Shown here: in pieces, positions 1 to 64,000 of the stretch
Numbering within the stretch: position 1 is the first letter of the stretch
Layout: each line of letters starts with the position of its first letter
From: Candidatus Babelota bacterium
Lineage (GTDB): Bacteria; Babelota; Babeliae; Babelales; Vermiphilaceae
Assembly: GCA_049325595.1 (NCBI GenBank)
Contig: JBMOLF010000015.1
Span: 96,001-160,000, forward strand
Direction of reading: 5' to 3'
Length of the DNA: 64,000 bases
Made by a program: the position numbers and the translations under genes
Notes under the pieces: generated by a model
The model's database searches: none
What the model saw: the letters and a program-made list of their open reading frames with translations, nothing else
What the model was told of the DNA's origin: nothing

Positions 1-1
1 T

Positions 2-1534
2 TTGGTGCATGATTTGAATACCACAGAAATTGCACATTTTTTTGATTGCAAAACAGTATGGGGCACTATTTATTTGCAAGAGACGTTGAATAATCCAATA
101 CGTTTGGAAGATTTACCAGCAGTATTACAACGACAAAATGCAATAAAAACACTGGTAGAAAACCCTGCAATAAAAAAAGAAGTTGATCAACTTTTGGAAA
201 TGGTAAAGCAATCTGAGAATGATATTATTTTGCTGTTTTCTGATTATTTTAAGGGTCAAAACTGCCCAGAATTAGCAAATCTTGAAATTATAAAAAAACA
301 AAATCCTTATCTGTATCCCTTTTTTAAATTGATAACATATAACCCAAAAGCAAAATGTGCTGCAACAGCGTTGAGTCTTATTTCTATTCCTATTGGAACA
401 GCAACTACTGCCTATTTAGCAAAAATTTCTTATGACCTTGCGCGTGCTGGTTATCATTCAATTAATATGTATTTATTAACTGCTTATTGTGGGTTGCTTG
501 ATGGTATTTCAATGTATGGTGCTTACAAAGATTATTCGTTAGGATCTGAAAAAAGAAAAAAGTTACATGCATTAAATCAGCTTATCACCAGCGCAGAACT
601 TATTGAAAAATTATGCTCTCAATTTGGTATTGAACAACACTATAAAATAAGTGACTATAAAGATATAGTTGGATATCAGCTTATTAAAGAACTTAAGCAT
701 GACAGATATGCACGCAAACAATGCGCTTTATTTTTGACATCATCTGTGCATACCTTCATATATAAATTATATGAGCATGATAAACAGTTAGCGCAATTAT
801 TCGCTACTATTGGTGAGATGGATGCATATAATGCGGTAGCAAATAAAATATTAGCATCAAAAGAACAGGGTAATAAATTCTGCTTTGCTCGTTTTAACGA
901 AAATAAAAACGCGTTCATACAAGCGACTAATTTTTGGAATGTATTAGTAACAAATCCGATTGTAAACTCTATATCAGAAGATAGAAACATTATATTAACA
1001 GGTCCAAACAAGGGCGGAAAAACAACTGCTATCAGAGCATTGCTCCAAAATATTGTAATGGCACAGAGCTTTGGTATAGCAGCGGCAGAATATTTTGAAA
1101 GTAGTGTTTTTGATGTAATTCATTCATATCTTAATGTTTCAGATGATTTAATTAATGGATTTTCATTATTTGCATCCGAATTAAAACGAGCCCAAGAAAT
1201 ATTGCAGCGAATCAAATCATTGAATAATAATGAAAAGTTTTTCTTCGCGCTAGATGAACTATTTACTGGAACGGTTGCTGAAGATGGTGAACAGTGTGCT
1301 CATGAATTTATTAAAAAGATTGGTAATTATGATGGCATTCAATTTATATACGCAACACATTTTAATAAATTAAAAGAATTAGCAGAACATAATGCTAGAT
1401 GTGTTAATTACCGTGTTGATGCGCCTTTCAAAAACGAAGAAGGCAAATTAATGTATCCATTTACGCTAAGTAAAGGATATAGTGATTCACGTGTAGCTCT
1501 GGATCTAGCTCGTGAAGCACAGTTATTTGATTAA
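2..1534 (+). CDS. MutS-related ATPase (MutS domain V), probably 5'-partial
   Basis: Walker A LTGPNKGGKTT, SLFASEL, LDELFTGT and YATHF motifs typical of MutS ATPase domains; frame open at window start. Confidence 0.85.
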   Translation: MVHDLNTTEIAHFFDCKTVWGTIYLQETLNNPIRLEDLPAVLQRQNAIKTLVENPAIKKEVDQLLEMVKQSENDIILLFSDYFKGQNCPELANLEIIKKQNPYLYPFFKLITYNPKAKCAATALSLISIPIGTATTAYLAKISYDLARAGYHSINMYLLTAYCGLLDGISMYGAYKDYSLGSEKRKKLHALNQLITSAELIEKLCSQFGIEQHYKISDYKDIVGYQLIKELKHDRYARKQCALFLTSSVHTFIYKLYEHDKQLAQLFATIGEMDAYNAVANKILASKEQGNKFCFARFNENKNAFIQATNFWNVLVTNPIVNSISEDRNIILTGPNKGGKTTAIRALLQNIVMAQSFGIAAAEYFESSVFDVIHSYLNVSDDLINGFSLFASELKRAQEILQRIKSLNNNEKFFFALDELFTGTVAEDGEQCAHEFIKKIGNYDGIQFIYATHFNKLKELAEHNARCVNYRVDAPFKNEEGKLMYPFTLSKGYSDSRVALDLAREAQLFD

Positions 1535-1555
1535 TATGTTTAACTATGTTTATAA

Positions 1556-1583
1556 TTACGGCTGCGATTTACGCAGCCGTAAT
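1556..1583 (+). terminator. Hairpin, probable intrinsic terminator
   Basis: ttacggctgcg-attta-cgcagccgtaa inverted repeat just after the MutS-like stop. Confidence 0.7.
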
Positions 1584-1885
1584 GTTTATTGAGATTTTAC
1601 AACAAAGTTTACAAACGATTTTTTTAATTTTGAAAAAAGAAAAATTATATGTTCTTACCATATAAAAAATAATTGATCTTACTCACGAGCTTAATGAACA
1701 TAATACAGCATGGGAGATGGTGATTGTGGCTTTGAATTACATACGTTGATTATGATCAGTGTAATGACGTTGTCAAATTTAAAATACAAGCGCTAGCCTA
1801 AACAAGTCATGAGTAATTGCATTACCAATAAAAATTAACGCTATGCAAGCTCCTATTCAGGTAATTGGGCTTATTGATTAATTTA

Positions 1886-2491
1886 TTAATTATCCAGTTG
1901 TACAACTCCATGAATCAGTTCTTTGTAATAAGCAGACTTACTGAGCAATGTGTGCTGATCATAGGCCTCAATTATTTTTTCTTGATCAAGCAAAGATAAA
2001 TCGATAATCCCAACAGCTTTTTGTATTGTTTTAAGACGATGGGCAACAACGAGCGTAACTGATTCATGAGCAAGATGCTCAATCATGCGCGTAATAGCAA
2101 GTTCACTGATCTCATCAAGGCTGCTTGTAGGTTCATCTATGAGAATGAGAAGTGGTTTATAAAATAGACCTCTTAGATACAGTGCAGCAAAATTTAACCG
2201 TTGTCTTTGGCCGCCTGATAAGTTAAGCCCACCTTCGCCTAATACTGTTTCTATGCCGTTGTGGTTGTTTAAAATAGTGAGCAATCCAACTTGATCCAAA
2301 ACCGATATCAACTGATCATCAGAAAAGCCATGATCATTTGGAAGGCCCAGCAAGAGATTATTTTTTATCGTGCCCCGCAGATTTGAAGCGACCTGTCCTT
2401 GGAGTGCTATAAGCCGGCTTCGCATTGCATCGGTTACCTGATATATGTCAATACCATTAATTAAAATAGCGCCCTTAATGGGTTTTAATCT
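1886..2491 (-). pseudogene. C-terminal fragment of ABC transporter ATP-binding protein, truncated at IS left end
   Basis: LSGGQRQR signature, ILIDEPTSSLD Walker B/D-loop and VAHRL H-loop present; frame extends upstream to RLKPIKGAILINGID at ~2491, then hits IS sequence; Walker A missing. Confidence 0.85.
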
Positions 2492-3046
2492 CTAGAGGTT
2501 AATTCCTCGCGGCTTGCCGCGGGACAAAAGTCCTTATAAACTGGAGTTATGAGTCGCTACATACATAAAAGTCATAACGTATCAGTACTAATGTATCATA
2601 TAGTTTGTCCCGCGAAATACCGGAAAGCAGTATTTAACGAAGAGATAGATAAAATCTTAAAGTTAGTTTGCTTAGAAATTGAACTGAGATATGAGATAGA
2701 GTTCCTAGAAATAGGAACGGACCGAGATCATGTACATTTTCTTGTGCAATCAGTACCAACGTATAGTCCAACAGAAATAGTAAAGAAAATAAAGAGCATC
2801 ACAGCGAGAGAAATTTTCAAGAGAGCTCCCTATGTTAAAAAAGAATTATGGGGAGGCGAATTTTGGTCGAGTGGATATTATATTAGTACTGTTGGTAAAC
2901 ATGGAAGCGAGAAACGAGTAGCTGCATATGTTAAAAATCAAGGTCAAGAATATAATTTGTTGCACAAACAAGATCCTAAAAAATTCGGACAGATGTTTTT
3001 CCTATAAATAGTTTTGATACCTCGCTGCTTGCTGCGAGGTTATTCA
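2492..3046 (+). mobile_element. IS200/IS605-family insertion sequence (tnpA only)
   Basis: Related subterminal hairpins cctcgcggcttgccgcggg (2505-2523) and acctcgctgcttgctgcgaggt (3019-3040) followed by TTCA; encloses Y1 transposase; exact left boundary approximate. Confidence 0.85.
2549..3007 (+). CDS. tnpA: IS200/IS605 family Y1 (HUH) transposase
   Basis: YHIVCPAKYRK, DHVHFL (HUH), FWSSGYY, catalytic YVKNQ. Confidence 0.95.
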   Translation: MSRYIHKSHNVSVLMYHIVCPAKYRKAVFNEEIDKILKLVCLEIELRYEIEFLEIGTDRDHVHFLVQSVPTYSPTEIVKKIKSITAREIFKRAPYVKKELWGGEFWSSGYYISTVGKHGSEKRVAAYVKNQGQEYNLLHKQDPKKFGQMFFL

Positions 3047-3282
3047 TTTAACTCTTTATGCTTAATAACATACAAACGTGCTGCTTTTGATGATGCTTGA
3101 TAACGGTTTATATTTTGCCACGCTTCTTTTTTTGTTTGTGCAGTGTTAATGAGCTGTTTGATAATTTCACCAAATCTAATTTCTTCAGGAAGCGCTTCAA
3201 GTGAACATGGTTTATTTTTTTCCATCGCATAAGAGTGATGAGCTAGAAAAAGAAATGTTAGAAGTAAGACTTTTTTAATCAT
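3040..3282 (-). pseudogene. N-terminal fragment of secreted F-box-like protein, truncated by IS right end
   Basis: Signal peptide then SLEALPEEIRFGEIIKQL (F-box-like); last codons and stop lie in the IS end. Confidence 0.6.
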
Positions 3283-3486
3283 GACAATCCTAACCTAATT
3301 AGGTAATACCTATTGCGATTGTAAATTGTCCTTCATTTGCAATGCAAGATATTGCGATTTGTATCTTTTTAATTGTGATGTAGAAATTCAAACCGATAAT
3401 AAGCAAAAATTTTTTTGAAAAAATAAAGCAAAAACATTATTATGTTTTGCTTGTAAGCATTTTTAATTTAACTACAAGGACTATTT

Positions 3487-4143
3487 ATGAAAAAACAAAC
3501 AATATTGTTATTAATAGGTTTATCTTTGATAAATTCTATTGGTGCAAGTCATGAATCATCTGATATAAAAAATGATTGGCTTCCACCACTAAAAACCAAA
3601 TTTGAAGAGCTATCTCAAGGTTGTAATCCGTATGAACGACTCTGTTTTACCCCAGAAAAGATTAGAGATTTAGAATTTGTTTTTAAAACTTCTCCTCGAC
3701 GGGCACAAAATGTTGTTGAACAATTAAAAAATAAGAGCGAATCGCAATTTACTCTTTTCTTTGGTCGTAGTGGAACCGGCAAAACTGATATGGCGCAAGC
3801 TATAGCTTATAAAATGATGAAAGAAGGATGGTCTACTCATTTTATTCCAAGCATGTATTTAGTAACAACCAGTGATGCTCGAACCTTAGAAAACTTAAAA
3901 AAGCAACTTGAATACATTACTACTCATAATAATAAAGTACTCATTATAATTGATGATATAGATGGATTATTTGATAGTTGTTCTGATAGCAAACTATTAG
4001 TTGAATATTTTAATCATTTTCTTGATGTTAATCAGAATAATCCTAATATACATGTTATTGCTACCCTATCAGAGCAAGGTAGATTACCTCAAAAACTTGA
4101 ACAAAAAATTGGTCACCGCAGAATAAGATTTAATTCTTTTTAA
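3487..4143 (+). CDS. AAA+ ATPase with N-terminal signal peptide
   Basis: Walker A GRSGTGKT, Walker B IIIDDID; MKK+hydrophobic N-terminus. Confidence 0.8.
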   Translation: MKKQTILLLIGLSLINSIGASHESSDIKNDWLPPLKTKFEELSQGCNPYERLCFTPEKIRDLEFVFKTSPRRAQNVVEQLKNKSESQFTLFFGRSGTGKTDMAQAIAYKMMKEGWSTHFIPSMYLVTTSDARTLENLKKQLEYITTHNNKVLIIIDDIDGLFDSCSDSKLLVEYFNHFLDVNQNNPNIHVIATLSEQGRLPQKLEQKIGHRRIRFNSF

Positions 4144-4164
4144 TGTGAATTAGCTATAAAAACA

Positions 4165-4193
4165 AAGAGCTCCTCGCAAAAAAGGAGCTCTTT
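4165..4193. terminator. Bidirectional intrinsic terminator
   Basis: aaagagctcct...aggagctcttt between convergent genes. Confidence 0.75.
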
Positions 4194-4201
4194 TGTTGTA
4201 T

Positions 4202-5023
4202 TTATTCAACAAAATGTAACTTACCATCTTTATAACTACCGCGCTCACGCATGAGCAATTTTAACTTTTCAACGGCATCGCTATAACCACCAACTTGATC
4301 TATAAGCCCTAATTGTAATGCTTGCTCACCGGTAAACTCTTTTGCATCGGCCCAGTCAGATACATTTTCTATTTTTAGATTTCGAAACTGTGCAACTCGA
4401 GCAACAAAATTTTTATAACAATTGTCTACGTGTTCTTGATAAAAGGCGCGGACTTCGTCTTTCATGATAGGGGTATCTTCGTTTCGTGCTATTTTGTATT
4501 TTCCTGCATGAACAGTATCATAGATTATATCTCCATTTATGCCGTTGCTGTTTTTCTGTTTCATATTATTTATTTTTTTGTTTGACCACAATACACCAAT
4601 ACTTCCTATTGTACTCATAGAAGGGGCAATGATATTACTTGTTGCAGATGCTACTAAATAAGCACCTGAATTGCACATGCTTGCTACTAGTGTAACAATC
4701 GGTTTTGTTTTATTGAGCATCTCTATTTCGCGTGAGATGAGCTCCGATAGTCCACTACTTCCACCATTAGAATTAATTACGAGTAATATACCCTTAATTG
4801 AATCTTTTTCTGCAAATTCAATAATTTTTTTAATTAGTTTTTCAGTTTCTTCATTATTAATCTGATTGGTAAGTTTTAAAATCCCAATTTGATTTTGGGC
4901 TGGTACGTGTTGCGCTTTTTTTACTAAAAATTTACTGAGCAAAGGGATGTTAAGAGCTTTAGCTGACAAAATAATATTGCATGCAATAAACAAGAGTAAG
5001 GTTTTTGTATAACTGATTTTCAT
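4202..5023 (-). CDS. sppA: Signal peptide peptidase SppA (S49)
   Basis: INSNGG, CNSGAYLVAS, IGSIGV, AGKYK, FTGEQALQLGLIDQVG motifs. Confidence 0.9.
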   Translation of the reverse strand: MKISYTKTLLLFIACNIILSAKALNIPLLSKFLVKKAQHVPAQNQIGILKLTNQINNEETEKLIKKIIEFAEKDSIKGILLVINSNGGSSGLSELISREIEMLNKTKPIVTLVASMCNSGAYLVASATSNIIAPSMSTIGSIGVLWSNKKINNMKQKNSNGINGDIIYDTVHAGKYKIARNEDTPIMKDEVRAFYQEHVDNCYKNFVARVAQFRNLKIENVSDWADAKEFTGEQALQLGLIDQVGGYSDAVEKLKLLMRERGSYKDGKLHFVE

Positions 5024-5238
5024 AAAGATATCCTTTGTATAATTTCACCGATAAACAAGTATAACTTTTTTAAAAAAAACAGGAATTTAATATAGTATTT
5101 TTAATTGAGAGAAATGCTATAGGAAATTAAGAGGCTTATCTTAGCCTGCTCAAGTAATTCTCAATGGCATATTTTTAACAAATATATCTAAAAATGGTTT
5201 ATATTAGTTTTGACTATAATATACGGGAGTTTGCGCTT

Positions 5239-5988
5239 ATGAACCCAACTAAATTATTGTATATGGATGATTTTAACCAACTGTATTGCACGGCCCGCGT
5301 TGAAAGCGTTTTTTCAGAAAATGGCAAAGACATCGTTATTCTTGATCAGACCGTGTTTTATCCACAGGGTGGTGGTCAACCATACGACAAAGGTATTATT
5401 AAATCTAATAATGGCGAATTTGTTGTTGAAGAAGTCCGATTTGGAGAAGGCATGGTAAAACATATTGGCTTTTTTAGACACGGTATGTTTCCCGCATTTG
5501 GCAAGGGGAGGTTTATGCCAGGTGAAATAGTTGAATGTATTGTAGAGCAGGATCGTCGTGTACTTAATACGCGCTTGCATTCTGCTGGTCATTTGATTGA
5601 TTTAGCAGTACAAGAATTAAATTTACCGTGGGTGCCAGCAAAAGGATTCCATTTTCCTGAGGGGCCGTATGTTGAGTATGTAGTGGAATCTACTAACTTT
5701 GATAAAGAAAAAACAAAAGAGGACATTGAGGTTATTTGTAATCGATTAATTAATGAAAATATGCAAACTTCACTCCTCTTTATGAATAAAGAAGATATGA
5801 AATCGGTGTGCAAAAATGTTCCGGCTTTTATTCCTGAGAATAAGCCAGCGCGCGTTGTGATGTATGGCAAAGTTGGTATTCCCTGTGGTGGCACTCATGT
5901 AAAAAATAGTGCTGATATAAAACATATGGGCATACGAAAAATTAAAGTTGAAGGTAATCATGTTAAAGTGGCTTATGAGATAGCCTGA
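5239..5988 (+). CDS. Alanyl-tRNA editing protein (AlaX)
   Basis: LDQTVFYPQGGGQPYD, HSAGH and CGGTH zinc motifs. Confidence 0.9.
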   Translation: MNPTKLLYMDDFNQLYCTARVESVFSENGKDIVILDQTVFYPQGGGQPYDKGIIKSNNGEFVVEEVRFGEGMVKHIGFFRHGMFPAFGKGRFMPGEIVECIVEQDRRVLNTRLHSAGHLIDLAVQELNLPWVPAKGFHFPEGPYVEYVVESTNFDKEKTKEDIEVICNRLINENMQTSLLFMNKEDMKSVCKNVPAFIPENKPARVVMYGKVGIPCGGTHVKNSADIKHMGIRKIKVEGNHVKVAYEIA

Positions 5989-5997
5989 AGGAAATTA

Positions 5998-6375
5998 ATG
6001 CTTAAAAAAATAATTGTCGTTTTGATAGCGCTCTATAGTGGCACCTATGCAATGGATAATACTATTGAACCCGCAATTGCTGCCCGTGCTCATTGGATAG
6101 GAAATGAAATTGGTTTTGTAATTTTTAGATCAATTATGAATGCTCATGGTCAATCAAAAGGAATACTAAGCGACACAGATAAAAAGCCTTTAGCAGAATT
6201 CGATGATACAACGCAAACAGTAACAACTTATTTTTTACACAATAATAATCAACAGAAGTTTATATTAGAGCAGGATAAATTTATTACCTTTTTAAATGAT
6301 GAAAATCTACTGGAAAAAGCAAAAGCGTATAAAAGATTGCAACGTAATCTTTCGATTAAGTGTACTATTCTTTAA
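5998..6375 (+). CDS. Secreted hypothetical protein with C-terminal CaaX (CTIL)
   Basis: Signal peptide, ARAHWIGNE family motif, ends KCTIL. Confidence 0.75.
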   Translation: MLKKIIVVLIALYSGTYAMDNTIEPAIAARAHWIGNEIGFVIFRSIMNAHGQSKGILSDTDKKPLAEFDDTTQTVTTYFLHNNNQQKFILEQDKFITFLNDENLLEKAKAYKRLQRNLSIKCTIL

Positions 6376-6414
6376 ATAAAAAAATTATTTTATGTAAATT
6401 TAATAAGGAGTTTT

Positions 6415-6816
6415 ATGAAAAGATTTTTACTTACTCTTTTAATGGCAGTTCCTCTTTGCGCAATGGAACAAGAGTTGACTGAACATGAGATTAGCCAAGA
6501 TGATTTAATCGAAGCTCGTATACGTTGGGCGGGTTCTGAATCAAGAATTCGTCAACTTATGTTTGAAGCAAAAAATTATGCTAAAGAAGTACCCTGCCAA
6601 TATATATGTCAAGGCAAAGGGCATATAGCTGATTTTGATGGAAAAAACCAAACAGTGATAACTTATATTGCTAAAGATGATAAACAAACGAGTATCGTAC
6701 AAAGCTATGATGATTTTATTGCTTTTATAAATAATCAAGAATTATATGAGAAAGCGCGCGAAAAATATCTTCAATTGCATCCGCCAGTAAACCGTAAGCG
6801 GTGTGCAATTTTATAA
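6415..6816 (+). CDS. Secreted hypothetical protein with C-terminal CaaX (CAIL), paralogue of 5998
   Basis: AAGGAG RBS, signal peptide, ARIRWAGSE motif, ends RKRCAIL. Confidence 0.8.
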   Translation: MKRFLLTLLMAVPLCAMEQELTEHEISQDDLIEARIRWAGSESRIRQLMFEAKNYAKEVPCQYICQGKGHIADFDGKNQTVITYIAKDDKQTSIVQSYDDFIAFINNQELYEKAREKYLQLHPPVNRKRCAIL

Positions 6817-6875
6817 GTAATTTAAGATTGTATTTTTAAATAAATGTGCCATACTAGTTGATTATGGAGGTTATT

Positions 6876-8036
6876 ATGGCACAATTATTTTATTCATTTA
6901 TTCTTATTTTTTTATGCATTACTTGTCCAATTAATGCTATGTTTACAGTAGCACGACGAATAGTGCCTTTGATAGCTATTAAATCTGCCCAATCATTACA
7001 GAAAAATTCAATTTTTATTCAAAAAAATACCAAAAATTACAAGCCATTATTTAAAACTGTTCAAGCTGAACAAAATATACCAATGACACAAAATCGCTTG
7101 TACAGTTGGTTTAGTTGGACAAAAACTGATGATCGAAGCAAAAAGGCTGAAGAAAATATTAAAAACCTATTAAAAAATTCACGCAATACATTGCTCAAAA
7201 CCAGTGATACTACTTTTGATGAATTCTTAAAAAACGTTGCTACTATTAATTATCAAAGTGATAAATTGGCTTCTCAAGAACTTGTATTTGAAATTATCAA
7301 AGCTACTGGCTACCAATCTAATAGCATTATAGCGCCCTGGTTTTATAACGATAACGATATTGCGCAAGAATTAATAATGGGTGTTGATCGCCAAAAAAGA
7401 TTAGCACAAGTTTTGCTTAATAAAAAAATTAAGCTTGATAGCATCGTAGTAAATAATCAATCATTGTTATTATACGCAATTAGCCAGCTTAATATTGGCT
7501 TTGTTCAGATGATCATGCAAACAGAGTTTAAACACTCAATTGATGTAGCCACTGCAATTTATTATTTAGCGTCTGAATTTGCCAAATTAGAAGATAAAAA
7601 TAATTGGCTGTGTTCTTATAATACCGCTGGCCTCATAACGCGTGATTATCATCGAGCGCGCGCTTATATTATAAAAATGATGGCGCACATTTTACAGCCA
7701 GAGGAATTACCAAAATTTAATTACAACGGGCCTACTTCTGATAACGTTAGAAAAAGTCAAAATAACCAAAAAAATAATACCGAACAAAAAACAGAAAAAA
7801 AGAGATCAACACCATATAGCATAGATGAGTTTTATCAGTTCGCCTTACAGCATGAACGAGTACCAGAATTAATTTTAGGCATAGAAGCATTAGCAAATCA
7901 GCAAGAAATTAAAAATGCCTATAAAGCATTGATAAGCAAATACCATCCCGATAAATACTTGGATGATGAAAGTAGGCGAAAAGCGACAATAATTACTCAA
8001 ATTATTATCAATGCATACAAACATAAATGTTCATAA
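6876..8036 (+). CDS. Secreted protein with C-terminal J (DnaJ) domain
   Basis: GGAGG RBS; ILGI...EIKNAYKALISKYHPDK J-domain with HPD; signal peptide. Confidence 0.8.
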   Translation: MAQLFYSFILIFLCITCPINAMFTVARRIVPLIAIKSAQSLQKNSIFIQKNTKNYKPLFKTVQAEQNIPMTQNRLYSWFSWTKTDDRSKKAEENIKNLLKNSRNTLLKTSDTTFDEFLKNVATINYQSDKLASQELVFEIIKATGYQSNSIIAPWFYNDNDIAQELIMGVDRQKRLAQVLLNKKIKLDSIVVNNQSLLLYAISQLNIGFVQMIMQTEFKHSIDVATAIYYLASEFAKLEDKNNWLCSYNTAGLITRDYHRARAYIIKMMAHILQPEELPKFNYNGPTSDNVRKSQNNQKNNTEQKTEKKRSTPYSIDEFYQFALQHERVPELILGIEALANQQEIKNAYKALISKYHPDKYLDDESRRKATIITQIIINAYKHKCS

Positions 8037-8211
8037 TTGTACATACCCCTGAAATTATTTAATAAAGACATAAATCGGCAAATTACATGCTTAACTTAGT
8101 CTTGCAATTAAAATTTTTATAGAGTAGTAAAATGAGTAAAGTGGTTTAATAGCTAAACTCATTGGACATTGCCCAATCAATCTTTAGTGTATATCTAAAA
8201 AAGGAGTGAGT

Positions 8212-8586
8212 ATGAAAAGATTATGGATTGTTTTTGTAATTGTTGCCAATTCTTACGCAATGGAAACTGAATTAGAATATACCCCCAATCAGATTCAATT
8301 GATTACTGCGCGTTTAAGATGGTCTGGCAATGAAGATTTATTTAAGCTTACCAAGCAAGAAGAAAATTGTTTTATCAACTCGCGGATAGATAATGAACAA
8401 CTTGCTTATCTAGATAATAATGCAAAATTTATTACTACTTATTTTAAATATAATGGTAAAACAAAAACAGTTACCCACACGCGTGAAGAACTTAAAAAAT
8501 TTCTTACCGATCGCCAATTGCTCGCCGAAGTTGCCAAATGTAAAACCACTAAAAAGAATCTTGGACGGTTGTGTACTATTCAATAA
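8212..8586 (+). CDS. Secreted hypothetical protein with C-terminal CaaX (CTIQ), paralogue of 5998/6415
   Basis: AAGGAG RBS, signal peptide, ARLRWSGNE motif, ends RLCTIQ. Confidence 0.8.
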   Translation: MKRLWIVFVIVANSYAMETELEYTPNQIQLITARLRWSGNEDLFKLTKQEENCFINSRIDNEQLAYLDNNAKFITTYFKYNGKTKTVTHTREELKKFLTDRQLLAEVAKCKTTKKNLGRLCTIQ

Positions 8587-8756
8587 TATTTAAATTTATA
8601 AATAGGTTAATATTTTTTCTTAATCTATCAGTTGCATAAGGTATTAATGAGAGGTGGCAGAACATTGTCATTCAGAATCATTTTTCTATCTATTTAAAAA
8701 TAAAAAAACAGCTACAATTACTGTTTGGTTCTGAATAATAAGACAGGAGAAGCTAC

Positions 8757-9374
8757 ATGTCAATTTTATATGTTGGTACCAAATCTGCATCACGACGTAT
8801 GTTATTAGATCAAGCACAAATTCCTTATACGCTTGTGCAACAAGAAGCAGATGAATCAGTATGTAAATTAAGCGATAATTTACAAGAACGAGTTACTGCA
8901 ATTGCATTACAAAAAATGGATCACGTAATTTTGCCAAAAGGTAAAGATAGCGAACAATGTTTTGTTCTTACCGCTGATACGTTGTCGCAAGATAAAACTG
9001 GCGCCATTTCTGGTAAGCCAGAAAATAGACAAGAAGCAATTTCCATGATTAAAGCAGCACGAGATGGTATGTACACGGGTACTGCATTTTGTTTGGATCG
9101 CAAAATATGGAAAGAAAATAGTTGGCATATTGATGAACGTGTCGTTCAATTTGTAGCCGCTGAATATATTTTTAATATTCCTGATGAATGGATTGAGATA
9201 TATTTTGAAAAATCAATTGCACTCAATGCATCAGGTGCCATTGCAATAGAAGATTTTGGTATGCAATTTTTAAAGATAATCAATGGATCTTATTCAGGTT
9301 TAGTTGGTTTGCCTATGTATGAGCTACGCGAGGCACTTGAGGAATTGAATTTCTTTTCGTTTGTAAAAAAATAA
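8757..9374 (+). CDS. maf: Maf family nucleoside triphosphate pyrophosphatase
   Basis: KSASRRMLL, ADT, GKP, GSYSGLVGLP motifs. Confidence 0.9.
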   Translation: MSILYVGTKSASRRMLLDQAQIPYTLVQQEADESVCKLSDNLQERVTAIALQKMDHVILPKGKDSEQCFVLTADTLSQDKTGAISGKPENRQEAISMIKAARDGMYTGTAFCLDRKIWKENSWHIDERVVQFVAAEYIFNIPDEWIEIYFEKSIALNASGAIAIEDFGMQFLKIINGSYSGLVGLPMYELREALEELNFFSFVKK

Positions 9375-9424
9375 TTTTTGCTATAATGATTCACCAAATA
9401 ATTTTAAAAACTTATGGAGAATTC

Positions 9425-9910
9425 ATGAAAAAAATTTTATTTGTGATGTTCATTATGATTAATAGCATTAGTGCGCATGAAGTCCAGCAAGTAAAAGCTT
9501 CGGGAATAACCTATCCTTTATCCTGCCATGCCGTGCAACGTATGAGAGAAAGGGGAATTAATGCAATTAATTTAAGCAATTTGTTAGCGCATGGTAAATC
9601 GTATGAAAATACCGAAAATACCCAATTAGTTGTTAATACTAATAATGGTTATGGTGCAGTAGTTTCCATAAATGATCGGGTAATAATAACAGTAATGATC
9701 AACATATTTGAAGATAGACTGCAACGAAAATTGCAAAAAGTTAAGCATGCAAATCCAACTATATTAAAGCAAAAAGATATAAAATATTTAAAACACAGTG
9801 CGCTGATTCCATCTACTGAAAAAAGCATGAGAAAAAAACTAAAAAAAAGCACGGATTTATTTTTTGATGATGAAAATTATCAAAAAAAGTTAAGAAACAA
9901 AAGAAAATAA
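9425..9910 (+). CDS. Secreted DUF4258-like protein with basic tail
   Basis: LSCHAVQRMRERGI and VIITV motifs; signal peptide; Lys-rich C-terminus. Confidence 0.6.
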   Translation: MKKILFVMFIMINSISAHEVQQVKASGITYPLSCHAVQRMRERGINAINLSNLLAHGKSYENTENTQLVVNTNNGYGAVVSINDRVIITVMINIFEDRLQRKLQKVKHANPTILKQKDIKYLKHSALIPSTEKSMRKKLKKSTDLFFDDENYQKKLRNKRK

Positions 9911-9926
9911 CTTAGTAAAAAGTTTA

Positions 9927-11378
9927 TTAATATACATCATTTTTAACTAAGAACGTTGAAAACTGCCAGATATCATCAGTAGCTGGCATTTTTTTATCAA
10001 AAACTAAGAATTGATTAGGTCTATCAACGGGTTTCCAATTAACTGGTCGTGAAATAAATTCTCCCAGATAAGGTTTTGCAATAGTTAATATTTGTGTGTG
10101 ATCGATATCGTCAGGTAAACAAAAACCTTGATTAGGATTAGTAATAGCATAGACAGCAGCGGCAACTATACTAATAGCAACTTGCAAGGTCGTGCTGTTT
10201 TGCCCGGGTATTAATTTTCGTGTTTGTTCGATATCAAGTACACTACCAATCCACCACGAATGGTAGGCATGTCCCATTAATAAACAGCCAATTTCGTCAG
10301 CGCCGCTTGTAATTTCATCATACATAATACGTTTTTTTGGCTGAAGCACAAAATCACGCATGCGAAATTCATACAAAGAACTCAAAGCTGAGTCGTTAAG
10401 ACAATAGGCATAATATACGGTAGGGCGATAAATTGCGCGACCTTGTTCCCACACGGTTAATCGCTCTGAAATGCCGTATGCTTCTCCATGGCGAATAACC
10501 ATGCCAATAATAGGACCAGAAGGTACCCAGGAGCGGACAAGAGTATTCATACCCATTGATGATAATAATATTTGATTTTGTGGGCCATGATTATGAGTGT
10601 GTGCTCCTTTAGGCAACATTTTTTCGTGAGTGCCCCAGCCAAGTTCTGCAGGAGCCATTCCTTCTTCGATAAGACCTTCTATGCTCCAGGTATTTACAAA
10701 TTCATTAACTTGTTTTGGCTTGTTAATAATTTGTGTATCGCGCTCAGAGATATGGATAACTTTGGTTTGAGTGAGCAATGATAATCGAGGAAAATGATTA
10801 TTTGATAATGCTGCTTCTAACTCTATTTTTTTGTCTGCTTTGTCATCTTTTAATAATTGCTGTGCTAAGTCAATTAATGCTTGTTTGGTAAAGTGCGACA
10901 CAAGACCTGGGTTAGCACCATGATCAACAATAGCCGTTGCGCTTGGTTTAGTCCATGTTGAAATCATCTTTTCTATTTTCATATGGCGATAGTACAAAGT
11001 AAGATTCTCAGGTGGTGTATTTTCTACATCTTGATAGGGTTCCCATTCTTCTATAGAACTGTTGATATACAAAACATTATGTTCATAGCACCATTGCAAA
11101 AGTGAAATGGTATCAACGTTCCATGAAAGATCAATAAACAGATCACCAGCTTTTAGATGCTGTGATAATATTTCTTGATAATTGTCTTTAGTAAGTTTGT
11201 TAATAACGTAAGTAATTCCCTGTTCAAGATAATCTTTAAGATAAGATCTATTATCTACAAAATCCATTATCGTAATGTGCTTAGGATCAATGTTAATGTG
11301 CTTAAGTAAAAGAGGTAACGTACAACGAGCCACAGCCCCGAAACCAAGCATAAAAATAGAGCGATCAAATCTTATCAT
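9927..11378 (-). CDS. hss: Homospermidine synthase
   Basis: Rossmann GFGAVA, HGANPGLVSHF, FVNTWSIEG, PAELGWGTHE, YRPTVYYAY motifs. Confidence 0.9.
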   Translation of the reverse strand: MIRFDRSIFMLGFGAVARCTLPLLLKHINIDPKHITIMDFVDNRSYLKDYLEQGITYVINKLTKDNYQEILSQHLKAGDLFIDLSWNVDTISLLQWCYEHNVLYINSSIEEWEPYQDVENTPPENLTLYYRHMKIEKMISTWTKPSATAIVDHGANPGLVSHFTKQALIDLAQQLLKDDKADKKIELEAALSNNHFPRLSLLTQTKVIHISERDTQIINKPKQVNEFVNTWSIEGLIEEGMAPAELGWGTHEKMLPKGAHTHNHGPQNQILLSSMGMNTLVRSWVPSGPIIGMVIRHGEAYGISERLTVWEQGRAIYRPTVYYAYCLNDSALSSLYEFRMRDFVLQPKKRIMYDEITSGADEIGCLLMGHAYHSWWIGSVLDIEQTRKLIPGQNSTTLQVAISIVAAAVYAITNPNQGFCLPDDIDHTQILTIAKPYLGEFISRPVNWKPVDRPNQFLVFDKKMPATDDIWQFSTFLVKNDVY

Positions 11379-11477
11379 TAGAACCTAACAATAATTAATT
11401 AAGTTATATGTGATAAGATAAAAAGTGGGTTGAGTAAAAAGCAATCAAAAAATATTAAGATATTTTTCAAATAAAAA

Positions 11478-11502
11478 AGAGGCCGCTTTTAAACGGCCTC
11501 TT
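11478..11502 (-). terminator. Intrinsic terminator
   Basis: agaggccg-cttttaaa-cggcctct with T-run on minus strand. Confidence 0.7.
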
Positions 11503-11519
11503 GGTCTAATAATAATTGC

Positions 11520-11990
11520 TTAATGCATTATTTGTTTTTTTGTAGGTTTCCAGCGTTTGAGAAGCTCTTCAAACAATAATTGTTGGGCATTTTGATCAGG
11601 TTTTTGTTCTGCTTTTGTCGTAGCTTTTTCTACACTAAAACGAACCGTTTCTTGGTCGCATGCAGTAGCATCAATATGATCAATAGCGGGCATCAAATTT
11701 TGTTTGATTGCTTTTTTTGCAGTATCTTCATTTAAAGCAACGAGCAAGAGTGATTCCATTAAGGTGAAAAATTCTAAAATGCTGTGGTGCACTTCTTCAA
11801 GCATATCAGACTCGGTGTTTACCTTACTGTATGCTTCAATCTTTTTAATCTCTTCTTTGAGCCCGTTATCAAGTGCTTTGGACACCAGTTTTTTTAGCTT
11901 ATCAGTATCATACTGTGAGAGCCAACGGAGAAGACATAAAAGTTCATACGAAATAGTAAATTGGTTTGCGTTATTATTGTCATTCATCAT
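11520..11990 (-). CDS. Hypothetical protein
   Basis: 156-aa ORF co-directional with hspR-htpX, with RBS-like AAAGGG upstream. Confidence 0.7.
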   Translation of the reverse strand: MMNDNNNANQFTISYELLCLLRWLSQYDTDKLKKLVSKALDNGLKEEIKKIEAYSKVNTESDMLEEVHHSILEFFTLMESLLLVALNEDTAKKAIKQNLMPAIDHIDATACDQETVRFSVEKATTKAEQKPDQNAQQLLFEELLKRWKPTKKQIMH

Positions 11991-12041
11991 ACCGTGATTC
12001 CCTTTGGTTGAGGTGTCGGCACTATATTGTTTTGTTAATTA

Positions 12042-12893
12042 TTATCTTTTTTGCGCCATTAAACGTAAACGTTCAATACGTTTGCGTAATGGTGGGTGGG
12101 TTGAAAACCACTCGCTTATTGTGGACATTCTAAATGGATGCACAATAAAAAGAGACGATGTTGTCGCTTCAGTTGTTGTTCCACGTGGAGCAACATGAGT
12201 GTGTAATTTTTCAAGAGCGCTTGCTAATGCCATAGGATCGTGGCAAGCATGAGCTCCAGTTTCATCGGCCATATATTCGCGTGAGCGAGAGATGGCAAGT
12301 TGAAGCAATGAAGCAATAAACGGTGTAATAATAGCAAGCACTAAAAGACTTAATGGATTATTGCGTTGTCTGCCGTCTTGCGATTGGCCGCCCCACATAG
12401 CAGAATATTGGAGCATTTGCGCCAAATAACTAATAGTTGTTGCAATTACTACTGCTATGGTAGAAATTAAGGTATCTCTATTTTTTACATGCGACAATTC
12501 ATGAGCTACTACGCCCCGTAATTCACGATCATCAAGAATTTGCAAAATACTACTTGTAAAGGCAACTGATGCATTGATTGGATTTCTGCCCGTAGCAAAT
12601 GCATTTGCAGATGGATTATCAATAAGCCATAATTTAGGCATAGGAATGTTCATACTTTTTGATAATTCGCTTACCATTTGATAAATTGCAGCATATCGTT
12701 GTTGATCTAATGGGCGAGCATTGTACATGCGTAATACAATTTTGTCTGAGAAAAAGTAGGCATATCCATTCATGAGTAATGAAAAGATAAAGGCAATCAT
12801 TAATCCTTGTGAACCCCCAATTGCTCTACCTACCAATAATAGTAATCCACTAAGCGTACCAAGTAAGATTACCGTTTTAAGATTATTATTCAT
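12042..12893 (-). CDS. htpX: Zinc metalloprotease HtpX (M48)
   Basis: NAFATGR, HELSH, SRSREYMAD, FSTHPP. Confidence 0.95.
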   Translation of the reverse strand: MNNNLKTVILLGTLSGLLLLVGRAIGGSQGLMIAFIFSLLMNGYAYFFSDKIVLRMYNARPLDQQRYAAIYQMVSELSKSMNIPMPKLWLIDNPSANAFATGRNPINASVAFTSSILQILDDRELRGVVAHELSHVKNRDTLISTIAVVIATTISYLAQMLQYSAMWGGQSQDGRQRNNPLSLLVLAIITPFIASLLQLAISRSREYMADETGAHACHDPMALASALEKLHTHVAPRGTTTEATTSSLFIVHPFRMSTISEWFSTHPPLRKRIERLRLMAQKR

Positions 12894-12902
12894 TTGACCC
12901 CC

Positions 12903-13376
12903 TTATTCATCATATTCAACTTCCCAATTATCAACATCTGACTCAACTGATTGATTTCTATGATTAGGCTTTACTTCTAATAATTCAGTGATTGGTTTTT
13001 CTGGATTATTTTTTTGCTTAATTTTAATTAGTTGTTTTGCCGTTACGCTTGCAGCTTGTTTTGCTAAATGAGCTTCAGCGTCAAGTTCTTTTTGTGATGA
13101 CTCAAAAATTTTATTCATATCTTTTTGCATTTTGCTTATTTGACGCTTTAATCGTAGTATCATTTCTACGCCAGCTAAGTTAATACCCAGTTGATGAGTC
13201 AAATAAACTATTTCTTCCAGACGATCTACATCTTCTTCAGAAAATAAACGGGTGTTCCCAGAAGAGCGTTTAGGATTAATGAGTCCTTCTTTTTCATACA
13301 AACGGATTGTTTGCTGATGGATAGAAAACATTTTTGCTACCGCTGAGATTGAAAAAAAGCCTTTCTTGCGTTTCAT
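12903..13376 (-). CDS. hspR: MerR-family heat-shock repressor HspR
   Basis: ISAVAKMFSIHQQTIRLYEKEGLINPKRSSGNTRLFS...LGINLAGVEMIL matches HspR pattern. Confidence 0.85.
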   Translation of the reverse strand: MKRKKGFFSISAVAKMFSIHQQTIRLYEKEGLINPKRSSGNTRLFSEEDVDRLEEIVYLTHQLGINLAGVEMILRLKRQISKMQKDMNKIFESSQKELDAEAHLAKQAASVTAKQLIKIKQKNNPEKPITELLEVKPNHRNQSVESDVDNWEVEYDE

Positions 13377-13627
13377 GCTAATTATTTACCATCACTGGTG
13401 AGCAATATGCTCACGGTTAAAATGTGCTGCATTATTGGTAATCTAGTATATCACATTGACAAAAAAAAGTATTTCACTTTTATACCACAAAAAATGGGTA
13501 AAATGGCTTTTTATAGTGTAAAGTTTTCAAGGAAAAATTCTCACGGGGCCGGGTTGATCAAAATATTTCTATTTGATACACTGCTTTACAAATAAAGCTA
13601 TAATAATCCATTTTTTAGAGGTCTGCT

Positions 13628-14518
13628 ATGTTGCATTTTTATTTATTAATATTAATTGGATTATGTAGTTTTGAGGCACAATCCCAAGAACCGGTCTCGC
13701 CTACCAAAAGAAATCAAAGAGCTATCCATATAAAACGTTCAGAAGCTGCAGCTCGCAAATTGCTATTTCATGGTTTGAAAGCTGAGAGAAAAAGAGAAGT
13801 TGAGCGTTGTAAAATTCCTAAATATCCAAAAGCTAATTTGATTCGGTTAAATGCTATTGCAGATAAATTAAATGATTTATATCAAGAAAATTACCATGCA
13901 TTTAATTCTCTAAAATATTTTGATTATTACATGCATGAAGAAGTGCCTAATTATGGTGAACGTGCATGGGCATATGATCAAAAATTAAAGCACATTGATA
14001 TGCAAGCCAATGCAAAAAAACATTACGAAAAATTATTGAGAAAATATCAGTTGTTAGATAACGGTGGGCATCTTTATCCTGATGTCAAATTTGTATATGA
14101 AAATTGTGTGATAGCTCCCAACAATTTTCCTGATCGTGTAGATGAGTATATTTACGAAGTAAGTTTGCCATCGACGATAATAAAAAAATATGAGGATAAT
14201 CAAAAAGAATTGAGTATTGAAGTTCCAAATATTATTGCTCCTGAGGATATAGAGCAAGAAAAAATAGAACGTGCTCTGGAAAAATTACAAATTTACAAAA
14301 GCAAGCATCCAAACGGATACAAAAAAATACCTGCATTATTTAATCAGGATCACTTTCAAAAGCTTATGGAACCAACAAAAGATAAAAGTCTTGATGAATG
14401 CAAACAAGAATGGGCTTCTTTTTTGGAATCATTACGTAGGGCAAAGTTAGTTACGAAATATTATCGTCCAATCAGCGGATTGAAACATCTTTATTTACAA
14501 TCAATTGGTCGAAAATAA
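13628..14518 (+). CDS. Secreted hypothetical protein
   Basis: 296-aa ORF, GAGG RBS, signal peptide. Confidence 0.7.
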   Translation: MLHFYLLILIGLCSFEAQSQEPVSPTKRNQRAIHIKRSEAAARKLLFHGLKAERKREVERCKIPKYPKANLIRLNAIADKLNDLYQENYHAFNSLKYFDYYMHEEVPNYGERAWAYDQKLKHIDMQANAKKHYEKLLRKYQLLDNGGHLYPDVKFVYENCVIAPNNFPDRVDEYIYEVSLPSTIIKKYEDNQKELSIEVPNIIAPEDIEQEKIERALEKLQIYKSKHPNGYKKIPALFNQDHFQKLMEPTKDKSLDECKQEWASFLESLRRAKLVTKYYRPISGLKHLYLQSIGRK

Positions 14519-14625
14519 CAATTTAAAATTTGAAATAATTACAAAGTGAGAGTAAGGTATTTTTAAAGGCAACTTAGTTGTTTTAGTAAAAACAATTGAT
14601 AAAACAAAAAAATCTAAGGGCTTAT

Positions 14626-15348
14626 ATGAAATATCTACTCTCGCTTGTTCTTGTAATTTCACCACTTTCTTCAATCAATGCGATGAATAAAAATAGTTCA
14701 TTTATAAAAATTGAACTTCATCCAGAACAATCACTCTATCCAAAATGCGAAAATATTTATGAACCCTGGGATGAAAATGTATGCGGTTACTGGAGCATGA
14801 ATCGGCGACTTGACGAGTACGACTATAGTGTTGGATATAATGATTCAAAATGCATGCTGAGATTTGTAACCTCTAGACCATACATCAAAAAATGTATTTA
14901 CGGAAAAGATCATCCCTCTATTTGTATGCCTAATCGTCAAAACGCAGATGCAAAAAAAATATTGCGAGAAATTCGTGTAGCAAAATCTATCTCTCCTTCT
15001 CTATTAAAAACTGTTTCGCAAAAGCATTGGCTTTATTTTCGTGAGCAGGTACTATACCAGGTAAAAGATCACTATTATCAAAAAGTTTGCCATGAAAATG
15101 AGCAGTACCACTATGGGTTAACGAACGAAAAAATGCCAGATTATTATCGACCCTGTAAAACCTACTACGAACGAAAAAATTGGTATTATTTTCAAAAGAA
15201 GGTATTAAAAGAATTGCCAATTAAATACGCATTAGGAATAATTAAGCAACATTTTCAATCGCGGCCACTGTCTGCAGGAAACCAAAGCATAGTAACTACG
15301 CAAAGTTCAACGGTAGCTTACGTGCCCCATAATTCAATAGAAGCATAA
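14626..15348 (+). CDS. Secreted hypothetical protein
   Basis: Signal peptide MKYLLSLVLV...SINA-M; Tyr/Cys-rich. Confidence 0.7.
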   Translation: MKYLLSLVLVISPLSSINAMNKNSSFIKIELHPEQSLYPKCENIYEPWDENVCGYWSMNRRLDEYDYSVGYNDSKCMLRFVTSRPYIKKCIYGKDHPSICMPNRQNADAKKILREIRVAKSISPSLLKTVSQKHWLYFREQVLYQVKDHYYQKVCHENEQYHYGLTNEKMPDYYRPCKTYYERKNWYYFQKKVLKELPIKYALGIIKQHFQSRPLSAGNQSIVTTQSSTVAYVPHNSIEA

Positions 15349-15382
15349 AAAGGAGGCGCTTTTTAACAGCGCCCCAATCTTT

Positions 15383-17044
15383 TTAGTGCAATTGAACAGG
15401 TAATATTCCTTGAGCTTTTTTAGTTCGTTTTAAAATGGCAGCAACTTCTTGTTGTGCTATTGGATCAGCTTCATATGCAATTAATGCTCGTGTTGCCTTA
15501 TCTAAATTATTTAAAAAGTAGGGTGAACCAAAAAGCGCAATAATGGTAGTTGTTTTTTCTTGTAATGCGTTAATGAGTTTTAAGCTATTTTCAGATACCC
15601 CAAATTGTTTGTGTGGATCGCGTGTCATGCCAAATAATGCTACTATTGCAGGTTTTGCAGCATCAATTTTTTCAATAATTGTTTCAATCTCATCAGTGCT
15701 TGGTTTTTTTGAGAGCTTAAACAAATTTTTTGATTCGATAGGTAGCGATTGAATAAATGCATCTTTTGGTGCACTACCAATTTGTATAACTGTTGCATCA
15801 TCTAAGGTGAATTCTTCTTGATTAAAATTATATGCGGTTATAGATTGCTCAAAAACTTTTTGTTTAAGAGTCAAAGCAGTGTCGCTGTTAATAATTTGAT
15901 CATAGTTTTCAAGCGCATGTGTTTGCCAATTGCGTTGTGAAAAAATCCATTCTTTTGCTTTGAGTATGCGCAATACATGAGCGTCAAGTTCTTGCTCTGA
16001 AATAGTTCCGTGGTCAATTGCATGTTCGATGCATGCAACAGCACGAGAAACATCGGTAGGACACAATAAAATATCATTGCCTGCTTGCAAAGCTTTTAAT
16101 TCTAATTCACCTGGTTTGTAATGGTCTGAGACGGCACGCATCATTAATGCATCGGTGATAATTAATCCATTAAATGCCATTTCATTGCGCAGTAAATCAG
16201 TAATCATTTTGGGTGAAAGACTTGAAGTAATGTTTTCATCTAGCGCAGGGATGCGCAAATGGGCTGTCATAATTGATTTGACTTGTTCAGTGATCATTGC
16301 TTTAAATGGTGCAAGCTCTATTTCGTTTAATCGCTCACGTGAGTGATTAATGGTTGGTAATTCATGGTGTGAATCGAGATCAGTGTCACCATGACCCGGA
16401 AAATGTTTTGCACAGGCAATAATACCGGCGTTTTGTAATCCTTCAGTATACGCAATTGCTTTTTCTATAACGGTATTGGGTTGTGAACCAAACGATCGAA
16501 AGCCAATAACCGGATTATTAGGATTATTATTAACATCAACCACCGGTGCAAAATTAATATTTACACCAAGTGCCTGACAATGCTTGCCTGTTTCATAAGC
16601 AACATCATAAATGAGTGTTGGGTTTTGTACGGCACCAAGTGACATTGCGCAGGGGAAACGTAAGCTGCCGTTTTGATTTCTACTTCCGGTACCTGCTTCG
16701 TAATCCTGTGCGATGAATAATGGTACTTTACTTGCATCTTGAAACTTATTCGTGTACGATACTTGCTCCTTAAGTTCGCCTGTTCCTAAAAAAATTACGC
16801 CGCCGATATTATATTTTTGAATCAAATGTTTTACATAGGTTTTATCAACGCCAAGGTTTTTTTGCGTATACCACCATTCATTGCGCGTATCTTCGGGGTT
16901 AGTTACCGCAGTTACGATAAACAATTGACCTATTTTTTCTTGCAGCGACATTTTCTTGAGTGTTTGCTCTGCCCATGATGATTGGCTTGCATCAAGAGCG
17001 TTATTGAGTAGGGTAAACATTAGTATAAAAAATTTTTTATACAT
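15383..17044 (-). CDS. Glycoside hydrolase family 3 (beta-N-acetylglucosaminidase, NagZ-like), secreted
   Basis: KHFPGHGDTDLDSH motif, ITDALMM nucleophile, signal peptide. Confidence 0.92.
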   Translation of the reverse strand: MYKKFFILMFTLLNNALDASQSSWAEQTLKKMSLQEKIGQLFIVTAVTNPEDTRNEWWYTQKNLGVDKTYVKHLIQKYNIGGVIFLGTGELKEQVSYTNKFQDASKVPLFIAQDYEAGTGSRNQNGSLRFPCAMSLGAVQNPTLIYDVAYETGKHCQALGVNINFAPVVDVNNNPNNPVIGFRSFGSQPNTVIEKAIAYTEGLQNAGIIACAKHFPGHGDTDLDSHHELPTINHSRERLNEIELAPFKAMITEQVKSIMTAHLRIPALDENITSSLSPKMITDLLRNEMAFNGLIITDALMMRAVSDHYKPGELELKALQAGNDILLCPTDVSRAVACIEHAIDHGTISEQELDAHVLRILKAKEWIFSQRNWQTHALENYDQIINSDTALTLKQKVFEQSITAYNFNQEEFTLDDATVIQIGSAPKDAFIQSLPIESKNLFKLSKKPSTDEIETIIEKIDAAKPAIVALFGMTRDPHKQFGVSENSLKLINALQEKTTTIIALFGSPYFLNNLDKATRALIAYEADPIAQQEVAAILKRTKKAQGILPVQLH

Positions 17045-17118
17045 ACTTGGATCCTTTTTTAAAATTGTTTTAATAAGTCATTGCACAGTGTAGCGAACCA
17101 CTAACATAGGTCAATAAA

Positions 17119-17143
17119 AAAGGCCGGACAAATGTCCGGCCTC
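17119..17143 (-). terminator. Intrinsic terminator
   Basis: aggccggaca-aa-tgtccggcct with T-run on minus strand. Confidence 0.7.
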
Positions 17144-17160
17144 TTAAAAAATTTAGTTAA

Positions 17161-18726
17161 TTAGCAGAAAGTTGCTTGGATTATTTTTTGATAATATTCA
17201 GCGCCAACTTTTTTAGTACGTGGTAATTGTGGGTCATTAAAATCTACTTTGAATAATCCATACCGTTTAGAATAAGTTCCCCATTCGTAATTATCTAACA
17301 ATGACCAATAAAAATAACCACGCACATCATGGCCTGCTGAAATAGCACGTGCGAGTGCATATAAATAGCGCTGTAAAAATAACTCACGATGAGATTCGTT
17401 ATCAGTACCAATACCATTTTCAGTTACATAAATTGGTATATTTAATGGCTTTGCAACGTTGTTTGAAATTTCTTCTATCGCACGATAGAGACCTTCACCA
17501 TAAATAGTGTAGCGTTCATTATTTGCCGGAATTTCATTTTTCTCATCGCGCAAGATTGTTTTGCCTTTCATGTAGCCATGGCAATAATAATTAAGGCCGA
17601 TGAAATCAAGGCATTTACCACCATTTTTGATGTACTCATTTACCGGAAATTTCTTATTAACTTTAGTTGGTGTGTATACATGCAATAAGCCGGTTTTTAA
17701 ATAGGTGTAGAATGTACTGTTTACCAACTGATTACCAAAGTAACACAATAAATGATCACCTGGGTGATATAAGCGCCATGGATCTAATTGATAAATATTT
17801 TTTAATACACCAATGCGTGAAGTGTCACCGCCCGGTAATGCTTTTAAAGTGCGATACACTGCAACGTGTGCTTCAAATAAATTATGCATTACGTCGGCCA
17901 TTAATTCCCATTGATCTTTTTTAGCTGGAGGTTTTAAGCCTTGCGTCCAACCCGTTAATGCATATGATTCAGGGGCATTAAAGGTAAGCCATAAGTGAAC
18001 ATAAGAATGTAAGCGTTCAAATACTGTTTTTGCAAAAAATACAAAATGTTCTATGTTTTCTGCTTTTTCCCATCCACCTAAATCGCCAAACCAAATTGGA
18101 TCGGTGTAATGATACAGCGTGATAACGGGTTTAATACCTTTTGCAACCAGTTGTTTGCACACGTCTTCATAATGATCTAAGGCCGTGTAATCGATAACTC
18201 CTGGTTGAGGAACTATTTTGCTCCATTCAACTGAAAATCGATACCCGTTTAATCCAAAATCAGCCATGAGTGCAATGTCTTCAGGATATTTATTCCAGTG
18301 ATCACAGGCAATACCAGCATCAACTATTTTTCCTTGTTGTTCAGGGCTATTAGCATAGGCATACCAATTGTTGTTTGTGCAACCACCTTCAACTTGGTGC
18401 GCAGAAGTACCGCTTCCCCATAACCACATATCATTTTGCGCAGCTAATTTTTGAGCATGATGTTTAAAAAATGTTCCGATAGGTTGATTGTTAATGCGAT
18501 CGGTATGTATAGCTGCCCAATTCCAAGAAATAGTATTTAAATGGTTAGTGACTGCCTTGTATGCATATAAACTTCCTATAGCAGTAGCAGGTAATACTAC
18601 TGCAGCAACTGGATTTTCTTTTGCTTGCTGCCAGGCATTATTAGTAAGGTGAGTAACATATTCCATACCCTGTGCTGGTTGGTGTATAACACCTAATGCA
18701 ACAAGCGATAGTAATAATTTTTTCAT
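17161..18726 (-). CDS. Glycoside hydrolase family 1 protein, acid/base Glu replaced (TFNAP)
   Basis: WGSGTSAHQVEG, YRFSVEWSKI, YVTENG, WSLLDNYEW; signal peptide. Confidence 0.92.
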   Translation of the reverse strand: MKKLLLSLVALGVIHQPAQGMEYVTHLTNNAWQQAKENPVAAVVLPATAIGSLYAYKAVTNHLNTISWNWAAIHTDRINNQPIGTFFKHHAQKLAAQNDMWLWGSGTSAHQVEGGCTNNNWYAYANSPEQQGKIVDAGIACDHWNKYPEDIALMADFGLNGYRFSVEWSKIVPQPGVIDYTALDHYEDVCKQLVAKGIKPVITLYHYTDPIWFGDLGGWEKAENIEHFVFFAKTVFERLHSYVHLWLTFNAPESYALTGWTQGLKPPAKKDQWELMADVMHNLFEAHVAVYRTLKALPGGDTSRIGVLKNIYQLDPWRLYHPGDHLLCYFGNQLVNSTFYTYLKTGLLHVYTPTKVNKKFPVNEYIKNGGKCLDFIGLNYYCHGYMKGKTILRDEKNEIPANNERYTIYGEGLYRAIEEISNNVAKPLNIPIYVTENGIGTDNESHRELFLQRYLYALARAISAGHDVRGYFYWSLLDNYEWGTYSKRYGLFKVDFNDPQLPRTKKVGAEYYQKIIQATFC

Positions 18727-18734
18727 CACATAGT

Positions 18735-20216
18735 TCATGCAATAATCTCCTTGTTAAATTTATTTATCACATCAATATAGTATTGTGCGCCGGGTTTGAG
18801 CGAGCGTTTTTGTGTAGCATAATCAATTGCACATAACCCATATTTTTTACTATAGGTTCCCCACTCATAGTTGTCCATGAGCGACCATACAATATATCCA
18901 CGTACATCGTGACCTTCATTTATTGCTTGTGAAAGGGCATATAGATATCGTTTAAAAAACAATTCACGATCAGCTTCACTCGAGGTGCTAATACCATTTT
19001 CGGTAACATAAATAGGAATATTCAGCGGTTTTGCTAGATGAGTTGATATATCAACAATAGCGCGATACAAGCCTTCAGGATATATAGTATAAATAGGATT
19101 ATCGGTTATTGTTTCGCCTGGATAGGTAGTAACATCTCGACTTTGCATTAAGCCATGTGAGTAATAATTAAGACCGATAAAATCAAGACTTTGAGGGGCC
19201 AGTTTGTTGCTGTATTTTAATTTTGCCGTAAAAGGAACGCTTATTTTAACTTCGCCCTTTGTAAAGAAATTGTATACATTTTCATCAAACAATGAACGCG
19301 CTGCTTTGCAACCCATACCGTCAAACCATCCAGAACCTGGTTCTACTTGATAGATATTGTGAAGTATACCTATGTGTGATGATGTGCCACCTTCTAATGT
19401 TTTTAATGCATGATAAGTTTGTACGTGTGCTTCTAATACATTTTTTAATACTTCTTGTGCCCGTTGCATACTCGGCTTGCCACCAGGGTAGGCCATCTGT
19501 TTATAATAACAGCGCGCTACATAACTGGTTGGTGAATTAAAGGTAAGCCACAAGTGAACATACGATTGCAAGCGTTCAAATACGATAGCTGCAAACTTAA
19601 CAAAATGAGAAATATTTTCTTGATTCTCAAAGCCACCTTTTAATGCAAACCATTTAGGGCTCGTGTAATGATGCAGGGTGATAACTGGTTTTATGCCAGC
19701 TTTAATAAGTGCTTTGCAAACATCCTCGTAATGATCAAGTACTGCTTGATTGATTTTTCCTTGCTCTGGTTCAATTTTGCTCCATTCAACAGAAAATCTA
19801 AATGTATTAATGCCTAGCGATTGCATGAGTGCAATATCTTCTTCATACCGATTCCAATGATCGCAAGCTGTCCCAGTTTTTTCTTCAACGTTGCCTGTTT
19901 CTTCCCATAGGCACCAATCATTGTTAGTGCAATTTCCTTCTACTTGATGAGCAGAGGTACCGACACCCCACAAAAAGTGCTCAGGGAATTGTAGATTTTG
20001 TTCATTGATTAATGACCAATCCCAATATAAAGGAGTGCTTGTTTTGATAGGCGTTTCTTGATACACATATGATGGAAATTCTTTTTCAGCAACAACAGCC
20101 ACTGATGCTTTAGATTGTGTTGATTCTTGATGTTGTTTGACTGTTTTTTTATTGCAAGCAGGGATAAGTACTAATCCAGCTGCAATGGCAAGAATAGCTA
20201 TGCTAAGACGTGACAT
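18735..20216 (-). CDS. Glycoside hydrolase family 1 protein, probable lipoprotein, acid/base Glu replaced (TFNSP)
   Basis: WGVGTSAHQVEG, FRFSVEWSKI, YVTENG, WSLMDNYEW; lipobox-like LIPAC. Confidence 0.92.
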   Translation of the reverse strand: MSRLSIAILAIAAGLVLIPACNKKTVKQHQESTQSKASVAVVAEKEFPSYVYQETPIKTSTPLYWDWSLINEQNLQFPEHFLWGVGTSAHQVEGNCTNNDWCLWEETGNVEEKTGTACDHWNRYEEDIALMQSLGINTFRFSVEWSKIEPEQGKINQAVLDHYEDVCKALIKAGIKPVITLHHYTSPKWFALKGGFENQENISHFVKFAAIVFERLQSYVHLWLTFNSPTSYVARCYYKQMAYPGGKPSMQRAQEVLKNVLEAHVQTYHALKTLEGGTSSHIGILHNIYQVEPGSGWFDGMGCKAARSLFDENVYNFFTKGEVKISVPFTAKLKYSNKLAPQSLDFIGLNYYSHGLMQSRDVTTYPGETITDNPIYTIYPEGLYRAIVDISTHLAKPLNIPIYVTENGISTSSEADRELFFKRYLYALSQAINEGHDVRGYIVWSLMDNYEWGTYSKKYGLCAIDYATQKRSLKPGAQYYIDVINKFNKEIIA

Positions 20217-20414
20217 AATAACCTCTATTTTTATAACCTTCATTTACTTATAGTTTAATACAACATAATCAAATCGTCAAAATTGATCCAAATAGTAAGT
20301 TTTTATTCGATAAAAGCTAAAAAAAAGTAAGTTGTCATCTCTGGGGCTGTTGTTATACTAGGTGCCGGACGCTTAAATGAAAGATTAAACATGAATATAT
20401 GAATTTTTATTGGC

Positions 20415-21047
20415 TTGTTATTAGTGAGTTTTCCTATCATATCAAGTGAAAAAAGTCTTACCAAAATTTTAAGTAAAGATTTTAATCTCGGTAAAAAACG
20501 CGTTGAAAATCTGTTTAATGAAGCACGAATGCTTCCAACCAAAGAAAAAAGAGCATGTTTTTTAAAAGATTTCTGTATTCGGCACATTCATAAAAATATA
20601 GATCAAGCAGCACGTAATTTGCAAAATCGAGTAGTTGATATACAAAAAATTAAACAGGCAGCTAATGAAATAAAAAAAATGACAACTAGTGCCTCTGGTA
20701 TAGTAAATGAAGATGGATTAATAAATAAGAAAAAATTACTTTTGTATGCTCCTGATAATCTAGAATGTCAATTATTAGATCAAATATCTGATATTTGTTG
20801 TCCTGTTTGTTATGAATATTATGCTATCGACGTAATTGGCGGAACGGCACAAAAAATTTTTTTGGGTTGTCATCCTACTCATACCATATGCTCCAAAGAT
20901 GTGAGTTCGCTCTTTACTAAAGAGCAATGCCCTCATTGTAGACAGCGCATTAGTATAAATTCAATACGACAACAAATAAACCTGCATGATGCCTATCAAA
21001 AAAGAGATCAATTTCTAAAACTAAAGGAACAGCATGAAAAAAATTAG
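20415..21047 (+). CDS. RING-finger domain protein (possibly nonsense-disrupted at N-terminus)
   Basis: CPVC...CHPTHTICSKD...CPHCR; in-frame upstream ATG at 20391 separated by TGA at 20400. Confidence 0.75.
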   Translation: MLLVSFPIISSEKSLTKILSKDFNLGKKRVENLFNEARMLPTKEKRACFLKDFCIRHIHKNIDQAARNLQNRVVDIQKIKQAANEIKKMTTSASGIVNEDGLINKKKLLLYAPDNLECQLLDQISDICCPVCYEYYAIDVIGGTAQKIFLGCHPTHTICSKDVSSLFTKEQCPHCRQRISINSIRQQINLHDAYQKRDQFLKLKEQHEKN

Positions 21048-22221
21048 TTTGTCGATTGTATTTTTACTATCGATTGTACAATCAATGCACGCATCATGGT
21101 ACGATTTCTTTAAAGCATTACATGATATGCTTGAAAAAATTGAACAAGAAGCAAAGCCGGTTCATCAAACAACACCACTACAAAAACGGGATTTAGAATA
21201 TTATTTGCAACAATTTAGATCAGATCTTTCAGGACTTGAAGCGGCTGATATAGAGCGTATTGTTTCACTTGCACGAACTTCGCTGCTTTCACTTGGTACC
21301 ACATCTATAACAAAAGACTATCTAGATCAAGCATTACGATCGGCCTTGGTTGAGCAATCATATCAATCAGCTTATACGAAAGCAAAACAATTAGGAGCAT
21401 CAGAAAATTTTGCACAACGCTTTGCGCAATCTATCCAGGGAAATGTTATTGCTCGTTTAGAAAAAGCACAAAACATTAATGGTCTTGCGTATGTGCAATT
21501 TTTTGGTAAGGAATTAGAATATACTCTCAAAAAAGAATTAAAAGCAAATCAGCCTTCTCAGCCAGCTTATTCACCGTCATATCAAGCTCCAACAAGCCAA
21601 ACTTCATATCATTTTCCTATAGCAGAGCACATGAATATGCTCCATAAAAAATTACAAGAGCTTAATCTTTCTGAGGCTGAAGTTAATACGCTTTTGCATC
21701 GAGTTAAGAATGAACTATCTGCTCATTTTGTTACTGACAAAAATGCAATCTCACTTACTAAAAAGGCATTAAAAGAATGGTTTGACCAAGTAATACAACA
21801 AAATTGTAATGCATTACAATTTGAGGTAGTCGATCTTTATAAGCTTAAAGAAGGCTGCGAGCAAGTGCGTCGGTTGCTTAATAGTAAAGAAGGTTTAGAT
21901 TTTGATTCAGCAGTATTTGCAGTTGCCAAATTGCGTAAATTTACACCCAAAGAAGTAACTGAAACTATCTTGGACAACATTGATAAAATACGCTGCTCAA
22001 TTTGTATGGAATATTTTATTGAAGAAATGAAAACAAAAGGAACAGTACATCGCGTTGTGTTATCATGCCCATCAAAACATGCAATTTGCGCGCATGATGC
22101 TGCATGGAGTTTGCAATCGGGAGCATGTCCTGAATGTAAGGCACCAATTAATAAGAATAACTTACAGCAACAAATTAATGCGCTGCACAATGCGCCATCA
22201 GCTCCACCAATGGGCGCATAA
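21034..22221 (+). CDS. Secreted RING-finger domain protein
   Basis: Signal peptide; CSIC...CPSKHAICAHD...CPECK; C-terminal APSAPP. Confidence 0.82.
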   Translation: MKKISLSIVFLLSIVQSMHASWYDFFKALHDMLEKIEQEAKPVHQTTPLQKRDLEYYLQQFRSDLSGLEAADIERIVSLARTSLLSLGTTSITKDYLDQALRSALVEQSYQSAYTKAKQLGASENFAQRFAQSIQGNVIARLEKAQNINGLAYVQFFGKELEYTLKKELKANQPSQPAYSPSYQAPTSQTSYHFPIAEHMNMLHKKLQELNLSEAEVNTLLHRVKNELSAHFVTDKNAISLTKKALKEWFDQVIQQNCNALQFEVVDLYKLKEGCEQVRRLLNSKEGLDFDSAVFAVAKLRKFTPKEVTETILDNIDKIRCSICMEYFIEEMKTKGTVHRVVLSCPSKHAICAHDAAWSLQSGACPECKAPINKNNLQQQINALHNAPSAPPMGA

Positions 22222-22236
22222 AATTAATGAAAAATT

Positions 22237-22260
22237 AGGCCGGTTTGCCGGCCTTTTTTT
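22237..22260 (+). terminator. Intrinsic terminator
   Basis: aggccgg-tttg-ccggcct followed by T-run. Confidence 0.75.
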
Positions 22261-22323
22261 ATAATTAAATATTGTGATGTGGTAAATAAGCTTATTACCC
22301 TAAAATAAAAAGGGGATAAAAAG

Positions 22324-22614
22324 ATGAAGCACTATGCAATTATAGTAGGGTTAATTGTTATCACACCATTCTTATCTGCATCAGAAAACAAAGAAAATAC
22401 CTTAGCAAAACCACACAAAAAAAATATAAAGCTCCCATTTAATGTAGGCTTTACCAATGATTTGTATGAAAAGAAAAAAAAGTCTAAGCCGGAAGATGAT
22501 TATGCAGGGCGTATGACACCTCGTCCTCTTACTGCGCGAGAAGAATTTCAAGAGTCGCTTAAACGACTCTTGTGTTGTGTGATTTGCAAAAAAGATTACG
22601 ATGAACTGGAATAA
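22324..22614 (+). CDS. Small secreted hypothetical protein
   Basis: Signal peptide, RBS, Cys cluster LLCCVIC near C-terminus. Confidence 0.65.
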   Translation: MKHYAIIVGLIVITPFLSASENKENTLAKPHKKNIKLPFNVGFTNDLYEKKKKSKPEDDYAGRMTPRPLTAREEFQESLKRLLCCVICKKDYDELE

Positions 22615-23727
22615 TTACACATTAAATTTAATGTGTACTATATCACCATCTTGTACTAAATAATGTTGGCCTTCTACGCGAATTTTGCCCGCTTCTTTTA
22701 ATTTTGCTTCAGTACCCAATGTTACTAAATCTTTATAATTAAAAATATCAGCGCAAATAAAGCCGCGTTCCAGATCTGAATGTATTTCGCCCGCTGCTTG
22801 ACGGATGGTGATACCTTTTTTAATGGGCCATGCATGAATTTCTTTAGGTCCGCAGGTAAAGAAGGTGATAAGGCCAAGATGTTCATAAGTTTTTTTAATG
22901 ATAGTATCCAAGCTTCGTTGTTTTAACCCAACGAGCGACATTATTTCTTGTGCATCTTCATCACTCATTTGAGCAAGTTCGCCTTCAAGTTTTGCGCAAA
23001 CAGGAATTACGCGATCAGCACCAAAGTGCGCAACAAGTTTTTGATAATTTTTATTAGTCGTGTATGCGTCATTTTCAATTTCATGTTCTGCAACGTTGGC
23101 AATAATCAAGAAATTTTTTGCTGACAATAAGGGAATAGTTTTTACTGATGATTCATTAACAAGCTGCTGTACCGTTTTAACATCAGCATTATCAAGCGCT
23201 GTTTTAACTTTTTTGAGCAATTCTAGTTCAGCTTCTAATTCTTTTTTCTCAGTTGGGTTATTTTGTGCTTTTTTAAGTGAATGTTCAGCTTTTTCAATTC
23301 GTTTAATAACCGACTCTAAGTCTTTGAGCATAAGTTCAGAAACAATAATCTCATAATCAATCAGAGGATCAATTTCATTTTGAGTGGAGATAATATTAGG
23401 ATCTTCAAAGCAACGCAATACATGTAAAATTAAATTTACTTGTTGAATATGGCTTAAAAATTGGTTACCAAGGCCTTCGCCAGAAGCAGCTCCTTTAACT
23501 AAGCCTGCAATGTCTACAAAAGTTACTGAAGCAGGAATTTGTTTTTGCGAACTATATGCTTTTTGGAGTACATCCATGCGCTCATCAGGTACTTCGGTGA
23601 TCGCAATATGAGGATCGATGGTACAAAATGGATAGTTTTCAGCAGGAATACTAGATTTGGTTAAAGCATTAAAAAGGGTTGATTTGCCCACATTAGGGAG
23701 GCCAACTAAGCCAGCTTGAATACTCAT
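22615..23727 (-). CDS. ychF: Redox-regulated ATPase YchF
   Basis: GLPNVGKST, NYPFCTIDP, DIAGLVKGAS, C-terminal TGS domain. Confidence 0.97.
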   Translation of the reverse strand: MSIQAGLVGLPNVGKSTLFNALTKSSIPAENYPFCTIDPHIAITEVPDERMDVLQKAYSSQKQIPASVTFVDIAGLVKGAASGEGLGNQFLSHIQQVNLILHVLRCFEDPNIISTQNEIDPLIDYEIIVSELMLKDLESVIKRIEKAEHSLKKAQNNPTEKKELEAELELLKKVKTALDNADVKTVQQLVNESSVKTIPLLSAKNFLIIANVAEHEIENDAYTTNKNYQKLVAHFGADRVIPVCAKLEGELAQMSDEDAQEIMSLVGLKQRSLDTIIKKTYEHLGLITFFTCGPKEIHAWPIKKGITIRQAAGEIHSDLERGFICADIFNYKDLVTLGTEAKLKEAGKIRVEGQHYLVQDGDIVHIKFNV

Positions 23728-23916
23728 TGATTGATAACCTTAAATAATATGTCTTTTATGTATTATTCTAGTGTGGGACAAAAAAGGAGTTTTTTCAAAT
23801 TTTTATTCATTTATTTGGATATGAATCATCATAATCTAGAAAAATATTAATCGTTTATGTTACTATCTGTATTAGGGATAAAAATATCTTTTTAACGTTA
23901 AAAAAGGAGAGACGTT

Positions 23917-24180
23917 ATGCATTGTCATTCACCATTAGGCAAATTAGTTTGCAAATTAAGCTGGTTGTTAACTGCAATTGGTGCAATTCTATGGGGTTTA
24001 ATTCCTTTTGGTTTTGACTTTTGGAAGTCAGACTTTGTTGTTAACAATATTCCTTGGATTGTAACTCCTGCTTTATATATAGTTGGTATCGCGGGTGTTT
24101 TAAGCTTAATAGGCTTTTTTAAGCACTGTGCTGATAAGCATGCTTGTCCAGAAGAAACTGGCAGACCATACAATCGCTAA
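23917..24180 (+). CDS. Small membrane protein, DUF378-like
   Basis: AIGAILWGL...YIVGIAGV two-TM pattern; AGGAGA RBS. Confidence 0.7.
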   Translation: MHCHSPLGKLVCKLSWLLTAIGAILWGLIPFGFDFWKSDFVVNNIPWIVTPALYIVGIAGVLSLIGFFKHCADKHACPEETGRPYNR

Positions 24181-24203
24181 TTATTCTAATTAGTAAAAGA
24201 TTA

Positions 24204-24230
24204 AGGGGTGCTGATGAGGCACCCTTTTTT
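24204..24230 (+). terminator. Intrinsic terminator
   Basis: aggggtgc...gcaccct followed by T-run. Confidence 0.65.
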
Positions 24231-24352
24231 ATGACCTAAAGATGATTGAAATTAATAAAATTAACAAAAAAATAATAAAAATGATTGTATAGTTATCAAA
24301 AATCTGCCAAAATTGACAATAAGCTTAACAAATTTGGGAGATTTTTGATAAC

Positions 24353-25498
24353 ATGTTTAACAGAATTCTGAAATTACCTCTTGAAGGATCGAGTAGTATT
24401 TTCTTATTTGGGCCTCGAGGAACGGGTAAAACTTCATATATTAAAGCTATCATTCCTTCTGCTCTTTATTTTGATTTATTAGATTTTTCAACCTATAGTT
24501 CTTTTTTGGCTAATCCAGGACGTTTAGAAACACTTATACCCCCAAATTACCGTGATTGGATAGTGATTGATGAGGTTCAACGAGTGCCAGAGTTGCTTAA
24601 TGAGGTACACCGGTTAATTGAGCATAAAAAAATGAAATTTATTTTAACCGGTTCTAGTGCGCGTACTTTACGAAGAAGTGGCGTAAATCTTTTAGCTGGC
24701 CGAGCGCTTCGTTATACTATGCATCCGCTTACTATTCAAGAGATGCGCGATCAATTTGATTTGAAAAAAGCGGTTCAATATGGTCTATTGCCTGCAGCGG
24801 TAAGTCATAGTGATCCTAAACGCTATTTAGAAAGTTATGTACAAACATACATACGAGAAGAAGTTCTTCAAGAAGGACTTACCAGAAATATTGGGGCATT
24901 TACCCGCTTTTTAGAGATAGCAAGTTTTTCTCAGGGACAAGTGCTTAACGTTTCAGAAATATCCCGGGAAATGTCATTAAACAGGGTAGCAGTTGCTAAT
25001 TACTTTGATATTTTAGAAGATTTATTGTTAAGTGTTCGAATTTCAGCATTTTCGCAACGAGCTAAGCGTAAAGTTATTGCTCACCAAAAATTCTATTTTT
25101 TTGATACCGGTGTTTATAATATTTTACGGCCTATGGGACCATTAGATTCTAAAGAAGAATCTGAAGGAGCTGCCTTAGAGACTTTATTTTTCCAATCACT
25201 GAGCGCAATTAATGACTATTATAATCTTGATTACAAGATTCATTTTTGGAGAACGCAGGATGGTCAGGAAGTAGATTTTGTAATCTACGGGCCACGTGGC
25301 TTTCATGCTTTTGAAATTAAACGATCTTCTACTATTACCAGCAAATCGCTCAAAGGACTTCTTGCATTTGGAGAAGATTATCCTGAAGCAAAATTGCATA
25401 TACTATTTCTTGGAAAACAAAAAGAATACCATGGCGCTATTACTGCAATTCCTTTTGAAGAAGCACTCAGAGAATTACCCTTATTAATTGGTGGATAA
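24353..25498 (+). CDS. AAA_14 ATPase with DUF4143 domain
   Basis: GPRGTGKT, IDEVQ, LTGSS, LAGRA, KFYFFDTG, EVDF...EIK. Confidence 0.9.
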   Translation: MFNRILKLPLEGSSSIFLFGPRGTGKTSYIKAIIPSALYFDLLDFSTYSSFLANPGRLETLIPPNYRDWIVIDEVQRVPELLNEVHRLIEHKKMKFILTGSSARTLRRSGVNLLAGRALRYTMHPLTIQEMRDQFDLKKAVQYGLLPAAVSHSDPKRYLESYVQTYIREEVLQEGLTRNIGAFTRFLEIASFSQGQVLNVSEISREMSLNRVAVANYFDILEDLLLSVRISAFSQRAKRKVIAHQKFYFFDTGVYNILRPMGPLDSKEESEGAALETLFFQSLSAINDYYNLDYKIHFWRTQDGQEVDFVIYGPRGFHAFEIKRSSTITSKSLKGLLAFGEDYPEAKLHILFLGKQKEYHGAITAIPFEEALRELPLLIGG

Positions 25499-25680
25499 TA
25501 TAAGCCAAAAATGAGCAAGCTATTTATTAATTTTCTTTGTGTTAATTTTTTGTTCTTAATGTCGCCAATAAAATGTCTGCTTGAATTGATATTTTTTTGT
25601 TTTTTGTTATGCTGTGCATAAAGTAGTAGTGCCTAAAGCCAAAACAGAAAATTTCATCTACCTTAAATAAGGTTTGGCCT

Positions 25681-26199
25681 ATGAATAGCAAGCAATTTAC
25701 TTTTGTCTTTTTAATTATGATGTTGTTTTTTTGGCAATCCTATGGAATGGGGTCTTTAAAACAAGTCTTTAATAAAAAAATTGCTCAATCAAATGTATCA
25801 TTCTTTTTATCACATCCACGTATAGTTAGCACACAAGCACGACATCAACATCAAGAAAAAATAGAAAAAAAGAATCACTTGCGTGCACAAGAATTACATG
25901 AGCTTAAAAACATTACGGTGCTTAAAAACGAGCAAAAAACAAAGATAAAAAAATCTGCTTTATGGGGATTTTCATCATTTAATGGGTTAATGTACTCAGT
26001 TGGCTTTGCTTTAAACGCTGAATTGTTACAACCATTTCTTGGTAATACTTCAGACATAGTCTTAGGTGCGGCATGTTTTTCAGCATTTGCTGCGTATCAT
26101 GCACGTTCTCACGCATCACAGGCCTTATATTATAAAAAATTAAAAAAGGCTCATCAGGACGATTTGCAAAAAATTCAAGAAGAGTTAAAAGTATTTTGA
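25681..26199 (+). CDS. Secreted/membrane hypothetical protein
   Basis: Signal peptide then basic segment and two hydrophobic stretches. Confidence 0.7.
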   Translation: MNSKQFTFVFLIMMLFFWQSYGMGSLKQVFNKKIAQSNVSFFLSHPRIVSTQARHQHQEKIEKKNHLRAQELHELKNITVLKNEQKTKIKKSALWGFSSFNGLMYSVGFALNAELLQPFLGNTSDIVLGAACFSAFAAYHARSHASQALYYKKLKKAHQDDLQKIQEELKVF

Positions 26200-26227
26200 T
26201 TTGAACACTAATTCTGGAATATTAATC

Positions 26228-26719
26228 ATGAAAATAGTACATTATCTTTTTTTAGCGTTAACTGTTATTACCATTCATTCATCAGAAAATAAATATCATC
26301 AAAGTGATTATGAATATGCTTATAAAAAAGTATCACGCGAATATTTAAAACTTGCCGATTATTTTGCCAACAAAGCGATCGATGCCTATTACCAGCCCGA
26401 TATTGATATTGCCTACATCAAAGAGCTTAATAAACTTCGCTATCAATACCATTTACTTGCAATTGGCCTTGATCCAAAGCATGCTGCAAACTATAATGAG
26501 CTAGTGGAAGTTGCTTCATTGGATACGGCAATAGACTTTGAGTTGTTTACTGATACATTACATGGCAAAACATTAATTGAACACATCGCAGAAAAAACGC
26601 AATTACTCTGTAGGCATAATCAAGATGAGCTATGCGCAAATGCAAAAAAAACTCATGCAGCATTTAAGCAGTATATACAGAATGTATTTGAAAAAATAAA
26701 ACGCTATGAATCAGAATAG
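26228..26719 (+). CDS. Secreted hypothetical protein
   Basis: Signal peptide MKIVHYLFLAL...IHS. Confidence 0.7.
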   Translation: MKIVHYLFLALTVITIHSSENKYHQSDYEYAYKKVSREYLKLADYFANKAIDAYYQPDIDIAYIKELNKLRYQYHLLAIGLDPKHAANYNELVEVASLDTAIDFELFTDTLHGKTLIEHIAEKTQLLCRHNQDELCANAKKTHAAFKQYIQNVFEKIKRYESE

Positions 26720-26733
26720 CGCTACGATATTAA

Positions 26734-26762
26734 AAAGGGCCTCTTTTTTAAGAGGCCTTTTT
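26734..26762. terminator. Bidirectional terminator
   Basis: aaagggcctct...agaggccttt between convergent genes. Confidence 0.7.
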
Positions 26763-26765
26763 TTG

Positions 26766-27104
26766 TTAGTTAGTTTGATTTTCTTTTATCGCATTTTTCA
26801 AATGTTCAAGAGGATAAGCTACCAATACCTCATGCTTTTCAAAAACTACAAAACATTCTGGTCTTAAAGTGCCAAGCTTGATCGATTCTGTTTCTAAATC
26901 TGCAATGCAAGATTCAATTTCAGAATTTTCATACGGTGTATTTTTTTGTAAAATAATCGGCTTTAAAGCTATTTCACGATTATGATTAAAAGTAAAATCG
27001 TGCAATATAACTCTTTCAGTGCGATTATTAACAAAAGTTACTGCAGATGCAGAAGATATGGTTGCAAGTGTAGCCAATGCAAACAATTTAAGTGTGCATT
27101 GCAT
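26766..27104 (-). CDS. Secreted hypothetical protein
   Basis: AGGAGG RBS; signal peptide ending ASA. Confidence 0.7.
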   Translation of the reverse strand: MQCTLKLFALATLATISSASAVTFVNNRTERVILHDFTFNHNREIALKPIILQKNTPYENSEIESCIADLETESIKLGTLRPECFVVFEKHEVLVAYPLEHLKNAIKENQTN

Positions 27105-27228
27105 ATAATTAACCTCCTATAAAACGTTAAAGATACTATTAACGAGAGTATCACTGAAATAGGAAATTGCAACTAAGTCAAATTTAAACTTATTAAATTA
27201 TTTCTAATATAGGATAATTAGGATAATT

Positions 27229-27821
27229 ATGAATTCAACTACTTTAATTCTCATTCGCCATGGCCAGACAGATTGGAACTTGGCAGGTAAATTGCAAGGA
27301 CATGCAGATATTCCTTTGAATGCAAAAGGTATTGAGCAGGCCAAAAGAGTGGCACATTATCTTAAAGCAAAACAGGTACCTATTACTGCATTATATTCTT
27401 CCGATTTGCAAAGAGCTCAACAAACGGCAGTGAAATAGCAGAACTCTTTTCTTTAAAGATTGTCGTTTCAGCTGATCTGCGTGAAGGGAACTTTGGTAAG
27501 TTACAAGGACTTACCAGGCAGGAAATGACTGATAAATATGGAATGCTCAATTATAAATATTTACCAGAATTTTTAGATGTTGAGCCACGGCACCAAGTAA
27601 TTGAACGTATTAAAAACTATCTTATTGCAATAGCTCAAAAACATAAAAATGAACAAATTGTTGTAGTAACACATGGAGCAGCCATGAGCTTATTGTTAGT
27701 TTCTTTAGGATATAATTTAGAAGAATTACCACCATTAACCAATGAATCGATTGTGACTGTTTTATGGCAAAATGATCAAGAAGATGATTTTATTTTTCAA
27801 TCGATAGAGTATGTCAGCTAG
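27229..27821 (+). pseudogene. Histidine phosphatase (phosphoglycerate mutase-like), frameshifted
   Basis: RHGQTDWN and SSDLQRAQQTA in first frame; EIAELF...LREGNFG...VVTHG in shifted frame; break at ~27430. Confidence 0.85.
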
Positions 27822-27993
27822 TGCTAGAGCATAGAGTTATGTAATAATTATTATATAATTTAAAATGGCAGATAGGACTACCGCTTACAAATGAGCGCTC
27901 TTATAAGTTAAGTAATTGATAATCTGCTTATACTATTCTTTTGGTAGTAATGTTGTAATACAAAAATAGCCAACATAATCGAGGTGCTTATTC

Positions 27994-28341
27994 ATGGTTA
28001 AATATCTTATCTTGCTTGGCATAATCAGCGGTATTTCTTGGACAATGGATCAAACTACTCTTAATAAGACAAGTGATGAATATACTAAAAAACTAGGTAA
28101 ACAAATAAAGTGTTTTTTGCTCTCTCATAATACAAATATGCTTGATAACGGCACCCATTTAGAAAAGTTAATAACGACTAATAAAGATTTTGACCAAGAG
28201 ATAAATATTTTGCGTAAAAACAGCAAAACGAATTATTCATCTTTTATGTTACAAATAGATCTTAACGAATTTTGTAATCGATGGAATTTAGGGCATATTC
28301 AGCTGGGTGAAGACTCTAGCGATGGAGAAGAAGGTTCATAA
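27994..28341 (+). CDS. Secreted hypothetical protein
   Basis: GAGGTG RBS, signal peptide, acidic tail. Confidence 0.65.
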   Translation: MVKYLILLGIISGISWTMDQTTLNKTSDEYTKKLGKQIKCFLLSHNTNMLDNGTHLEKLITTNKDFDQEINILRKNSKTNYSSFMLQIDLNEFCNRWNLGHIQLGEDSSDGEEGS

Positions 28342-28376
28342 AAGAGCTCTTGATTTTAATCATCAAGAGCTCTTTT
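28341..28376. terminator. Bidirectional terminator
   Basis: aagagctcttgat...atcaagagctctt long inverted repeat between convergent genes. Confidence 0.75.
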
Positions 28377-28382
28377 ATGATT

Positions 28383-28868
28383 TTAATTAAATTTGTTTTC
28401 TTCTACTTGTATAATCTCCTGTTCAATCGCATTTAATGTTTTATTTAATTCAGGAAATTCTTCTTGTGATGCATAAATGTTACAGCGCACATGATTCATA
28501 AAATCAAGAATTTCAGTATGCTTTGCAGGATTATTGTGAATATAGCTTTTAAGCCATGCAATAGTTCCTGATGTATTAAGCATAATTGCTACCGGATACA
28601 TTTCTGATTCATTATCGGTACTTATTTGCTCAACAATTAAACCAGCAGTTTTTTGATTAGATAATAAGAGCTGCCATGTATGATTAGTTTGCATTAGTTT
28701 AGAAATTTTTTTCTCTAAACGAATAGGATGATACGCAACCTTTTTTGTTATAGTATGAAGCTGGTTAATGTAGTCTTGATTTACTACCAAATTTTGTCGC
28801 CCCGGATGCTGCTCCATAGCATTTGTTGCTAAAGTAGTAAGTACTATAGTTATTATTTGAATTTTCAT
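28383..28868 (-). CDS. Secreted hypothetical protein
   Basis: Signal peptide ending TNA-MEQ. Confidence 0.65.
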   Translation of the reverse strand: MKIQIITIVLTTLATNAMEQHPGRQNLVVNQDYINQLHTITKKVAYHPIRLEKKISKLMQTNHTWQLLLSNQKTAGLIVEQISTDNESEMYPVAIMLNTSGTIAWLKSYIHNNPAKHTEILDFMNHVRCNIYASQEEFPELNKTLNAIEQEIIQVEENKFN

Positions 28869-28880
28869 AATTCTCAACTT

Positions 28881-29141
28881 TTAAAAATTTTTATGGAATG
28901 AAGAACGAGTCAATTTTTGATGCGTGCTAGTTATTTGCTTTTCTTTGAGTGGGCTTTGAATTTTAGAAATGTCTGATGAAAGTTGCTCGTTAAGTAACGG
29001 CTGTTTAAAGCCTGTTAGCGCTTGGTGATAGAGTAACTGGAGAAAAAAGTTCGCCTTTGTGTGCTCAAAATTTTTATCCATGCCCCATAAAGCTGGTGTA
29101 ATGAATAATACTCCTGCCGCAAAAATAATATTTTTTTTCAT
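28881..29141 (-). CDS. Small secreted hypothetical protein
   Basis: AGGGG RBS; signal peptide ending LWG-MDK. Confidence 0.6.
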   Translation of the reverse strand: MKKNIIFAAGVLFITPALWGMDKNFEHTKANFFLQLLYHQALTGFKQPLLNEQLSSDISKIQSPLKEKQITSTHQKLTRSSFHKNF

Positions 29142-29337
29142 GAAAAGCCCCTATGAGTTGTTTTTTATGTGTGCTGCTACTGTTTTACCAGAATTAAAAA
29201 AAATGAGAACAGGTCGATTAAAAAATGTTTAAAAAAATTAATTGGTAACAACAGGAATAAACAAAGACTTTTTTATTTTCAGTTAATCAATGACCGTCTG
29301 CCCAGTAATGCCAACTTAATATTTCAAAACAAAATAT

Positions 29338-29988
29338 CTATTTTAAAATATGAGTATAATTAGGAATTTTTACTACATAACCAACATATGGGCCTTCTAA
29401 ATCAGTTGGTTGATCACCCACACATGCAACAATATCATATCCTTGGGATACTAACTGTGCTCGCTGGGATGATTTGTATTGAATGGCTTTTAAATGCTTT
29501 TCATTATGTGATTTGCAAATTAAACGATCAAATTTAACATATCCATGCAATGCAAGATTTTGTATGGTTGCATCATATAATTCTTCGCTTCTGCTTGTTA
29601 GAAAGAATATATGATAGTTATTGTTAGCACAGTAATCATACAATTGCTTTACTGCTACAATAGTTGGCGCATTTGCGCGAGTAACAAATTCATTAAATAA
29701 ACGATCTCCGCAATAATCACAAAAATCTAACGTTTTTAAATGGTAAAAAGCTAATAATATCGTATCGTCAACATCAAAAATAATAGACTTTGAATCGCTG
29801 AAATTATCTTTGTTAGATTCTAAATAATCAATAGCTTGATCTATAATTTGTTTGCATTCTTGTTCAAAGGCGCCAGATTCATAATGTTCAATTACCTGGT
29901 CCTTTGCTATGCGTAGATTAAGGGGTTGTGCAATGGTGAAGGGTGTAAAGAAAACAGAATAGATTAAATAAAACGCTAATTTTTTCAT
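29338..29988 (-). CDS. HAD-superfamily class B-like acid phosphatase, secreted
   Basis: IIFDVDDT, LTSR, YKS, VGDQPTDL, KIPN motifs; signal peptide. Confidence 0.88.
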   Translation of the reverse strand: MKKLAFYLIYSVFFTPFTIAQPLNLRIAKDQVIEHYESGAFEQECKQIIDQAIDYLESNKDNFSDSKSIIFDVDDTILLAFYHLKTLDFCDYCGDRLFNEFVTRANAPTIVAVKQLYDYCANNNYHIFFLTSRSEELYDATIQNLALHGYVKFDRLICKSHNEKHLKAIQYKSSQRAQLVSQGYDIVACVGDQPTDLEGPYVGYVVKIPNYTHILK

Positions 29989-30115
29989 AATAAGCCCTCA
30001 TTTTTTAATGCATTGGGTAAATAAGAACCTATGATAAATATAATAACATTCTTAAGCAAAAAAAATAAGGGAACTGGTCAAAAGCTCCCTATGATCGAAT
30101 TGATAATTGGACTAT

Positions 30116-31012
30116 CTAACTATTAGATGCAAATTGTTTGTAGTATGACAATTTTGGTAAAATACTTTTAATTTCTTTGATCCGCTTGAAGGGTGCAAGA
30201 ATTTCTTTTTTATTGTCAAAAAACTTCTGCTTTTTTTCATTTATATGATATAAGCATATGCGATTGTGAGCTTTTAAATGTTGTTCGATTTGTTCTATTT
30301 CTTTTACCGATAAATAGCCATATTTGGTGATATCTTCTTTTCTTTTTTGCTCTCTTTTTTTTGTGTCGCTAGCGCATACAAAGCAATTGGTGGCATATAG
30401 TCCTTCAGTGTCAGCGCGGTGCTCACAGTAATAACTATATTTTGCTGTATAATAGACCGATGATAATGCTATGATTATTGTCGCTGCATCAATTACATCA
30501 TGTTTGTTACAAAACGTTTTTGCGATTTGATTTCCTGCGGTAGCTATCAATGCCCATGTACCTAAAGCAACTACCTTACTCGGTCCATCAGCGTATTTGA
30601 TATGAACTGCTTCATGATGCAATACATGATTTCTTGAACCATAAGATTGATTATTGTATGAATTCTCATTAACGTAAATACTACCGTTTGTAGCATGAAC
30701 TAAACCAGCAAATTCTACATTATTAGCTCTTTTAATTGGTACCGTTAATTTAGGATGAGTTCCTAAATCAATTTGAGCTTGTTTGCCTAAATGTTGATAT
30801 TCTGCCGATGCTGTTCCATGATTTATTCTGAGAATCTTACCTAATAACCAATCAAGGGGGCGAGCTAAATATTTTACTACTTGTGCTGCATACGAATTAG
30901 TAAAATAAGCTTGAAATCGATCAAAGCGATTTGGTTTATACAAATCACTTGCTGTTGCATTGGCCATGCCCAAAGCAAGAACAATTCCTAATAATGCTGA
31001 TTTAAACTGCAT
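30116..31012 (-). CDS. Secreted HEXXH zinc metalloprotease-like protein
   Basis: HHEAVHIKY, EHRAD, CxxC...GYL...CxxH; signal peptide. Confidence 0.75.
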   Translation of the reverse strand: MQFKSALLGIVLALGMANATASDLYKPNRFDRFQAYFTNSYAAQVVKYLARPLDWLLGKILRINHGTASAEYQHLGKQAQIDLGTHPKLTVPIKRANNVEFAGLVHATNGSIYVNENSYNNQSYGSRNHVLHHEAVHIKYADGPSKVVALGTWALIATAGNQIAKTFCNKHDVIDAATIIIALSSVYYTAKYSYYCEHRADTEGLYATNCFVCASDTKKREQKRKEDITKYGYLSVKEIEQIEQHLKAHNRICLYHINEKKQKFFDNKKEILAPFKRIKEIKSILPKLSYYKQFASNS

Positions 31013-31031
31013 ATAACCTCCACAGGCAGTA

Positions 31032-32063
31032 TTAATCTAATTTGGGGCACACATTCTTGATAATATTTTCAAGTGACTTACTAATAACTTCGGCGCTTTG
31101 TTTGGTGTATCCACCTGATAATGTCATGACTATGGGAATGTTATTTTTAATCGCAGATTCTATTACCAATTGATCTCGTATTATAACACCTTGCGCGGTT
31201 ATGCTCATGCCGCCCAGAGGATCGCCAATTAAAATATCAGTTCCTGCATTGTATATGATAAGTTGTGGTTTGTGATTAGCAATTGCTTGGTCAACAGCAG
31301 TTTTTACTTTTTCTAAATATTCTGCATCTTCTGTTTTCCATTCGAGCGGTATACGGTATTGTACATCAAATTGAGTAAGATAATCATGGAATGTTGGATA
31401 ATTATATTTGCCATACGAGTCAATCAACGCTACACGAGGATCGTTTCTTAATAGGGTTGAATTACCATTTCCTTGGTGAGCATCAAGGTCAATTATGACT
31501 ACTTTAAGCTCAGGATGATTTTTCCAAAGTTTGTTAATAGCTAAAGGTATGTCAGCAAAGAAGCAAAATCCTTCGCCTTGATTTGCTTTAGCGTGGTGAT
31601 ATCCGCCAGAAAGGTTAAATGCTAACCCATGTTGCATTGCTAACTCAGCAGCTAAAATAGTTCCTGCTGTTGCATACTTCATAGGTTCTAATATTTTTTT
31701 TCGTAATAAAAAATTTGGCATAATTCGCAATAAGGGTACACCTGCTACTTGTGCAATCACATGAGAGTTTTTTAAGCTTTCTAAATAGGGTGATTTATGT
31801 ATGGCAAGTAATTGCTCGTCCGTAATAATAGTTGGTGTATGAATAGCGCTCTTAGAAATAAGATTATTTTTGGTTAAATAATTGAATGTTTTGCTGTATT
31901 TGTGAGTGTCAAAATAGTGCAAAATTTTTTCAAGCCCAAAAAATGAAATATCATAATTTTTATGATATATAATTTGTGGATTATATGAAAATGGTGACGA
32001 GTAGATATTTATTGCGCAGAAACTTGTTAGCAAAGCTAATAGTACGTATCTTTTTGTTATCAT
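31032..32063 (-). CDS. Histone deacetylase family protein (HDAC11/class IV-like) with signal peptide
   Basis: GGYHHA, GFCFFAD, DLDAHQGNG, YNAGTD..GDPLG, SGGY. Confidence 0.92.
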   Translation of the reverse strand: MITKRYVLLALLTSFCAINIYSSPFSYNPQIIYHKNYDISFFGLEKILHYFDTHKYSKTFNYLTKNNLISKSAIHTPTIITDEQLLAIHKSPYLESLKNSHVIAQVAGVPLLRIMPNFLLRKKILEPMKYATAGTILAAELAMQHGLAFNLSGGYHHAKANQGEGFCFFADIPLAINKLWKNHPELKVVIIDLDAHQGNGNSTLLRNDPRVALIDSYGKYNYPTFHDYLTQFDVQYRIPLEWKTEDAEYLEKVKTAVDQAIANHKPQLIIYNAGTDILIGDPLGGMSITAQGVIIRDQLVIESAIKNNIPIVMTLSGGYTKQSAEVISKSLENIIKNVCPKLD

Positions 32064-32086
32064 AATTTTTTCCTTATCAATAACTC

Positions 32087-32638
32087 TTATCCAAAGCGAT
32101 ATTCCACAATAGTACCGTTTACTTGCTCACGTATGTTAAATATTTGATTGGTTTTTTTATCTTTACGGCATAATTGGTAATCGAACATATGGTTAGGTCT
32201 TTGCGTAATCAAAGCTTTATAATAAGAGTGTTTATACTCAAATCTTGAAGAAAGATTGGTTGTAGTTTCCCCATTTAGCAATTGATCTATTGTATCGTGA
32301 ATTTGTTTTATAACTTCTTTAGTTTCTGCCAAAACCTCATTATTATAAGCACTATCTTCAATGCTTGGTGCTTTAATAGTATTGTTAGATGTTGCGGATG
32401 GAGTAGATGTTTTTTTGATGTATTTAATAAGACTTATCGCTGCAATTGTACCAATAGCGCCGCCTATTACAAGCTTGGGATTATTGGTAATTTTATTTAA
32501 AAGATAATCGCTCGATTGGCCAGCAATTTTTGATAGGGTGCTTAATGCCGTAGAAGCTTTATCCTGCCAACCGGCATGTGCGGACTGATTTGCAAGAAAT
32601 AATCCGGCCATAAGAACAGATATAGTAAAAAATTTCAT
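32087..32638 (-). CDS. Secreted/membrane hypothetical protein
   Basis: GGAGG RBS, signal peptide ending AHA, one internal TM. Confidence 0.7.
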   Translation of the reverse strand: MKFFTISVLMAGLFLANQSAHAGWQDKASTALSTLSKIAGQSSDYLLNKITNNPKLVIGGAIGTIAAISLIKYIKKTSTPSATSNNTIKAPSIEDSAYNNEVLAETKEVIKQIHDTIDQLLNGETTTNLSSRFEYKHSYYKALITQRPNHMFDYQLCRKDKKTNQIFNIREQVNGTIVEYRFG

Positions 32639-32903
32639 AAATAACCTCCAAAAATATATATCAATATAGACTACCAGTTTTGATATTTTTTTCAATTTGA
32701 ATATAATTGCGGGTGTTTAAGGCTAATTATTTATGCTAAAATAATCCAGTTTTAATATATATAACTATGGAGAAGCATGAGATACTTGTTTTTTGTTAAA
32801 AATGGTGCTTTAGGGTTATTGATACATTTTTTATAAAAAATTTAAGGTATTTTTCTAATTTATAAGAGAAGAGGAAGCAAATCCAACTTCCTCTTATGTA
32901 ATC

Positions 32904-32942
32904 TTAGCTAATGTCAGCATCGATTGGGTTGTCAGATTTTTT
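32904..32942 (-). repeat. Relic copy 3 of dnaK 3' end (KKSDN-PIDADIS*)
   Basis: ttagctaatgtcagcatcgattgggttgtcagatt vs dnaK 37309 ttagctaatgtctgcatcaattggaccattgtcagatt; followed by hairpin at ~32870-32895. Confidence 0.88.
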
Positions 32943-33708
32943 GCAAATGATGCATACAAAGACTATTTGTTTGCTTGAGCTTTTTTGCAATAGATTTTAA
33001 TTCAGAATGTGAAGCATAACCGTACTCACTATGGTCGGTTGAGGCAGTAACATATTCCTTAAGGCAGTGGTAGCATTGTGTCGCATGTGCACCTTCTATA
33101 TCAGCTCTATGTTCAGCATACCGGTGATATTTTTTCGACACAGCAATAGCTGTCAGTATTTCAGCGATGGAAGAAAAAAATTTTGTGCGTTTGTTTTGCG
33201 CAAATATTTTTGAAATAGTAAATCTGCTTGCATAATAACCGGAGAACCAACAGAGCAGCATGCTTATTGAATCATCATATTTATAATGAATTGCTTCATG
33301 ATGCATGATAAATCTTTTGAACCCATAAAAGGGTGAGTATTGTAATGCTGTTTCATTTACGAAAATACCCTCTGAGTTAGTTAAAGCAACAGTCTCATAA
33401 TTAAAAAATTTCTTTCTAAAATTTGATGTATAAGTAGTTTTTACCGGTGGTAAAGTAAGTAGTGGTCCATTAAGAGATTGTTTAACTTCATTAGCAAGTT
33501 GCTGGTATTCTTCTGACGCAATCGAATCACTTAATCCCAGAGGTTTTTTTATAATTGTATGAACAACATGCATGAATTTTTTTATCGGAATTAATATTTT
33601 GGAATGTGCTAAATAAGTTTGGCATTTGTCAAATTGATTTGGCTCGTTACTAAAACAAACGTTAAAGAAAAATAATAAAGTGATTAATGAGAATTTTTTT
33701 ATTTGCAT
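32932..33708 (-). CDS. Secreted HEXXH metalloprotease-like protein, paralogue of 30116
   Basis: HHEAIHYKY, EHRAD, CYHC...GYA...CMHH; stop codon lies inside dnaK relic 3. Confidence 0.75.
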   Translation of the reverse strand: MQIKKFSLITLLFFFNVCFSNEPNQFDKCQTYLAHSKILIPIKKFMHVVHTIIKKPLGLSDSIASEEYQQLANEVKQSLNGPLLTLPPVKTTYTSNFRKKFFNYETVALTNSEGIFVNETALQYSPFYGFKRFIMHHEAIHYKYDDSISMLLCWFSGYYASRFTISKIFAQNKRTKFFSSIAEILTAIAVSKKYHRYAEHRADIEGAHATQCYHCLKEYVTASTDHSEYGYASHSELKSIAKKLKQTNSLCMHHLQKI

Positions 33709-33828
33709 GAATCTCCTTTTTTTGGCAAATCTTAGTGTACAAAAATCAAAACTTCAACAGACTAAAATAATTGAATAAACAGAGAAAACCTTCTTATCAA
33801 TTTTATCAGATCAACAGCTATTCTTAAA

Positions 33829-34545
33829 TTAAAAATAATGCATAGTCGATTTTAATTCTTTAATATAAGACAATTGTCGCTGATAGGTATCTAAAAATTG
33901 ATCTTCATTGTGTGGATTAAGGCCAATAAGAAGATTGCCTAATCCATATATAAATATAATCAAGGAGACAGCAGATCCCCATCCAAGTACGAGTTCTAAA
34001 TTATTAAGATTTATTTTTGCTTGAAAAAGAGTATTTAGTTTATGAGAATTCAAGAAACGTCGGCCAGAAACAAATAAAGCTCCGCAGAATGTCTCAACCC
34101 GCATCCCTTGTTGCTGAAATTCTTTTTTAATAAAATTAAATTTTGATTTACTTTGCGTATACCATTTCTTGTAACTAATATAAAGCAAATAATTTAGCCC
34201 AGAACTGATGGCTATTGATATACATCCGTTGCGAATTGATTTATAATCGTACCTTTTGTTTTTAAATGATTCAATTCTTTTGATCCTCATTTCAAGTTTA
34301 TTTTCTAAGTCTAGCAATAATCCAAATTTATCTAATTCAAGAGATAATGAATCTAATGCGCTCTTAATCATTTCTTGAAATGTTTGATCATTAATATTTT
34401 TACTTTTGTTGAGAAATGCATTTGTGTCTTCTCTTAACAAAGTATAAGACAAAGGATGATTGTAAAAAAATGAATAGTTGTTGGAAGTTGTAGTAACCAA
34501 TATTAAAAATATAATTTTTAAAATTAAGCTCTTAACTAAATACAT
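33829..34545 (-). CDS. Hypothetical membrane protein
   Basis: N-terminal hydrophobic segment and two TM-like stretches. Confidence 0.65.
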   Translation of the reverse strand: MYLVKSLILKIIFLILVTTTSNNYSFFYNHPLSYTLLREDTNAFLNKSKNINDQTFQEMIKSALDSLSLELDKFGLLLDLENKLEMRIKRIESFKNKRYDYKSIRNGCISIAISSGLNYLLYISYKKWYTQSKSKFNFIKKEFQQQGMRVETFCGALFVSGRRFLNSHKLNTLFQAKINLNNLELVLGWGSAVSLIIFIYGLGNLLIGLNPHNEDQFLDTYQRQLSYIKELKSTMHYF

Positions 34546-34717
34546 TGATTTCTCATAAAGGTTTTATTTAACACTCATTTTTATAATATAACAGTTTTGG
34601 AAAATACTTTTATATTCGTTATTTAAGTCTAGAGTTTTATTATTTTTTATTAGTACAATTGATTTCGTGTAAGGTCAATTATTAAGAGTGCAAATAATAA
34701 GATGTTTTTAAAGAAAA

Positions 34718-34742
34718 AAGGGAACCTTTTAGGGTTCCCTTA
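34718..34742 (-). terminator. Terminator following dnaK relic 2
   Basis: aagggaacc...ggttccctt, homologous to hairpin at 35670-35694. Confidence 0.75.
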
Positions 34743-34763
34743 AGTTTTATGGCTAACCAGATC

Positions 34764-34826
34764 TTAGCTAATGTCAGCATCTATTGGGCCATTGTCAGAC
34801 TTTTTGTCGTCTGATTCTGGTTGTTG
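34764..34826 (-). repeat. Relic copy 2 of dnaK 3' end
   Basis: Encodes [20 protein letters not shown] vs Dna[21 protein letters not shown]; mostly third-position differences. Confidence 0.93.
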
Positions 34827-35546
34827 TCTTATTTCATAAGAATGATCATTTTTTTTGAAAATTACAAAATCTGCATATTGTTTAGTTGGAGCTATTGTTT
34901 TATGATAGTCTTCCATATCCCATTTTATATCTTCATCAAATTTTTCACGTGTTCGTGCTTTTTCTGGTGTTCTCAGTTCTCTTTTCCAATTCCATTCAAT
35001 AATATCTGTGTCATCAGCATCAAGAAAAACTCTTATACTGCTATATTTTAAAAAGTCATAACTTGTAGAGTCACACAAACAATAAATGCCTTCAAATAAG
35101 ATGAGATTAACATTATGAAAACAAGCAACTTCTGTATCTTTAGTGCTCACTTTTTCTGCGTGATCCCAGATTGGTTTTTCGATGTGTTCTTCTCCTGAAA
35201 TAATTTTCGAGAGAGTATCATGTAGTTTTATGTGATCGAAATTTTTATGGATTAATGGATTTTCTACCGGGGTAGGTTGTAGAAAGTCATCAGCCTTTAA
35301 AATTTTTACTTTAACCCCTTGCTGGCGCAATAATTTTGAAAGTTTTCTGGTGAAATAACTTTTGCCTACGGCAGAACAACCGGCAATGGCAATGATAGGT
35401 TTTGAAGAGGTAGGATTATCTGCGTGTTGTTGTGCTAATTTTTTTGCTTGTTCTAATAAAGGAGTGCATATAATTTCAAAATTATCTTCGCTTGCTTTAA
35501 TACTACTAATTAGGCTTAAAATCAAAATAATAGTAATTTTGTACAT
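34764..35546 (-). CDS. Uridine/pantothenate kinase-like P-loop protein, secreted, fused to DnaK C-terminal tail
   Basis: IAIAGCSAVGKS, ADDF, LFEGIY, IAPTKQYAD; ends [18 protein letters not shown]. Confidence 0.82.
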   Translation of the reverse strand: MYKITIILILSLISSIKASEDNFEIICTPLLEQAKKLAQQHADNPTSSKPIIAIAGCSAVGKSYFTRKLSKLLRQQGVKVKILKADDFLQPTPVENPLIHKNFDHIKLHDTLSKIISGEEHIEKPIWDHAEKVSTKDTEVACFHNVNLILFEGIYCLCDSTSYDFLKYSSIRVFLDADDTDIIEWNWKRELRTPEKARTREKFDEDIKWDMEDYHKTIAPTKQYADFVIFKKNDHSYEIRQQPESDDKKSDNGPIDADIS

Positions 35547-35669
35547 ACTGACCTTTTTTTGTTAATAAAATTTTTTAAATCACAAAAGTTTAATACAAAA
35601 TTATTATCAGAGCAATGGCCTAACGCTATAAGCTATACAAAATACCTAATTGCAATGTTTAAAGAAAAA

Positions 35670-35694
35670 AAGGGAACCTTTTGAGGGCTCCCTT
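35670..35694 (-). terminator. Terminator following dnaK relic 1
   Basis: aagggaacc...ggctccctt with T-run on minus strand. Confidence 0.7.
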
Positions 35695-35718
35695 ATCGTA
35701 TAAGTGCTAATCTACTAT

Positions 35719-35825
35719 TTAGCTAATGTCTGCATCAATTGGACCATTGTCAGATTTAGTATCATCTAATTCTGGTTTTTGTTCTGCACCTTCAGCGCCG
35801 CCTTATTTGTATAACAATTCAGCTA
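35719..35825 (-). repeat. Relic copy 1 of dnaK 3' end (107 bp, non-coding)
   Basis: Aligns ungapped to 37309-37415 with 6 transitions, one giving CAA>TAA. Confidence 0.96.
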
Positions 35826-35959
35826 GTTTTGTATATTGTTGAATAAATATGCATTAGTAATCGATGCCTGAGTTTAACGCATTTCTCTATTGAAGCATCA
35901 AATTGACAAAATCTTAAAATAATATATTCTAATAGAAACAATAAAGCGGGGGAAGAATT

Positions 35960-37177
35960 ATGAATAAAAAATTACTTTATGTTTTTTTAGTTGCATTTCT
36001 TTTTGATCATGGTTCGATTAGTTCGGCTGAAAAAAATTCCAAATTAATCTTTAATACGCCACTTAGTAATAGATTAAAAAAAGATTTTTTTCTTCAAGCT
36101 ACGCAAAAAAAGTCATGGGAAAAATCTTGCGAGCACATTTACAATAAATATTCCAATAACAAAAAAGACATAAGTCCTTTGGGTGTAGGTTTAGATGTAA
36201 CAAATCAAATCTCTTTCAATAGTCAACACGCAAACAAATCTCAAACTGATGCTTATTTATCTGTGATTAGTTTTAATAAGAGTCTATTTTGGCCAATAAT
36301 AGAGAGATGCAACATGCAATTGTTAATTAAAAAAATGATTGAACAAGAACGCATTATGGCAAAAACGCATTATGTTTTTTATCATGGTCAGAATAATACC
36401 TTTATCTTGTTGCAAGATATATTAAAAGAATTTGCTCAATTGAATTCTCAACATACCACCAATGAGAATTTTGAATTTTTACGATCACCATTTTCATCTC
36501 TAAGCGGCACTACAGTTCAAGATTTTCTAAAGGAAACGTTGGAAAAGTATCCATGCAGTAATTACGACAAAAAACCTGATATTAGCTGTCATCTTATTTC
36601 AGCTAATTTAAGTATTTTTGGTAATGAAACGCGCAACGGTGAAAATTCACTTTTTTATTTTTTGACTAACTACAGTTCATCACTAAATGATTTAAAAAAA
36701 ATTATTACTGAACTATTTATCAAGCTTAATATTGATCAAAATCATGTAGACAAGGTAATCAATACATACAAGCCCTTATTCAACAAATCAAATTATGGCC
36801 TTATGCAGCAGATTTTCATTCCAAAAAACCTTGTTGATTCTTGTGTTTATTTATCAGAGCCCTTTGGTATTCCTTACAAAGAGCAAATTGATAAAAATAC
36901 TTTTGATACTGTAAAGCGTATGCATACCAAAATTTCTTCTATTTTGGAGTTATACCAAAAAGAACCTGAAGCACTCAACAAGTCAACTTGGTACAAGTGG
37001 TTCACGCTATCAGAGAGTCATTTGATGAAAATGCAAGCCCGAATTTTAATGACTAAGGATATAATGCTAAATCCCAACAGTGGTGTAAAAATTTATCGAC
37101 ACCATAAATTTGATGTTGAGGTATACAATCAGTGTAAAGCAGAGTTGAGAAAAATTATTAATTTAATAAGATCATAA
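35960..37177 (+). CDS. Secreted hypothetical protein (YVFYHG motif)
   Basis: 405-aa ORF, signal peptide, TTGACA...TATTCT promoter-like sequence and GGGGG RBS upstream. Confidence 0.75.
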   Translation: MNKKLLYVFLVAFLFDHGSISSAEKNSKLIFNTPLSNRLKKDFFLQATQKKSWEKSCEHIYNKYSNNKKDISPLGVGLDVTNQISFNSQHANKSQTDAYLSVISFNKSLFWPIIERCNMQLLIKKMIEQERIMAKTHYVFYHGQNNTFILLQDILKEFAQLNSQHTTNENFEFLRSPFSSLSGTTVQDFLKETLEKYPCSNYDKKPDISCHLISANLSIFGNETRNGENSLFYFLTNYSSSLNDLKKIITELFIKLNIDQNHVDKVINTYKPLFNKSNYGLMQQIFIPKNLVDSCVYLSEPFGIPYKEQIDKNTFDTVKRMHTKISSILELYQKEPEALNKSTWYKWFTLSESHLMKMQARILMTKDIMLNPNSGVKIYRHHKFDVEVYNQCKAELRKIINLIRS

Positions 37178-37253
37178 ACACGATAATAACAATTAAGAAA
37201 AAAAAGCTTGCTTAGTACAAGTAAAAAAAATTTTTCCTTGTAATTTAGAAACA

Positions 37254-37281
37254 AGAGAGGGGCGTAAAGCGCCCCTCTCTT
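37254..37281 (-). terminator. dnaK terminator
   Basis: agagaggggcg-taaag-cgcccctctct. Confidence 0.8.
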
Positions 37282-37308
37282 TATATTTACTACTGGCCTA
37301 AAACAACA

Positions 37309-39192
37309 TTAGCTAATGTCTGCATCAATTGGACCATTGTCAGATTTGGTATCATCTGATTCTGGTTTTTGTTCTGCGCCTTCAGCGCCACCTTGTTTGT
37401 ACAACAATTCAGCTACTTTGTGAGACGCTTTGAGCAATTCATCGTGAGCTTTTTGCAATTCTTCTGCATTATGCTCATGTTCTTTGAGTGCAGATTTAGC
37501 TTTATCGATTGCTTGTTGCAGATCTTGTGCATCTTGAGCAGGGATTTTTTCTTTATTCTCTGCTAAGGTTTTTTCGATTTGCAAGATGGTGCCATCAAGT
37601 TGATTTCTTTTTTCAACTGTTTCACGGGCTTTTTTGTCTTCAGCTTCGTGTGCTTTTGCATCTTGTACCATGCGATCGATTTCTTCTTTGCTTAAGCCGC
37701 TGCTGCTGGTAATAGTGATTTTTTGCTCTTTACCAGAAGCTTTGTCTTTTGCAGAAACATGTACAATACCGTTAGCATCGATGTCAAACGACACTTCAAC
37801 TTGTGGAACGCCACGAGGAGCGGCAGGAATACCTTCTAATCTGAATTGGCCAAGCATTTTGTTATCTTTGGCAAATTCACGCTCACCTTGGAATACACGA
37901 ATATCTACGGCTGTTTGATTATCTTCAGCAGTTGAGAATACTTGTGATTTCTTGGTTGGGATTGTGGTATTACGTTCAATTAACTTGGTCATCACGCCGC
38001 CAAGGGTTTCAATACCAAGTGACAACGGAGTAACGTCAAGCAAGAGTACATCCGTTACTTCACCTGCTAATACACCACCTTGAATTGCAGCGCCAACGGC
38101 TACTACTTCATCAGGGTTTACTGATTTGTTAGGTTCTTTACCAAAGAACTCTTTAACTAATTGCTGTACTTTTGGAATACGGGTTGAACCACCAACTAAG
38201 ATAACTTCGTCAATTTGGCTTGGGCTTAATTGTGCATCAGCAAGTGCGCGTTTGCATGGTTCGAGTAAGCGTTTGAAAATGTCTGAGCAAAGAGACTCAA
38301 GTTTTGCACGAGATAATTTGATATTCAAGTGCTTAGGACCGGTTGCATCAGCAGTGATGTAAGGCAAATTGATATCGGTTTCGTGTAAGGTTGAAAGCTC
38401 TTTTTTTGCTTTCTCAGCCGCTTCTTTTAAGCGCTGTAACGCCATGCTATCTTTAGTAAGATCGATGCCTTGCTCTTTTTTAAATTCATCAGCAATGTAA
38501 TCGATTAACACATGGTCAACGTCGTCACCACCAAGATGGGTGTCGCCATTGGTTGAGCGCACTTCGATAACGCCATCATTAATTTCTAGGACTGAAATAT
38601 CAAATGTACCACCACCAAAGTCAAACACGGCAATAGTACCACTTTTTTTCTTATCAAAGCCATAGGCTAATGCTGCTGCAGTAGGCTCGTTGATGATACG
38701 TTTTACTTCTAAGCCTGCAATGCGACCTGCGTCTTTGGTTGCTTGACGTTGTGAGTCGTTAAAATAAGCAGGTACCGTAATTACCGCTTCGGTAACTTTT
38801 TCGCCTAAAAACTCTTCAGCGGTTTGCTTGAGTTCGCTCAAAATAGCCGCAGATATTTCTTGTGGGGTATATTCTTTGCCTTGTGCGACGATAGCAATGT
38901 CGCCATTGCTGCGCTTTACTATTTTGTAAGGCATTTTTTTGATTTCATTGGTCATTTCATCATATTGATGGCCAATGAAACGCTTAACTGAATAAATGGT
39001 GTTTTCAGGGTTGGTAACTGCTTGACGTTTTGCTAAGGTACCTACCAAACGTTTGCCATCTTTGGTAAATGCAACGATAGAAGGGGTTGTATTTGAACCA
39101 TCTTTATTAGGAATAACTTTCGGGGTACCACCTTCCATGAAGGCTACTACCGAGTTGGTTGTTCCTAAATCTATGCCAATTATTTTTGCCAT
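37309..39192 (-). CDS. dnaK: Molecular chaperone DnaK
   Basis: [42 protein letters not shown], substrate-binding domain. Confidence 0.99.
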
Positions 39193-39268
39193 GGATTTAG
39201 CCCTTTAGTTTTATAGTTGGTTTTCGTTAAAAATATTTGATTTTAATAATCTCATAAAATCCCTATAA

Positions 39269-39298
39269 ATTATAGATAAAACATACCCCCTCTGTCAA
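39269..39298 (-). promoter_or_regulatory. sigma70-type dnaK promoter
   Basis: Minus strand TTGACA (39298-39293), 18 nt, TATAAT (39274-39269). Confidence 0.75.
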
Positions 39299-39315
39299 AC
39301 AAATACTAAAAAAAT

Positions 39316-39334
39316 CTTAGTCTTTTACACTAAG
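39316..39334. promoter_or_regulatory. HAIR-like HspR operator
   Basis: CTTAGT-N7-ACTAAG perfect inverted repeat just upstream of dnaK -35; HAIR consensus CTTGAGT-N7-ACTCAAG; hspR present in window. Confidence 0.65.
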
Positions 39335-39554
39335 CTTTTATATAAATAAAAATTTAACTTTTAACCTGAATAAATTTATGTAAATTTTTTCTATGTTCGA
39401 TAATGTTTCACACAGGCATAAATAATTATAAGCGTCGCATAACGAAAGTATTCTGTAACAATATTCGATCGACGCACTTGATTGACCTGTTTTTTTTCTG
39501 ATTTTGTTTGCGCGATTTGAGCCCTTATTTATAAGGTTTTTAGGAGTAATTGAT

Positions 39555-40440
39555 TCGCGCGGCGCGCGACAGGGCACTCCGTCTGCACCCCTCAGCCCAT
39601 TTTGTGGGTAGGGAAGGGGGGCTTACGGGGATTTGACTCCGTTAAAAACAGGAAGCAGGAGGAAGAAGAGGAAAGCGAGGGGGAAAGGATTAAAAATAGG
39701 GGAAAGAAAGGATGGGGGAGAAAATAAGGGAGGAATAAATAAAAGAGATAGGTTAGGTGTAGAGGTATAAGTAATAAGAATAATAGACACCTGTATATAA
39801 GCACATGGCATGACTTAGCTAAAAGATAAATAAATATGATGTATGATGTAGGAATTAAAACTATATAGCATTAAAACAAAGTAAAAACTTACTTATATAA
39901 AAAGTATACAAGAGAATAAGATATGAGAGATAAGAGAAAGAGAATATGCATGATATATAGACTTAGAATATATAGGGTGAAGATAAATAGAAATCTAAAG
40001 ATTAAGAAATAAGAGCAAAGTCAAAAACTAAGACTAAGAATACTCGCTAAAGACATAACTAGTACTAAGATTAAACAAAGAAGAAGAGTAATAAACAATA
40101 AGCAAAACTAACCGATAAGAAATAAACAATAATAAAGCAAACTAATAAGATAACCAAGAAGAACAAGAAGCTCTATAAATTTATGGAGCAAAAGAAGAAC
40201 TTAAGCAAGAAGGCAAATACCAATAAGAAATCTACTGATTATTATTAGAAGAGTATAACTAGCTAATACTAAAAAAAGACGTAGTTAGAAAAGAAGAAGG
40301 GTGATAAGAATAAGAAGAAGAAGAAAAGGAATATATCTTATTAAAATACCGTTAAGAGGAAGATCAAAAACTCCACATCGCATGAAAAGAACAGTAAGAC
40401 AATATCTTCACACGAACCAATCAAACGTTGCGCAATAATT
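39555..40440 (+). other. Non-coding tract: GC hairpins, G-quadruplex motif and purine-rich strand (candidate origin/control region)
   Basis: GGG-TA-GGG-AA-GGGGGG-CTTAC-GGGG at 39606-39630; only 5 pyrimidines in 39661-39720; no credible ORF. Confidence 0.55.
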
Positions 40441-40565
40441 TGAGCCAAAATAACCAATAGATACGCTATTTTTTCTCATTTAATAGTTTTATTTGTTAAA
40501 AAAATAAGTAGTCCAATATATTTTTTTTTACATTATATTTTTAGATGAAAATCATACTTATCATA

Positions 40566-41879
40566 TTATTTAAAAAATAACCTAAAAGGGGAAAGACGGC
40601 GCGGCTGGTTCTTATAATCATTTTTTATTATCACTATCTCCTGCCATTTAACCTTTTTAGTAGCAAGCCACATTATTACCATGCTTACTAATCTCACCGT
40701 TTGAATCGCCACTAATGCAAATAACAACCCTGTTTTTGCAACGATCACTACTACAATAGCTGCCCCATACCCTAGCCCGTATACAATATATGAAGTAATT
40801 AATTCTTTATAACGCCCTTGCACTTCAAGTATACGCTCATAAGGTAATAATAATGATTCTGCTATGTAAGAACAAATTAAAATAAGTAACGGAACAAAAA
40901 ATTGATTATCAAAAATATACGGCAAACAAATAAGCAATAACATTAATAACATAATAAGAGGTATAGTTAACAACATGACCTTTCTTTTTAGGTGAATAAC
41001 CGACTTATTAAAAAAGTTTTGTTCTCCTAACTCATTAGCATATGAGAGAAATGCTGTATCAGCTGATCCAAGAGATTTTACTACTATCCGGTAACAGGCG
41101 AGCGCGGCGTCATTAGTTATTTTGTAAAGAGTGGCACTTTCTATTCCTAGCGTGGCGGCAAAAAAAGGTAATAAAAAGTTTCGCTCGCTCAAGCTTTTTA
41201 AAATGGTAGTAACGCCCATTATGCCTGTATGCTTGGTAAATGAATTTTCAATTGTTGGTGAACCAACAAACGGTACTTGCTGGACTATAAACCTCTTGAG
41301 ATTAATTCCTGTTATTAAAACGGCCATACCTGTGGTTAATAATTTGACCATTAACAGTTTCTCAAGAGTTAAACAAGTAAATGCTATATAACTAATACCG
41401 AGTATTTCGATGGCAGTTACGAGTATTAAAACACAATTGAACTGTTTATTTAAAAAATAGGCGTGAGAAATATTTTGAAGTAAAAAAACAATTCCCTGAG
41501 CTATAAATAGCGTTAAATATAAAATTATTTGGGTGGCTGAAAAATAAGGAAACAAGAATCGATGAAAAAAGAAGATTCCTAAACTCGCTACACCTAGCAG
41601 AGCTAATTGAAAATAAATAATTTTCTTAATAAGGCTATGCGATTGCTGTAGTAATGATAAGGCAAATCGGGCAATTGATTTTTTTAGACCACAATCAAGC
41701 CACAAGAGAATAAGATATAACAATGCCAGGCTATGCGACCATTGATAGAAAATAAAAGTATCGCCGCAATAATATACACAATAAGAACTGAGCAGTTGCG
41801 CAATCTTGGTGCATGAAAAAAGAAGTGCGTTCCAGGTAAGAGCTGAAGTAAATGAAGAAAAAAGATGTGCTGATTTCAT
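40566..41879 (-). CDS. Multi-pass membrane protein, Wzx/MOP flippase-like
   Basis: ~12 hydrophobic segments; paralogous to 43297 (LTWN/LIWN, YERILEVQG/YERLLRVQG). Confidence 0.65.
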   Translation of the reverse strand: MKSAHLFSSFTSALTWNALLFSCTKIAQLLSSYCVYYCGDTFIFYQWSHSLALLYLILLWLDCGLKKSIARFALSLLQQSHSLIKKIIYFQLALLGVASLGIFFFHRFLFPYFSATQIILYLTLFIAQGIVFLLQNISHAYFLNKQFNCVLILVTAIEILGISYIAFTCLTLEKLLMVKLLTTGMAVLITGINLKRFIVQQVPFVGSPTIENSFTKHTGIMGVTTILKSLSERNFLLPFFAATLGIESATLYKITNDAALACYRIVVKSLGSADTAFLSYANELGEQNFFNKSVIHLKRKVMLLTIPLIMLLMLLLICLPYIFDNQFFVPLLILICSYIAESLLLPYERILEVQGRYKELITSYIVYGLGYGAAIVVVIVAKTGLLFALVAIQTVRLVSMVIMWLATKKVKWQEIVIIKNDYKNQPRRLSPFRLFFK

Positions 41880-41995
41880 AGTGACTGCGTAGGTTATGTA
41901 TAAGAATCATTGTACTATAATGCCAAATAGTTGCTCAGAACGATAGCTATTTGTTATGGTTAGCATAATTTGTGGTGTTTCACTTAAGGAATATA

Positions 41996-43285
41996 ATGAA
42001 TTTAAAGAGAGTGGTAGTTTTAATTATGGCGATAAAGCTAACCATGCTCGGAGCTATTTTTATTAATTCTTACGAGGATAACAGCCGTTTTTTTATTGGT
42101 AGACAACCAGAAGACGATAGTCGCTTTTTTGCAAGCGATGATGAAATTATTCCCGTAGAAGCTTATGATATTTTTGGAAGCACCCGACTTATGAATGCGG
42201 TTTCAGCCCCAGATTTACCCGAAATAGTTAAATTGCTCAAAGCGGGGGCAAACGTCAATGCTCATTCAAGAGATTATGAAGGTGGAACGCCATTGATTTT
42301 TGCTGTTCAAAATGGTTTTATGCCAGGCATGTTTGAGGCCATAGCTCTGCTTGTTGAATATGATGCCGATATTAATGCTAAAGATAATGTAGGAATGACC
42401 GTATTTCATTACCTTAATAGCATTCCAGACCCTATTATGATGGAAAATTTGTTGCATTTATTTGTAGATCGTGGCGGCGATATTAATGCAATTAACAATA
42501 ATGGCGATACGATGATGCATATATTTGTATATCAATATGATCCTCAATTTATATGGATGATACGTCAAAAATATGGATCTATCCTTGATCTCACTATAAA
42601 AAACAATCAAGGTTATACACCAGCACAACTTGCACAATTATTAAGCCCTTCATTAGTGGAGGGAGATGATAGTGTATACACAGCATTAACAAAACCGCTA
42701 CCATTGGTGGGTGAAGATGGTAATGTCAATGCGCGTGATATTTATGGCAGGACTGGACTCATGCTTGCTATATTACGATCTGATATTCCTTTTATAAAAG
42801 AAATGATTGCTCGAAAAGCCGATGTTAATGCGCGTGACAATTGGTATAATACCCCACTTCATCTAGCAGCATTTAGCCAAAATCCTTTAAAAATTGCGCA
42901 GCTTCTTATCGAACAAGGTGCTCAAATTAATGTTGTAAATAGCGAAGGGAAAACGCCTCTTCGTCTTGCTCAATCTATACCCGATGGTTCGCATGTTCTT
43001 GAGTATATAACCTATCTTAAGGAACAAGGCGCTCAATTAATAGCGGTTGATAGAGAAGGATTTGATGTTGAATATTGGGCCGAGCAAAAGAAAAAGAGAG
43101 ATATTAAGCGCTTTTTAGATGAATACCATTCTTATCTTCCCGAGACAGCTGGAGACAAAAGATTTTTAATTGGATTTAATTCTATACAAAGTGAAAAATT
43201 AAATGGTGGTCAATTAAAAAAACGAGCTAAAAATTCATTGATGAGAAAAAACGGTATGTTTAAAGTATTTACCTGCGTTGTGTAG
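41996..43285 (+). CDS. Ankyrin repeat protein
   Basis: Multiple GxTPL/ADINAKD/NTPLHLAA ankyrin repeats; N-terminal hydrophobic segment. Confidence 0.92.
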   Translation: MNLKRVVVLIMAIKLTMLGAIFINSYEDNSRFFIGRQPEDDSRFFASDDEIIPVEAYDIFGSTRLMNAVSAPDLPEIVKLLKAGANVNAHSRDYEGGTPLIFAVQNGFMPGMFEAIALLVEYDADINAKDNVGMTVFHYLNSIPDPIMMENLLHLFVDRGGDINAINNNGDTMMHIFVYQYDPQFIWMIRQKYGSILDLTIKNNQGYTPAQLAQLLSPSLVEGDDSVYTALTKPLPLVGEDGNVNARDIYGRTGLMLAILRSDIPFIKEMIARKADVNARDNWYNTPLHLAAFSQNPLKIAQLLIEQGAQINVVNSEGKTPLRLAQSIPDGSHVLEYITYLKEQGAQLIAVDREGFDVEYWAEQKKKRDIKRFLDEYHSYLPETAGDKRFLIGFNSIQSEKLNGGQLKKRAKNSLMRKNGMFKVFTCVV

Positions 43286-43296
43286 AAAACTATCAA

Positions 43297-44613
43297 CTAT
43301 GAGCTTTTTTGGATTGATTTTTTAAAGAGCCCATTAAATCGTTTTATCCAAGCAATGTTCCACGAATAATCTTTTCGTTGAGTGGTCAAGCGAAGTGCAA
43401 AAACATGAATAGCTTTTATTACTGATAAAAATCCAATATAAGTGTATGCCGCTGAGGTAGTAATACATGGCAACAACGCAAGAGCTGCTGCAAAAGTTGC
43501 CATATTAAATTTAAAAATAAGATGTGCATGACCTTGAACGCGCAAAAGGCGCTCATAAAAAATTGAAACGTGTTCAAGCAGATACAAAACAAAAACAGCA
43601 ACTGAAAGACGCACATTAAATACATCAGTTTGACTAAAGAATAATCCGAGTGTTAAAAAGGTGCCACACCAAATTAATAGAGAACATGCTTTGCGCGCGT
43701 AATAAAAAATTGTCTGATAGTGAGCATGCTCTTCTTTTACCTTATGTGCAAGCAAAGCTTCAACAGATGGCCCTAATACTTTGTTTAATAAAATGCTGAC
43801 TACATAAATAATATTCCTGACCAGTTCTAAAACACCTGCTTTGTTAAAACCATAGTAAGCAGCAATAAGTGGTATCAAAATATTTCCTGAAAAAATTTGA
43901 TGGACAAACTGGCTTCCATAATTGTAAATACGTTGTTTTTTTATTCGTGTCGTATAATTGCCTTTTGTTGTCTTACGTGGAAGCATATGATATAGATGGC
44001 TTGATTTTACAATTAACAGTGTTGTACTTATTAACGATGCAATAAGCATAGGAGTTAATAAGTGAGAAATGGTAAATACTTTAGCGTGTAAATACCAGCC
44101 CCATACAAATAAAACATAGGTACCAATAAGTATAATTTCACTTATCGTGGTTGTTTGGTTGCAAAATGAAATGTGAAGGAATCTTCTGAGGGATTTTCTT
44201 ATTATCTCAACAATAATAATAAGAAGAATTATGACAAACATACCATTCGATAATTGAAGAATGGGAACTTGTAGATAACATTTGAGTACAGGAATTGTTA
44301 TAGCAAAAAAAAGCGTTGCCCAAATAGCTTGTGTTACTATTGGTTTAATGAGCAATTGATTAAATTGATATTTGCTGTCAGTAATAGTTTTATAGCTAAA
44401 GCTTAATGACTCTTCGAACCCGCTAGAAAATAATGCAATAGCGCAATAAATAAGTGAAAAATAAGTGCCTGATTGTCCATATACGTATGGTTCGGTGTAC
44501 ACGTAGGCATAACAATGATGTACCGCAAAGGTAATATGATAAAACAATGATTCAGCAATATTCCAAATCAAACTTACCGAAAATTTTTTTGAAAGTTGTA
44601 TAGTATTATTCAT
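43297..44613 (-). CDS. Multi-pass membrane protein, Wzx/MOP flippase-like
   Basis: ~12 hydrophobic segments; paralogue of 40566. Confidence 0.65.
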   Translation of the reverse strand: MNNTIQLSKKFSVSLIWNIAESLFYHITFAVHHCYAYVYTEPYVYGQSGTYFSLIYCAIALFSSGFEESLSFSYKTITDSKYQFNQLLIKPIVTQAIWATLFFAITIPVLKCYLQVPILQLSNGMFVIILLIIIVEIIRKSLRRFLHISFCNQTTTISEIILIGTYVLFVWGWYLHAKVFTISHLLTPMLIASLISTTLLIVKSSHLYHMLPRKTTKGNYTTRIKKQRIYNYGSQFVHQIFSGNILIPLIAAYYGFNKAGVLELVRNIIYVVSILLNKVLGPSVEALLAHKVKEEHAHYQTIFYYARKACSLLIWCGTFLTLGLFFSQTDVFNVRLSVAVFVLYLLEHVSIFYERLLRVQGHAHLIFKFNMATFAAALALLPCITTSAAYTYIGFLSVIKAIHVFALRLTTQRKDYSWNIAWIKRFNGLFKKSIQKSS

Positions 44614-44784
44614 AAATTTTTACCGTTAGATAGTCATTGTACTGGAGATTACCTAAAAGCTCAATCATGGACGAGCATTCTTTTTTCTAGGGTTCTCAAA
44701 GATCAAAAAAGGAGTATACTTACAATAACTGAGTAAAAGCCTTTTGAGACATTACGTTCCACCTGATAGGAAAGGACGTTAACT

Positions 44785-45345
44785 ATGTCTTCTGACCTTA
44801 AAAAAAAGGTATTTTACCCTGATTTAGATGAAAAAGTCGTTTTCCCAGGTCATGGTGTTGCAAAAGTAAATCGAATTATTGAAAAAAAAGTGGCTGGGAT
44901 ACTCTCTCGTTATTTTGAGCTTAAATTTCTCAATAAAGAAATGACTATTCTTGTTCCTACGCATAATTTTGAATCTATTGGCATTCGTAAGTTAAGTTCG
45001 ATTGATAAAATAAATGATGTTTTCAAAATTCTTGCTGAACCGGCACGAAAAATAACTCCTGATGTTGTAGCAACTAATTGGAACAAGCGTAGCAAAAAAT
45101 ATCTTTCTGATATGAGAACCGGTAATTTAGTGGCCATAAGTAAAATATATCGAGATCTTAAACATATTTCTCATTACAAAGAGTTATCCTTTGGGGAGAA
45201 AAACTTGCTCTTGCAAACTGAATCTTTTTTAGCGCAAGAAATTTCTTTAGTTAATAATGTTGCCGAAGAAAAAGCTATTGAGCATCTTCGTGCATTGTTT
45301 AACAATACTCTACATTCAGTAAATTCAGAGCAAAAAAATATATAA
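44785..45345 (+). CDS. carD: CarD family transcriptional regulator
   Basis: KVVFPGHGVAKV, ILVP...GIRKL, NWNKR, LSFGEK. Confidence 0.9.
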   Translation: MSSDLKKKVFYPDLDEKVVFPGHGVAKVNRIIEKKVAGILSRYFELKFLNKEMTILVPTHNFESIGIRKLSSIDKINDVFKILAEPARKITPDVVATNWNKRSKKYLSDMRTGNLVAISKIYRDLKHISHYKELSFGEKNLLLQTESFLAQEISLVNNVAEEKAIEHLRALFNNTLHSVNSEQKNI

Positions 45346-45365
45346 TTCATACTATTTATTCAAAA

Positions 45366-45397
45366 AAAGAGGCATTACTATAAGATGCCTCTTTTTT
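45366..45397 (+). terminator. Intrinsic terminator
   Basis: aagaggcat...atgcctctt followed by T-run. Confidence 0.75.
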
Positions 45398-45466
45398 ATT
45401 GCATCCTAAATCCAACTTTTGATATATTCAAATAGAAAATAATAAAGATAAAAGAGGGAATTTTGG

Positions 45467-45961
45467 ATGAAAAATAAAATAGTCGTATTAATACTTACAA
45501 GTGCAGGAATTATTTATAATCTTCGTGCAGTAGATATTAACTTTGAACTCCGAAATCATGAGTCATATCCTATCTCGATCAAAATTTTTCAAAAAGCCGG
45601 AGCGCGACTTCAAGATAAAAGACAAATTAGAACAGCAGCTCATTCTTATGTAACTACAATACCTGCCAAAAAAGGTAATAAAATCAGTTCGGCAACCTAT
45701 TCGGCAGATGCATATAAACCCACTTATTTAAGAATTTCTTACTACTCAAATGGAATTGATATTACTCGTTATTTTGGTTTGCCAGTAGGTAGAACATTAT
45801 TTCTCGCCTTCAAAGAAGGAAAGTTGTTACCACAACAAGGCATTTTGTTTGGTAAAATTACCAGTTCTGGGCATTCGTTATCAAACAATGTGAAAGCACA
45901 AGAAATAGTCGAACTTAATCAAGATGATATTGGGCTTATTGAAAATGGTTTAGAATATTAA
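45467..45961 (+). CDS. Secreted hypothetical protein, tandem paralogue 1
   Basis: FELRNH...PTY...LPQQG...SSGHSLSNNV. Confidence 0.75.
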   Translation: MKNKIVVLILTSAGIIYNLRAVDINFELRNHESYPISIKIFQKAGARLQDKRQIRTAAHSYVTTIPAKKGNKISSATYSADAYKPTYLRISYYSNGIDITRYFGLPVGRTLFLAFKEGKLLPQQGILFGKITSSGHSLSNNVKAQEIVELNQDDIGLIENGLEY

Positions 45962-45980
45962 AAAAATAAAGGATGGTAGT

Positions 45981-46625
45981 ATGAAGCGTTTATTATTAGC
46001 ATTAAGTTTTTTTGCTGGCGCAATGCAAGCAAGAGATATTCAAGTAAATTTTGAAATACGAAATCATGAACGGTTTCCTATTTTTGTAAGACTTTTACAA
46101 AAGGGCTATCGTTCGATTGATCAGTTTGATAACTATAAACAGACGTATGAACCCGCATTAATTGGAAATTTAACCTTAGTAAATGGTAAAACAGGCAATG
46201 CTATCGATTCATGGGCAAGTGGTTTTGATTGGAGCATGCCTACTTATATAGAAATTGCTTATTTTAAAAACAATAAATTTATAAATCAAATATATGCCGT
46301 TCCTGCTTTCAAAACATTATATGTTGCTTTTGAAAATGAACAGCTTCGTCCACAAAAAGGTAAGGGGTTTGGTAGATTTACTCAATCAGGACATCCGTTG
46401 GTTGAAAATGTTAAAGCACATCAAATTGTTAGATTGACTGAACAACAAATAAAAGATTTATATGAATCCCTAGAGCTTGAAGGAAAACAGGCTTTGGATG
46501 TTCTTAAGCAATATGTGCCAAAGAAGGATTTAGATGACAATAATGATCACGATGATGATGATTTAGAAAAGCGTTTTGAGCAATTAAAAAAAGATGTAAA
46601 AGATATTTATCAAAAATATGAATAA
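45981..46625 (+). CDS. Secreted hypothetical protein, tandem paralogue 2
   Basis: FEIRNH...PTY...RPQKG...QSGHPLVENV plus acidic helical tail. Confidence 0.75.
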   Translation: MKRLLLALSFFAGAMQARDIQVNFEIRNHERFPIFVRLLQKGYRSIDQFDNYKQTYEPALIGNLTLVNGKTGNAIDSWASGFDWSMPTYIEIAYFKNNKFINQIYAVPAFKTLYVAFENEQLRPQKGKGFGRFTQSGHPLVENVKAHQIVRLTEQQIKDLYESLELEGKQALDVLKQYVPKKDLDDNNDHDDDDLEKRFEQLKKDVKDIYQKYE

Positions 46626-47184
46626 GTTATTGATACTTTTTAGTGCGCTCATAATACATGTCGAAATAGCAAGTGCGTATTTTGAATTGCGTAATCATGA
46701 TTTAGTGCCGGTTGATGCTTTTGTTATTCAACCGGCACGTTATATAGCCCAAGATACCCAAGGTGCTCTTTATAAAGAAGGTCGCGCTGATTTTATGCGT
46801 CTTCCTGCAAAAAAAGGAACCACACTATCTAGTTTTAGTTTTCCCGTATTTATTTCTTATCCCACTTATTTAGTGATTTCTTATCAAGATGCTCGGGGTA
46901 ATCGACAAGAAGATATGTACACCTTTACTCTAGAAAAAACAATATATGTTGCTTTTGAAAATGGTAAAATAAGACCACAAAAAGGATCGTTTGGCAAAAC
47001 CGTCTCAGGAAAACCATTAAAAAATAATGTTTCTGCCAAAGACATTATTAAGCTTACTGGTTCTGAACAAGAATTAATTAATCAAATGCTCCGCGAGAGC
47101 AAAGAATTTCAAGAATTGGTTAAAAGAGGAAAGCTAAAGCCAATTCAACCTAAAATCACCGGGAAAACCTGGCAAAAAGCATAG
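46618..47184 (+). CDS. Secreted hypothetical protein, tandem paralogue 3
   Basis: FELRNH...PTY...RPQKG...VSGKPLKNNV. Confidence 0.75.
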   Translation: MNKLLILFSALIIHVEIASAYFELRNHDLVPVDAFVIQPARYIAQDTQGALYKEGRADFMRLPAKKGTTLSSFSFPVFISYPTYLVISYQDARGNRQEDMYTFTLEKTIYVAFENGKIRPQKGSFGKTVSGKPLKNNVSAKDIIKLTGSEQELINQMLRESKEFQELVKRGKLKPIQPKITGKTWQKA

Positions 47185-47281
47185 TAAGAAAATTAATCTA
47201 TATCCTTTTATTGTACTACTATCAAAATTTGTTATATTCATAATATCTATTTAATTCAAAAAGATTATTAAGGATATATAC

Positions 47282-47587
47282 ATGAAATATTTATTAACCA
47301 TCATTTTTGGGTTATTATCATTGTTTTCCCATGCCAGTGAAAAAAAATCTCCTGTGCCTTTCATCGTAGTAGTAAAAGCTTATCCACAACAAACTATTTT
47401 TGCTGACCAAAGTTACAATAAAATATATTTTAAGCCCTTGAATGAAGTTGATAAAGAAAAAAACATTTATTTTAATCGTTTAAAAGAAGCAGTCCCTTCG
47501 CATCTTGCAAATCATACGCTAGCTATTGACGATGAGAAAGAGTGGAATGATGCAATTCTTCAACGTATCGAGCTTCTTAAAAAATAA
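47282..47587 (+). CDS. Small secreted hypothetical protein
   Basis: AAGGA RBS, signal peptide ending SHA. Confidence 0.65.
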   Translation: MKYLLTIIFGLLSLFSHASEKKSPVPFIVVVKAYPQQTIFADQSYNKIYFKPLNEVDKEKNIYFNRLKEAVPSHLANHTLAIDDEKEWNDAILQRIELLKK

Positions 47588-47592
47588 TAACC

Positions 47593-48531
47593 ATGATTGT
47601 TATTTATGGTCCTACGGCTTCAGGTAAAACTGATTTTGCAGAAGAACTAGCAAAGCATATCCCCTCAGAAATTATAAATATGGACATGGGGCAATGTTAT
47701 ACTCCTCTTACTATTGGTACGGCCAAACCTGATTGGCGTAATAGTTCTATACCACAACATGGTTTTGATATAATTAATGAACCAGTTAATTATACGGTTG
47801 TTCAGTATCGTTCATTTGTTCAAAAGACCATTGAAGAAGTTAAAAAACGGGGAAATATGCCAATTTTAGTAGGTGGTTCAGGTTTTTATTTAAAATCTTT
47901 ATTATATGAACCTACTATGGCCCCTAAAGTAGTTGCCCAACAAAAGCCCATGTATCCTCAAGATCAATTTGAACGTTGGCAATTGCTTAATGCTATTGAT
48001 CCTGATAGGGCAGCACAAATTCATCCGCATGATAGCTATCGTGTTACCCGCGCTCTTGATATTTGGTATGAGTCGGGCATAAAGCCTTCTTTGTGTGCCC
48101 CACTTTTTAATCCGATTGATAGTTTTTTAATTATCACAGTGACTCGCGATCGTTACGATTTATATGCCCGCATTAATCAACGCACTAAAATCATGGTTGA
48201 GCAAGGATGGATTGAAGAAGTACAAGCATTACTCAATACCCCATGGGAACCATTTTTACTCGAAAAAAAAATTATTGGTTATGATGACATTATTACGTTT
48301 CTAAAAGACCATCAATCAAAAGACAATCTTATTGATACAATCCAAAAGAAAACAAGAAATTACGCGAAAAGACAACTTATTTTTGCTGCCGGCCTTGAAC
48401 GCGAAATACGAAAATCACTTTTAGGAAGTTCTTGTAAGAGTGATTGGCTTACCCTGAACTTGACTTCGCAGTCATTTGAATTATATATTAAGCAGGTGTT
48501 AAATCACCCATACTTAATGAAATCAACATAA
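47593..48531 (+). CDS. miaA: tRNA dimethylallyltransferase
   Basis: GPTASGKT, IGTAKP, VGGSGFY, TRNYAKRQ. Confidence 0.95.
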   Translation: MIVIYGPTASGKTDFAEELAKHIPSEIINMDMGQCYTPLTIGTAKPDWRNSSIPQHGFDIINEPVNYTVVQYRSFVQKTIEEVKKRGNMPILVGGSGFYLKSLLYEPTMAPKVVAQQKPMYPQDQFERWQLLNAIDPDRAAQIHPHDSYRVTRALDIWYESGIKPSLCAPLFNPIDSFLIITVTRDRYDLYARINQRTKIMVEQGWIEEVQALLNTPWEPFLLEKKIIGYDDIITFLKDHQSKDNLIDTIQKKTRNYAKRQLIFAAGLEREIRKSLLGSSCKSDWLTLNLTSQSFELYIKQVLNHPYLMKST

Positions 48532-49178
48532 TGAATGCGCAGCCAAACGAACGTAAAAATATTACTACTGATAGCTCATCGCCTATAAACTCTTCGGGAC
48601 TTTATATTAGCGCTCGACATGCTAGTGTTATTTTTGCCGGAGCATTGCTGTTTTCATTTCTTATTTTTATGAGTGGCTTTTTTTTAGGACAAAAAAAAGC
48701 AGTCGATGAGTTTTCTCAAAAAGTAGATCAAGAATCACTGGCAGATCAAATTTATTCTTCTTTATGTACGCTCTATGATATTAAACCAGAAGAAGAATCT
48801 GAAGAACAAGAATCATCTTCCGAGCAAGTGGTTGAGTCTGAACCAGTTACAGATGCTAAAGCATCTTCGGTAGAACACATATCTATTACCAATGCTGACA
48901 AGCATCTAGAAGAAGTAAAACCAATTAAACATTACTATGCAAAGCTAGCTGGTTTTGGAACTCAAAAAGCAGCAATCGCATTCCAGGAACGTCTTGCTAA
49001 AAAAGATATTATTGTAGAAATTAAAAAAATTCAAAGTCGCTCTAAAAAAGGAAGAGTTATTACTTGGTATCAAGCAATAACTCCTATGTTTGATGATGAA
49101 TTAGTATTTTTAGGCGTTATTGAGCGCATAAAAGCATATGAACGAATTAAAGATATCGTACCAATAATAATTGGCTAA
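48531..49178 (+). CDS. Membrane-anchored SPOR-like domain protein
   Basis: Single TM, acidic linker, YYAKLAGFGTQKAA SPOR-like C-terminus. Confidence 0.6.
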   Translation: MNAQPNERKNITTDSSSPINSSGLYISARHASVIFAGALLFSFLIFMSGFFLGQKKAVDEFSQKVDQESLADQIYSSLCTLYDIKPEEESEEQESSSEQVVESEPVTDAKASSVEHISITNADKHLEEVKPIKHYYAKLAGFGTQKAAIAFQERLAKKDIIVEIKKIQSRSKKGRVITWYQAITPMFDDELVFLGVIERIKAYERIKDIVPIIIG

Positions 49179-49199
49179 GTAATCAAAGAAAGGCTGTAC

Positions 49200-51134
49200 A
49201 TGATCACTGCAATGCGCAAGCATATAAAGAGTAGAGGTTTTAAAATTGTTTTGTGGATTTGTTTATTGGCAGTAGCCGGTGTTTTTTCGGTTATAGAATT
49301 AGTAAAAAATGCTTTTACTCCTGCGCAATGGATAGCAAAAGTTAATGGGACCACTATTGGCTATCCTGAATTTGCACGAAAAACTTTTTATCAAGAACAA
49401 GAAATTAAAGCCATTAGAGCTCAGCTTGGTAATTATGCTGACTTGTGGTTTCAAATGTTGGGTATAAGCAATGATCCTCAAGAACAAGCATTAGAAATAC
49501 TTACTCAAGAAGCGTTACTTGATCAGGCAGTGAAAAAAACTGGTATTGTAGCTGATAAAGAATTAAGCAAAGAATGGTTGCGCCATCCAGAGTTTTTACA
49601 AACTATTGGCGACTTGGTTCCTCCATTTGCTCTAGAAAATGGTATTATTAATCCGCAGATTTTAAGAAGTTACCTACAGCGTGCTGGCGTAAGTAATGCT
49701 GAATTTGAATCATCACTTGCACGCGCATTGCAGCGTATGATTTTTACCCAATTGGTAAAAGGTGCTTATTATGCGCCTTCAATTGCAGTAAAAAATTATT
49801 TTATTAATGAATATGCAGGCAAGAAATTTTCTATTGCCGCAATTTCATTTGATACCATAAAAGAAGGTGTAAAAAAAGAAGCGTTAGATCCAGCTCTTAT
49901 TCAAGAGTATTATGATACTCATAAAAATGAATATATGGTGCCAGCAACAAGAACAGGTTCCATATGGACTTTTGATCCAGCACAGTATGGTATTACGCTA
50001 GCACCAGAAGAAATAGCGCAATATTATCAAGCTCACCAATCTGAATATTTGGAAAAACCTGCGCAAGTTCAAATTAGAAGAATATTGTTTGCGGTAACTG
50101 ATCCAGCACAAGAAATTGCAATATCACAAAAAGCAGAAGAAGTGAGAGCTCAACTTGAAAAAGATCCCGCTTCATTTGCCAAAATTGCACAAGAAGTATC
50201 TGACGATAAAGAATCAGCTGCGCAAGGCGGTTTGTTGCCATTCTTTACCAAAGGAACCCAGGAAAAACAACGTGAAATGGCTGCATTTGTATTAAAAAAT
50301 GATGGCGATATTTCACCAGTAATTAAAACCGATAAGGGTTTTGAGATTCTACAACGTGTTGCTCGCAAAGCGCCAGAATTTAAAGCCCTTACAGCAGTTG
50401 AAACTCAAATTAAAAATATACTTCTTAAGAAAAAATTTGCCGCTCAATTTGCTGCCGATGCCCGTAAGGTAATTGACCAGGCCAAATCAAACCCTGCAGC
50501 ATTTGATGAGTTTGTTAAAGCAAAAAATGCAAAAAAACAATCTGTTTCAGCAACTTCTTTAGAAACTACTCCCGTAGCACAAGCACTCTTTAAAATTAAA
50601 CCTGGCATGCTTACTACTTTTGGTAATGCCCAAGAAGGTAACATAATTAAGTTAGAGGCTATTAAAGACAGCTATATCCCTGAATTGGATGCAATAAAAA
50701 ACAACGTTATTGATGATATATATTCACAAAGAGCCCAAGAAAAAATTCAAGGAGTTAGCAAATCGCTTAAACAGTTGATGGCAGCAGGTAATTTTGATGC
50801 AATACAAAAGATGCCAGGTGTTACCGTAGAAAAAACTGGCATGTTGAAAAAGGCTGACAAAAATTCGCTTGAATTATTGCAGCGTAAAGGAGTACCTACT
50901 AATCAATTATTTCAACTAGAACAGATTGGTTCCGTGGTCAATGCATCGTCTGGCAACCATGTTTATGTAATGAGACTGGATGAAATAGCGCCTCTTGACC
51001 AAGCACAATTTGATGCAAAAAAAGATGAAATTAAGCAACGTTTAACCCAGCAAGAAGCTATGGTTTTACTCAATGGAGTTATTGCTTCTTTATATAGAAA
51101 TGCTACAATAAAGTTTAATTCTCCACAGATTTAA
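49200..51134 (+). CDS. PpiD/SurA-type peptidylprolyl isomerase
   Basis: N-terminal TM, SurA_N region, parvulin motif FAKIAQEVSDDKESAAQGGLL...SPVIKTDKGF. Confidence 0.88.
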   Translation: MITAMRKHIKSRGFKIVLWICLLAVAGVFSVIELVKNAFTPAQWIAKVNGTTIGYPEFARKTFYQEQEIKAIRAQLGNYADLWFQMLGISNDPQEQALEILTQEALLDQAVKKTGIVADKELSKEWLRHPEFLQTIGDLVPPFALENGIINPQILRSYLQRAGVSNAEFESSLARALQRMIFTQLVKGAYYAPSIAVKNYFINEYAGKKFSIAAISFDTIKEGVKKEALDPALIQEYYDTHKNEYMVPATRTGSIWTFDPAQYGITLAPEEIAQYYQAHQSEYLEKPAQVQIRRILFAVTDPAQEIAISQKAEEVRAQLEKDPASFAKIAQEVSDDKESAAQGGLLPFFTKGTQEKQREMAAFVLKNDGDISPVIKTDKGFEILQRVARKAPEFKALTAVETQIKNILLKKKFAAQFAADARKVIDQAKSNPAAFDEFVKAKNAKKQSVSATSLETTPVAQALFKIKPGMLTTFGNAQEGNIIKLEAIKDSYIPELDAIKNNVIDDIYSQRAQEKIQGVSKSLKQLMAAGNFDAIQKMPGVTVEKTGMLKKADKNSLELLQRKGVPTNQLFQLEQIGSVVNASSGNHVYVMRLDEIAPLDQAQFDAKKDEIKQRLTQQEAMVLLNGVIASLYRNATIKFNSPQI

Positions 51135-51164
51135 GCACAACGATAAATTTTACAGAATGAAATT

Positions 51165-52202
51165 ATGGCTAAAGAAAATATAAACAAAAAAACAGCTAAC
51201 GGTTCTGAAATTGACCTCAAGAGAAAAGCTCTTGAGGTTACCTTTTCTCAGATAGACAAACAGTATGGCAATGGCGCTGTAATGGTGCTTGGTCAGGCTA
51301 ACAACTCTCGTGTAGAGGCAATTTCGACCGGATCAATTTTAGTTGACGAGGCTATTGGTGTTGGTGGATTGCCGGTTGGCAGAGTTATTGAAATTTTTGG
51401 TCCTGAGGCGTCAGGTAAAACAACTCTTGCTATGCAAGCAATTGCACAAGCCCAAAGACAAGGTGGTATTTGTGCGTTTATAGATGCAGAACACGCCTTA
51501 GATCCAGCACATGCTGCTCGCCTAGGTATTAATGTTGACGATCTTATTATTTCTCAACCTGATTATGGCGAACAAGCTCTTGATATTGCTGAAATGTTAA
51601 TACGCTCAGGCGCTATTGATATTTTGGTTATCGACTCAGTAGCAGCCCTAGTGCCTAAGGCTGAACTTGAAGGTGAAATGGGTGATTCCCATATGGGCTT
51701 ACAAGCACGTCTTATGTCACAAGCCTTGCGTAAGTTAACTCCAGTTGTCCATAAATCAAAAACTATCTTGATTTTCATTAACCAAGTTCGTCAAAACATT
51801 GGTGCTATGCCTTTTGCTCCTAAAGAAGTAACTACTGGTGGTAATGCATTGAAATTCTATGCTTCAATTCGTATTGAGGTACGCCGTATTGCTTCATTGA
51901 AAAAAGATGATGCGCATGTTGGCAACAGGGTATGCATAAAGGTAGTAAAAAATAAGGTTGCTGCACCATTTAAAAAAGTTGAGCTTGATCTTCTGTTTAA
52001 TGAAGGAATTAGTAAAGAGCTTGATTTGCTTGATGCAGGACTTCATTTTGGCATAATTCAGCAGTCGGGATCATGGTTCTCTATGGGTGCTGAAAAGCTT
52101 GCTCAAGGTAGAGAGCAAATGCTTCATTATTTGAAAACTCATAAAGATGTTGCAGCTGCTATAAAAGCTCAGATTCAAGAAGTAATAGATTCAAGAAAAT
52201 AA
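51165..52202 (+). CDS. recA: Recombinase RecA
   Basis: [34 protein letters not shown]. Confidence 0.99.
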
Positions 52203-52245
52203 TTGTTAAGAGATGTATATCCCTTAAAAAACAGGTATTATTGCG

Positions 52246-52794
52246 TTGAAAGAAACAAAAAAAGAACTCTTACCTTTAATCAATGAAAAAATAAAATTTC
52301 CTCGTTTGCAACTTATTACACACGAGGGCCAAAACATTGGTATGGTAAGTAGAAACGAAGCTTTACGTATGGCACAGGATGCGCGCCTTGATTTAGTAAT
52401 TATTGCTGAACAAGGAAAAGAAGGTGTTCCTGTTGCCAAAATTATGGACTTTGGCAAGTCTCTTTATGAAAAAAAGAAAAAACAAGCTGAAGCCAAAAAA
52501 CATCAAAAAGTTATTCAAGTAAAGGAAATCAAGCTAAGTCCCAAAATTGGTGAACATGATTACTTAACCAAAATGAGACAGGCAATTGATTTCTTGAATG
52601 ATGGTAAACGTGTGAAAATTACCTTATTCTTTAAAGGTCGTGAAAATGCAACTCGTGAAGAGCGTGGAGCAGAAATTTATGAAAAAATTCATAAAACCTT
52701 TGAAGAGCATGGCTTGGACAAAAATTTAGTTCAAGAACAAGAATCAAAAATGGGTTCTTTGTGGTCACGCGTATATTTTCTTAAAGGCAAATAA
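52246..52794 (+). CDS. infC: Translation initiation factor IF-3
   Basis: INEKI, PVAKIMDFGK, VKEIKLSPKIGEHD; non-ATG start (TTG, or in-frame ATT at 52240/52237). Confidence 0.96.
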   Translation: MKETKKELLPLINEKIKFPRLQLITHEGQNIGMVSRNEALRMAQDARLDLVIIAEQGKEGVPVAKIMDFGKSLYEKKKKQAEAKKHQKVIQVKEIKLSPKIGEHDYLTKMRQAIDFLNDGKRVKITLFFKGRENATREERGAEIYEKIHKTFEEHGLDKNLVQEQESKMGSLWSRVYFLKGK

Positions 52795-52822
52795 ACTAAA
52801 CGTATAATAGGTAGCAATTATC

Positions 52823-53026
52823 ATGAACAACAAAATGAAAACACGTTCTGCAGCAAAGAAACGTTTTAAAAGACTTCCAGGTGGCAAAATTAAAAGAGCT
52901 AAAGCATTTAGACGCCATTTGTTGACCAAAAAAGCATCTAAAAGAAAACGTTCTCTCCGTCACAGCGCTTATGTAAATGACGCAGATATGGCTAGAATTT
53001 CCCGTTTACTACCATATGCGGCGTAA
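52823..53026 (+). CDS. rpmI: 50S ribosomal protein L35
   Basis: [12 protein letters not shown]...HLLTKK; infC-rpmI-rplT synteny. Confidence 0.97.
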
Positions 53027-53070
53027 GAACTTTATCTTTTTTGCTTAATTAACTATTTTCGGAGATTATC

Positions 53071-53418
53071 ATGACACGTGTAAAACGCGGTACCGTTGTA
53101 AAAAAAAGACATAAAAAATTACTCAAACAAACTAAGGGCTTCTGGGGCCAACGTAAAAATATTTTCATTCGCGCAAAAGAAACTCTTATGCGCGCAATGG
53201 CGTATGCTTTCAAAGGTCGTAAGCTTAAAAAACGTGATATGAGAGCATTATTTATTTCTCGTATCAAAGCAGCTTCAGTTGCTAATGGCTTACCTTACAA
53301 TCGTTTTATGTTTGGCTTGAAGAAAGCTAACATTGAACTAAATAGAAAGATGTTAAGTCAACTTGCAATTTTTGAGCCAGCAGCATTTACTAAGCTTGTT
53401 CAAATTGCTCAAGAATAG
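53071..53418 (+). CDS. rplT: 50S ribosomal protein L20
   Basis: MTRVKRG...LNRKMLSQLAI. Confidence 0.98.
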   Translation: MTRVKRGTVVKKRHKKLLKQTKGFWGQRKNIFIRAKETLMRAMAYAFKGRKLKKRDMRALFISRIKAASVANGLPYNRFMFGLKKANIELNRKMLSQLAIFEPAAFTKLVQIAQE

Positions 53419-53423
53419 TTCCC

Positions 53424-53453
53424 TTGACAATAATTATTGCTGCTCATTACACT
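53424..53453 (+). promoter_or_regulatory. sigma70-type promoter for zapB-like/zapA
   Basis: TTGACA-N18-TACACT. Confidence 0.5.
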
Positions 53454-53494
53454 AGGGCATAGAATAATTAACGATATAAAAAAGGGGAGTTACA

Positions 53495-53743
53495 GTGGAA
53501 ATATTAGCAGTACTTGAGGAAAAAATTGCTTCGTTAATTGAGTTGGTAAAAGAACTCAAAGCAGAAAATGCAAAATTAGCTGAAGAAAATGCACAGTTAC
53601 TTGCAAAAATGGAAATGCTTGAGTCGTCGTTAACCAATGATGTACGCCGTCTTGAAGAGCTTAATATTGAAAAAGCATTAACTAAAGATGCGGTAAGTAG
53701 TTTGATAAGTAGTATTAATGAACTTGTTGAAACACAAAGTTAA
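53495..53743 (+). CDS. ZapB-like coiled-coil protein
   Basis: LEEKI...LKAENAKLAEEN coiled coil directly upstream of zapA. Confidence 0.7.
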   Translation: MEILAVLEEKIASLIELVKELKAENAKLAEENAQLLAKMEMLESSLTNDVRRLEELNIEKALTKDAVSSLISSINELVETQS

Positions 53744-53748
53744 CTACG

Positions 53749-54036
53749 ATGAAAAATGAAGCAAAGCCATATAAAGTTTTGATTTTTGATGATCATTATA
53801 ATTTGGTAAGCGATGAGCCTGAAGAAGTGGTGGTTCGCTCTGCTTCTTTAGTTGATATACACATGAAGGAAATCGCACAAAAACTGCCTTACTTAGATGA
53901 AAAAAAAGTTGCCGTTTTATCTGCTGTGCGATTAGCAAGCCAACTTATAAGCTCTCAAATAAAACATGAGAGTAATGAGAAAAAACAAGAAGCGCTTATT
54001 CAATTTATTGATCAGCAAATCCTAAAGTTTCTGTAA
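53749..54036 (+). CDS. zapA: Cell division protein ZapA
   Basis: VLIFDDHYNL...ASLVDIHMKEI...KVAVLSAV pattern; zapA-rny-ymdB synteny. Confidence 0.8.
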   Translation: MKNEAKPYKVLIFDDHYNLVSDEPEEVVVRSASLVDIHMKEIAQKLPYLDEKKVAVLSAVRLASQLISSQIKHESNEKKQEALIQFIDQQILKFL

Positions 54037-54042
54037 GAAATT

Positions 54043-54075
54043 AATATCCCCAAAGTTAGTTGCTTTGGGGGTATT
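54043..54075 (+). terminator. Hairpin after zapA
   Basis: aatatccccaaag...ctttgggggtatt. Confidence 0.5.
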
Positions 54076-54221
54076 CCTCTCCTTGTAATATATTAAAAAG
54101 TTCACTTTTGCTTTATCTTTTGTTCTTATTCTATTCCCCTTGCAAATGATCGCAATATCTGTGATACACTAATCCCAGATATCTTTAATGACATACATAA
54201 ATTTTCATAGTTAGGAATCAC

Positions 54222-55787
54222 ATGGCTGAAACATTAATTCTATTTTCCTATGTTATTGCAGGGGTATGCCTTGCTTTAGCTATTGGATTATTGTGGTACA
54301 TGAAAAAACGTTCAAATCGTGCCAATAAATTATTAGAAGAAGCACAAGAAAAATTGAAAAATGCCAAACGAGAAATTGAAAATGAACGTCGTGAAGCATT
54401 TTTAAAAATTAAAGATGAAATTTATCGTCGAAGAACCGATTTTGAATCTGAAATGAAACGTGAGCGAATCGAATTTGATCGCTTACAAGCAAAGCTTAAT
54501 TCAAAGTATGAGATAATTGAGAAAAAAGAATTAGATCTTGATACGCTTAAACTAGATCTTCAGCAAAAAGAACGCAATCTTTCACGCATGGAAGATGCAT
54601 TGCGTGTTCAAGAAAATAAGCTCAAAAATATGTACAATGATTTAATTACCAAGCTTGAGCGCATTAGTACCGTTACTAAAGATGAAGCTAAACAGATGAT
54701 TTTCGACATTCTTGATGCCGAAGTACGTCTTTCTAATCAAAAATGGGTCCAAAAAGTTGAAGAAGAATCAAAACAACTTGCTAAAGAAAAATCTATTCAA
54801 ATAATTGCAACAGCAATGCAACGATATACCGCTGATCAAGTAGCTATTCATTCATCAAGCGTGGTTCATCTTCCATCAGAAGAAATGAAGGGGCGTATTA
54901 TTGGTAAAGAAGGCCGTAATATTAAGGCTCTTGAAATGGCAACTGGTATGGAATTTGTTATAGGAGAAGCGCCAGAAATTATTACCATTTCAGGTTTTAA
55001 TCCGATACGCCGTGAAATTGCTCGTCGATCACTTGAACGCTTAATTTTAGATGGACGTATTAATCCAACACGTATCGAAGAAACAGTTGCTCAATGCGAA
55101 AAAGAACTAGAAGAGATGATTGAAGAATATGGTAAATCAGTTATCCTCGAGTTTAATTTACAAGGAGTTCACCCTGAAATCGTAACGTTACTTGGTAAAT
55201 TGCATTTCAGAACAAGCTATTCTCAAAATGTTTTAGTTCACTGCAAAGAAGTAGGTCTTTTTGCCCGTATGATAGCTGAGGAAATGGGGCTTGATGGTTC
55301 TATTGCACTTCGTGCCGGTCTTTTGCATGACATTGGTAAAGCAGTAACTGCAGAGATAGAAGGACCTCATGCCAAAATTGGTGGTGATATTGCAAAACGC
55401 TGTGGGGAAGACCCTATTATAGTGAATGCTATTGCTGCTCATCATGAGGAAGTACCATTTGCATCGGTTTATGCAATTATTGTTGTAATTGCTGACACTA
55501 TTTCTGCATCACGTCCGGGTGCTCGTCGAGAAACATTAACGGCTTATATTAAACGCCTTGAAAAGCTTGAAGAAATTGCCCACAGCTTTGAAGGTATTAA
55601 AAAAGCTTATGCATTACAAGCAGGGCGTGAAGTGCGCATTATTGTAGAAGAAGATTCTATGGATGATGAAAAAGCATCTATTCTTGCTCGAGAAATTGCT
55701 CGTAAAATAGAAGAGGAAATGAATTTCCCTGGGCAAATTAAAGTAAATGTTATCCGTGAAAAACGAGCTATAGAATACGCAAGGTAA
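54222..55787 (+). CDS. rny: Ribonuclease Y
   Basis: N-terminal TM, coiled coil, KH (GRIIGKEGRNI), HD (LLHDIGK), SASRPGAR. Confidence 0.97.
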   Translation: MAETLILFSYVIAGVCLALAIGLLWYMKKRSNRANKLLEEAQEKLKNAKREIENERREAFLKIKDEIYRRRTDFESEMKRERIEFDRLQAKLNSKYEIIEKKELDLDTLKLDLQQKERNLSRMEDALRVQENKLKNMYNDLITKLERISTVTKDEAKQMIFDILDAEVRLSNQKWVQKVEEESKQLAKEKSIQIIATAMQRYTADQVAIHSSSVVHLPSEEMKGRIIGKEGRNIKALEMATGMEFVIGEAPEIITISGFNPIRREIARRSLERLILDGRINPTRIEETVAQCEKELEEMIEEYGKSVILEFNLQGVHPEIVTLLGKLHFRTSYSQNVLVHCKEVGLFARMIAEEMGLDGSIALRAGLLHDIGKAVTAEIEGPHAKIGGDIAKRCGEDPIIVNAIAAHHEEVPFASVYAIIVVIADTISASRPGARRETLTAYIKRLEKLEEIAHSFEGIKKAYALQAGREVRIIVEEDSMDDEKASILAREIARKIEEEMNFPGQIKVNVIREKRAIEYAR

Positions 55788-55795
55788 TTGTATAC

Positions 55796-56611
55796 ATGAA
55801 AGTTCTTTTAATAGGAGATGTGGTTGGGTTACCTGGCCGCATGATGATTCAAAAGCATTTACCTAAACTACAACATGAGTTAGGTATAGATGCTACCATT
55901 GTTAACGGCGAAAATAGTGCCGATGGCAAAGGAATAACGCCTCGTATTATGCATTTTTTCAAGCATAATAAAGTTGATGTGGTTACCTCTGGCAACCATA
56001 TTTGGAATAAAAAAGAAATTTATTCTTATATTGCAGAACATAAAGATTTGTTGCGACCAGCTAATTTTCCCAGCGATTCACCCGGTGTTGGCGTAACGAC
56101 CTTTATGGTTAAAAATCAGTTGGTTGCGGTAATCAATCTGCAAGGACGCGTATTTATGCGTGAACTTATTGATTGTCCTTTTAAAACCGCCCAATCGATT
56201 TTAACCTATCTGCGGGATAAAACAAAATTAATATTTGTTGATTTTCATGCCGAAACAACATCAGAAAAACAAGGACTTTCTTTTTTTCTCGATGGGAAAG
56301 TTACCGGAGTTGTAGGAACTCATACTCATGTTCAAACTGCCGATGAGCGAATTTTGCCTCAAGGCACTGCCTATATTACTGATTTGGGTATGTGTGGTTC
56401 ACTCAACTCAATGATTGGTATGAAAAAAGAACCTATTATTCAGCAATATATAACTCAAATGCCAACTCGTTTTACGGTAGAAACATCTGGACCATTTGTA
56501 ATGAGTGGTATATGGATTGATGCTGATCCAATTACTGGAAAAGCACGTCAAATACAGCGTGTTCGTATTATTGATGATGAGTTGCATATAGAATCTGAAG
56601 ATGCACTTTAA
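55796..56611 (+). CDS. ymdB: YmdB-family metallophosphoesterase
   Basis: GDVVG, NGEN, TSGNH, DFHAETTSEK, GTHTH. Confidence 0.93.
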   Translation: MKVLLIGDVVGLPGRMMIQKHLPKLQHELGIDATIVNGENSADGKGITPRIMHFFKHNKVDVVTSGNHIWNKKEIYSYIAEHKDLLRPANFPSDSPGVGVTTFMVKNQLVAVINLQGRVFMRELIDCPFKTAQSILTYLRDKTKLIFVDFHAETTSEKQGLSFFLDGKVTGVVGTHTHVQTADERILPQGTAYITDLGMCGSLNSMIGMKKEPIIQQYITQMPTRFTVETSGPFVMSGIWIDADPITGKARQIQRVRIIDDELHIESEDAL

Positions 56612-56619
56612 ACTTATAA

Positions 56620-56652
56620 CAGGCATGTAAAAAGCATGCCTGTTTCTTTTTT
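56620..56652 (+). terminator. Intrinsic terminator
   Basis: acaggcatg...catgcctgt followed by T-rich run. Confidence 0.75.
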
Positions 56653-56699
56653 CTGCGAATATAGTATTCTTGTATTAACCTTTAACGAGAAGGAGAACT

Positions 56700-56798
56700 A
56701 TGTTCCTACTAAAACATCGAACCTCGGTTCTAGAAACGGTTAATGGCGAGCTTATCTTTAAAAAACATCGCATCTTACTTATTTTTCAATTCTTTTAG
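56700..56798 (+). CDS. Putative 32-aa leader/small peptide
   Basis: AAGGAG RBS before ATG; MFLLKHRTSVLETVNGELIFKKHRILLIFQFF. Confidence 0.4.
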   Translation: MFLLKHRTSVLETVNGELIFKKHRILLIFQFF

Positions 56799-56866
56799 TA
56801 CATAACATTTATTATTACCAATCGCAGTTAATATATTTACTAATATTAATACTTTGGGAGTAATGT

Positions 56867-57799
56867 ATGTATTTATTAATAGTACTTAATGCCATTACTG
56901 GTGCAACATACCCAATTGCAAAAGCTGCGCTTGCTTATGCGCCTGCATTATTTATGACTGCTTTGCGTATGTTGCTTGGTGGTTTTTTATTAATAGGATT
57001 TGAATGGTTACGAGGAGCTTGTCGCTATCGTTTTGATAAGCAAGGCATAATACTTCTTATTTTGCTTACTTTATTTAACGTTTATTCTACGAACGTTTTA
57101 CAATTTTGGGCATTAAATTATATTGGTGCGGGAAAAGCTGCATTTATTGCAAACTTAACACCCTTTATTTCAGCCTTTTTTGCCTACTTTCTCTTTAAAG
57201 AAAAATTTTCTTTTCAAAAACTCATAGGCTTATTGATAGGATTTTTTTCTTTTGTGCCGCTTATTCTCTATCAATCTCCGTCCGAGGTGGCTGTCGAATT
57301 TGGCAGAAAGTTGTGGTACTGGCCTGAAATAGCCTTAGTAGCAAGTACTTTTATGTCGGTGTTTGGCTGGTTGGCCATGAAAAAACTTATGCAAGTAAGA
57401 ACACGATGCATACTAATGGCAAATGGACTCAGTATGGTTTTAGGAAGCTTATTGCTATTTCCTACTTCATGGATAATAGAGACAAACACTATTTTTCCTG
57501 TTACTCAAGTACCATACTTTTTATTATGCCTTATTGGTTTGATTATTGTTAACAACTTTGTTTCGTATAATGGTTTTGCATTTTTAATGCAACGATATAG
57601 TACCACCTTATTATTCTTTGGAGGATTTCTCAACCCACTCTTTGCTTCGCTATATGGATGGTATTTTTTAGGGGAAGTTATAACCTGGCATTTTTATGTA
57701 GCCATCTTGGGAGTAATAATTGGATTGTTGCTCTTTTTTGTAGAAGAAAAAAAATTAAAAAAACAAAAAACAGTCAAAATTTATAAAGTGAAAATGTAA
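56867..57799 (+). CDS. DMT/EamA family transporter
   Basis: Ten TM segments, two EamA-like halves (FLFKEKFS; FLGEVIT). Confidence 0.9.
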   Translation: MYLLIVLNAITGATYPIAKAALAYAPALFMTALRMLLGGFLLIGFEWLRGACRYRFDKQGIILLILLTLFNVYSTNVLQFWALNYIGAGKAAFIANLTPFISAFFAYFLFKEKFSFQKLIGLLIGFFSFVPLILYQSPSEVAVEFGRKLWYWPEIALVASTFMSVFGWLAMKKLMQVRTRCILMANGLSMVLGSLLLFPTSWIIETNTIFPVTQVPYFLLCLIGLIIVNNFVSYNGFAFLMQRYSTTLLFFGGFLNPLFASLYGWYFLGEVITWHFYVAILGVIIGLLLFFVEEKKLKKQKTVKIYKVKM

Positions 57800-57977
57800 A
57801 AATAAAAATAATTTTAAATAATTTCAAAATTTAAAACATTCTTAGTGTTTTTTTGAATGCAAATAAAAATTGACTATTTTAATAAGATAAAGCAGATCAA
57901 TTTAATTGTATTAACTTTGGTATAATCATTTAATTAAATTGATCTGTGAAAGTGTTTTTGAATAATGCGATCCAAAG

Positions 57978-58994
57978 CTACTTTTTGCTGTTAAATGAAC
58001 ATTTTTGCAAAAAAGCTTCAATATCAAGCGCGAACTTATGCAACTCTGGAGATGACAATATTTCTTTAAAAGATTTGGTTTTGCTTAATTCTTGTAAAAC
58101 CTTATTGATCTCTTGTTTTGGTGCATTAACACTATGTTTTTTTATAAATAAATTCTTTTGAAGAAGTTTTGATAAAGCAGTGGTATGCTCTTGACCGGTA
58201 AATATGGCTATCAACGGCTTATTGCTGTGATGAATAATTTCTAAAAATGCGTCCAGTTCAAGAAGATTATCGGCAAGCTTTTCAAGTTTGTGAATAGTGC
58301 TTTGGGTATTGAGTAAAATTTTTTGTTCATTTGATGTAGGAACAAAAAAATCATTAAAAATAAATTGTGCTATAGAAACTGCTTCTTCATTAGCATTTTT
58401 TTGTTGTGTAGGAAGTGAAGCTAGTAGTTCATCGCGTTTTTTAACCAAATCAAAAAAATATTTTTCTGCATTTAAAGCAAGAGGATGTTCAGGATTAGTC
58501 TTGAGAATTTTATCAAGCTTTTGATATAAGACATCCTGTTTTGCGTAACATTCTTTTAAAGATTCAGTAAATAAATAAAACATTTTCTGATGAGTTTCTT
58601 TTTTTGCAAAAAGTTCTTTAAGTTGTGAATAGTTATTATTCTGAATCAGCTCCATATTGAATATTCTAAACATTCCGCCTACTGCTCTAAATTCCAGTCC
58701 TTTATTTTCTAAATTATTATTCGTAACTTCCGAATAAAGCTGAGCAAGAAATTGAGTGCTATTTTCTTTTTTTTCAAATCCTTCGAACAGCATCAAAGGC
58801 TTATGTTTTTTCAGATTTTTTATAACCTGCAATAATTGATGGGTATCAATAGTGGGGGCAATCCAGTGATTATCGCCAAACAATAAAACTGTTTGATTGA
58901 GTTGTGGAGAGAATAGCTCTTTACCGCTGACAACTGTCGCGTATGAATTTAGAGTAAGTTGGCCTAAAAGGAAAGCTAGGATAATTTTTTTCAT
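57978..58994 (-). CDS. Secreted hypothetical protein, possible EreA/ChaN/TraB-like fold
   Basis: Signal peptide; LLFGDNH, MLFEG, IFTGQEH motifs. Confidence 0.6.
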   Translation of the reverse strand: MKKIILAFLLGQLTLNSYATVVSGKELFSPQLNQTVLLFGDNHWIAPTIDTHQLLQVIKNLKKHKPLMLFEGFEKKENSTQFLAQLYSEVTNNNLENKGLEFRAVGGMFRIFNMELIQNNNYSQLKELFAKKETHQKMFYLFTESLKECYAKQDVLYQKLDKILKTNPEHPLALNAEKYFFDLVKKRDELLASLPTQQKNANEEAVSIAQFIFNDFFVPTSNEQKILLNTQSTIHKLEKLADNLLELDAFLEIIHHSNKPLIAIFTGQEHTTALSKLLQKNLFIKKHSVNAPKQEINKVLQELSKTKSFKEILSSPELHKFALDIEAFLQKCSFNSKK

Positions 58995-59280
58995 GATAAC
59001 GTAACCTCATTTGGGGGGAGAAAGAATAGTTTAAGGGTACCATAGATCAAAACAGTGTCAAATTTGCAAATAGAAAATAATTCAACAATCGCCATCTAAA
59101 CACTGGTCAATAAAAAAATAATGTAGTGAATAAATTGCACTTCTTATAAAAATTGGGCAAATTTATCATTAAATTTTGTTTGCTATTAAATCTATTCGTC
59201 AAGGAATAATTTATTAAATATGTCCCAATTTTGAACGAGTTTTTATTTGAATTGATCTAGAGCGATTATTGCACAATCAT

Positions 59281-59643
59281 TTAATCAACTTTCATTTTAT
59301 TTTGTAAGACTATCTGTTTACTTGGTAATTGCAAAACATTTGGTAACAATAACGATTTAGCATTGCTTAGCACATTGATTAAACTTTCTTTGGATAATTG
59401 TTCCGTTAATTGACTTGCTTGATTAATCATATTCTGTTTAACAGTATTTATTTCTTGAGATGTATACGAAGAATAGCTTGCTAAATCTTTATTTGTATGT
59501 TCCAATAATTTATTTATTTGATAAATAGTTACTATACAATTGAGCAGTTCCTTATCTTTACCGAGCACATCTTTTTGGTTTTTATCCATTACGTATATAT
59601 TAGTGCGTATAAGCATTATCAATAATAAATATATTTTTTTCAT
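59281..59643 (-). CDS. Secreted hypothetical protein
   Basis: GAGG RBS, MKK signal-like N-terminus. Confidence 0.55.
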   Translation of the reverse strand: MKKIYLLLIMLIRTNIYVMDKNQKDVLGKDKELLNCIVTIYQINKLLEHTNKDLASYSSYTSQEINTVKQNMINQASQLTEQLSKESLINVLSNAKSLLLPNVLQLPSKQIVLQNKMKVD

Positions 59644-59823
59644 GAAAGCCTCATTAAATGATGTTTTTCAGATCTTTAAAGTATTAATAATATTTTAGCA
59701 ATCATACCCATGAAAGTTAATGATTGTGTCTATGTTAACAATGCATGATTAGTTAACATAGACATGGTAACTCGCTATAATAAATACAGAGTCATTTTTA
59801 ATACATTTTGTTCTGAGTTTCTA

Positions 59824-60858
59824 ATGAAAAAATATCTAATAATTTTATTATGCCTGATAACATTTTCCAAAACTCATACTATGGATAGAAGAGCATCTAT
59901 TCATGATAAAGCTCTTGCAATATATGGCGATTTTTTTCTTGATTTATGCAATGGGATAGAAGAAGAAGATACATCAATAATTAAAAGAAGCTTGTCAAAG
60001 GTAAATCCTAATGAGCTTATAAAATGTAAATTTAGTCCCACGGTTAAAATGGAGGCTTCTAAAAAATATATTGTTTTGGGCCATCCTGACATGATCACTA
60101 TTCCTAATGGTGTAAAAGTTTACATACGCCCAATTCATTTATGCATAAAAGATAAAAAATTACGTTCATTAGAATGTCTTTTGGAATCCGGCGCCCGCTT
60201 AGAAGTAGATCAAGAATTAGGCTCGAGCCTTTCTTTGAATAAAGAATCTTTGGATTATTATAACCGTTTGCTGGCTATATTTACCAAACACAAATTCAAA
60301 ATAAACTCCAGGGATAAAGACGGAAAAAGTTTGTTACACTTTGCTACAGCCAGTGCCAATAATAACCTTATAATAGCATTACTTAATTACAAAAATATTG
60401 ATGTGAATGCCTATGACACAGTGGGACGTACACCGCTTCATTATTTAATTTTAGGCAAAGGTCAAGATGTGCAGGCAAGAATTTCTTGCTTAAAAACATT
60501 AATGGCATCCCGCGAAATAGACCCAAACAAAGTAGATATAGCACATCGCATGTCACCTTTGACCATGGGTATAATAAGTGATCCTGATCTTGCTAAAATA
60601 TTAATTACTTATGATCGAGTTGATCCAAATGCAACAGTAATGAATTCGTATACTCCACTTATGCAAGCAATTAAAAGCGATGAAGCAGAAATTGTATCTT
60701 TAATATTAAAAAGAGATATCAATGTGCTTAAAGAGGATAGCAAGGGACATACTGCATTTGATTATGCAAAAGATAAACCGGAACTTTTAGCGCTGCTTAA
60801 CCAGCATATTAGTAACACAAATACTGGAAAAGCATCTTTTTCTAATTCTCAAAAATAA
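59824..60858 (+). CDS. Secreted ankyrin repeat protein
   Basis: GKSLLHFA, GRTPLHY, YTPLMQAI, GHTAFDYA. Confidence 0.9.
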   Translation: MKKYLIILLCLITFSKTHTMDRRASIHDKALAIYGDFFLDLCNGIEEEDTSIIKRSLSKVNPNELIKCKFSPTVKMEASKKYIVLGHPDMITIPNGVKVYIRPIHLCIKDKKLRSLECLLESGARLEVDQELGSSLSLNKESLDYYNRLLAIFTKHKFKINSRDKDGKSLLHFATASANNNLIIALLNYKNIDVNAYDTVGRTPLHYLILGKGQDVQARISCLKTLMASREIDPNKVDIAHRMSPLTMGIISDPDLAKILITYDRVDPNATVMNSYTPLMQAIKSDEAEIVSLILKRDINVLKEDSKGHTAFDYAKDKPELLALLNQHISNTNTGKASFSNSQK

Positions 60859-60931
60859 GTGGATCTAATTTTAAAATGCTTTATGCTTTGTGTAGAATTT
60901 TATTAATAGACACAAAAAATGAAGAGAACAT

Positions 60932-61261
60932 ATGAAACTGATTATTGGAATTTTGAGTATATTTGTATTTACTTCTTGGGCTATGGAGCATAATCCACTT
61001 GCCGAATTAGAACATCAATTAACTGACTATGAATTAATTATTGTTAATTTATTTCACGGTCAGCATTATTATGATGAGTTAATTAAGAACTTTAATGCTT
61101 ATAATCTGCAGGGAATTCAATTAGTCGACATCTTCAAATCAAAAAAAAATTGTGATCAAAGATTAGAAAATTTTAAGATAAAAATTGGTTGTGAGCGATT
61201 TAAGCAAATAAAAAAATTAACACAATGCGAATCAACAATAAATTTATCTGAATTAGATTAG
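60932..61261 (+). CDS. Secreted hypothetical protein
   Basis: Signal peptide ending SWA-MEH. Confidence 0.65.
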   Translation: MKLIIGILSIFVFTSWAMEHNPLAELEHQLTDYELIIVNLFHGQHYYDELIKNFNAYNLQGIQLVDIFKSKKNCDQRLENFKIKIGCERFKQIKKLTQCESTINLSELD

Positions 61262-61282
61262 AAATATATCGTTTAAAATAAG

Positions 61283-62338
61283 ATGAAAAAAAATAATTTA
61301 CTCTTTTACTTGTTTTTTTTAATTTTATCACTTCACTTGCGTGGTATAGAAAGAAGCCCTAGAAGAATAATAAAATCCCATGCTTACCATTTCTATGGCA
61401 AGATATTTCTTGACTTAATAGACGCCATAGACCAAGAAAATCTCAGCAATATTGATAAATACTTAATCTATATTAATCCGAATGAGTTAATAAAGTACGA
61501 GCAATCAAGTGACGAGAATTCTATCCTAGAACCGGATGAAAAATATATCTTGTTAAGATGTAATTTTCATGAGGAATTATTACGTTATAAATATTTAAAT
61601 AAATATTTTCGTCTTATTCATATATGTATAGAAAGAAACAAATTAAATTCTTTAGAACATCTTTTAAAACATGGTGCGAAGTTCTGTGGTATTGTTAATT
61701 GTAATACAAACAATGAAGAATTCTCATTAATCAACCATATAGCAACACAAAAGCATCCAATAGAATTTTATTCTCGTTTATTGGAAATTCTTATAAAGAA
61801 TGGCTTTAAAATAAATACCCGCGACAACCAAGGTAAAAACACTATACTTCATTATGCTACATGGTATAGTAATTCCGCACTAATTCAATCCTTGCTTAAT
61901 TATAAAAATTTAGACCTGAATCCCTATAACGAACAATTAATTATTCCATTACATATTTTATTGCTGCGTAAAGAAAATGACATAAAAAAACGCATAGAAT
62001 GCATTAAATTATTATTGTCCTCAAAAAAAACTAACCCTAATATTCCTCTTCCTTTTAATAATATACCGTTAGTTAGTTGTGCTATACTCAATGAACCAGA
62101 AATTGCAAAAGTTTTAATATCTTATGATCAAGTTGATTTAAATAAAACAGATGCGCAATCATGCAGCCCCTTAATGGGGGCTATAAAAAAAGAAAGTACA
62201 GAAATTATATCATTATTGCTTACTAAAAATGTTGATCTTTTTCATGAAGATTGTGATTGCAAAAATGCATTTGATTATGCAAAAGATAAACCAGAAATTT
62301 TAGCCTTGCTTCATGAGCATGTTAATTTAAAAAAATAG
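61283..62338 (+). CDS. Secreted ankyrin repeat protein, paralogue of 59824
   Basis: Shared NPNELIK, FKIN.RD..GK, LLNYKN, AFDYAKDKPE. Confidence 0.9.
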   Translation: MKKNNLLFYLFFLILSLHLRGIERSPRRIIKSHAYHFYGKIFLDLIDAIDQENLSNIDKYLIYINPNELIKYEQSSDENSILEPDEKYILLRCNFHEELLRYKYLNKYFRLIHICIERNKLNSLEHLLKHGAKFCGIVNCNTNNEEFSLINHIATQKHPIEFYSRLLEILIKNGFKINTRDNQGKNTILHYATWYSNSALIQSLLNYKNLDLNPYNEQLIIPLHILLLRKENDIKKRIECIKLLLSSKKTNPNIPLPFNNIPLVSCAILNEPEIAKVLISYDQVDLNKTDAQSCSPLMGAIKKESTEIISLLLTKNVDLFHEDCDCKNAFDYAKDKPEILALLHEHVNLKK

Positions 62339-62380
62339 AAAAGAGGCAAGGGGAAAAACAAAACAACCTTTTTTTGGAAT

Positions 62381-63403
62381 TTAAATTAAACCCTTTTTCT
62401 TGAATAACAATGCTGCACGACTTGTCTTTACTAAAGGATAAAGAAAAAGGGTTGCGCTACCAGCCATTAAACCACTTGATATTGTTGCAATTCTTTTTGA
62501 CTGGGCATAAAGAGGAATTAGATTATCGCATGTGGGTGTTTCGTGTGCAATATCTAACTGTTTTTTTATTGTTTCTTTTTTGATTTTTTTATCTGCTTTG
62601 AGTGCTTCTTGAGCACAATAATAGCTATTGCACAAAAATAAAGCAGCGCAACCAATGTTTCCTAAAATGTTTGGTTTGCAAAATTGTTTGGCTAATAACT
62701 TTCTATTTTTTTGTACTACATTCTTGGGTAAATTAGTTTTTTTGTTAGGTAAATTTTCAATAATTTTTTTATAGTACGAAGCTCTTTCTTTTTCTGTTGG
62801 ATAGAAAATTTTGAATTCTTTATGATCAGAGAAATCAAAGCAGTGCCTAATATTGTAGTTATAACCAATAAAATTTCTGTTTATGAGTTCCGTTAAAATA
62901 GTATCCATTTTATTCATCTTGTGAAGAGTACTTAAGGCAAGCTGATCCGCCTCAAATTCTTTTTGATAAGGATATTGTTTCTTATAGTGATGTTCTAATA
63001 TCCAATGCGCAAGTTCATGGGTAGCTACATATTTAATTTCATCTTCATCTAGTAAAACGGTATTTAACCAGATTCCTGTGGCTGTTTGTCTGCCAGCATT
63101 TATAGTTATAGTACCTTGAGCTAAATCATCTTTATTTAATAAGTTATGAGCAGACATTTTATGTATAGGTAATTTTTTTACTTTACCTGTGTGATCACCC
63201 ATAGCAAAAGCTATTTCTTCAGACCAATCACGTAGCTCTTTAGATATTTCTTGATTACCCAACATTTTTTTGTGTAACTCATAGCGCTCAAGCCTTTCTG
63301 TCTCAGATAAGGTTGCAATTTCTAATGCTTTAATATGTTGATTTTGTTCTGATGCCATACCGGTAAGTGCTGACATTGCGAGTAAAATAATTATTTTTTT
63401 CAT
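62381..63403 (-). CDS. Secreted M48-like HEXXH metalloprotease with two C-terminal TM-like segments
   Basis: THELAH, EFEAD, YPTEKER; signal peptide. Confidence 0.78.
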   Translation of the reverse strand: MKKIIILLAMSALTGMASEQNQHIKALEIATLSETERLERYELHKKMLGNQEISKELRDWSEEIAFAMGDHTGKVKKLPIHKMSAHNLLNKDDLAQGTITINAGRQTATGIWLNTVLLDEDEIKYVATHELAHWILEHHYKKQYPYQKEFEADQLALSTLHKMNKMDTILTELINRNFIGYNYNIRHCFDFSDHKEFKIFYPTEKERASYYKKIIENLPNKKTNLPKNVVQKNRKLLAKQFCKPNILGNIGCAALFLCNSYYCAQEALKADKKIKKETIKKQLDIAHETPTCDNLIPLYAQSKRIATISSGLMAGSATLFLYPLVKTSRAALLFKKKGLI

Positions 63404-63521
63404 ATTGATTGTTCTATTATAGAATTCTGAAATTAAAAACACTATACATGGAATTTGGTTCAACGTTCATTATTCATTTGTTCTAATTGTAATAAAATAA
63501 CAATGTTGGTCAAATAATACT

Positions 63522-64000
63522 TTAAATTAAGCCTTTTTTTCTAAATAATAATGTGGCACGCCCTGTCTTAATCACTGGCCATAGAAAAGGCACCGTAGCT
63601 CCTGCAGTTAATCCTGTTGCAATCAAAGCAATATTTTTTTGCTTGTTATAACGATCCCTAAATACATTTTCTAGATAGGGCATATCTAAAAATTCAGTCT
63701 TAGCGTTCTCAGCTTTATTATTCGCTTTATAGTATTCTTTAGCCCAATAGTAGCTATTGAACAATAAAAATGCCGCGGTACCTATATTCCCTGCGATATT
63801 TCCAGGCTTTAAGAATTCTTTTTTAAATAGATTTCTATTTTTTTGTAATAACTTTTTAGGTAGATTAGTTTTTTTGTTGGGTAAATTTTCAACGATTTTT
63901 TTGTAATAAAGAGCTTTTTCTTTATTGCTTGGATAACTAATTTTTTCTTTTTTATCCCAAAAATTGGTGATTGAATCTTTAACATTGTAATTATTTTCAA
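63522..64000 (-). CDS. Paralogue of 62381 protein, 5'-partial (runs off window)
   Basis: Frame of 63522-63764 stays open to the window edge and reads YPSNKEKALYYKKIVENLPNKKTNLPK...GNIG...KKGLI, matching the neighbour. Confidence 0.85.
   Translation of the reverse strand, partial: ENNYNVKDSITNFWDKKEKISYPSNKEKALYYKKIVENLPNKKTNLPKKLLQKNRNLFKKEFLKPGNIAGNIGTAAFLLFNSYYWAKEYYKANNKAENAKTEFLDMPYLENVFRDRYNKQKNIALIATGLTAGATVPFLWPVIKTGRATLLFRKKGLI

Follow-up and report, generated by a model that had tools for sequence, protein, structure and literature searches.

Within the window analysed here, a single stretch of 64,000 nucleotides, three small genes on the forward strand encode proteins that each begin with a predicted Sec signal peptide and end in a C-a-a-X (CaaX) box. 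They surround a larger gene encoding a J-domain protein, and the features of the locus are as follows:

5998..6375, + strand: paralogue 1, 125 aa, ending CTIL (ORF list and alignment; identical to P0004)
5998..6051, + strand: predicted Sec signal peptide of paralogue 1, residues 1-18, ...GTYA / MD (cleavage site predicted, read from the sequence)
6361..6372, + strand: CaaX codons of paralogue 1, C122-T-I-L125
6415..6816, + strand: paralogue 2, 133 aa, ending CAIL
6415-6462, + strand: predicted signal peptide of paralogue 2, residues 1-16
6802-6813, + strand: CaaX codons of paralogue 2
6858..8036, + strand: J-domain gene amid the paralogues, 392 aa, with a hydrophobic N-terminus and a C-terminal J domain
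8212..8586, + strand: paralogue 3, 124 aa, ending CTIQ (equals P0001)
8212-8259, + strand: predicted signal peptide of paralogue 3, residues 1-16
8539..8541, + strand: second Cys of paralogue 3 (C110), 11 residues upstream of the CaaX Cys
8572-8583, + strand: CaaX codons of paralogue 3

The genome that carries this locus (1.29 Mb, 95% complete) belongs to the Dependentiae (Babeliales); its DnaK shares 75-81% identity with those of Babeliales/Dependentiae MAGs and at most 72% with the other matches listed. The ORF of paralogue 3 spans 8206..8586 when read from a GTG and gives 124 aa from the ATG at 8212, which is the likely start because homologues open with MKR/MKK. In alignment A1, all three copies contain the motifs A-R-x-[HR]-W-x-G-[NS]-E, A-x-[FL]-D and [TI]-T-Y, with Cys at position -4 and Ile at -2. 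BLASTP between copies gave 29% identity over 129 aa (E 2e-14) and 32% over 105 aa (E 3e-12), indicating that the three genes are real paralogues. The signal-peptide-like N-terminus, motifs, basic tail and CTIL/CAIL/CTIQ endings that a preliminary description had attributed to all three ORFs are confirmed. That description had also treated the three as one family, which is correct in that they are true paralogues, but they do not form one recent triplet, since the CAIL copy sits on a deep branch of the family tree distinct from the CTIL and CTIQ copies. No further copy was found in the genome by tblastn or by searching a family HMM against its 1312 ORFs (next best E 0.041).

A ribosome-binding site of the AGGA/GGAG type precedes the first ATG of all three genes, the Shine-Dalgarno (SD)-like motifs being gaaggaaatta, taaggag and aaaggag for paralogues 1, 2 and 3, respectively. 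A scan of positions 5100-9500 returned 18 promoter-like sites (23.6 expected) and 2 terminator-like sites (2.4 expected). The J-domain gene (Pfam DnaJ, 1.1e-8, residues 339-374; NCBIfam J-domain matches all below cut-offs) is a neighbour from outside the paralogue family and is missing between the two copies present in a genome of the same genus, G001. In paralogue 1, the 15 residues preceding the CaaX Cys include 6 K/R and 0 D/E, and the mature part of the protein contains this one Cys only. The second Cys of paralogue 3 is retained in 5/5 members of the CxxQ type (P0001, P0003, P0009, P0011 and the G001 copy) and is replaced by Tyr in members of the CTIL type; we speculate that it could be a palmitoylation site.

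The three N-termini are of the n/h/c type and close with x-Y/C-A ahead of Met-Asp/Glu, A18 and M19 (paralogue 1 numbering) being invariant in alignment A1. By heuristic reading of the sequences, they show the features of Sec/signal peptidase I substrates, namely a basic n-region, an h-region of about 10-14 residues and small residues at -1 and -3. No lipobox of the L-[AS]-[GA]-C type, as used by signal peptidase II lipoproteins, was present, and no conserved Cys stood at the signal-peptide end in the alignment. Paralogue 1 falls in a class of 115 ORFs defined by an h-region, a small residue and M[DE], in which position -1 is A, S, G or T in 99/115. An SD-like motif lies upstream of the first start in 62/115 ORFs of this class and upstream of the internal Met in 0/115. 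Translation from the internal Met behind the hydrophobic stretch was therefore rejected, and the signal peptide itself is, to judge from the placement of these motifs, translated. Sixteen members of the class carry eukaryote-type repeats (ANK 9, LRR 5, WD40 1, TPR 1) and a single one is an envelope enzyme, compared with 6 repeat proteins and 12 envelope or housekeeping proteins among 115 control signal-peptide ORFs. This excess of repeat domains is modest (Fisher 0.042), and the ORF calls and signal-peptide classes used throughout rest on crude heuristics.

Between the signal peptide and the tail lies an alpha/beta core of about 85 residues. The core had no match in Pfam or NCBIfam, and no publication linking Dependentiae to CaaX or prenylation was found, in agreement with the earlier suggestion that the family is undescribed. 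The structure prediction proposed for the core gave a confident AlphaFold model of paralogue 1 (mean pLDDT 86.4) and no clear fold match. A profile search of the PDB reached a best E of 0.048, Foldseek against PDB and BFVD returned no core match at E <= 0.001, and in the ESM Atlas the query-normalised TM was at most 0.41. With VIA-align, the best hit was a type VII chaperone (9dcr_A, Z 6.5, 73 aligned residues, rmsd 3.3) and WWE domains scored Z 3.8-4.5; both likenesses were rejected, as Z values of 3.8-6.5 lie within the noise band of the aligner. By these searches, the core is an orphan domain.

The family comprises 45 representative clusters, with about 55 members seen. Cys occupies position -4 in 17 of the ~55 members, with I, V or L at the a2 position in 16 of these 17 rows, while the other ~38 members lack the CaaX box, implying that the core works without it. 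Measured on the representative clusters, Cys -4 occurs in 10/45 as against 25/1312 ORFs (1.9%) genome-wide (binomial 1e-8, uncorrected for relatedness). The box is well kept within subfamilies: Cys -4 is present in each of the 8 close clusters, the CTIL ending is intact in orthologues at 90, 54-56 and 37% identity, and relatives of paralogue 3 at 52, 46 and 42% identity end in CTIQ, CSVQ and CSIQ, respectively, with the final Q constant. A strain variant of paralogue 2, P0002, also ends in CAIL, and syntenic copies in G001 end in CTIL and CSIQ. P0006 ends in CFNP, which is odd for characterised prenyltransferases. The expectation that homologues keep Cys -4 therefore holds inside subfamilies, down to 37-42% identity, and fails for the family as a whole.

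On a tree of 50 rows, whose alignment stopped 6 residues short of the C-terminus, parsimony requires 6 changes to account for the 17 CaaX rows, at least 3 of which are forced by well-supported branches, and separate CaaX lineages end in CSIV, CTIM, CLIL and CILF. CaaX is a recurrent tail module of this family rather than a trait of all its members. Elsewhere in the family the tails include MYND fingers, hydrophobic stretches and basic stretches. Two members bear a MYND zinc finger (PF01753; 2.8e-9 and 2.6e-6), an essentially eukaryotic, cytosolic domain, and three members have hydrophobic, anchor-like C-terminal tails. Over the 15 residues before the Cys, CaaX members average 4.3 K/R and 0.9 D/E compared with 2.1 and 2.1 in non-CaaX members, a comparison in which 11/15 CaaX rows come from one clade. 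Array members b, c and d of a genome from a different taxonomic family, G039, scored E 0.001-0.06 against an HMM built without them; they are probably divergent paralogues on this evidence and were excluded from the counts and the tree. One match in G008 (E 0.002) was rejected as a family member, the ORF being a signal-peptide protein that looks glycosyltransferase-like by eye. A three-sequence profile searched against the genome contigs gave 98 pattern matches, none of which was confirmed.

Strict CaaX endings are also in excess across the whole proteome. In this genome (G000), the pattern C[AVLIMFT][AVLIMF]X ends 10/1312 ORFs and occurs 2, 2, 4, 0 and 3 times in shifted registers; in G039, it ends 7/1361 ORFs, with 1, 1, 4, 2 and 2 in shifted registers. 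Pooled, 17 endings were observed against 4.2 expected (Poisson 2e-6), a four- to five-fold excess over the shifted-register controls in the two genomes, in statistics that count related genes as independent. Cys -4 by itself is barely enriched (25/1312 ORFs, compared with 23 at -5); only the full C-a-a-X pattern is in excess. The preliminary description had proposed counting CaaX termini by signal peptide, and the count places them almost only on signal-peptide proteins: 7 of the 10 in G000 belong to the 115-ORF class, versus 3 among the 1197 ORFs outside it (Fisher 3e-6), and all 7 in G039 have a hydrophobic N-terminus. The other CaaX proteins of this genome showed no kinship to the orphan-domain family when its HMM was run against the 1312 ORFs. 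Two unrelated ones still carry the box in their G001 counterparts: one pair (36% identity) ends in CLVI and CIII, the other (53%) in CTIL on both sides. Altogether, three protein families without kinship to one another conserve the box across two species. With the CaaX proteins C9:59385 and C7:82316 as queries, no orthologues were found in 261 and 80 genomes, respectively. The G039 endings CIIN, CLLN and CILY are odd for characterised prenyltransferases. A further protein of the genome ends in KKKKKRRNKICLVI, resembling the polybasic CaaX tails of eukaryotes.

Profile searches were made for processing and secretion components in the 95%-complete genome, with 14 control genomes. Neither PF02517 (Rce1-like/CPBP; control matched in 11/14 genomes) nor PF04140 (ICMT; 5/14) was found. 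In the search with PF00432 the control matched 0/14 genomes, and the search was hence uninformative. Likewise, neither the type IV secretion marker VirB4 (PF03135; control 1/14) nor the type III marker FHIPEP (PF00771; 4/14) was found in the genome, which does encode two secretins and two ATPases of the type II secretion type (T2SSE). The Dependentiae studied are intracellular in protists, and the cultured member Chromulinavorax destructans sits in the host cytoplasm; signal peptides occur on 44% of its CDS and on 78% of its ankyrin proteins, according to the accessible part of its description (PMC6561590).

A Sec signal peptide by itself delivers a protein to the periplasm only, and after Sec export the outer membrane, and any vacuole membrane, would still have to be crossed. 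In prenylated proteins, by the textbook rule, an L at position X leads to geranylgeranylation, and a Q, M or S to farnesylation. The best reading of the locus, and one that we hold to be reasonably probable, is that the paralogues are Sec-exported effectors prenylated by the host. The signal peptide would be cleaved after x-x-Ala, leaving a Met-Asp/Glu N-terminus; the protein would get past the outer membrane, a secretin-based system or vesicles being the probable route, and reach the cytosol of the protist host. There, host enzymes would lipidate the Cys, CxxL by GGTase-I and CxxQ by FTase according to the textbook rule, and the lipidated proteins would anchor on host membranes with the assistance of the basic stretch. 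Sec-dependent delivery is not described in the accessible parts of the CaaX-effector literature found (PMC2916131, PMC13081727, PMC13423502, PMC4534788).

The most substantial competing explanation keeps the proteins in the bacterial envelope, in the periplasm or at the surface, with the C-terminal Cys and hydrophobic ending acting, for example, as an intermolecular disulfide tether or as a C-terminal ligand recognised by a PDZ protease or chaperone of the periplasm, and with no prenylation. A Sec signal peptide alone targets the periplasm, most family members have no CaaX box, and hydrophobic C-terminal tripeptides are classic PDZ ligands. For the three relatives that combine a signal peptide with a C-terminal hydrophobic helix, anchoring in the bacterial inner membrane, with the protein exposed to the periplasm, would be just as possible. 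The retained pattern, however, is exactly C-aliphatic-aliphatic-X at the extreme end with a basic stretch ahead of it, and the last residue is fixed as L or Q in each subfamily, terminal Gln not being of the PDZ type. The single Cys of mature paralogue 1 makes an internal disulfide impossible, and an envelope location also sits poorly with the MYND fingers fused to two relatives and with a signal-peptide class that includes ankyrin, LRR and WD40 proteins and from which envelope enzymes are nearly absent. We regard retention in the envelope as unlikely, if still deserving of weight.

Entry into the host cytosol could also be combined with a tail that serves as a non-lipid linear motif, for instance a eukaryotic PDZ-binding [S/T]-x-hydrophobic sequence or another docking signal. 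Host targeting is supported here by the same evidence as in the prenylation reading, and CTIL, CSIV and CTIM match the class I PDZ-ligand pattern; however, the invariant residue is Cys -4, which PDZ ligands do not need, CTIQ, CSIQ, CSVQ and CAIL are unlike class I ligands, and the upstream basic stretch is typical of prenylated proteins, making a docking motif improbable. Finally, hydrophobic tails that contain Cys might, in an AT-rich genome, yield such endings by chance or through composition, with close paralogues inheriting them by descent. The near-background frequency of Cys -4 alone would fit such an origin, as would the close relatedness of 11/15 CaaX rows among 50 proteins. It is already disfavoured, and we consider it very improbable, given the strict-pattern excess in two genomes, the at least three and most parsimoniously six tree branches bearing CaaX, the retention of the box in three unrelated families and its near-confinement to signal-peptide proteins.

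The effector interpretation of the preliminary description is partly supported: it withstood the computational tests that could have refuted it, and what it infers is prenylation and arrival in the host cytosol. More tentatively still, and with considerable doubt, the Babeliales may address about a hundred effectors without an injection machine, special Sec signal peptides leaving a eukaryote-like Met-Asp/Glu terminus and modular C-terminal tags (CxxL/CxxQ CaaX boxes, tail anchors, MYND fingers) routing the cargo to membranes or partners in the host; the orphan domain would then offer the first example of a family that repeatedly evolved host lipidation on Sec-exported bacterial proteins.

A small number of effectors injected by Legionella and Salmonella are established hijackers of host prenylation, and the strategy has so far been known only from bacteria with dedicated injection machines. 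If host prenylation of the paralogues is correct, the hijack extends to the Dependentiae, a little-studied, widespread phylum of protist parasites, and to proteins exported by the general Sec route rather than by type III/IV machines. A signal peptide cut before Met-Asp/Glu together with a CaaX ending would then be a sequence rule for host-targeted effectors, able to sift the 44-48% of Dependentiae proteins that have signal peptides. The proteins would also serve as small, easily expressed probes of host membranes, and their division between the farnesyl and geranylgeranyl routes would be a natural example of such a split among paralogues.

Among eukaryotic proteins, the tails of K-Ras4B-type proteins, Rho/Rap GTPases and G-gamma subunits resemble those of the paralogues in having a basic stretch followed by C-a-a-X. 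CAIL is itself the ending of a G-gamma subunit, and CNIQ and CVIL are those of the Rap2A/Rap2B pair. In contrast to these polybasic CaaX proteins, the paralogues have no GTPase or G-gamma domain, are encoded by a bacterium and carry an N-terminal signal peptide. In Legionella pneumophila, an amoeba-adapted intracellular bacterium, AnkB and the 'Pel' prenylated effectors also end in CaaX and, in the accessible parts of the reports, are modified there by host FTase, RCE1 and ICMT, which anchors them to host membranes (PMC2916131, PMC13081727). As described, these effectors differ from the paralogues in being Dot/Icm type IV substrates with no Sec signal peptide and in carrying other domains, in AnkB an F-box and ankyrin repeats; the paralogues have a signal peptide and an orphan core and come from another phylum, in a genome where VirB4 was not found. 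Similarly, the C-terminal CaaX of Salmonella SifA and GtgE serves host prenylation and membrane association, according to the accessible text (PMC13423502, PMC4534788), but these are type III-injected proteins with no signal peptide and with enzymatic or adaptor domains unrelated to the orphan core. Closest in lineage are the putative effectors of Chromulinavorax destructans, including its ankyrin proteins; CaaX or lipidation is not mentioned in the accessible part of that report, and the effectors belong to the same phylum as the paralogues, with the same presumed Sec-based export (PMC6561590). Comparably, ankyrin, LRR and WD40 proteins of the genome described here fall into the signal-peptide class to which its CaaX proteins belong.

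Three ORFs of the window had been put forward in the preliminary description as secreted paralogues with a eukaryotic CaaX prenylation box (Cys at -4, two mostly aliphatic residues, X), and all three were recovered with the same coordinates and endings:

5998-6375, paralogue 1, 125 aa, ending CTIL
6415-6816, paralogue 2, 133 aa, ending CAIL
8212-8586, paralogue 3, 124 aa counted from ATG, ending CTIQ

The earliest possible start of paralogue 3 is a GTG at 8206; its homologues, however, begin with MKR or MKK. BLASTP between paralogue pairs gave E values of 2e-14 (29% identity) and 3e-12 (32%), indicating that the three are real paralogues. The motifs A-R-x-[HR]-W-x-G-[NS]-E, A-x-[FL]-D and [TI]-T-Y, noted earlier, are all visible in their alignment, in which Cys at -4 is invariant, with Ile at -2. 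Each protein begins with a basic n-region, then an h-region 10-14 residues long, then x-x-Ala and Met-Asp/Glu, and an AGGA/GGAG-type ribosome-binding site lies upstream of each first ATG. No Pfam or NCBIfam match was found for the three, and neither tblastn nor the family HMM over the 1312 ORFs of the window's genome (G000) revealed a fourth copy there.

Between the paralogues, a gene at 6858-8036 (+) encodes a 392-aa protein whose N-terminus is hydrophobic and which carries a J domain at its C-terminal end (Pfam 1.1e-8); the gene is missing from the syntenic site in a same-genus genome (G001). A second protein of G000 is built alike (C10:599-1765; weak DnaJ match, 0.0024) and ends CSIK. Both are putative exported J-domain proteins that would be able to engage host Hsp70. 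A Maf-like gene and, after it, a gene whose signal-peptide product matches DUF4258 (6.2e-5, under Pfam's cut-off) occupy 8757-9910 (+).

A word-indexed search for the family yielded 8 clusters, with Cys at -4 in 8/8, and screening 1.84 billion representatives with a profile gave 45 clusters at E <= 1e-3, 11 of them at <= 1e-10. The N-terminus is hydrophobic in 48/50 family proteins, and Cys occupies -4 in 15/50, or 10/45 of the representatives. Across the order's species genomes the distribution is patchy (7/261 genomes, 6/145 genera at E <= 1e-5). G001 has a tandem pair ending CTIL and CSIQ, adjoining Maf and DUF4258-like genes, just as the window's copies do. G039, a genome from another family of the order, holds one solid member (E 5e-19 against an HMM excluding it), located in an array:

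L088 6317-8231 (G039:C1, ~824316-826230), minus strand, four small tandem signal-peptide genes, ending CILF, CIIN, CLIS and CNLY

The CILF gene alone is the solid member; the other three are weakly related to it, and the second and third are mutually related (E 1.7e-11). CaaX is absent from members in G256, G073, G063 and G138. In G073:C5 (L139/L143, ~115100-118000, minus), the adjacent genes P0010 and P0014 carry 5 and 4 tandem core domains behind one signal peptide, with a single-domain member alongside, and all three lack CaaX. A MYND zinc finger (PF01753, 2.8e-9 and 2.6e-6), an essentially eukaryotic domain, forms the C-terminus of two members, three have an anchor-like hydrophobic tail, and many have basic residues at the C-terminal end. 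Since tails as varied as CaaX, MYND, anchor-like and basic ones occur on one constant core, the C-terminus behaves as a swappable addressing module.

The CTIL group shows no change in its ending at 90, 54-56 and 37% identity, and the CxxQ group retains Gln at 52, 46 and 42% identity, as CTIQ, CSVQ and CSIQ. A second Cys, 11 residues upstream of the one in the box, is shared by all CxxQ members (5/5); the CTIL group has Tyr at that position. The exception is P0006, which ends CFNP, lies on a 979-bp contig and contains an internal duplication. The conserved ending claimed in the preliminary description holds among close homologues and not across the family, of which ~17 of ~55 distinct members carry the box. 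A maximum-likelihood tree was built from 50 rows trimmed of their last 6 residues: 48 of the 50 proteins (two multi-domain ones left out) and a single copy each from G001 and G039, with the three weakly related G039 genes (b-d) and the members from G063 and G138 excluded. On this tree the 17 CaaX rows require 6 changes, at least three of them forced by well-supported branches, and a deep split places the window's CAIL paralogue apart from its CTIL and CTIQ ones. These patterns indicate that the CaaX box is under selection rather than merely inherited.

CaaX termini were also counted in G000, a check named in the same description, on a crude ORF set (1312 ORFs, non-overlapping, 90% genome coverage). 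Cys at -4 alone was not clearly enriched (25 ORFs vs 12-23 at other tail positions); the strict terminus C-[AVLIMFT]-[AVLIMF]-X was, ending 10 ORFs against 2, 2, 4, 0 and 3 in shifted registers. Of these 10, eight have a hydrophobic N-terminus: the three family members, proteins ending CIIL (two), KKKKKRRNKICLVI and CTIL, and a WD40 propeller ending CLLM. The remaining two are a doubtful 73-aa ORF and one that we take to be ribosomal protein S8. In G039 contig C1 (1.42 Mb, 1361 ORFs) this strict terminus was seen 7 times (shifted registers 1, 1, 4, 2 and 2), with a hydrophobic N-terminus in 7/7.

The Met-Asp/Glu start defines a wider class. In G000, the M-[DE] dipeptide peaks at ORF residues 15-24 (60 and 41 per 5-residue bin vs ~10 expected), and 115/1312 ORFs have an h-region and a small -1 residue (A 44, S 23, G 18, T 14) ahead of Met-Asp/Glu. 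Examples in the window are:

5998-6057, in paralogue 1
6415-6468, in paralogue 2
8212-8265, in paralogue 3
59764-59850, a further class example

The peak recurs in G039 (40 and 77 per bin; 145/1361 ORFs). Use of this Met as an internal start was ruled out: an SD-like motif precedes it in 0/115 ORFs and precedes the first start in 62/115. Of the 10 ORFs with a strict CaaX terminus, seven fall inside the class and 3 among the 1197 ORFs outside (Fisher 3e-6). A Pfam scan of all 115 gave matches for 26, including 16 eukaryote-type repeats (ankyrin 9, LRR 5, WD40 1, TPR 1), one envelope enzyme and three evident false positives of the class rule. As a control, 115 ORFs drawn at random from 272 other signal-peptide-like ORFs of the same 39 regions gave 39 with matches, 6 of them eukaryote-type repeats and 12 envelope or housekeeping proteins (PBPs, BamA, TamB, TolC-like, ZnuA; class vs control, Fisher 0.042). 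The class holds many orphan, ankyrin and LRR proteins and few envelope enzymes. Mature class proteins would start like cytosolic proteins, and our guess is that such a start evades host N-degron recognition.

Several other genes with signal peptides were seen. A window gene at 3487-4143 (+) encodes an AAA-type ATPase (Pfam 1.4e-10) with a signal-peptide-like N-terminus, an odd candidate for export, and the class and control scans held at least three more such AAA proteins. Five tandem genes at G000 C7:34826-38765 (L095 31-3967) encode ~240-250-aa proteins that match ankyrin weakly and have a Met-Glu-type signal peptide, an effector-like local expansion. Signal-peptide proteins with collagen triple-helix repeats (Pfam 3e-9 to 2e-8) are encoded at L127:14109-14993, 10869-11735 and 11740-12654 (minus) of G000. 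Consecutive GH3, GH1 and GH1 genes with signal-peptide-like N-termini lie at 15383-20243 (-) of the window, unexpected for a genome so reduced.

That genome has 1.29 Mb, 34% G+C and 95% completeness, and its DnaK shares 75-81% identity with MAGs labelled Babeliales, Babeliaceae or Dependentiae and <=72% with all remaining matches listed. Dependentiae are intracellular protist parasites, and the cultured Chromulinavorax destructans sits in the host cytoplasm; the sections consulted of its description report signal peptides on 44% of CDS and 78% of ankyrin proteins, name only Sec for export and record vesicles (PMC6561590). Searches of the window's genome were negative for VirB4 and FHIPEP and positive for two secretins and two T2SS-type ATPases, and a prepilin peptidase turned up in the control scan. 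Export is likely to proceed by Sec and then a secretin system or vesicles.

By textbook rule, GGTase-I takes CTIL/CAIL-type endings and FTase CTIQ-type ones. Sequence features and statistics together make host prenylation of Sec-exported effectors the probable reading. Translation begins at the first ATG, and signal peptidase I cleavage upon Sec export would leave Met-Asp/Glu. After release over the outer membrane into the host cytoplasm, CTIL and CAIL would be modified by host GGTase-I and CTIQ by host FTase. Host Rce1 and ICMT would process the lipidated end, and the protein would attach to a membrane with help from the basic helix and, speculatively in the CxxQ subfamily, palmitate on the second Cys.

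The window's genome yielded neither an Rce1-like/CPBP protease nor an ICMT; therefore, any CaaX processing would be the host's. It is unlikely that the paralogues instead reside in the bacterial envelope. Modelling of the core, likewise suggested at the outset, gave a confident AlphaFold2 prediction (50-row alignment; mean pLDDT 86.4, pTM 0.73) of topology alpha-alpha-beta4-alpha-alpha, whose final helix (102-124) continues into the CaaX box. None of the fold comparisons was convincing. The model had no match at E <= 0.001 by Foldseek against PDB and BFVD, a top Z of 6.5 by VIA-align against 48,161 chains (within that tool's stated noise band) and TM <= 0.41 (query-normalised) in the ESM Atlas, and a PDB profile search gave a lowest E of 0.048. 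The 15 residues before Cys average 4.3 K/R and 0.9 D/E in CaaX rows, 11/15 of which form one clade, vs 2.1 and 2.1 in rows without CaaX. We consider it quite improbable that this tail is a non-lipid docking motif. Chance endings are scarcely credible: the two genomes pooled hold 17 strict CaaX termini vs 4.2 expected (Poisson 2e-6), and two other, unrelated CaaX proteins of G000 keep the box in G001 (CLVI vs CIII at 36% identity, CTIL vs CTIL at 53%); two further ones had no orthologue with the queries used. Host prenylation, the favoured reading, brings a directly testable prediction.

Our literature search found no paper joining Dependentiae with prenylation or CaaX, and the titles and abstract openings on Dependentiae signal peptides or effectors named no lipidation. 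Host prenylation of bacterial effectors is itself established, as reported for Legionella AnkB (PMC2916131), the Legionella Pel proteins and Salmonella SifA and GtgE; new here are the phylum, the orphan family and the export route. The Babelota paralogues resemble these effectors in their putative mode of action and share no detectable domain with them. AnkB, Pel, SifA and GtgE are delivered by type III or IV injection, whereas neither marker of such a dedicated system (VirB4, FHIPEP) was found in the genome of the Babelota paralogues.

Follow-up and report, generated by a model that had tools for sequence, protein, structure and literature searches.

A ladder of dnaK 3'-end relics separates unrelated cargo genes in a Dependentiae genome and suggests integrase-free gene accretion

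Results

The dnaK end recurs behind the gene

The array described here lies in the genome of a small amoeba-associated bacterium of the phylum Dependentiae. The window, a stretch of 64,000 nucleotides, carries dnaK and, downstream of it, several copies of the end of this gene:

37309..39192, minus strand: dnaK, the anchor gene, 627 amino acids (Pfam HSP70, E 1.5e-266)
37309..37419, minus strand: present dnaK tail, used as reference for the repeat, 111 nt (last 36 codons plus stop)
35719..35829, minus strand: relic 1, 111 nt, 94% identical to the dnaK tail, outside any ORF
34764..34827, minus strand: relic 2, 64 nt, 86% identical to the dnaK tail
32904..32943, minus strand: relic 3, about 40 nt, 85-89% identical, one codon deleted

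DnaK shares 97% amino acid identity with that of the sister species G001, and its C-terminus is part of a tail motif, GPID-x-[DE], that is conserved across the order (tails of 25 relatives). Downstream, the last 111 nt of the gene occur three more times, over 111, 64 and about 40 nt and always in the same direction. These direct repeats bracket each unit, with the complete dnaK at one side. This threefold recurrence, proposed in a preliminary description of the locus, is recovered both by alignment and by BLAST against the whole 1,286,077-base assembly, where relics 1, 2 and 3 score E 2e-43, 2e-15 and 2e-5 and no further copy of the tail scores better than E 0.5.

Over 107 nt, relic 1 differs from dnaK at 6 positions, all of them transitions as previously counted, one of which turns CAA into an in-frame TAA. 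Similarly, the earlier statement that relic 2 differs mostly at synonymous sites agrees with our manual count on the alignment (6 synonymous and 3 non-synonymous base changes in 20 codons). Relics 2 and 3 have in common allele-specific bases and a GAT directly after the stop codon. The TAA stop is kept in dnaK and in all three relics, and a hairpin lies behind each copy:

37253..37281, no strand assigned: present dnaK terminator, a 13-bp G+C-rich hairpin, -24.5 kcal/mol, z -5.0
35670..35694, minus strand: terminator hairpin behind relic 1, type A (folding and alignment)
34718..34741, minus strand: terminator hairpin of relic 2, type A', an allele that has diverged from type A
32869..32895, minus strand: hairpin behind relic 3, 10-bp stem with a weak T-run, a third terminator type

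The folding z-scores are -5.0 for dnaK and -1.9, -2.0 and -2.4 for the other hairpins. Three of the four are flagged as terminator-like, the exception being that of relic 3 with its weak T-run. The hairpin that the preliminary description placed behind every copy is confirmed. The present dnaK terminator sits between the convergent genes dnaK and ORF405, and on alignment it is unrelated to the terminators of relics 1 and 2. These two are homologous to each other (80% over 125 nt, tail included), as the preliminary description had stated.

Cargo genes between the relics

The relics separate the following genes, beyond which the variable interval continues towards ychF:

35960..37177, plus strand: ORF405, cargo of cassette 1, hydrophobic N-terminus, no Pfam family
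34764..35546, minus strand: ORF260, cargo of cassette 2, signal-peptide-like N-terminus and a PRK/uridine-kinase-family P-loop domain
33829..34545, minus strand: ORF238, cargo a of cassette 3, an orphan with hydrophobic segments, no Pfam family
32932..33708, minus strand: ORF258, cargo b of cassette 3, secreted M48-like HExxH protein, weak M48 match
29338..32695, minus strand: remainder of the variable dnaK-ychF interval, with ORF202, ORF298 and an acid phosphatase, without bounding relics

Two cargo genes run into relics, as had been noticed before. The last 21 codons of ORF260 are relic 2, read in frame, and homologues of ORF260 elsewhere have their C-terminal end 3-5 residues beyond the junction point. 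ORF258 has its stop codon within relic 3, with the frame shifted by one; within this genome it has a paralogue in ORF298 (30%), and in G001 the gene that follows dnaK is its homologue (34%). The preliminary description regarded the cargo as secreted orphans. ORF238 is an orphan, whereas ORF260, with its kinase-family domain, and the weakly M48-like ORF258 are not.

The cargo genes between relics are mutually unrelated, and the genome holds no close paralogue of any of them (best 29%, ORF405). No close relatives were found in 261 Dependentiae genomes either, the best identities being 38% for ORF405, a member of a multi-copy family present in 95 of these genomes, and 42% for ORF260. ORF405 is missing from the related strain X4 and from this place in G001. 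Outside the relics, ORF202 is a secreted protein with a histone-deacetylase domain and ORF298 is M48-like; neither they nor the acid phosphatase have syntenic counterparts in G001. The G+C content of the cargo is 28-31% versus 34.7%, and this, together with the patchy distribution, suggests that the cargo may be of foreign (horizontal) origin.

The array is supported by independent assembly and varies among close relatives

The sequence of the array is supported by independent assembly. Unitigs of X1, the probable source run, match it with 0 differences, and one of them covers 32765-35748, comprising relic 3, relic 2 and the beginning of relic 1. The X1 depth of a 39-mer common to relic 1 and dnaK is 63.9, versus 33.3 and 28.4 on the flanks. 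The X1 unitig graph fits either the tandem form or a 1.59-kb circle; a 247-nt contig of X2 that crosses all of relic 1 plus flanks on both sides represents the tandem form.

In G001, dnaK is followed by a type-A terminator and one M48-like gene, with no relic, and the dnaK-ychF interval measures 4.7 kb, against 13.6 kb here. Relic 1 and its terminator are 93% identical over 165 nt to the G001 dnaK end, and the type A spacer and left arm are nearly identical to the G001 dnaK terminator. At 3 of the 3 synonymous sites that separate the present tail from relic 1, a small number, relic 1 has the G001 state, which fits an import of the present tail allele with cargo. The divergence profile of dnaK against G001 has no sharp mosaic boundary.

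X4 comes from a separate sequencing study, and its evidence consists of one 1,633-nt contig at depth 7.6. This contig joins 35682 to 37304, without ORF405 and relic 1. Because dnaK in X4 is directly joined to the second cassette (ORF260), the first cassette is a strain-level insertion. ORF260 and its fused tail are 95% identical between X4 and the window, divergence begins exactly after the relic-2 stop, and the flanks of the cassette in X4 are unlike those here. By eye, the spacer and hairpin of relic 2 (A') resemble the sequence after dnaK in X4, and the X4 terminator is chimeric, with spacer and left arm of type A' and the right side of type A. A chimera of this kind is what excision and re-insertion via tail-terminator homology predicts.

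Two expectations of the preliminary description are borne out by these comparisons: gene content downstream of dnaK differs between strains, in units bounded by relics (G001 is without any, X4 without the ORF405 unit and relic 1), and the relic alleles match dnaK ends of relatives. In contrast, a strict stacking order with the newest unit next to dnaK does not agree with the data, as the allele shared with G001 is the proximal relic and the distal relics carry another allele. Together with the X4 contig, in which other sequences flank the ORF260 cassette, this arrangement suggests that tail-terminator modules have been exchanged.

dnaK-tail relics recur across Dependentiae

A search of the 261 genomes with a dnaK-tail pattern found the motif scorable in 127 and at least two matches in 13. 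Six of the 127, from five families, carry true dnaK-tail relics: G000, the genome carrying the three-relic ladder, and G024, G089, G094, G161 and G127. The search of related genomes suggested in the preliminary description thus adds relics in further Dependentiae to the three found here. In the other 7 genomes the second match was rejected, as was a third match in G127, because these were internal GPID motifs of unrelated proteins. A control with a tuf-tail pattern matched 193 of the 261 genomes and gave 0 double matches; this control is imperfect, as essential genes usually follow tuf and 12 codons separate its motif from the stop.

The relics measure 48 nt in G024, 86 nt in G089, 81, 68 and 40 nt in G161, and 179 nt in G094, where the relic lies on another contig and tail plus terminator exist in two almost identical copies. 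In G127, 10 tail codons are read in frame on a third paralogue, with 4 of 4 changes at third positions. Relics 1 and 3 and those of G024, G089, G161 and G094 are untranslated as part of a gene or out of frame. All copies have 36-40 nt at the 3' end plus the stop codon in common, and their 5' ends vary (lengths about 30-179 nt); the differing 5' breakpoints may be secondary deletions. The repeat has its 3' end at the stop codon in G000, G024, G089 and G127, whereas in G094 and G161 it runs past the terminator. Three of the junctions fall inside the last 3-6 codons of the cargo gene. The cargo of the other relic genomes includes HEAT/ANK/LRR repeat proteins and AAA_14-DUF4143 ATPases.

As a separate observation, G000 has a second gene-end relic, on contig C11, located behind two paralogous genes; it looks like a duplication followed by deletion.

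The arrays are free of recombinase genes

No match to an integrase, resolvase or transposase family was obtained with 11 ORFs of the window, the four inter-relic cargo genes among them, or with 22 ORFs, cargo and flanking, from the five other relic genomes. The absence of an integrase noted in the preliminary description is confirmed for this array and extends to five other arrays. The window contains no tyrosine recombinase; one is encoded 735 nt beyond its end, this being the nearest, and G001 carries one at the syntenic position. The third tyrosine recombinase of G000 is shared, in a syntenic place, with the relic-free G001. Strong Xer-like tyrosine recombinases number only two each in G024, G089, G161 and G094, and serine recombinase matches are lacking in G024 and G161. 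In two scans the dnaK tail was on no viral contig, and none of the 261 genomes showed a large island bounded by two tail copies. Regarding host functions, recA was found in all five relic-bearing genomes tested, and so were ComEC-family matches above the cut-off.

Two known types of array were considered and rejected. Integrons are recognised by an intI integrase with attI beside the array and by cassettes ending in attC; here no integrase adjoins the array, and the hairpins are dnaK terminator alleles plus two unrelated terminators. As for Xer-dependent integrative elements (IMEX) and dif modules, whose repeats would be dif-like XerC/XerD sites of 28 nt, the candidate dif shows no resemblance to the dnaK tail. 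This site, which we take to be dif from its consensus, is conserved at C15:175982 of G000 and at 472651 of G001.

Discussion

We propose that the ladder is probably the scar of repeated recombinase-independent, homology-driven gene accretion at the dnaK tail and terminator. The proposal builds on what is observed, namely the repeats, their polymorphism among relatives, their recurrence in the phylum, arrays without recombinase genes, and recA; the circular intermediate, the crossover itself and the trimming we infer. The likeliest route begins with the single-crossover insertion of small circles that contain a piece of the dnaK end; tails would then recombine with one another between strains. 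A small DNA molecule would carry the dnaK-end fragment, with or without terminator, beside one to three cargo genes, and would recombine with the chromosomal dnaK tail through host homologous recombination (RecA). A Campbell-type crossover of such a circle would rebuild a complete dnaK, place the incoming terminator and cargo behind it, and displace a partial tail and the old terminator downstream. Once between two tail copies, a cassette could be looped out by tail-terminator recombination, move to the dnaK of another strain, or be reshuffled. Finally, deletions would trim the relic from its 5' side until the end of a cargo gene is reached; such trimming would account for the shorter length of older relics and for the two cargo genes that continue into relics. 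The hallmark of Campbell-type integration, an insert flanked by a direct duplication with the intact target gene on one side, is found here, as is the host recombination machinery that it requires. Against circle insertion counts the short homology (about 40-180 nt now), over which a RecA crossover is inefficient. The preliminary description was right in kind in proposing integrase-free serial capture at the dnaK end; its exact mechanism and a strict stacking order are less probable.

An experimental precedent comes from an E. coli lacZ assay, in which 56 of 60 one-sided-homology integrants carried a duplication. Sequencing of 14 showed duplicated stretches of 109-950 bp from the homologous locus, which a truncated molecule had produced by recircularising and crossing over once, according to the part of the report available to us (PMC3240628). 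In that part, classic homology-facilitated illegitimate recombination (HFIR) is an insertion with deletion, and duplication of the homologous segment is the signature of a single crossover (PMC3240628). The dnaK array similarly shows an insert between direct duplications of variable length (about 40-180 nt) and no site-specific enzyme. Moreover, the assay used a laboratory construct delivered by conjugation, whereas the dnaK events are natural, serial and directed to one gene end in several lineages, with a circle that we only suppose.

Classic HFIR at dnaK, the earlier reading, is an unlikely alternative. Linear DNA of a relative would pair through the dnaK body, and its far end would join illegitimately inside the recipient tail, leaving a relic. 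The anchor is strongly conserved, with dnaK DNA 75-88% identical between genera; ComEC-like genes are present; the relic alleles resemble dnaK ends of relatives; and HFIR has been proposed for V. cholerae T6SS and Rhs displacement arrays, in the sections of PMC5361080 that we could draw on. However, HFIR should delete recipient DNA of about the length of the insert, in the portion of PMC3240628 available, and a duplication is seen instead. The putative illegitimate distal end would also have to fall repeatedly in the last 40-180 nt of dnaK, and dnaK has no mosaic boundary. The microhomology at junctions that the preliminary description suggested looking for, which under HFIR would measure 3-10 bp, did not emerge clearly: by eye there are only fuzzy 2-8 nt matches, among them 7 of 8 bases at the joint before relic 1, and the joints may be secondary deletions.

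We give an equally low probability to decayed site-specific islands of the CIME kind, in which elements with an integrase targeting the dnaK 3' end would have integrated serially, bringing a replacement tail each time. They would afterwards have shed the integrase along with most other genes, or have been mobilised by one supplied in trans. Direct repeats from the target gene 3' end flank each unit, which is a hallmark of islands, and tandem islands at tRNA genes or gene 3' ends, like CIME accretion, have exactly this topology, as far as the available text of PMC5704250 describes them. One gene end was hit independently in five families, as expected of a conserved att site, and the last 36-40 nt plus stop leave room for a core; since the relics share this extreme 3' end, a site-specific enzyme supplied in trans could conceivably use it as a fixed crossover core. 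At fda of Streptococcus thermophilus, gene-end repeats likewise separate stacked units of ICESt1/ICESt3-related elements and CIMEs, and CIME units without integrase persist between att sites (PMC5704250, in the portion considered). Those arrays, though, are integrase-made and have relatives holding intact integrase elements, on the same partial source (PMC5704250). No such relative was found here: 0 of 6 arrays contains a recombinase gene, four relic genomes have only the two Xer-like genes and two of these four lack a serine recombinase, and neither a large tail-bounded island (0 of 261 genomes) nor a viral contig with the tail (two scans) was seen. The candidate dif of G000 is unlike the tail, the dnaK units span only 1-4 kb, and the repeat boundaries vary at both the 5' and the 3' end.

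It is less probable still that a local replication or repair accident, with no mobile intermediate, produced the ladder. Replication forks that stall at the dnaK 3' end might switch template, or stalling might let stray DNA be captured at a staggered break so that the target is duplicated; or else tandem copies would have arisen and been deleted down to their tails. dnaK is apparently head-on to replication and about 30-40 kb from the terminus, with the GC-skew switch at about 160-175 kb of C15 and about 480-490 kb of G001, and it runs opposite to the leading strand in both genomes. The C11 relic resembles such a duplication then deletion, and the two almost identical copies in G094 would also fit. 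However, the inter-relic cargo genes are unrelated to each other and lack close paralogues (best again ORF405, 29%), and the tail and relic 1 differ at the three synonymous sites where relic 1 has the G001 state. In addition, the different flanks of the ORF260 cassette in X4 require movement rather than one local accident. Least probable is that the DnaK C-terminal peptide, with its GPID-x-[DE] motif, was kept because it is useful to the cargo proteins as a signal for sorting, secretion or partner binding: ORF260 and the third G127 paralogue do carry it in frame, changes are mostly synonymous (6 of 9 in relic 2, 4 of 4 third-position in G127), the fusion on ORF260 is kept in X4 and the motif is conserved across the order, yet most relics are untranslated or out of frame (1, 3, G024, G089, G161, G094), relic 1 contains a stop codon and the similarity extends into non-coding terminators, so usefulness could account for retention of some copies and not for the origin of the ladder.

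Among known systems, the dnaK array is a variant of displacement arrays and integrase-free hotspots. As in the orphan immunity/effector-end arrays of V. cholerae T6SS clusters and the Rhs/CDI orphan C-terminal arrays, there is a conserved anchor, a new module adjoining it, and older 3' pieces displaced into a ladder, with modules that vary between strains; those arrays are likewise without integrase and homology-anchored recombination has been proposed for them (PMC5361080, in its accessible part). They are anchored in the conserved 5' portion of a polymorphic toxin gene, whereas here the anchor is the end of an essential housekeeping chaperone gene, and the repeated piece is a stretch of 40-180 nt from the anchor's own end, with or without the terminator. 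The cargo also differs, being toxin tips and immunity genes in those arrays and unrelated secreted or eukaryote-like proteins here; no toxin tip with a cognate immunity gene was found in the cargo, which consists of the PRK-like kinase, the M48-like protein and orphans. Similarly, the dnaK-ychF interval concentrates turnover like the mobile-element-free hotspots between recombining core genes, which the available part of PMC5635113 describes statistically and without a molecular scar; in our case, the relic ladder marks the joints.

It is tempting to speculate, as a tentative extension, that the dnaK tail plus terminator is a portable integrase-free recombination site in Dependentiae, an "integron without an integrase". 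Cassettes lying between two tail copies might be looped out by RecA as small circles and transferred to the dnaK ends of strains or species sharing an amoeba, with breaks arising from the apparently head-on, terminus-proximal position of dnaK. If this is true, the most conserved gene end of the phylum would serve effector-like genes as a shared docking site, in organisms with almost no mobile elements, and some cargo proteins would have gained the DnaK C-terminal peptide in passing.

A ladder of dnaK 3' ends with cargo genes between the copies

The genome under study (G000; a 1.29 Mb assembly in 24 contigs, 34.7% G+C), a member of the Dependentiae (Babeliales), carries three relics downstream of dnaK in the window (contig C15, 96001-160000). 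These are direct copies of the 3' end of the gene (the tail), ordered along its direction of transcription, and cargo genes lie between them.

Features of the dnaK array, in window coordinates
37309-39192, minus strand: dnaK
35960-37177, strand opposite to dnaK: ORF405, family-less cargo gene
35719-35829: relic 1, 111 nt, 94% identity to the dnaK tail; one change creates an in-frame TAA
34764-34827: relic 2, 64 nt, 86% identity to the dnaK tail; in frame within ORF260
ORF260: cargo gene of the PRK/uridine-kinase family; relic 2 makes up its last 21 codons, in frame
ORF238: orphan cargo gene
32904-32943: relic 3, about 40 nt, 85-89% identity to the dnaK tail; one codon missing
ORF258: weakly M48-like cargo gene; its stop lies inside relic 3, in another frame

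Each tail copy ends in TAA and has a hairpin behind it, as the preliminary description of this DNA had reported. Relics 1 and 2 are followed by two alleles of a single terminator (80% identity over 125 nt, tail included), while the hairpins of the present dnaK and of relic 3 are unrelated to it. No copy beyond dnaK and the three relics was found in the whole G000 genome, the next best match having an E value of 0.5.

The same description had named mis-assembly of strain variants as a danger to this reading, and an assembly artefact can be rejected. Independent unitigs from X1, the sequencing run that is the probable source of G000, show 0 differences from the window stretch, and a single one of them (32765-35748) crosses relic 3 and relic 2 and enters relic 1. 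Moreover, a 39-mer that is identical in relic 1 and dnaK makes up a separate node, whose depth of 63.9, against 33.3 and 28.4 in its flanks, shows the doubling expected for two copies per genome. Finally, a 247-nt contig from X2, a run of another study, is about 95% identical to the window and contains the whole of relic 1 with both its ORF405-side and terminator-side flanks, which fixes the tandem arrangement. A joint of 34139 to 36607 in X1 (side 20) was too short for trust and was disregarded. The dnaK-tail ladder is therefore a real and informative feature.

All four cargo ORFs have hydrophobic N-termini that, judged by eye, look like signal peptides. The ORF260 family occurs in 7 of 261 Dependentiae genomes and is missing from the sister species G001, while ORF405 belongs to an unnamed, multi-copy family of roughly 400 amino acids found in 95 of the 261 (best identity 38%), often as tandem runs of 3-5 copies. 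Pfam gave no match for ORF405 and a protein atlas nothing usable as to its function. In other genomes, genes of these two families lie away from dnaK, the single exception being G174: there an ORF405-family domain on the strand of dnaK follows that gene at a distance of about 1 kb, with no relic. The patchy distribution of the cargo and its low G+C (28-31%) suggest a foreign origin.

The array differs between close relatives

G001, the closest genome available for comparison, belongs to the same genus (DnaK 97% identical) and has no relic, the order there being dnaK, terminator, and an M48-like gene. It is syntenic with the window on both sides of the locus, and the interval between dnaK and ychF measures 13.6 kb in the window and 4.7 kb in G001. 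The genes of this interval are not shared, save for the M48-like homologues and, near ychF, two ORFs of weak similarity. Relic 1 together with its terminator matches the dnaK end of G001 with 93% identity over 165 nt. A mosaic test of dnaK against G001 gave no breakpoint, the 3' end being mildly better conserved.

A second comparison comes from X4, a further run of another study, in which a 1,633-nt contig joins 35682 to 37304 with 31 other letters between them and lacks ORF405, relic 1, and the present dnaK terminator. Its ORF260 with fused tail has about 95% identity, and contig and window diverge immediately behind the stop codon of relic 2. By eye, the 31 letters, like the hairpin arm that adjoins them, are similar to the spacer and hairpin behind relic 2 of the window, and past the hairpin loop the contig has the sequence that follows relic 1. 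A 14-nt motif from the downstream sequence of this contig was absent from G000 and from 400 kb of G001. This structure means that in a close relative dnaK is followed by a chimeric terminator, by ORF260 with its tail, and then by different sequence. The newest cassette is a strain-level insertion, and the ORF260 cassette has different surroundings in the two strains. Among metagenome contigs, a first pattern for closer strains gave 0 hits, and a second one returned two short contigs, both with ordinary, ladder-free dnaK ends from Babeliales that are more distant.

The expectations that gene content downstream of dnaK would vary between relatives, and that relic alleles would match the dnaK ends of relatives, are thus borne out, the latter by the likeness of relic 1 to G001 and of the allele of relics 2 and 3 to X4 and to another Babeliales genome.

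dnaK-tail relics recur across Dependentiae

Dependentiae (Babeliales) are small-genome bacteria that live inside amoebae and other protists. We searched 261 Dependentiae genomes for the DnaK tail motif GPID[AVT][DE] with a degenerate pattern, which matched 127 genomes and gave at least two matches in 13 of them, while a reversed-pattern control gave 5 matches. After fetching and aligning the sequences, six of the 13, from five families, proved to be true relic bearers.

Genomes with true dnaK-tail relics
G000: this genome
G024: 48 nt relic, 4 kb downstream; two HEAT-repeat genes intervene
G089: 86 nt relic, 94% identity, 1.8 kb downstream
G161: 81 nt relic behind one ATPase gene; two more relics, of 68 and 40 nt, on a second contig
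G094: 179 nt relic on another contig, 92% identity; about 100 nt of it extend beyond the stop
G127: three paralogous genes, of which the third closes with the last 10 dnaK codons, in frame

The extra matches in G047, G086, G104, G184, G186, G187, and G260, as well as one of the three in G127, are GPID motifs inside unrelated proteins. A control pattern for the end of tuf matched 193 of the 261 genomes and none of them twice, a comparison that is imperfect because essential genes usually follow tuf and its motif lies further from the stop.

The relic-side genes of G161 (L087:7486-8679, L088:3181-4368 and L088:4501-5688) encode AAA_14 + DUF4143 ATPases, each different from the others. Of these genes, one separates dnaK from its relic, another separates the two relics of contig C29, and the last is just upstream of that pair. 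In G127, two paralogues are convergent with the dnaK array (L089:12423-14568) and end in ...KDPIEE and ...GGPIEE before the stop, reminiscent of the DnaK tail motif, a likeness that could be due to chance. In G000, G024, G089, G094, and G161 (5/5), recA lies about 8-12 kb upstream of dnaK, and this neighborhood is conserved across families of the order.

No recombinase family is linked to the arrays

The preliminary description had seen no integrase in the window, and this holds both here and in the five other arrays: integrase, resolvase, and transposase families gave no match in the 11 window ORFs scanned, the four inter-relic cargo genes included, nor in 22 cargo and flanking ORFs of the other arrays. 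When G000 and five other genomes were searched for recombinases of the tyrosine and serine families, such genes were found, none of them linked to an array. G000 has three tyrosine recombinases, two of them strongly Xer-like and the third 735 nt past the window end, with a syntenic counterpart in the relic-free G001; in G024, G089, G161, and G094 the tyrosine recombinases are two Xer-like genes only. Serine recombinases occur elsewhere in G000, G089, and G094, and none was found in G024 and G161. A Xer/dif site was considered and rejected, as the candidate dif, which lies close to the GC-skew switch and is shared by G000 and G001, is unlike the tail; a phage attP found no support either, two scans of viral contigs returning no contig with the tail. 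Both recA and matches to the ComEC family were present in all five relic-bearing genomes tested.

Insertion by single crossover is favored

The ladder unit consists of a complete gene, an insert, and a partial direct copy of the gene end, which is the exact product of a single crossover with a circle carrying a truncated piece of the locus. The preliminary description had instead read the locus as the work of homology-facilitated illegitimate recombination (HFIR), in which a homologous anchor is combined with an illegitimate distal join. Its picture of an accretion array at an essential gene without an integrase was right in kind; HFIR itself fits less well, and we keep it as a rival. According to the introduction of PMC3240628, true HFIR is an insertion accompanied by a deletion of similar size, and so gives a deletion rather than a duplication. 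In that study, which sought HFIR in E. coli, 56 of 60 integrants carried a duplication instead, and in the 14 that were sequenced the homologous segment was duplicated over 109-950 bp via a single-crossover route. Because of the duplication in these integrants and the deletion in true HFIR, we favor a Campbell-type, RecA-dependent insertion as the probable mechanism, which fits better than classic HFIR.

With Campbell-type insertion, a small circle would enter by a single crossover at the dnaK tail, and tail-to-tail exchange would follow. A cassette between two tail copies could then be excised, moved to the dnaK of another strain, or have its flanks exchanged, ordinary recombination between tail-terminator modules being the presumed agent. 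Such exchange predicts the chimeric terminator and the different downstream flank of the X4 contig. The varying 5' ends of the relics need not be original joints. For ORF260, ORF258, and the G127 paralogue, comparison with homologues puts the junction inside the final 3-6 codons of the cargo gene, a position more easily explained by later deletions, which would halt where selection on the cargo begins and would also explain why the relics shorten with distance from dnaK.

At three synonymous differences between the present tail and relic 1, relic 1 has the G001 state, which would fit an import of the tail allele together with the cargo, though three sites are few. The terminator allele common to G001 sits at relic 1, while relics 2 and 3 have another allele in common, including the three bases after the stop, that resembles the dnaK ends of X4 and of another Babeliales genome. 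These alleles speak against a strict order with the newest insert always next to dnaK, and the sequence of events was not simply one of nearest is newest.

Other features of the genome

When all of G000 was scanned for short direct repeats, a single other gene-end relic came up, on contig C11 (48775-51298). There a secreted HELGH protein of 333 aa has its last 17 codons (CKEYGLMGYQHGNLFS, then the stop) repeated 1.5 kb downstream with 86% identity. The copy follows two small paralogous CHELGHA genes, and ftsY comes next after it; this relic may reflect duplication followed by deletion rather than capture. ORF202 and its upstream region (within 31040-32797 of the window) are duplicated on contig C22 (2850-3637) with 94% identity, and the C22 copy directly adjoins the sequence that follows a histone-deacetylase gene in the window. 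This gene (31032-32063, roughly 1 kb) has a signal-peptide-like N-terminus and no repeat at its edges, and the C22 arrangement makes it an insertion or deletion between the two copies. Contig C19 (7,596 nt) repeats its first 125 nt at 7349-7473 with 97% identity and may be a nearly circular contig or else an element bounded by direct repeats at its ends; it has no match to tyrosine or serine recombinase families.

Cumulative GC skew turns over at about 160-176 kb of the contig that holds the window (C15), just past the window end, and at 472-490 kb in G001. The conserved dif-like site lies near this switch (C15:175982; G001 472651), with Xer-like genes nearby. In both genomes dnaK is about 30-40 kb from the presumed terminus on the lagging-strand side, and its transcription therefore appears to run head-on to replication. 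Upstream of dnaK, 39500-40500 shows strong purine/pyrimidine strand asymmetry (GC skew 0.28, AT skew 0.34).

Relation to known systems and significance

Three described systems come closest. The dnaK ladder works like the orphan arrays of V. cholerae T6SS effector-immunity and Rhs/CDI genes, which arise by sequential displacement (PMC5361080), and like hotspots without mobile elements that are flanked by recombining core genes (PMC5635113). It differs from the third, tandem islands and integrase-less CIMEs at gene ends (PMC5704250), in that the cognate integrase by which these are defined was not found. In the literature collection searched there was no description of dnaK as an integration site or hotspot, nor of Dependentiae in connection with dnaK. 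The notable points are the anchor gene, the stacking, the strain polymorphism, and the recurrence across a phylum of intracellular bacteria.

Even where genomes are small and mobile elements few, obligate intracellular bacteria continue to acquire and exchange genes for host interaction. The dnaK locus is a readable molecular record in which the end of an essential, highly conserved gene was a repeated entry point and left stacked relics, and the record extends to a strain without the newest cassette and to independent cases in five families. It also gives a concrete joint structure to a statistical pattern, that many transfer hotspots without mobile elements lie beside recombining core genes. 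Repeated last codons of core genes offer a simple screen for recently captured effector candidates in uncultured lineages. Finally, if the cassettes truly move as RecA-made circles, they would constitute a new and very economical gene-cassette system.

Follow-up and report, generated by a model that had tools for sequence, protein, structure and literature searches.

The large orphan noncoding RNAs (ncRNAs) of bacteria, i.e., OLE, GOLLD, ROOL, and HEARO, are structured throughout, and comparative genomics preceded function in their case. ColE1 RNA II and mitochondrial CSB II represent the R-loop primers. Dependentiae (TM6) are widespread, mostly uncultured protist parasites. In the parts of the literature available to us, searches on noncoding RNA, RNA motifs, sRNA, and dnaK/HspR in Dependentiae/Babeliales revealed nothing relevant, and within that coverage the ncRNA locus analyzed here is previously undescribed and Dependentiae have no described RNA regulator.

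The window (the whole 64,000-nt stretch of DNA analyzed) contains a gene-free stretch that probably encodes, as a single copy, a new long ncRNA specific to the Dependentiae/Babeliales lineage, on the plus strand and directed away from dnaK. The presence of a structured ncRNA gene as such is very likely, and we infer its transcription, ends, and strand from covariation and G-U pairs only. Like OLE, GOLLD, ROOL, and HEARO, the candidate RNA is lineage-restricted, long, and noncoding, and was found first by comparative genomics. Unlike them, it has no Rfam match, although their models were in the searched library, and it combines a small structured head, a long, weakly structured and C-depleted purine body, and tandem boxes, an architecture that is unusual for bacteria. 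Rfam 15 gave no match at the gathering threshold in the whole window, and the best match in a permissive scan of the stretch was to a microRNA model (E = 0.67). The genes for tmRNA, RNase P, and SRP RNA were located elsewhere in the genome.

The locus also shares features with smaller regulatory RNAs. Its many short GGA-containing purine words (AAGGA, AGGAA, UAAGG) suggest titration of a binder, as by CsrB, RsmY, and RsmZ, but the words in the tail are not presented in hairpin loops and Shine-Dalgarno (SD)-like words are not in excess in the present genome. Searches of this genome (95% complete) found neither CsrA (PF02599) nor Hfq, so the usual sponge partners are missing, and a CsrA or Hfq sponge was rejected. 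Like 6S RNA, it is a single-copy, housekeeping-type ncRNA in which two conserved strands flank a terminal stem; in contrast to 6S RNA, these strands pair and leave only a 3x3 loop, with no large open-promoter-like bubble. The 6S model (RF00013) had no match genome-wide, nor in the permissive scan of the stretch, and a 6S-like closing helix was rejected, as the flanking duplex was above shuffles in just 6 (z<-2) to 8 (p<=0.05) of 56 loci. With ColE1 RNA II and CSB II the locus shares G clusters followed by a purine-rich transcript, but it lies on the terminus side and not at a strand-switch minimum, and no origin function is indicated.

The gene-free stretch and its structured core

The initial annotation had described about 1.3 kb with no credible gene, and no open reading frame (ORF) longer than 79 aa was found in 39193-40565. 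Recounting reproduced most of the composition that it had reported: a T-rich segment (39481-39545; T fraction 0.51), three hairpins (TCGCGC-GGC-GCGCGA, starting at 39555; CCCA-TTTTG-TGGG, at 39596; ACGGGG-ATTTGA-CTCCGT, at 39625), a G-quadruplex (G4) motif (GGGTAGGGAAGGGGGGCTTACGGGG, 39606-39630), 55 purines among the 60 positions of 39661-39720, and an A/G bias over about 750 nt (39645-40400, 71.8% purine; A.516, C.090, G.202, T.192) with recurring ATAAG (n = 13) and ACTAAG (n = 3) words. Two claims held in part. The G-runs at 39679, 39699, and 39714 each have at least four G, whereas that at 39728 is merely GGG; and the named left-hand genes are on the minus strand as described, whereas the left side has plus-strand ORFs as well (e.g., 35960-37177) and the next three ORFs on the right run minus, plus, minus (40566-41879, 41972-43285, and 43297-44613), which does not fit a simple divergence of gene orientation. 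No other 756-nt window of the 1.29-Mb genome is as purine-asymmetric as the tail of the locus, and the top five of 12,691 such windows all fall at the locus (0.713, vs a genome median of 0.525 and a 99.9th percentile of 0.628). The AT-rich segments (GC 0.17-0.25 at 39300-39450 and 40450-40600) have ordinary intergenic values in a genome with 34% GC.

Table 1 Features of the locus and its immediate neighbors, in window coordinates
Feature	Position	Strand	Basis
dnaK, divergent neighbor	37309..39192	-	NCBIfam DnaK equivalog NF001413, 1017 bits
dnaK promoter, TTGACA-18-TATAAT	39269..39298	-	12/12 consensus, pattern match
HAIR-like inverted repeat, CTTAGT-N7-ACTAAG	39316..39334	.	Sequence, consensus likeness
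Box A, GCGTCGCATAAC (consensus T-T-TGTCG[C/G/T]ATAATT)	39432..39443	+	Conserved upstream of core
GC-only hairpin, TCGCGC-GGC-GCGCGA, directly 5' of core	39555..39569	+	Sequence, fold
Structured RNA core	39559..39644	+	Covariance-model match; sole match of the genome
5' conserved strand, GCACUCCGUCU	39574..39584	+	Invariant in seed set; pairs with 3' strand
Variable stem P1 with G-rich loop, holding the G4 motif	39585..39634	+	Covariation
3' conserved strand, GACUCCGU	39635..39642	+	Regular expression
C-depleted A/G-rich tail with AUAAG, AAGAA, and AGGA words	39645..40413	+	Composition, word counts
E-box 1, GAACCAATCAAACG	40414..40427	+	ACCAAT-N2-4-ACG match
E-box 2, TAACCAATAGATACG, followed by a T-run	40451..40465	+	Tandem pair
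Convergent 437-aa ORF bounding the locus	40566..41879	-	No Pfam family

The core scored 27.9, 59, and 51.7 bits with covariance models R1, R2, and R3, respectively. Base pairing between the conserved strands CACUCCGUC and GACUNCGU(G) encloses an invariant UCC/UNC internal loop, with GUC:GAC and (C)AC:GU(G) on either side. The base of the ~85-nt hairpin thereby reads 5'-CAC UCC GUC / 5'-GAC UNC GUG, with a 3x3 internal loop of pyrimidines; the stem above it covaries and differs in length among loci. By regular expression, G[AC]CU[N]CGU lay 60-216 nt past the 5' strand in 23 of 24 instances, the remaining one being GACUGCGU, and the relatives carry CGCG/GCGC-rich segments ahead of the 5' motif (a CGCG-type clamp).

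In alignments that were fitted to the model and so favor structure, compensatory changes were seen at all nine pairs of the upper helix (93.2% of cells paired) and at 11 of 11 stem pairs in 19 sequences (92.8% paired vs 56.7% in shuffles), and the extended structure of 56 sequences was 87.2% paired (vs 65.9%, and 29-44% in slid controls) with double changes at 15 of 18 pairs; pair 23-177, for example, was GC in 52 sequences, AU in 4, and broken in none. Folding of single sequences provided an independent check, and the plus strand folded better than its reverse complement in 22 of 24 cases (sums of -711 vs -509 kcal/mol). An alignment of 13 sequences by MAFFT, folded with RNAalifold, missed the stem and shifted its arms, and was replaced by a four-sequence seed with a supplied structure. 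A pseudoknot of CUCC (5' motif) with the loop GGGG, suggested by RNAalifold on a poor alignment, was dropped, the motif being invariant. A trans partner was likewise not retained, ACGGAGUG being present at just two other sites of the genome, neither with extended complementarity. The G4 motif was found in 8 of 56 homologous cores (0.3 expected from shuffles) and is thus enriched, yet it is no defining feature of the locus.

Model R3 gave a single match in each of 66 of the 151 Babeliales (Dependentiae) genomes, representing 13 of 21 families, and R2 gave one match per positive genome (62 of 151 genomes of the order, 53 of 80 of the family). No match was found in 121 genomes of another phylum, in four other genomes, or in the other 85 genomes of the order, one of which (G040) carries a diverged copy. 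An exact scan of the order for the 11-mer GCACTCCGTCT gave raw counts similar to those of the reversed-pattern control, and genomic context separated the real copies from chance matches and from an unrelated repeat. The initial annotation had listed conservation in relatives as a check and a long ncRNA as its second reading; homologous loci were indeed found across Babeliales, an order of amoeba-associated bacteria, and the covarying strand-specific core, the single copy, and the conservation across the order all support that reading. An RNA that 13 of 21 families keep as a single copy next to their main chaperone gene likely matters for physiology.

Box A, the purine-rich tail, and the E-boxes

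Box A was found upstream of the core and on its strand in 51 of 56 loci, and is probably the 5' end or start region of the RNA. Its logo has no -35 element; transcription from a weak promoter-like TCGATA-18-AATAAT at 39397-39426 would begin at Box A, and the minimum free energy (MFE) fold places Box A inside a 5' hairpin (39432-39475). By comparison with the dif consensus, Box A (TGTCGCATAAT) looks like the XerC-side arm of a Xer site, and a TTATGTTAA-like arm follows in some families. It differs from dif in that many loci are without the second arm (e.g., genus g10) and the spacing is 11-13 nt (counted by hand). We rejected Box A as dif because the second arm is absent or variably spaced and a better dif-like site, with a 6-nt center and conserved in the order, lies 38-40 kb off in G000 and G001. 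The shorter pattern GTCG[CGT]ATAA occurs 10-11 times per genome.

In 48 of 52 loci, purines made up over 50% of the tail downstream of the core (read from the table by hand; pooled C 0.12), the other four ranging from 0.34 to 0.49, and the C content of the tails was 4-24% (9% here). The MFE of the present tail (-0.117 kcal/mol/nt) is about half that of a neighboring mRNA stretch of equal length (-0.212). AUAAG was present in 49 of 52 tails (254 occurrences vs 86 expected); AAGGA (174 vs 72 expected), AGGAA, and UAAGG were also enriched. SD-like 5-mers were 1.5-fold more frequent in the tails than composition predicts (410 vs 266+-20), whereas the tail of the present genome showed no such excess (13 vs 12.5). 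The 5-mer found most often ahead of 852 putative starts is AAGGA, and the 3' end of the 16S rRNA reads CCUCCUUU.

In 52 of 56 loci the core was followed, on its own strand, by the E-box pattern ACCAAT-N2-4-ACG, and 26 of the 56 had a tandem pair 36-41 nt apart, vs one on the reverse strand and none upstream. Among the 32 single E-box matches of G001, only the pair at the locus has this spacing (a hand reading, without a count of pairs). The E-box-like copies at C10:103943 and C19:5307 were rejected; they lie in near-identical stretches that look like paralogous coding sequence and lack a purine tract.

Put together, these elements suggest a transcript that would start at or just ahead of Box A (~39433) and end at the E-boxes and the following U-run. 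The core hairpin with its invariant internal loop may serve as a module recognized by a protein or RNA partner, and this loop offers a concrete handle for a partner search. The tail would be a weakly structured extension whose low C content makes it a poor loading site for Rho, which the genome encodes, and the locus may serve as a test case for Rho escape by long untranslated transcripts. We lean slightly toward the tail being within the same transcript as the core; in G012, the core is separated from the E-boxes by two ORFs on the minus strand, so core and E-boxes need not share one transcript. Because the tails of many relatives carry SD-like AAGGA/UAAGG words, they could hold 30S subunits or a purine-binding protein. 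A role of the RNA as sponge or platform is nevertheless rather doubtful, and the odds of a ribosome sponge in particular are low.

The dnaK neighborhood

In 50 of 56 loci, the region upstream of the core holds a divergently oriented DnaK match (distance 203-1229 nt, median 360). Between the two, a HAIR-like repeat (<=2 mismatches) was found in 31 of 56 loci, compared with 1 of 56 downstream. PMC6102357 gives the HAIR consensus as CTTGAGT-N7-ACTCAAG and reports that HspR occupancy can reach 70-80 bp. The repeat in the window is 18 nt upstream of the dnaK -35 element, and a MerR-family ORF is present at 12903-13376; by its sequence and its place at a chaperone promoter, 39316-39334 is probably an HspR operator. 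The distance from the HAIR repeat to Box A had a median of 103 nt and was <=40 nt in only 3 of 29 loci, and at about 100 nt a co-regulation of the RNA by HspR can only be conjectured. Control of the RNA by HspR or heat shock may be entertained tentatively, as the less probable case.

The same neighborhood could mean that the stretch is a cis-regulatory element of dnaK, i.e., an extended or decoy HspR-binding region, an insulator, or a divergent promoter region, with no functional RNA. The strict divergent synteny with dnaK and the repeat in between would be expected of such an element, as would the likeness of AUAAG/ACUAAG, the most enriched tail words, to the HAIR half-site ACTAAG, and HspR can cover 70-80 bp of DNA (PMC6102357). 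However, covariation and G-U pairs on one strand are left unexplained by the binding of double-stranded DNA. The tail has its half-site-like words as direct copies only, with no inverted repeats; the core lies 93-571 nt past the HAIR repeat; and G004 has a core and purine tail without a DnaK match within 1.5 kb upstream. We therefore consider a cis element of dnaK improbable, and continue with an ncRNA gene as the preferred reading.

Replication context and the remaining alternatives

Cumulative GC skew climbs unbroken through the locus, positive on both sides, and peaks on the contig of the window at C15:166,947, 31 kb beyond it. In the complete genome of the same genus, G001 (1,222,284 bp), skew reaches its minimum at 1,135,744 and its maximum at 484,766; the homologous locus at 510.4 kb is thus 26 kb from the maximum (terminus side) and ~625 kb from the minimum. 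Two complete genomes of other genera (G056 and G018) carry the locus within the interval in which skew switches from plus to minus, and a dif-like site was 25-40 kb off in all ten genomes with both features on one contig. Gene-strand bias in G001 was too weak to add to the skew evidence. For Babeliales genomes, the analysis thereby also locates the replication terminus and a dif-like site.

This position would suit a DNA-level element of the terminus, in which a programmed R-loop or a box-bound protein slows or organizes converging forks or the Ter region near dif. In G000 and G001 the skew maximum is 26-31 kb from the locus, the RNA points toward the dif-like site in 10 of 10 genomes (coordinates compared by hand), and Box A resembles one Xer-site arm. 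On the other hand, a gene order conserved around dif would by itself produce this arrangement, with no role in termination, the G-U pairs and strand asymmetry of the core stem are typical of RNA, and, unlike in fork traps, no opposed E-box pair was found beyond dif in G001 (32 single matches read by hand). Such an element is improbable. A reading that joins both ideas is just as improbable: a new long ncRNA unit in Dependentiae, made of a protein-recognition hairpin, a Rho-proof purine transcript led by G clusters, and tandem 3' boxes, would work at the terminus as a programmed R-loop or ribonucleoprotein on converging forks or in the organization of the Ter region. Under this reading only, a terminus job would be the reason for a conserved site 25-40 kb from dif that is transcribed toward dif.

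The core could also be a riboswitch or attenuator, a cis-acting leader whose downstream gene was lost or displaced here. Its invariant internal loop resembles a ligand or protein pocket, the P0 strand (upstream, 9-14 nt) can pair alternatively with the 5' motif in a switch-like manner (8 of 56 loci, in genus g10 and G012, and none of the controls), and a plus-strand ORF follows 200-1100 nt downstream in a few loci (L098, L108, L099, L100, and L094). In most of 24 loci, however, as here, the first sizeable ORF beyond the core runs on the opposite strand, and the sole conserved downstream family, found within 1.5 kb in 12 of 56 loci, is that of the convergent ORF, a membrane protein. The core also lacks an Rfam match, and we rate a leader as very unlikely.

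Still less credence is given to a decaying, non-functional spacer, with the purine bias as a by-product of mutation or slippage and the hairpin as a leftover terminator or repeat. The tails do evolve fast (187-1448 nt) and carry short tandem repeats typical of slippage, and gene remnants occur in reduced genomes. Against decay, the core, Box A, and the E-boxes are kept in single copy across 13 families, the composition bias recurs in 48 of 52 unrelated tail sequences (hand reading), and the core hairpin has no U-tail; no intrinsic terminator was detected in 39150-40650.

The main reading of the initial annotation, an unusual chromosomal origin primed by a G4/R-loop-forming transcript, is refuted by the test that the annotation itself had named, a skew minimum elsewhere; we give it next to no probability and conclude that the locus is not a replication origin. 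Overall, the interpretation offered there is partly supported. Its failure to find a perfect DnaA box was borne out, since TTATCCACA does not occur in 39193-40565 on either strand even with <=1 mismatch; no DnaA-box-like word was found in G001 at 505-515 kb, and no cluster anywhere near the locus. The position of dnaA, 81 kb from the locus, does not favor an origin here either. AT-rich segments do flank the stretch, and dnaA is also away from the skew minimum, which calls for an origin apart from dnaA somewhere; with dnaA ~50 kb from the terminus side, the true origin is still to be characterized. The 16S gene is on the plus strand of a contig whose plus strand is G-rich, which fits the usual skew polarity, rRNA genes being generally co-directional with replication.

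G clusters and a downstream purine-rich transcript favor R-loops and persistent RNA:DNA hybrids. The sequence features of an R-loop-primed origin are present, i.e., the G4 motif, the G-runs, and 71.8% purine over 756 nt on the non-template strand, whereas skew and dif put the locus on the terminus side and not where DNA synthesis would start. Candidate R-loop formation still stands as a physico-chemical potential predicted from these features.

A predicted structured RNA encoded beside dnaK

In the source genome, a Candidatus Babelota bacterium (1.29 Mb, 24 contigs, GC about 34.5%), the window covers G000:C15:96001-160000. In it dnaK and a 437-aa ORF bound a gap of 1,373 nt, and the nearest matches of the window's DnaK are those of 'Candidatus Babeliales/Dependentiae' MAGs (75–81%). 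The initial annotation saw no credible gene here, and ORFs within the gap reach at most 79 aa. The hairpins, G-quadruplex (G4) motif, G-runs and purine bias that it described were all found where it placed them, apart from a G-run at 39728 that is just GGG. For strand purine asymmetry, the top five of 12,691 genome windows of 756 nt all lie in the gap (0.713; 99.9th percentile 0.628).

When relatives were searched at the DNA level, just two segments of the gap gave matches, the dnaK promoter region and the GC island, the latter at 84% in G001, a complete genome from the same genus, and more weakly in two other genera. The relatives' loci share one plan, i.e., GCACUCCGUCU, a stem-loop of unrelated sequence, GACUCCGU, and a purine-rich stretch (tail). 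The stem closed 2 nt past the first motif and 2 nt ahead of the second in 24 instances, and in 22 of these the + strand folded better than its complement, implying G-U pairs; the predicted folds thus indicate that the core is an RNA encoded on the + strand.

A covariance model of the core was built from a seed and enlarged in two rounds. Among 19 sequences, 92.8% of the stem was paired (56.7% in shuffles) with compensatory changes in 11/11 pairs, and among 56 sequences the whole structure was 87.2% paired, compared to 65.9% in shuffles and 29–44% in slid controls. Single-sequence folds pair both conserved motifs together, 5'-CAC UCC GUC-3' against 5'-GAC UNC GUG-3'. The alignments behind these counts were fitted to the model, which favours the structure; the strand-folding comparison is the independent check. 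In the 56-sequence alignment, pair G23-C177 was GC in 52, AU in 4 and never broken, pair U25-A176 was UA in 50 and CG in 1, with 5 unpaired, and the outer pair of the conserved strands was intact in 29 and disrupted in 25. The paired strands enclose the UCC/UNC loop, which was invariant. The G4 motif lies within the loop and 3' arm of the core stem. Of the 56 cores, 8 carry a G4 motif against an expectation of 0.3, which makes it a lineage feature that does not define the RNA.

A repeat that also opens with GCACTCCGTCT(T/A)CG was detected at L103 and L119 (genome G149), L121 (G076) and L101 (G075), with G149 copies three times following tRNA-like 3' ends (GGTTCGAGTCCCC...). Its context marks it as an element separate from the dnaK-linked RNA.

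Features of the dnaK-linked locus and associated sites (window positions unless a genome and contig are named)
Feature	Position	Strand	Remark
dnaK	37309-39192	minus	left border of gap
dnaK promoter	39269-39298	minus	TTGACA-18-TATAAT, sigma-70-type, 12/12 match
HAIR-like inverted repeat	39316-39334		between dnaK and core
RNA core	39559-39644	+	structured hairpin
Tail	39645-40413		purine-rich
E-boxes	40414-40427 and 40451-40465	+	followed by T-run
437-aa ORF	40566-41879	minus	right border of gap; no Pfam family
Ankyrin-repeat protein	41972-43285	+	Pfam Ank families, E about 1e-28
dif-like site	G000:C15:175962-175987; G001:C1:472648		beyond window
dnaA	G000:C15:216868-218202; G001:C1:430943-432286

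Flanking elements and distribution

In 50/56 loci dnaK is divergent and upstream of the core (median 360 nt). The HAIR-like repeat, recognized from the consensus in PMC6102357, was found between dnaK and the core in 31/56 loci; here it is upstream of the dnaK -35 and does not overlap it. The window also encodes a MerR-family, HspR-like gene. Heat-shock control of the RNA is plausible from position, but the distance from the repeat to Box A, usually about 100 nt, counts against it.

Box A (TGTCG[C/G/T]ATAATT) precedes the core in 51/56 loci, and the sequence logo lacks a -35 element. In this genome, a weak promoter-like match would place the transcription start at Box A, and the box is predicted to fold into a 5' hairpin. 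The strand directly after Box A in genus g10 and genome G012 is complementary to the 5' motif over 9–14 nt, and substitutions in the two match (8/56 loci; never >8 nt in controls). Pairing in this alternative way would open the hairpin base.

Tails range from 187 to 1448 nt (pooled A.41, C.12, G.20, T.27), and 48/52 are purine rich by hand reading of the composition table. AUAAG occurs 254 times (86 expected), and AAGAA, UAAGG and AAGGA are likewise enriched. Ahead of start codons AAGGA is the most frequent word, and CCUCCUUU forms the 3' end of the 16S rRNA; SD-like words were 1.5-fold above composition across tails, though not above it in this genome, where the tail folds at -0.117 kcal/mol/nt versus -0.212 for a neighbouring mRNA stretch. 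E-boxes (ACCAAU-N2-4-ACG) were detected 3' of the core on the same strand in 52/56 loci, and as pairs 36–41 nt apart in 26/56 (controls, 1 and 0). An E-box-like word is also present at G000:C10:103943 and C19:5307, inside two long near-identical stretches that resemble paralogous coding sequence and perhaps belong to a repeated or mobile gene.

Conservation in relatives, proposed as a check by the initial annotation, was confirmed: the core was recovered as a single copy in 66/151 genomes of the order, covering 13/21 families, with the later covariance model (R3; 62/151 with its predecessor R2), and by the models each positive genome has exactly one copy. A family-level search detected it in 53/80 genomes and a phylum sample, which holds the same families as the order, in 65/151. 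Searches were negative in 121 genomes of the phylum to which a 'Candidatus Falkowbacteria' MAG belongs, and in 4 other genomes. The genome counts are a lower bound. A model-negative genome of family f17 has a diverged core, and a tail of 73% purine and 1–2% C, upstream of dnaK. In a genome of family f3 (G046), about 229–320 nt upstream of dnaK, locus L248 lacks the core hairpin but has Box A, then a brief run of purines and a perfect hairpin that is long and strong (AAAAGCAATCTGGGCC...GGCCCAGATTGCTTTTG); it could be a shortened form of the RNA.

Position relative to the replication origin and terminus

The locus had been proposed as a candidate replication origin of unusual design, perhaps primed by a G4 or R-loop, and this reading did not hold. 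Cumulative GC skew along contig C15 rises steadily from base 1, peaks at 166,947 and then declines, and the locus (135.2–136.6 kb) is inside the rising arm, without a switch. In G001 (1,222,284 bp) the skew is a clean V (minimum 1,135,744, maximum 484,766), and the homologous locus, at 510.4 kb, is separated from the maximum by 26 kb and from the minimum by about 625 kb. Skew was also sampled in G056 (another family) and G018, both complete and from other genera; it switched from + to - at 715–800 kb and 1,040–1,140 kb, respectively, intervals that include their cores at 749,456 and 1,073,261. The gap contains no DnaA box at ≤1 mismatch, and dnaA is 81 kb distant; in both G000 (the source genome) and G001 it lies on the terminus side, separated from the skew maximum by about 50 kb, and is remote from the minimum, near which G001 has just one DnaA-box-like word, at 1,135,567. 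The skew, the lack of a DnaA box and the position of a dif-like site rule out oriC.

This site, TTCCGATAAT-N6-TTATGTAAAAA (in full TTCCGATAATG(C/A)TCATTATGTAAAAA), was assigned using the dif consensus and is probably the chromosome dimer resolution site. Its distance to the skew maximum is 12 kb in G001 and 9 kb in G000. An order-wide scan gave matches in 21/151 genomes, single-copy in relatives, versus 1 control match. The site and the core, by coordinates read by hand, are 24.6–40.3 kb apart in 10/10 genomes (nine sharing a contig, and G001), with the RNA directed toward dif in each; two further genomes have them on separate contigs. As deduced from the RNA direction and divergent synteny, dnaK in all 10 is directed away from dif, head-on to the replication fork, which is unusual for such a highly expressed gene.

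Class and possible function

The other reading in the initial annotation, a long ncRNA, is supported by the covarying + strand hairpin, single copy across the 13 families. The locus has no Rfam match; tmRNA, RNase P RNA and SRP RNA are located elsewhere in the genome, and the locus does not qualify as a 6S RNA, a Csr-type sponge, a riboswitch leader or a dif site. Genome comparison shows its structure, strand, single copy, synteny and flanking boxes. Among bacterial lineage-specific long ncRNAs it would best be classed as a new family, and its head-body-box layout is unusual. Titles and abstracts listed by a literature search on Dependentiae/Babeliales RNAs gave no account of it.

The core hairpin, with its invariant pyrimidine loop, may be a recognition site, and the tail a weakly structured, C-poor body that would be poor for loading of Rho, which the genome encodes. 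The tail could also hold a purine-motif binder; CsrA and Hfq were not found in the genome.

Beyond the 437-aa ORF, the ankyrin-repeat protein gene is flanked by two ORFs without a family. In intracellular bacteria, ankyrin proteins are a typical class of host-interaction protein.
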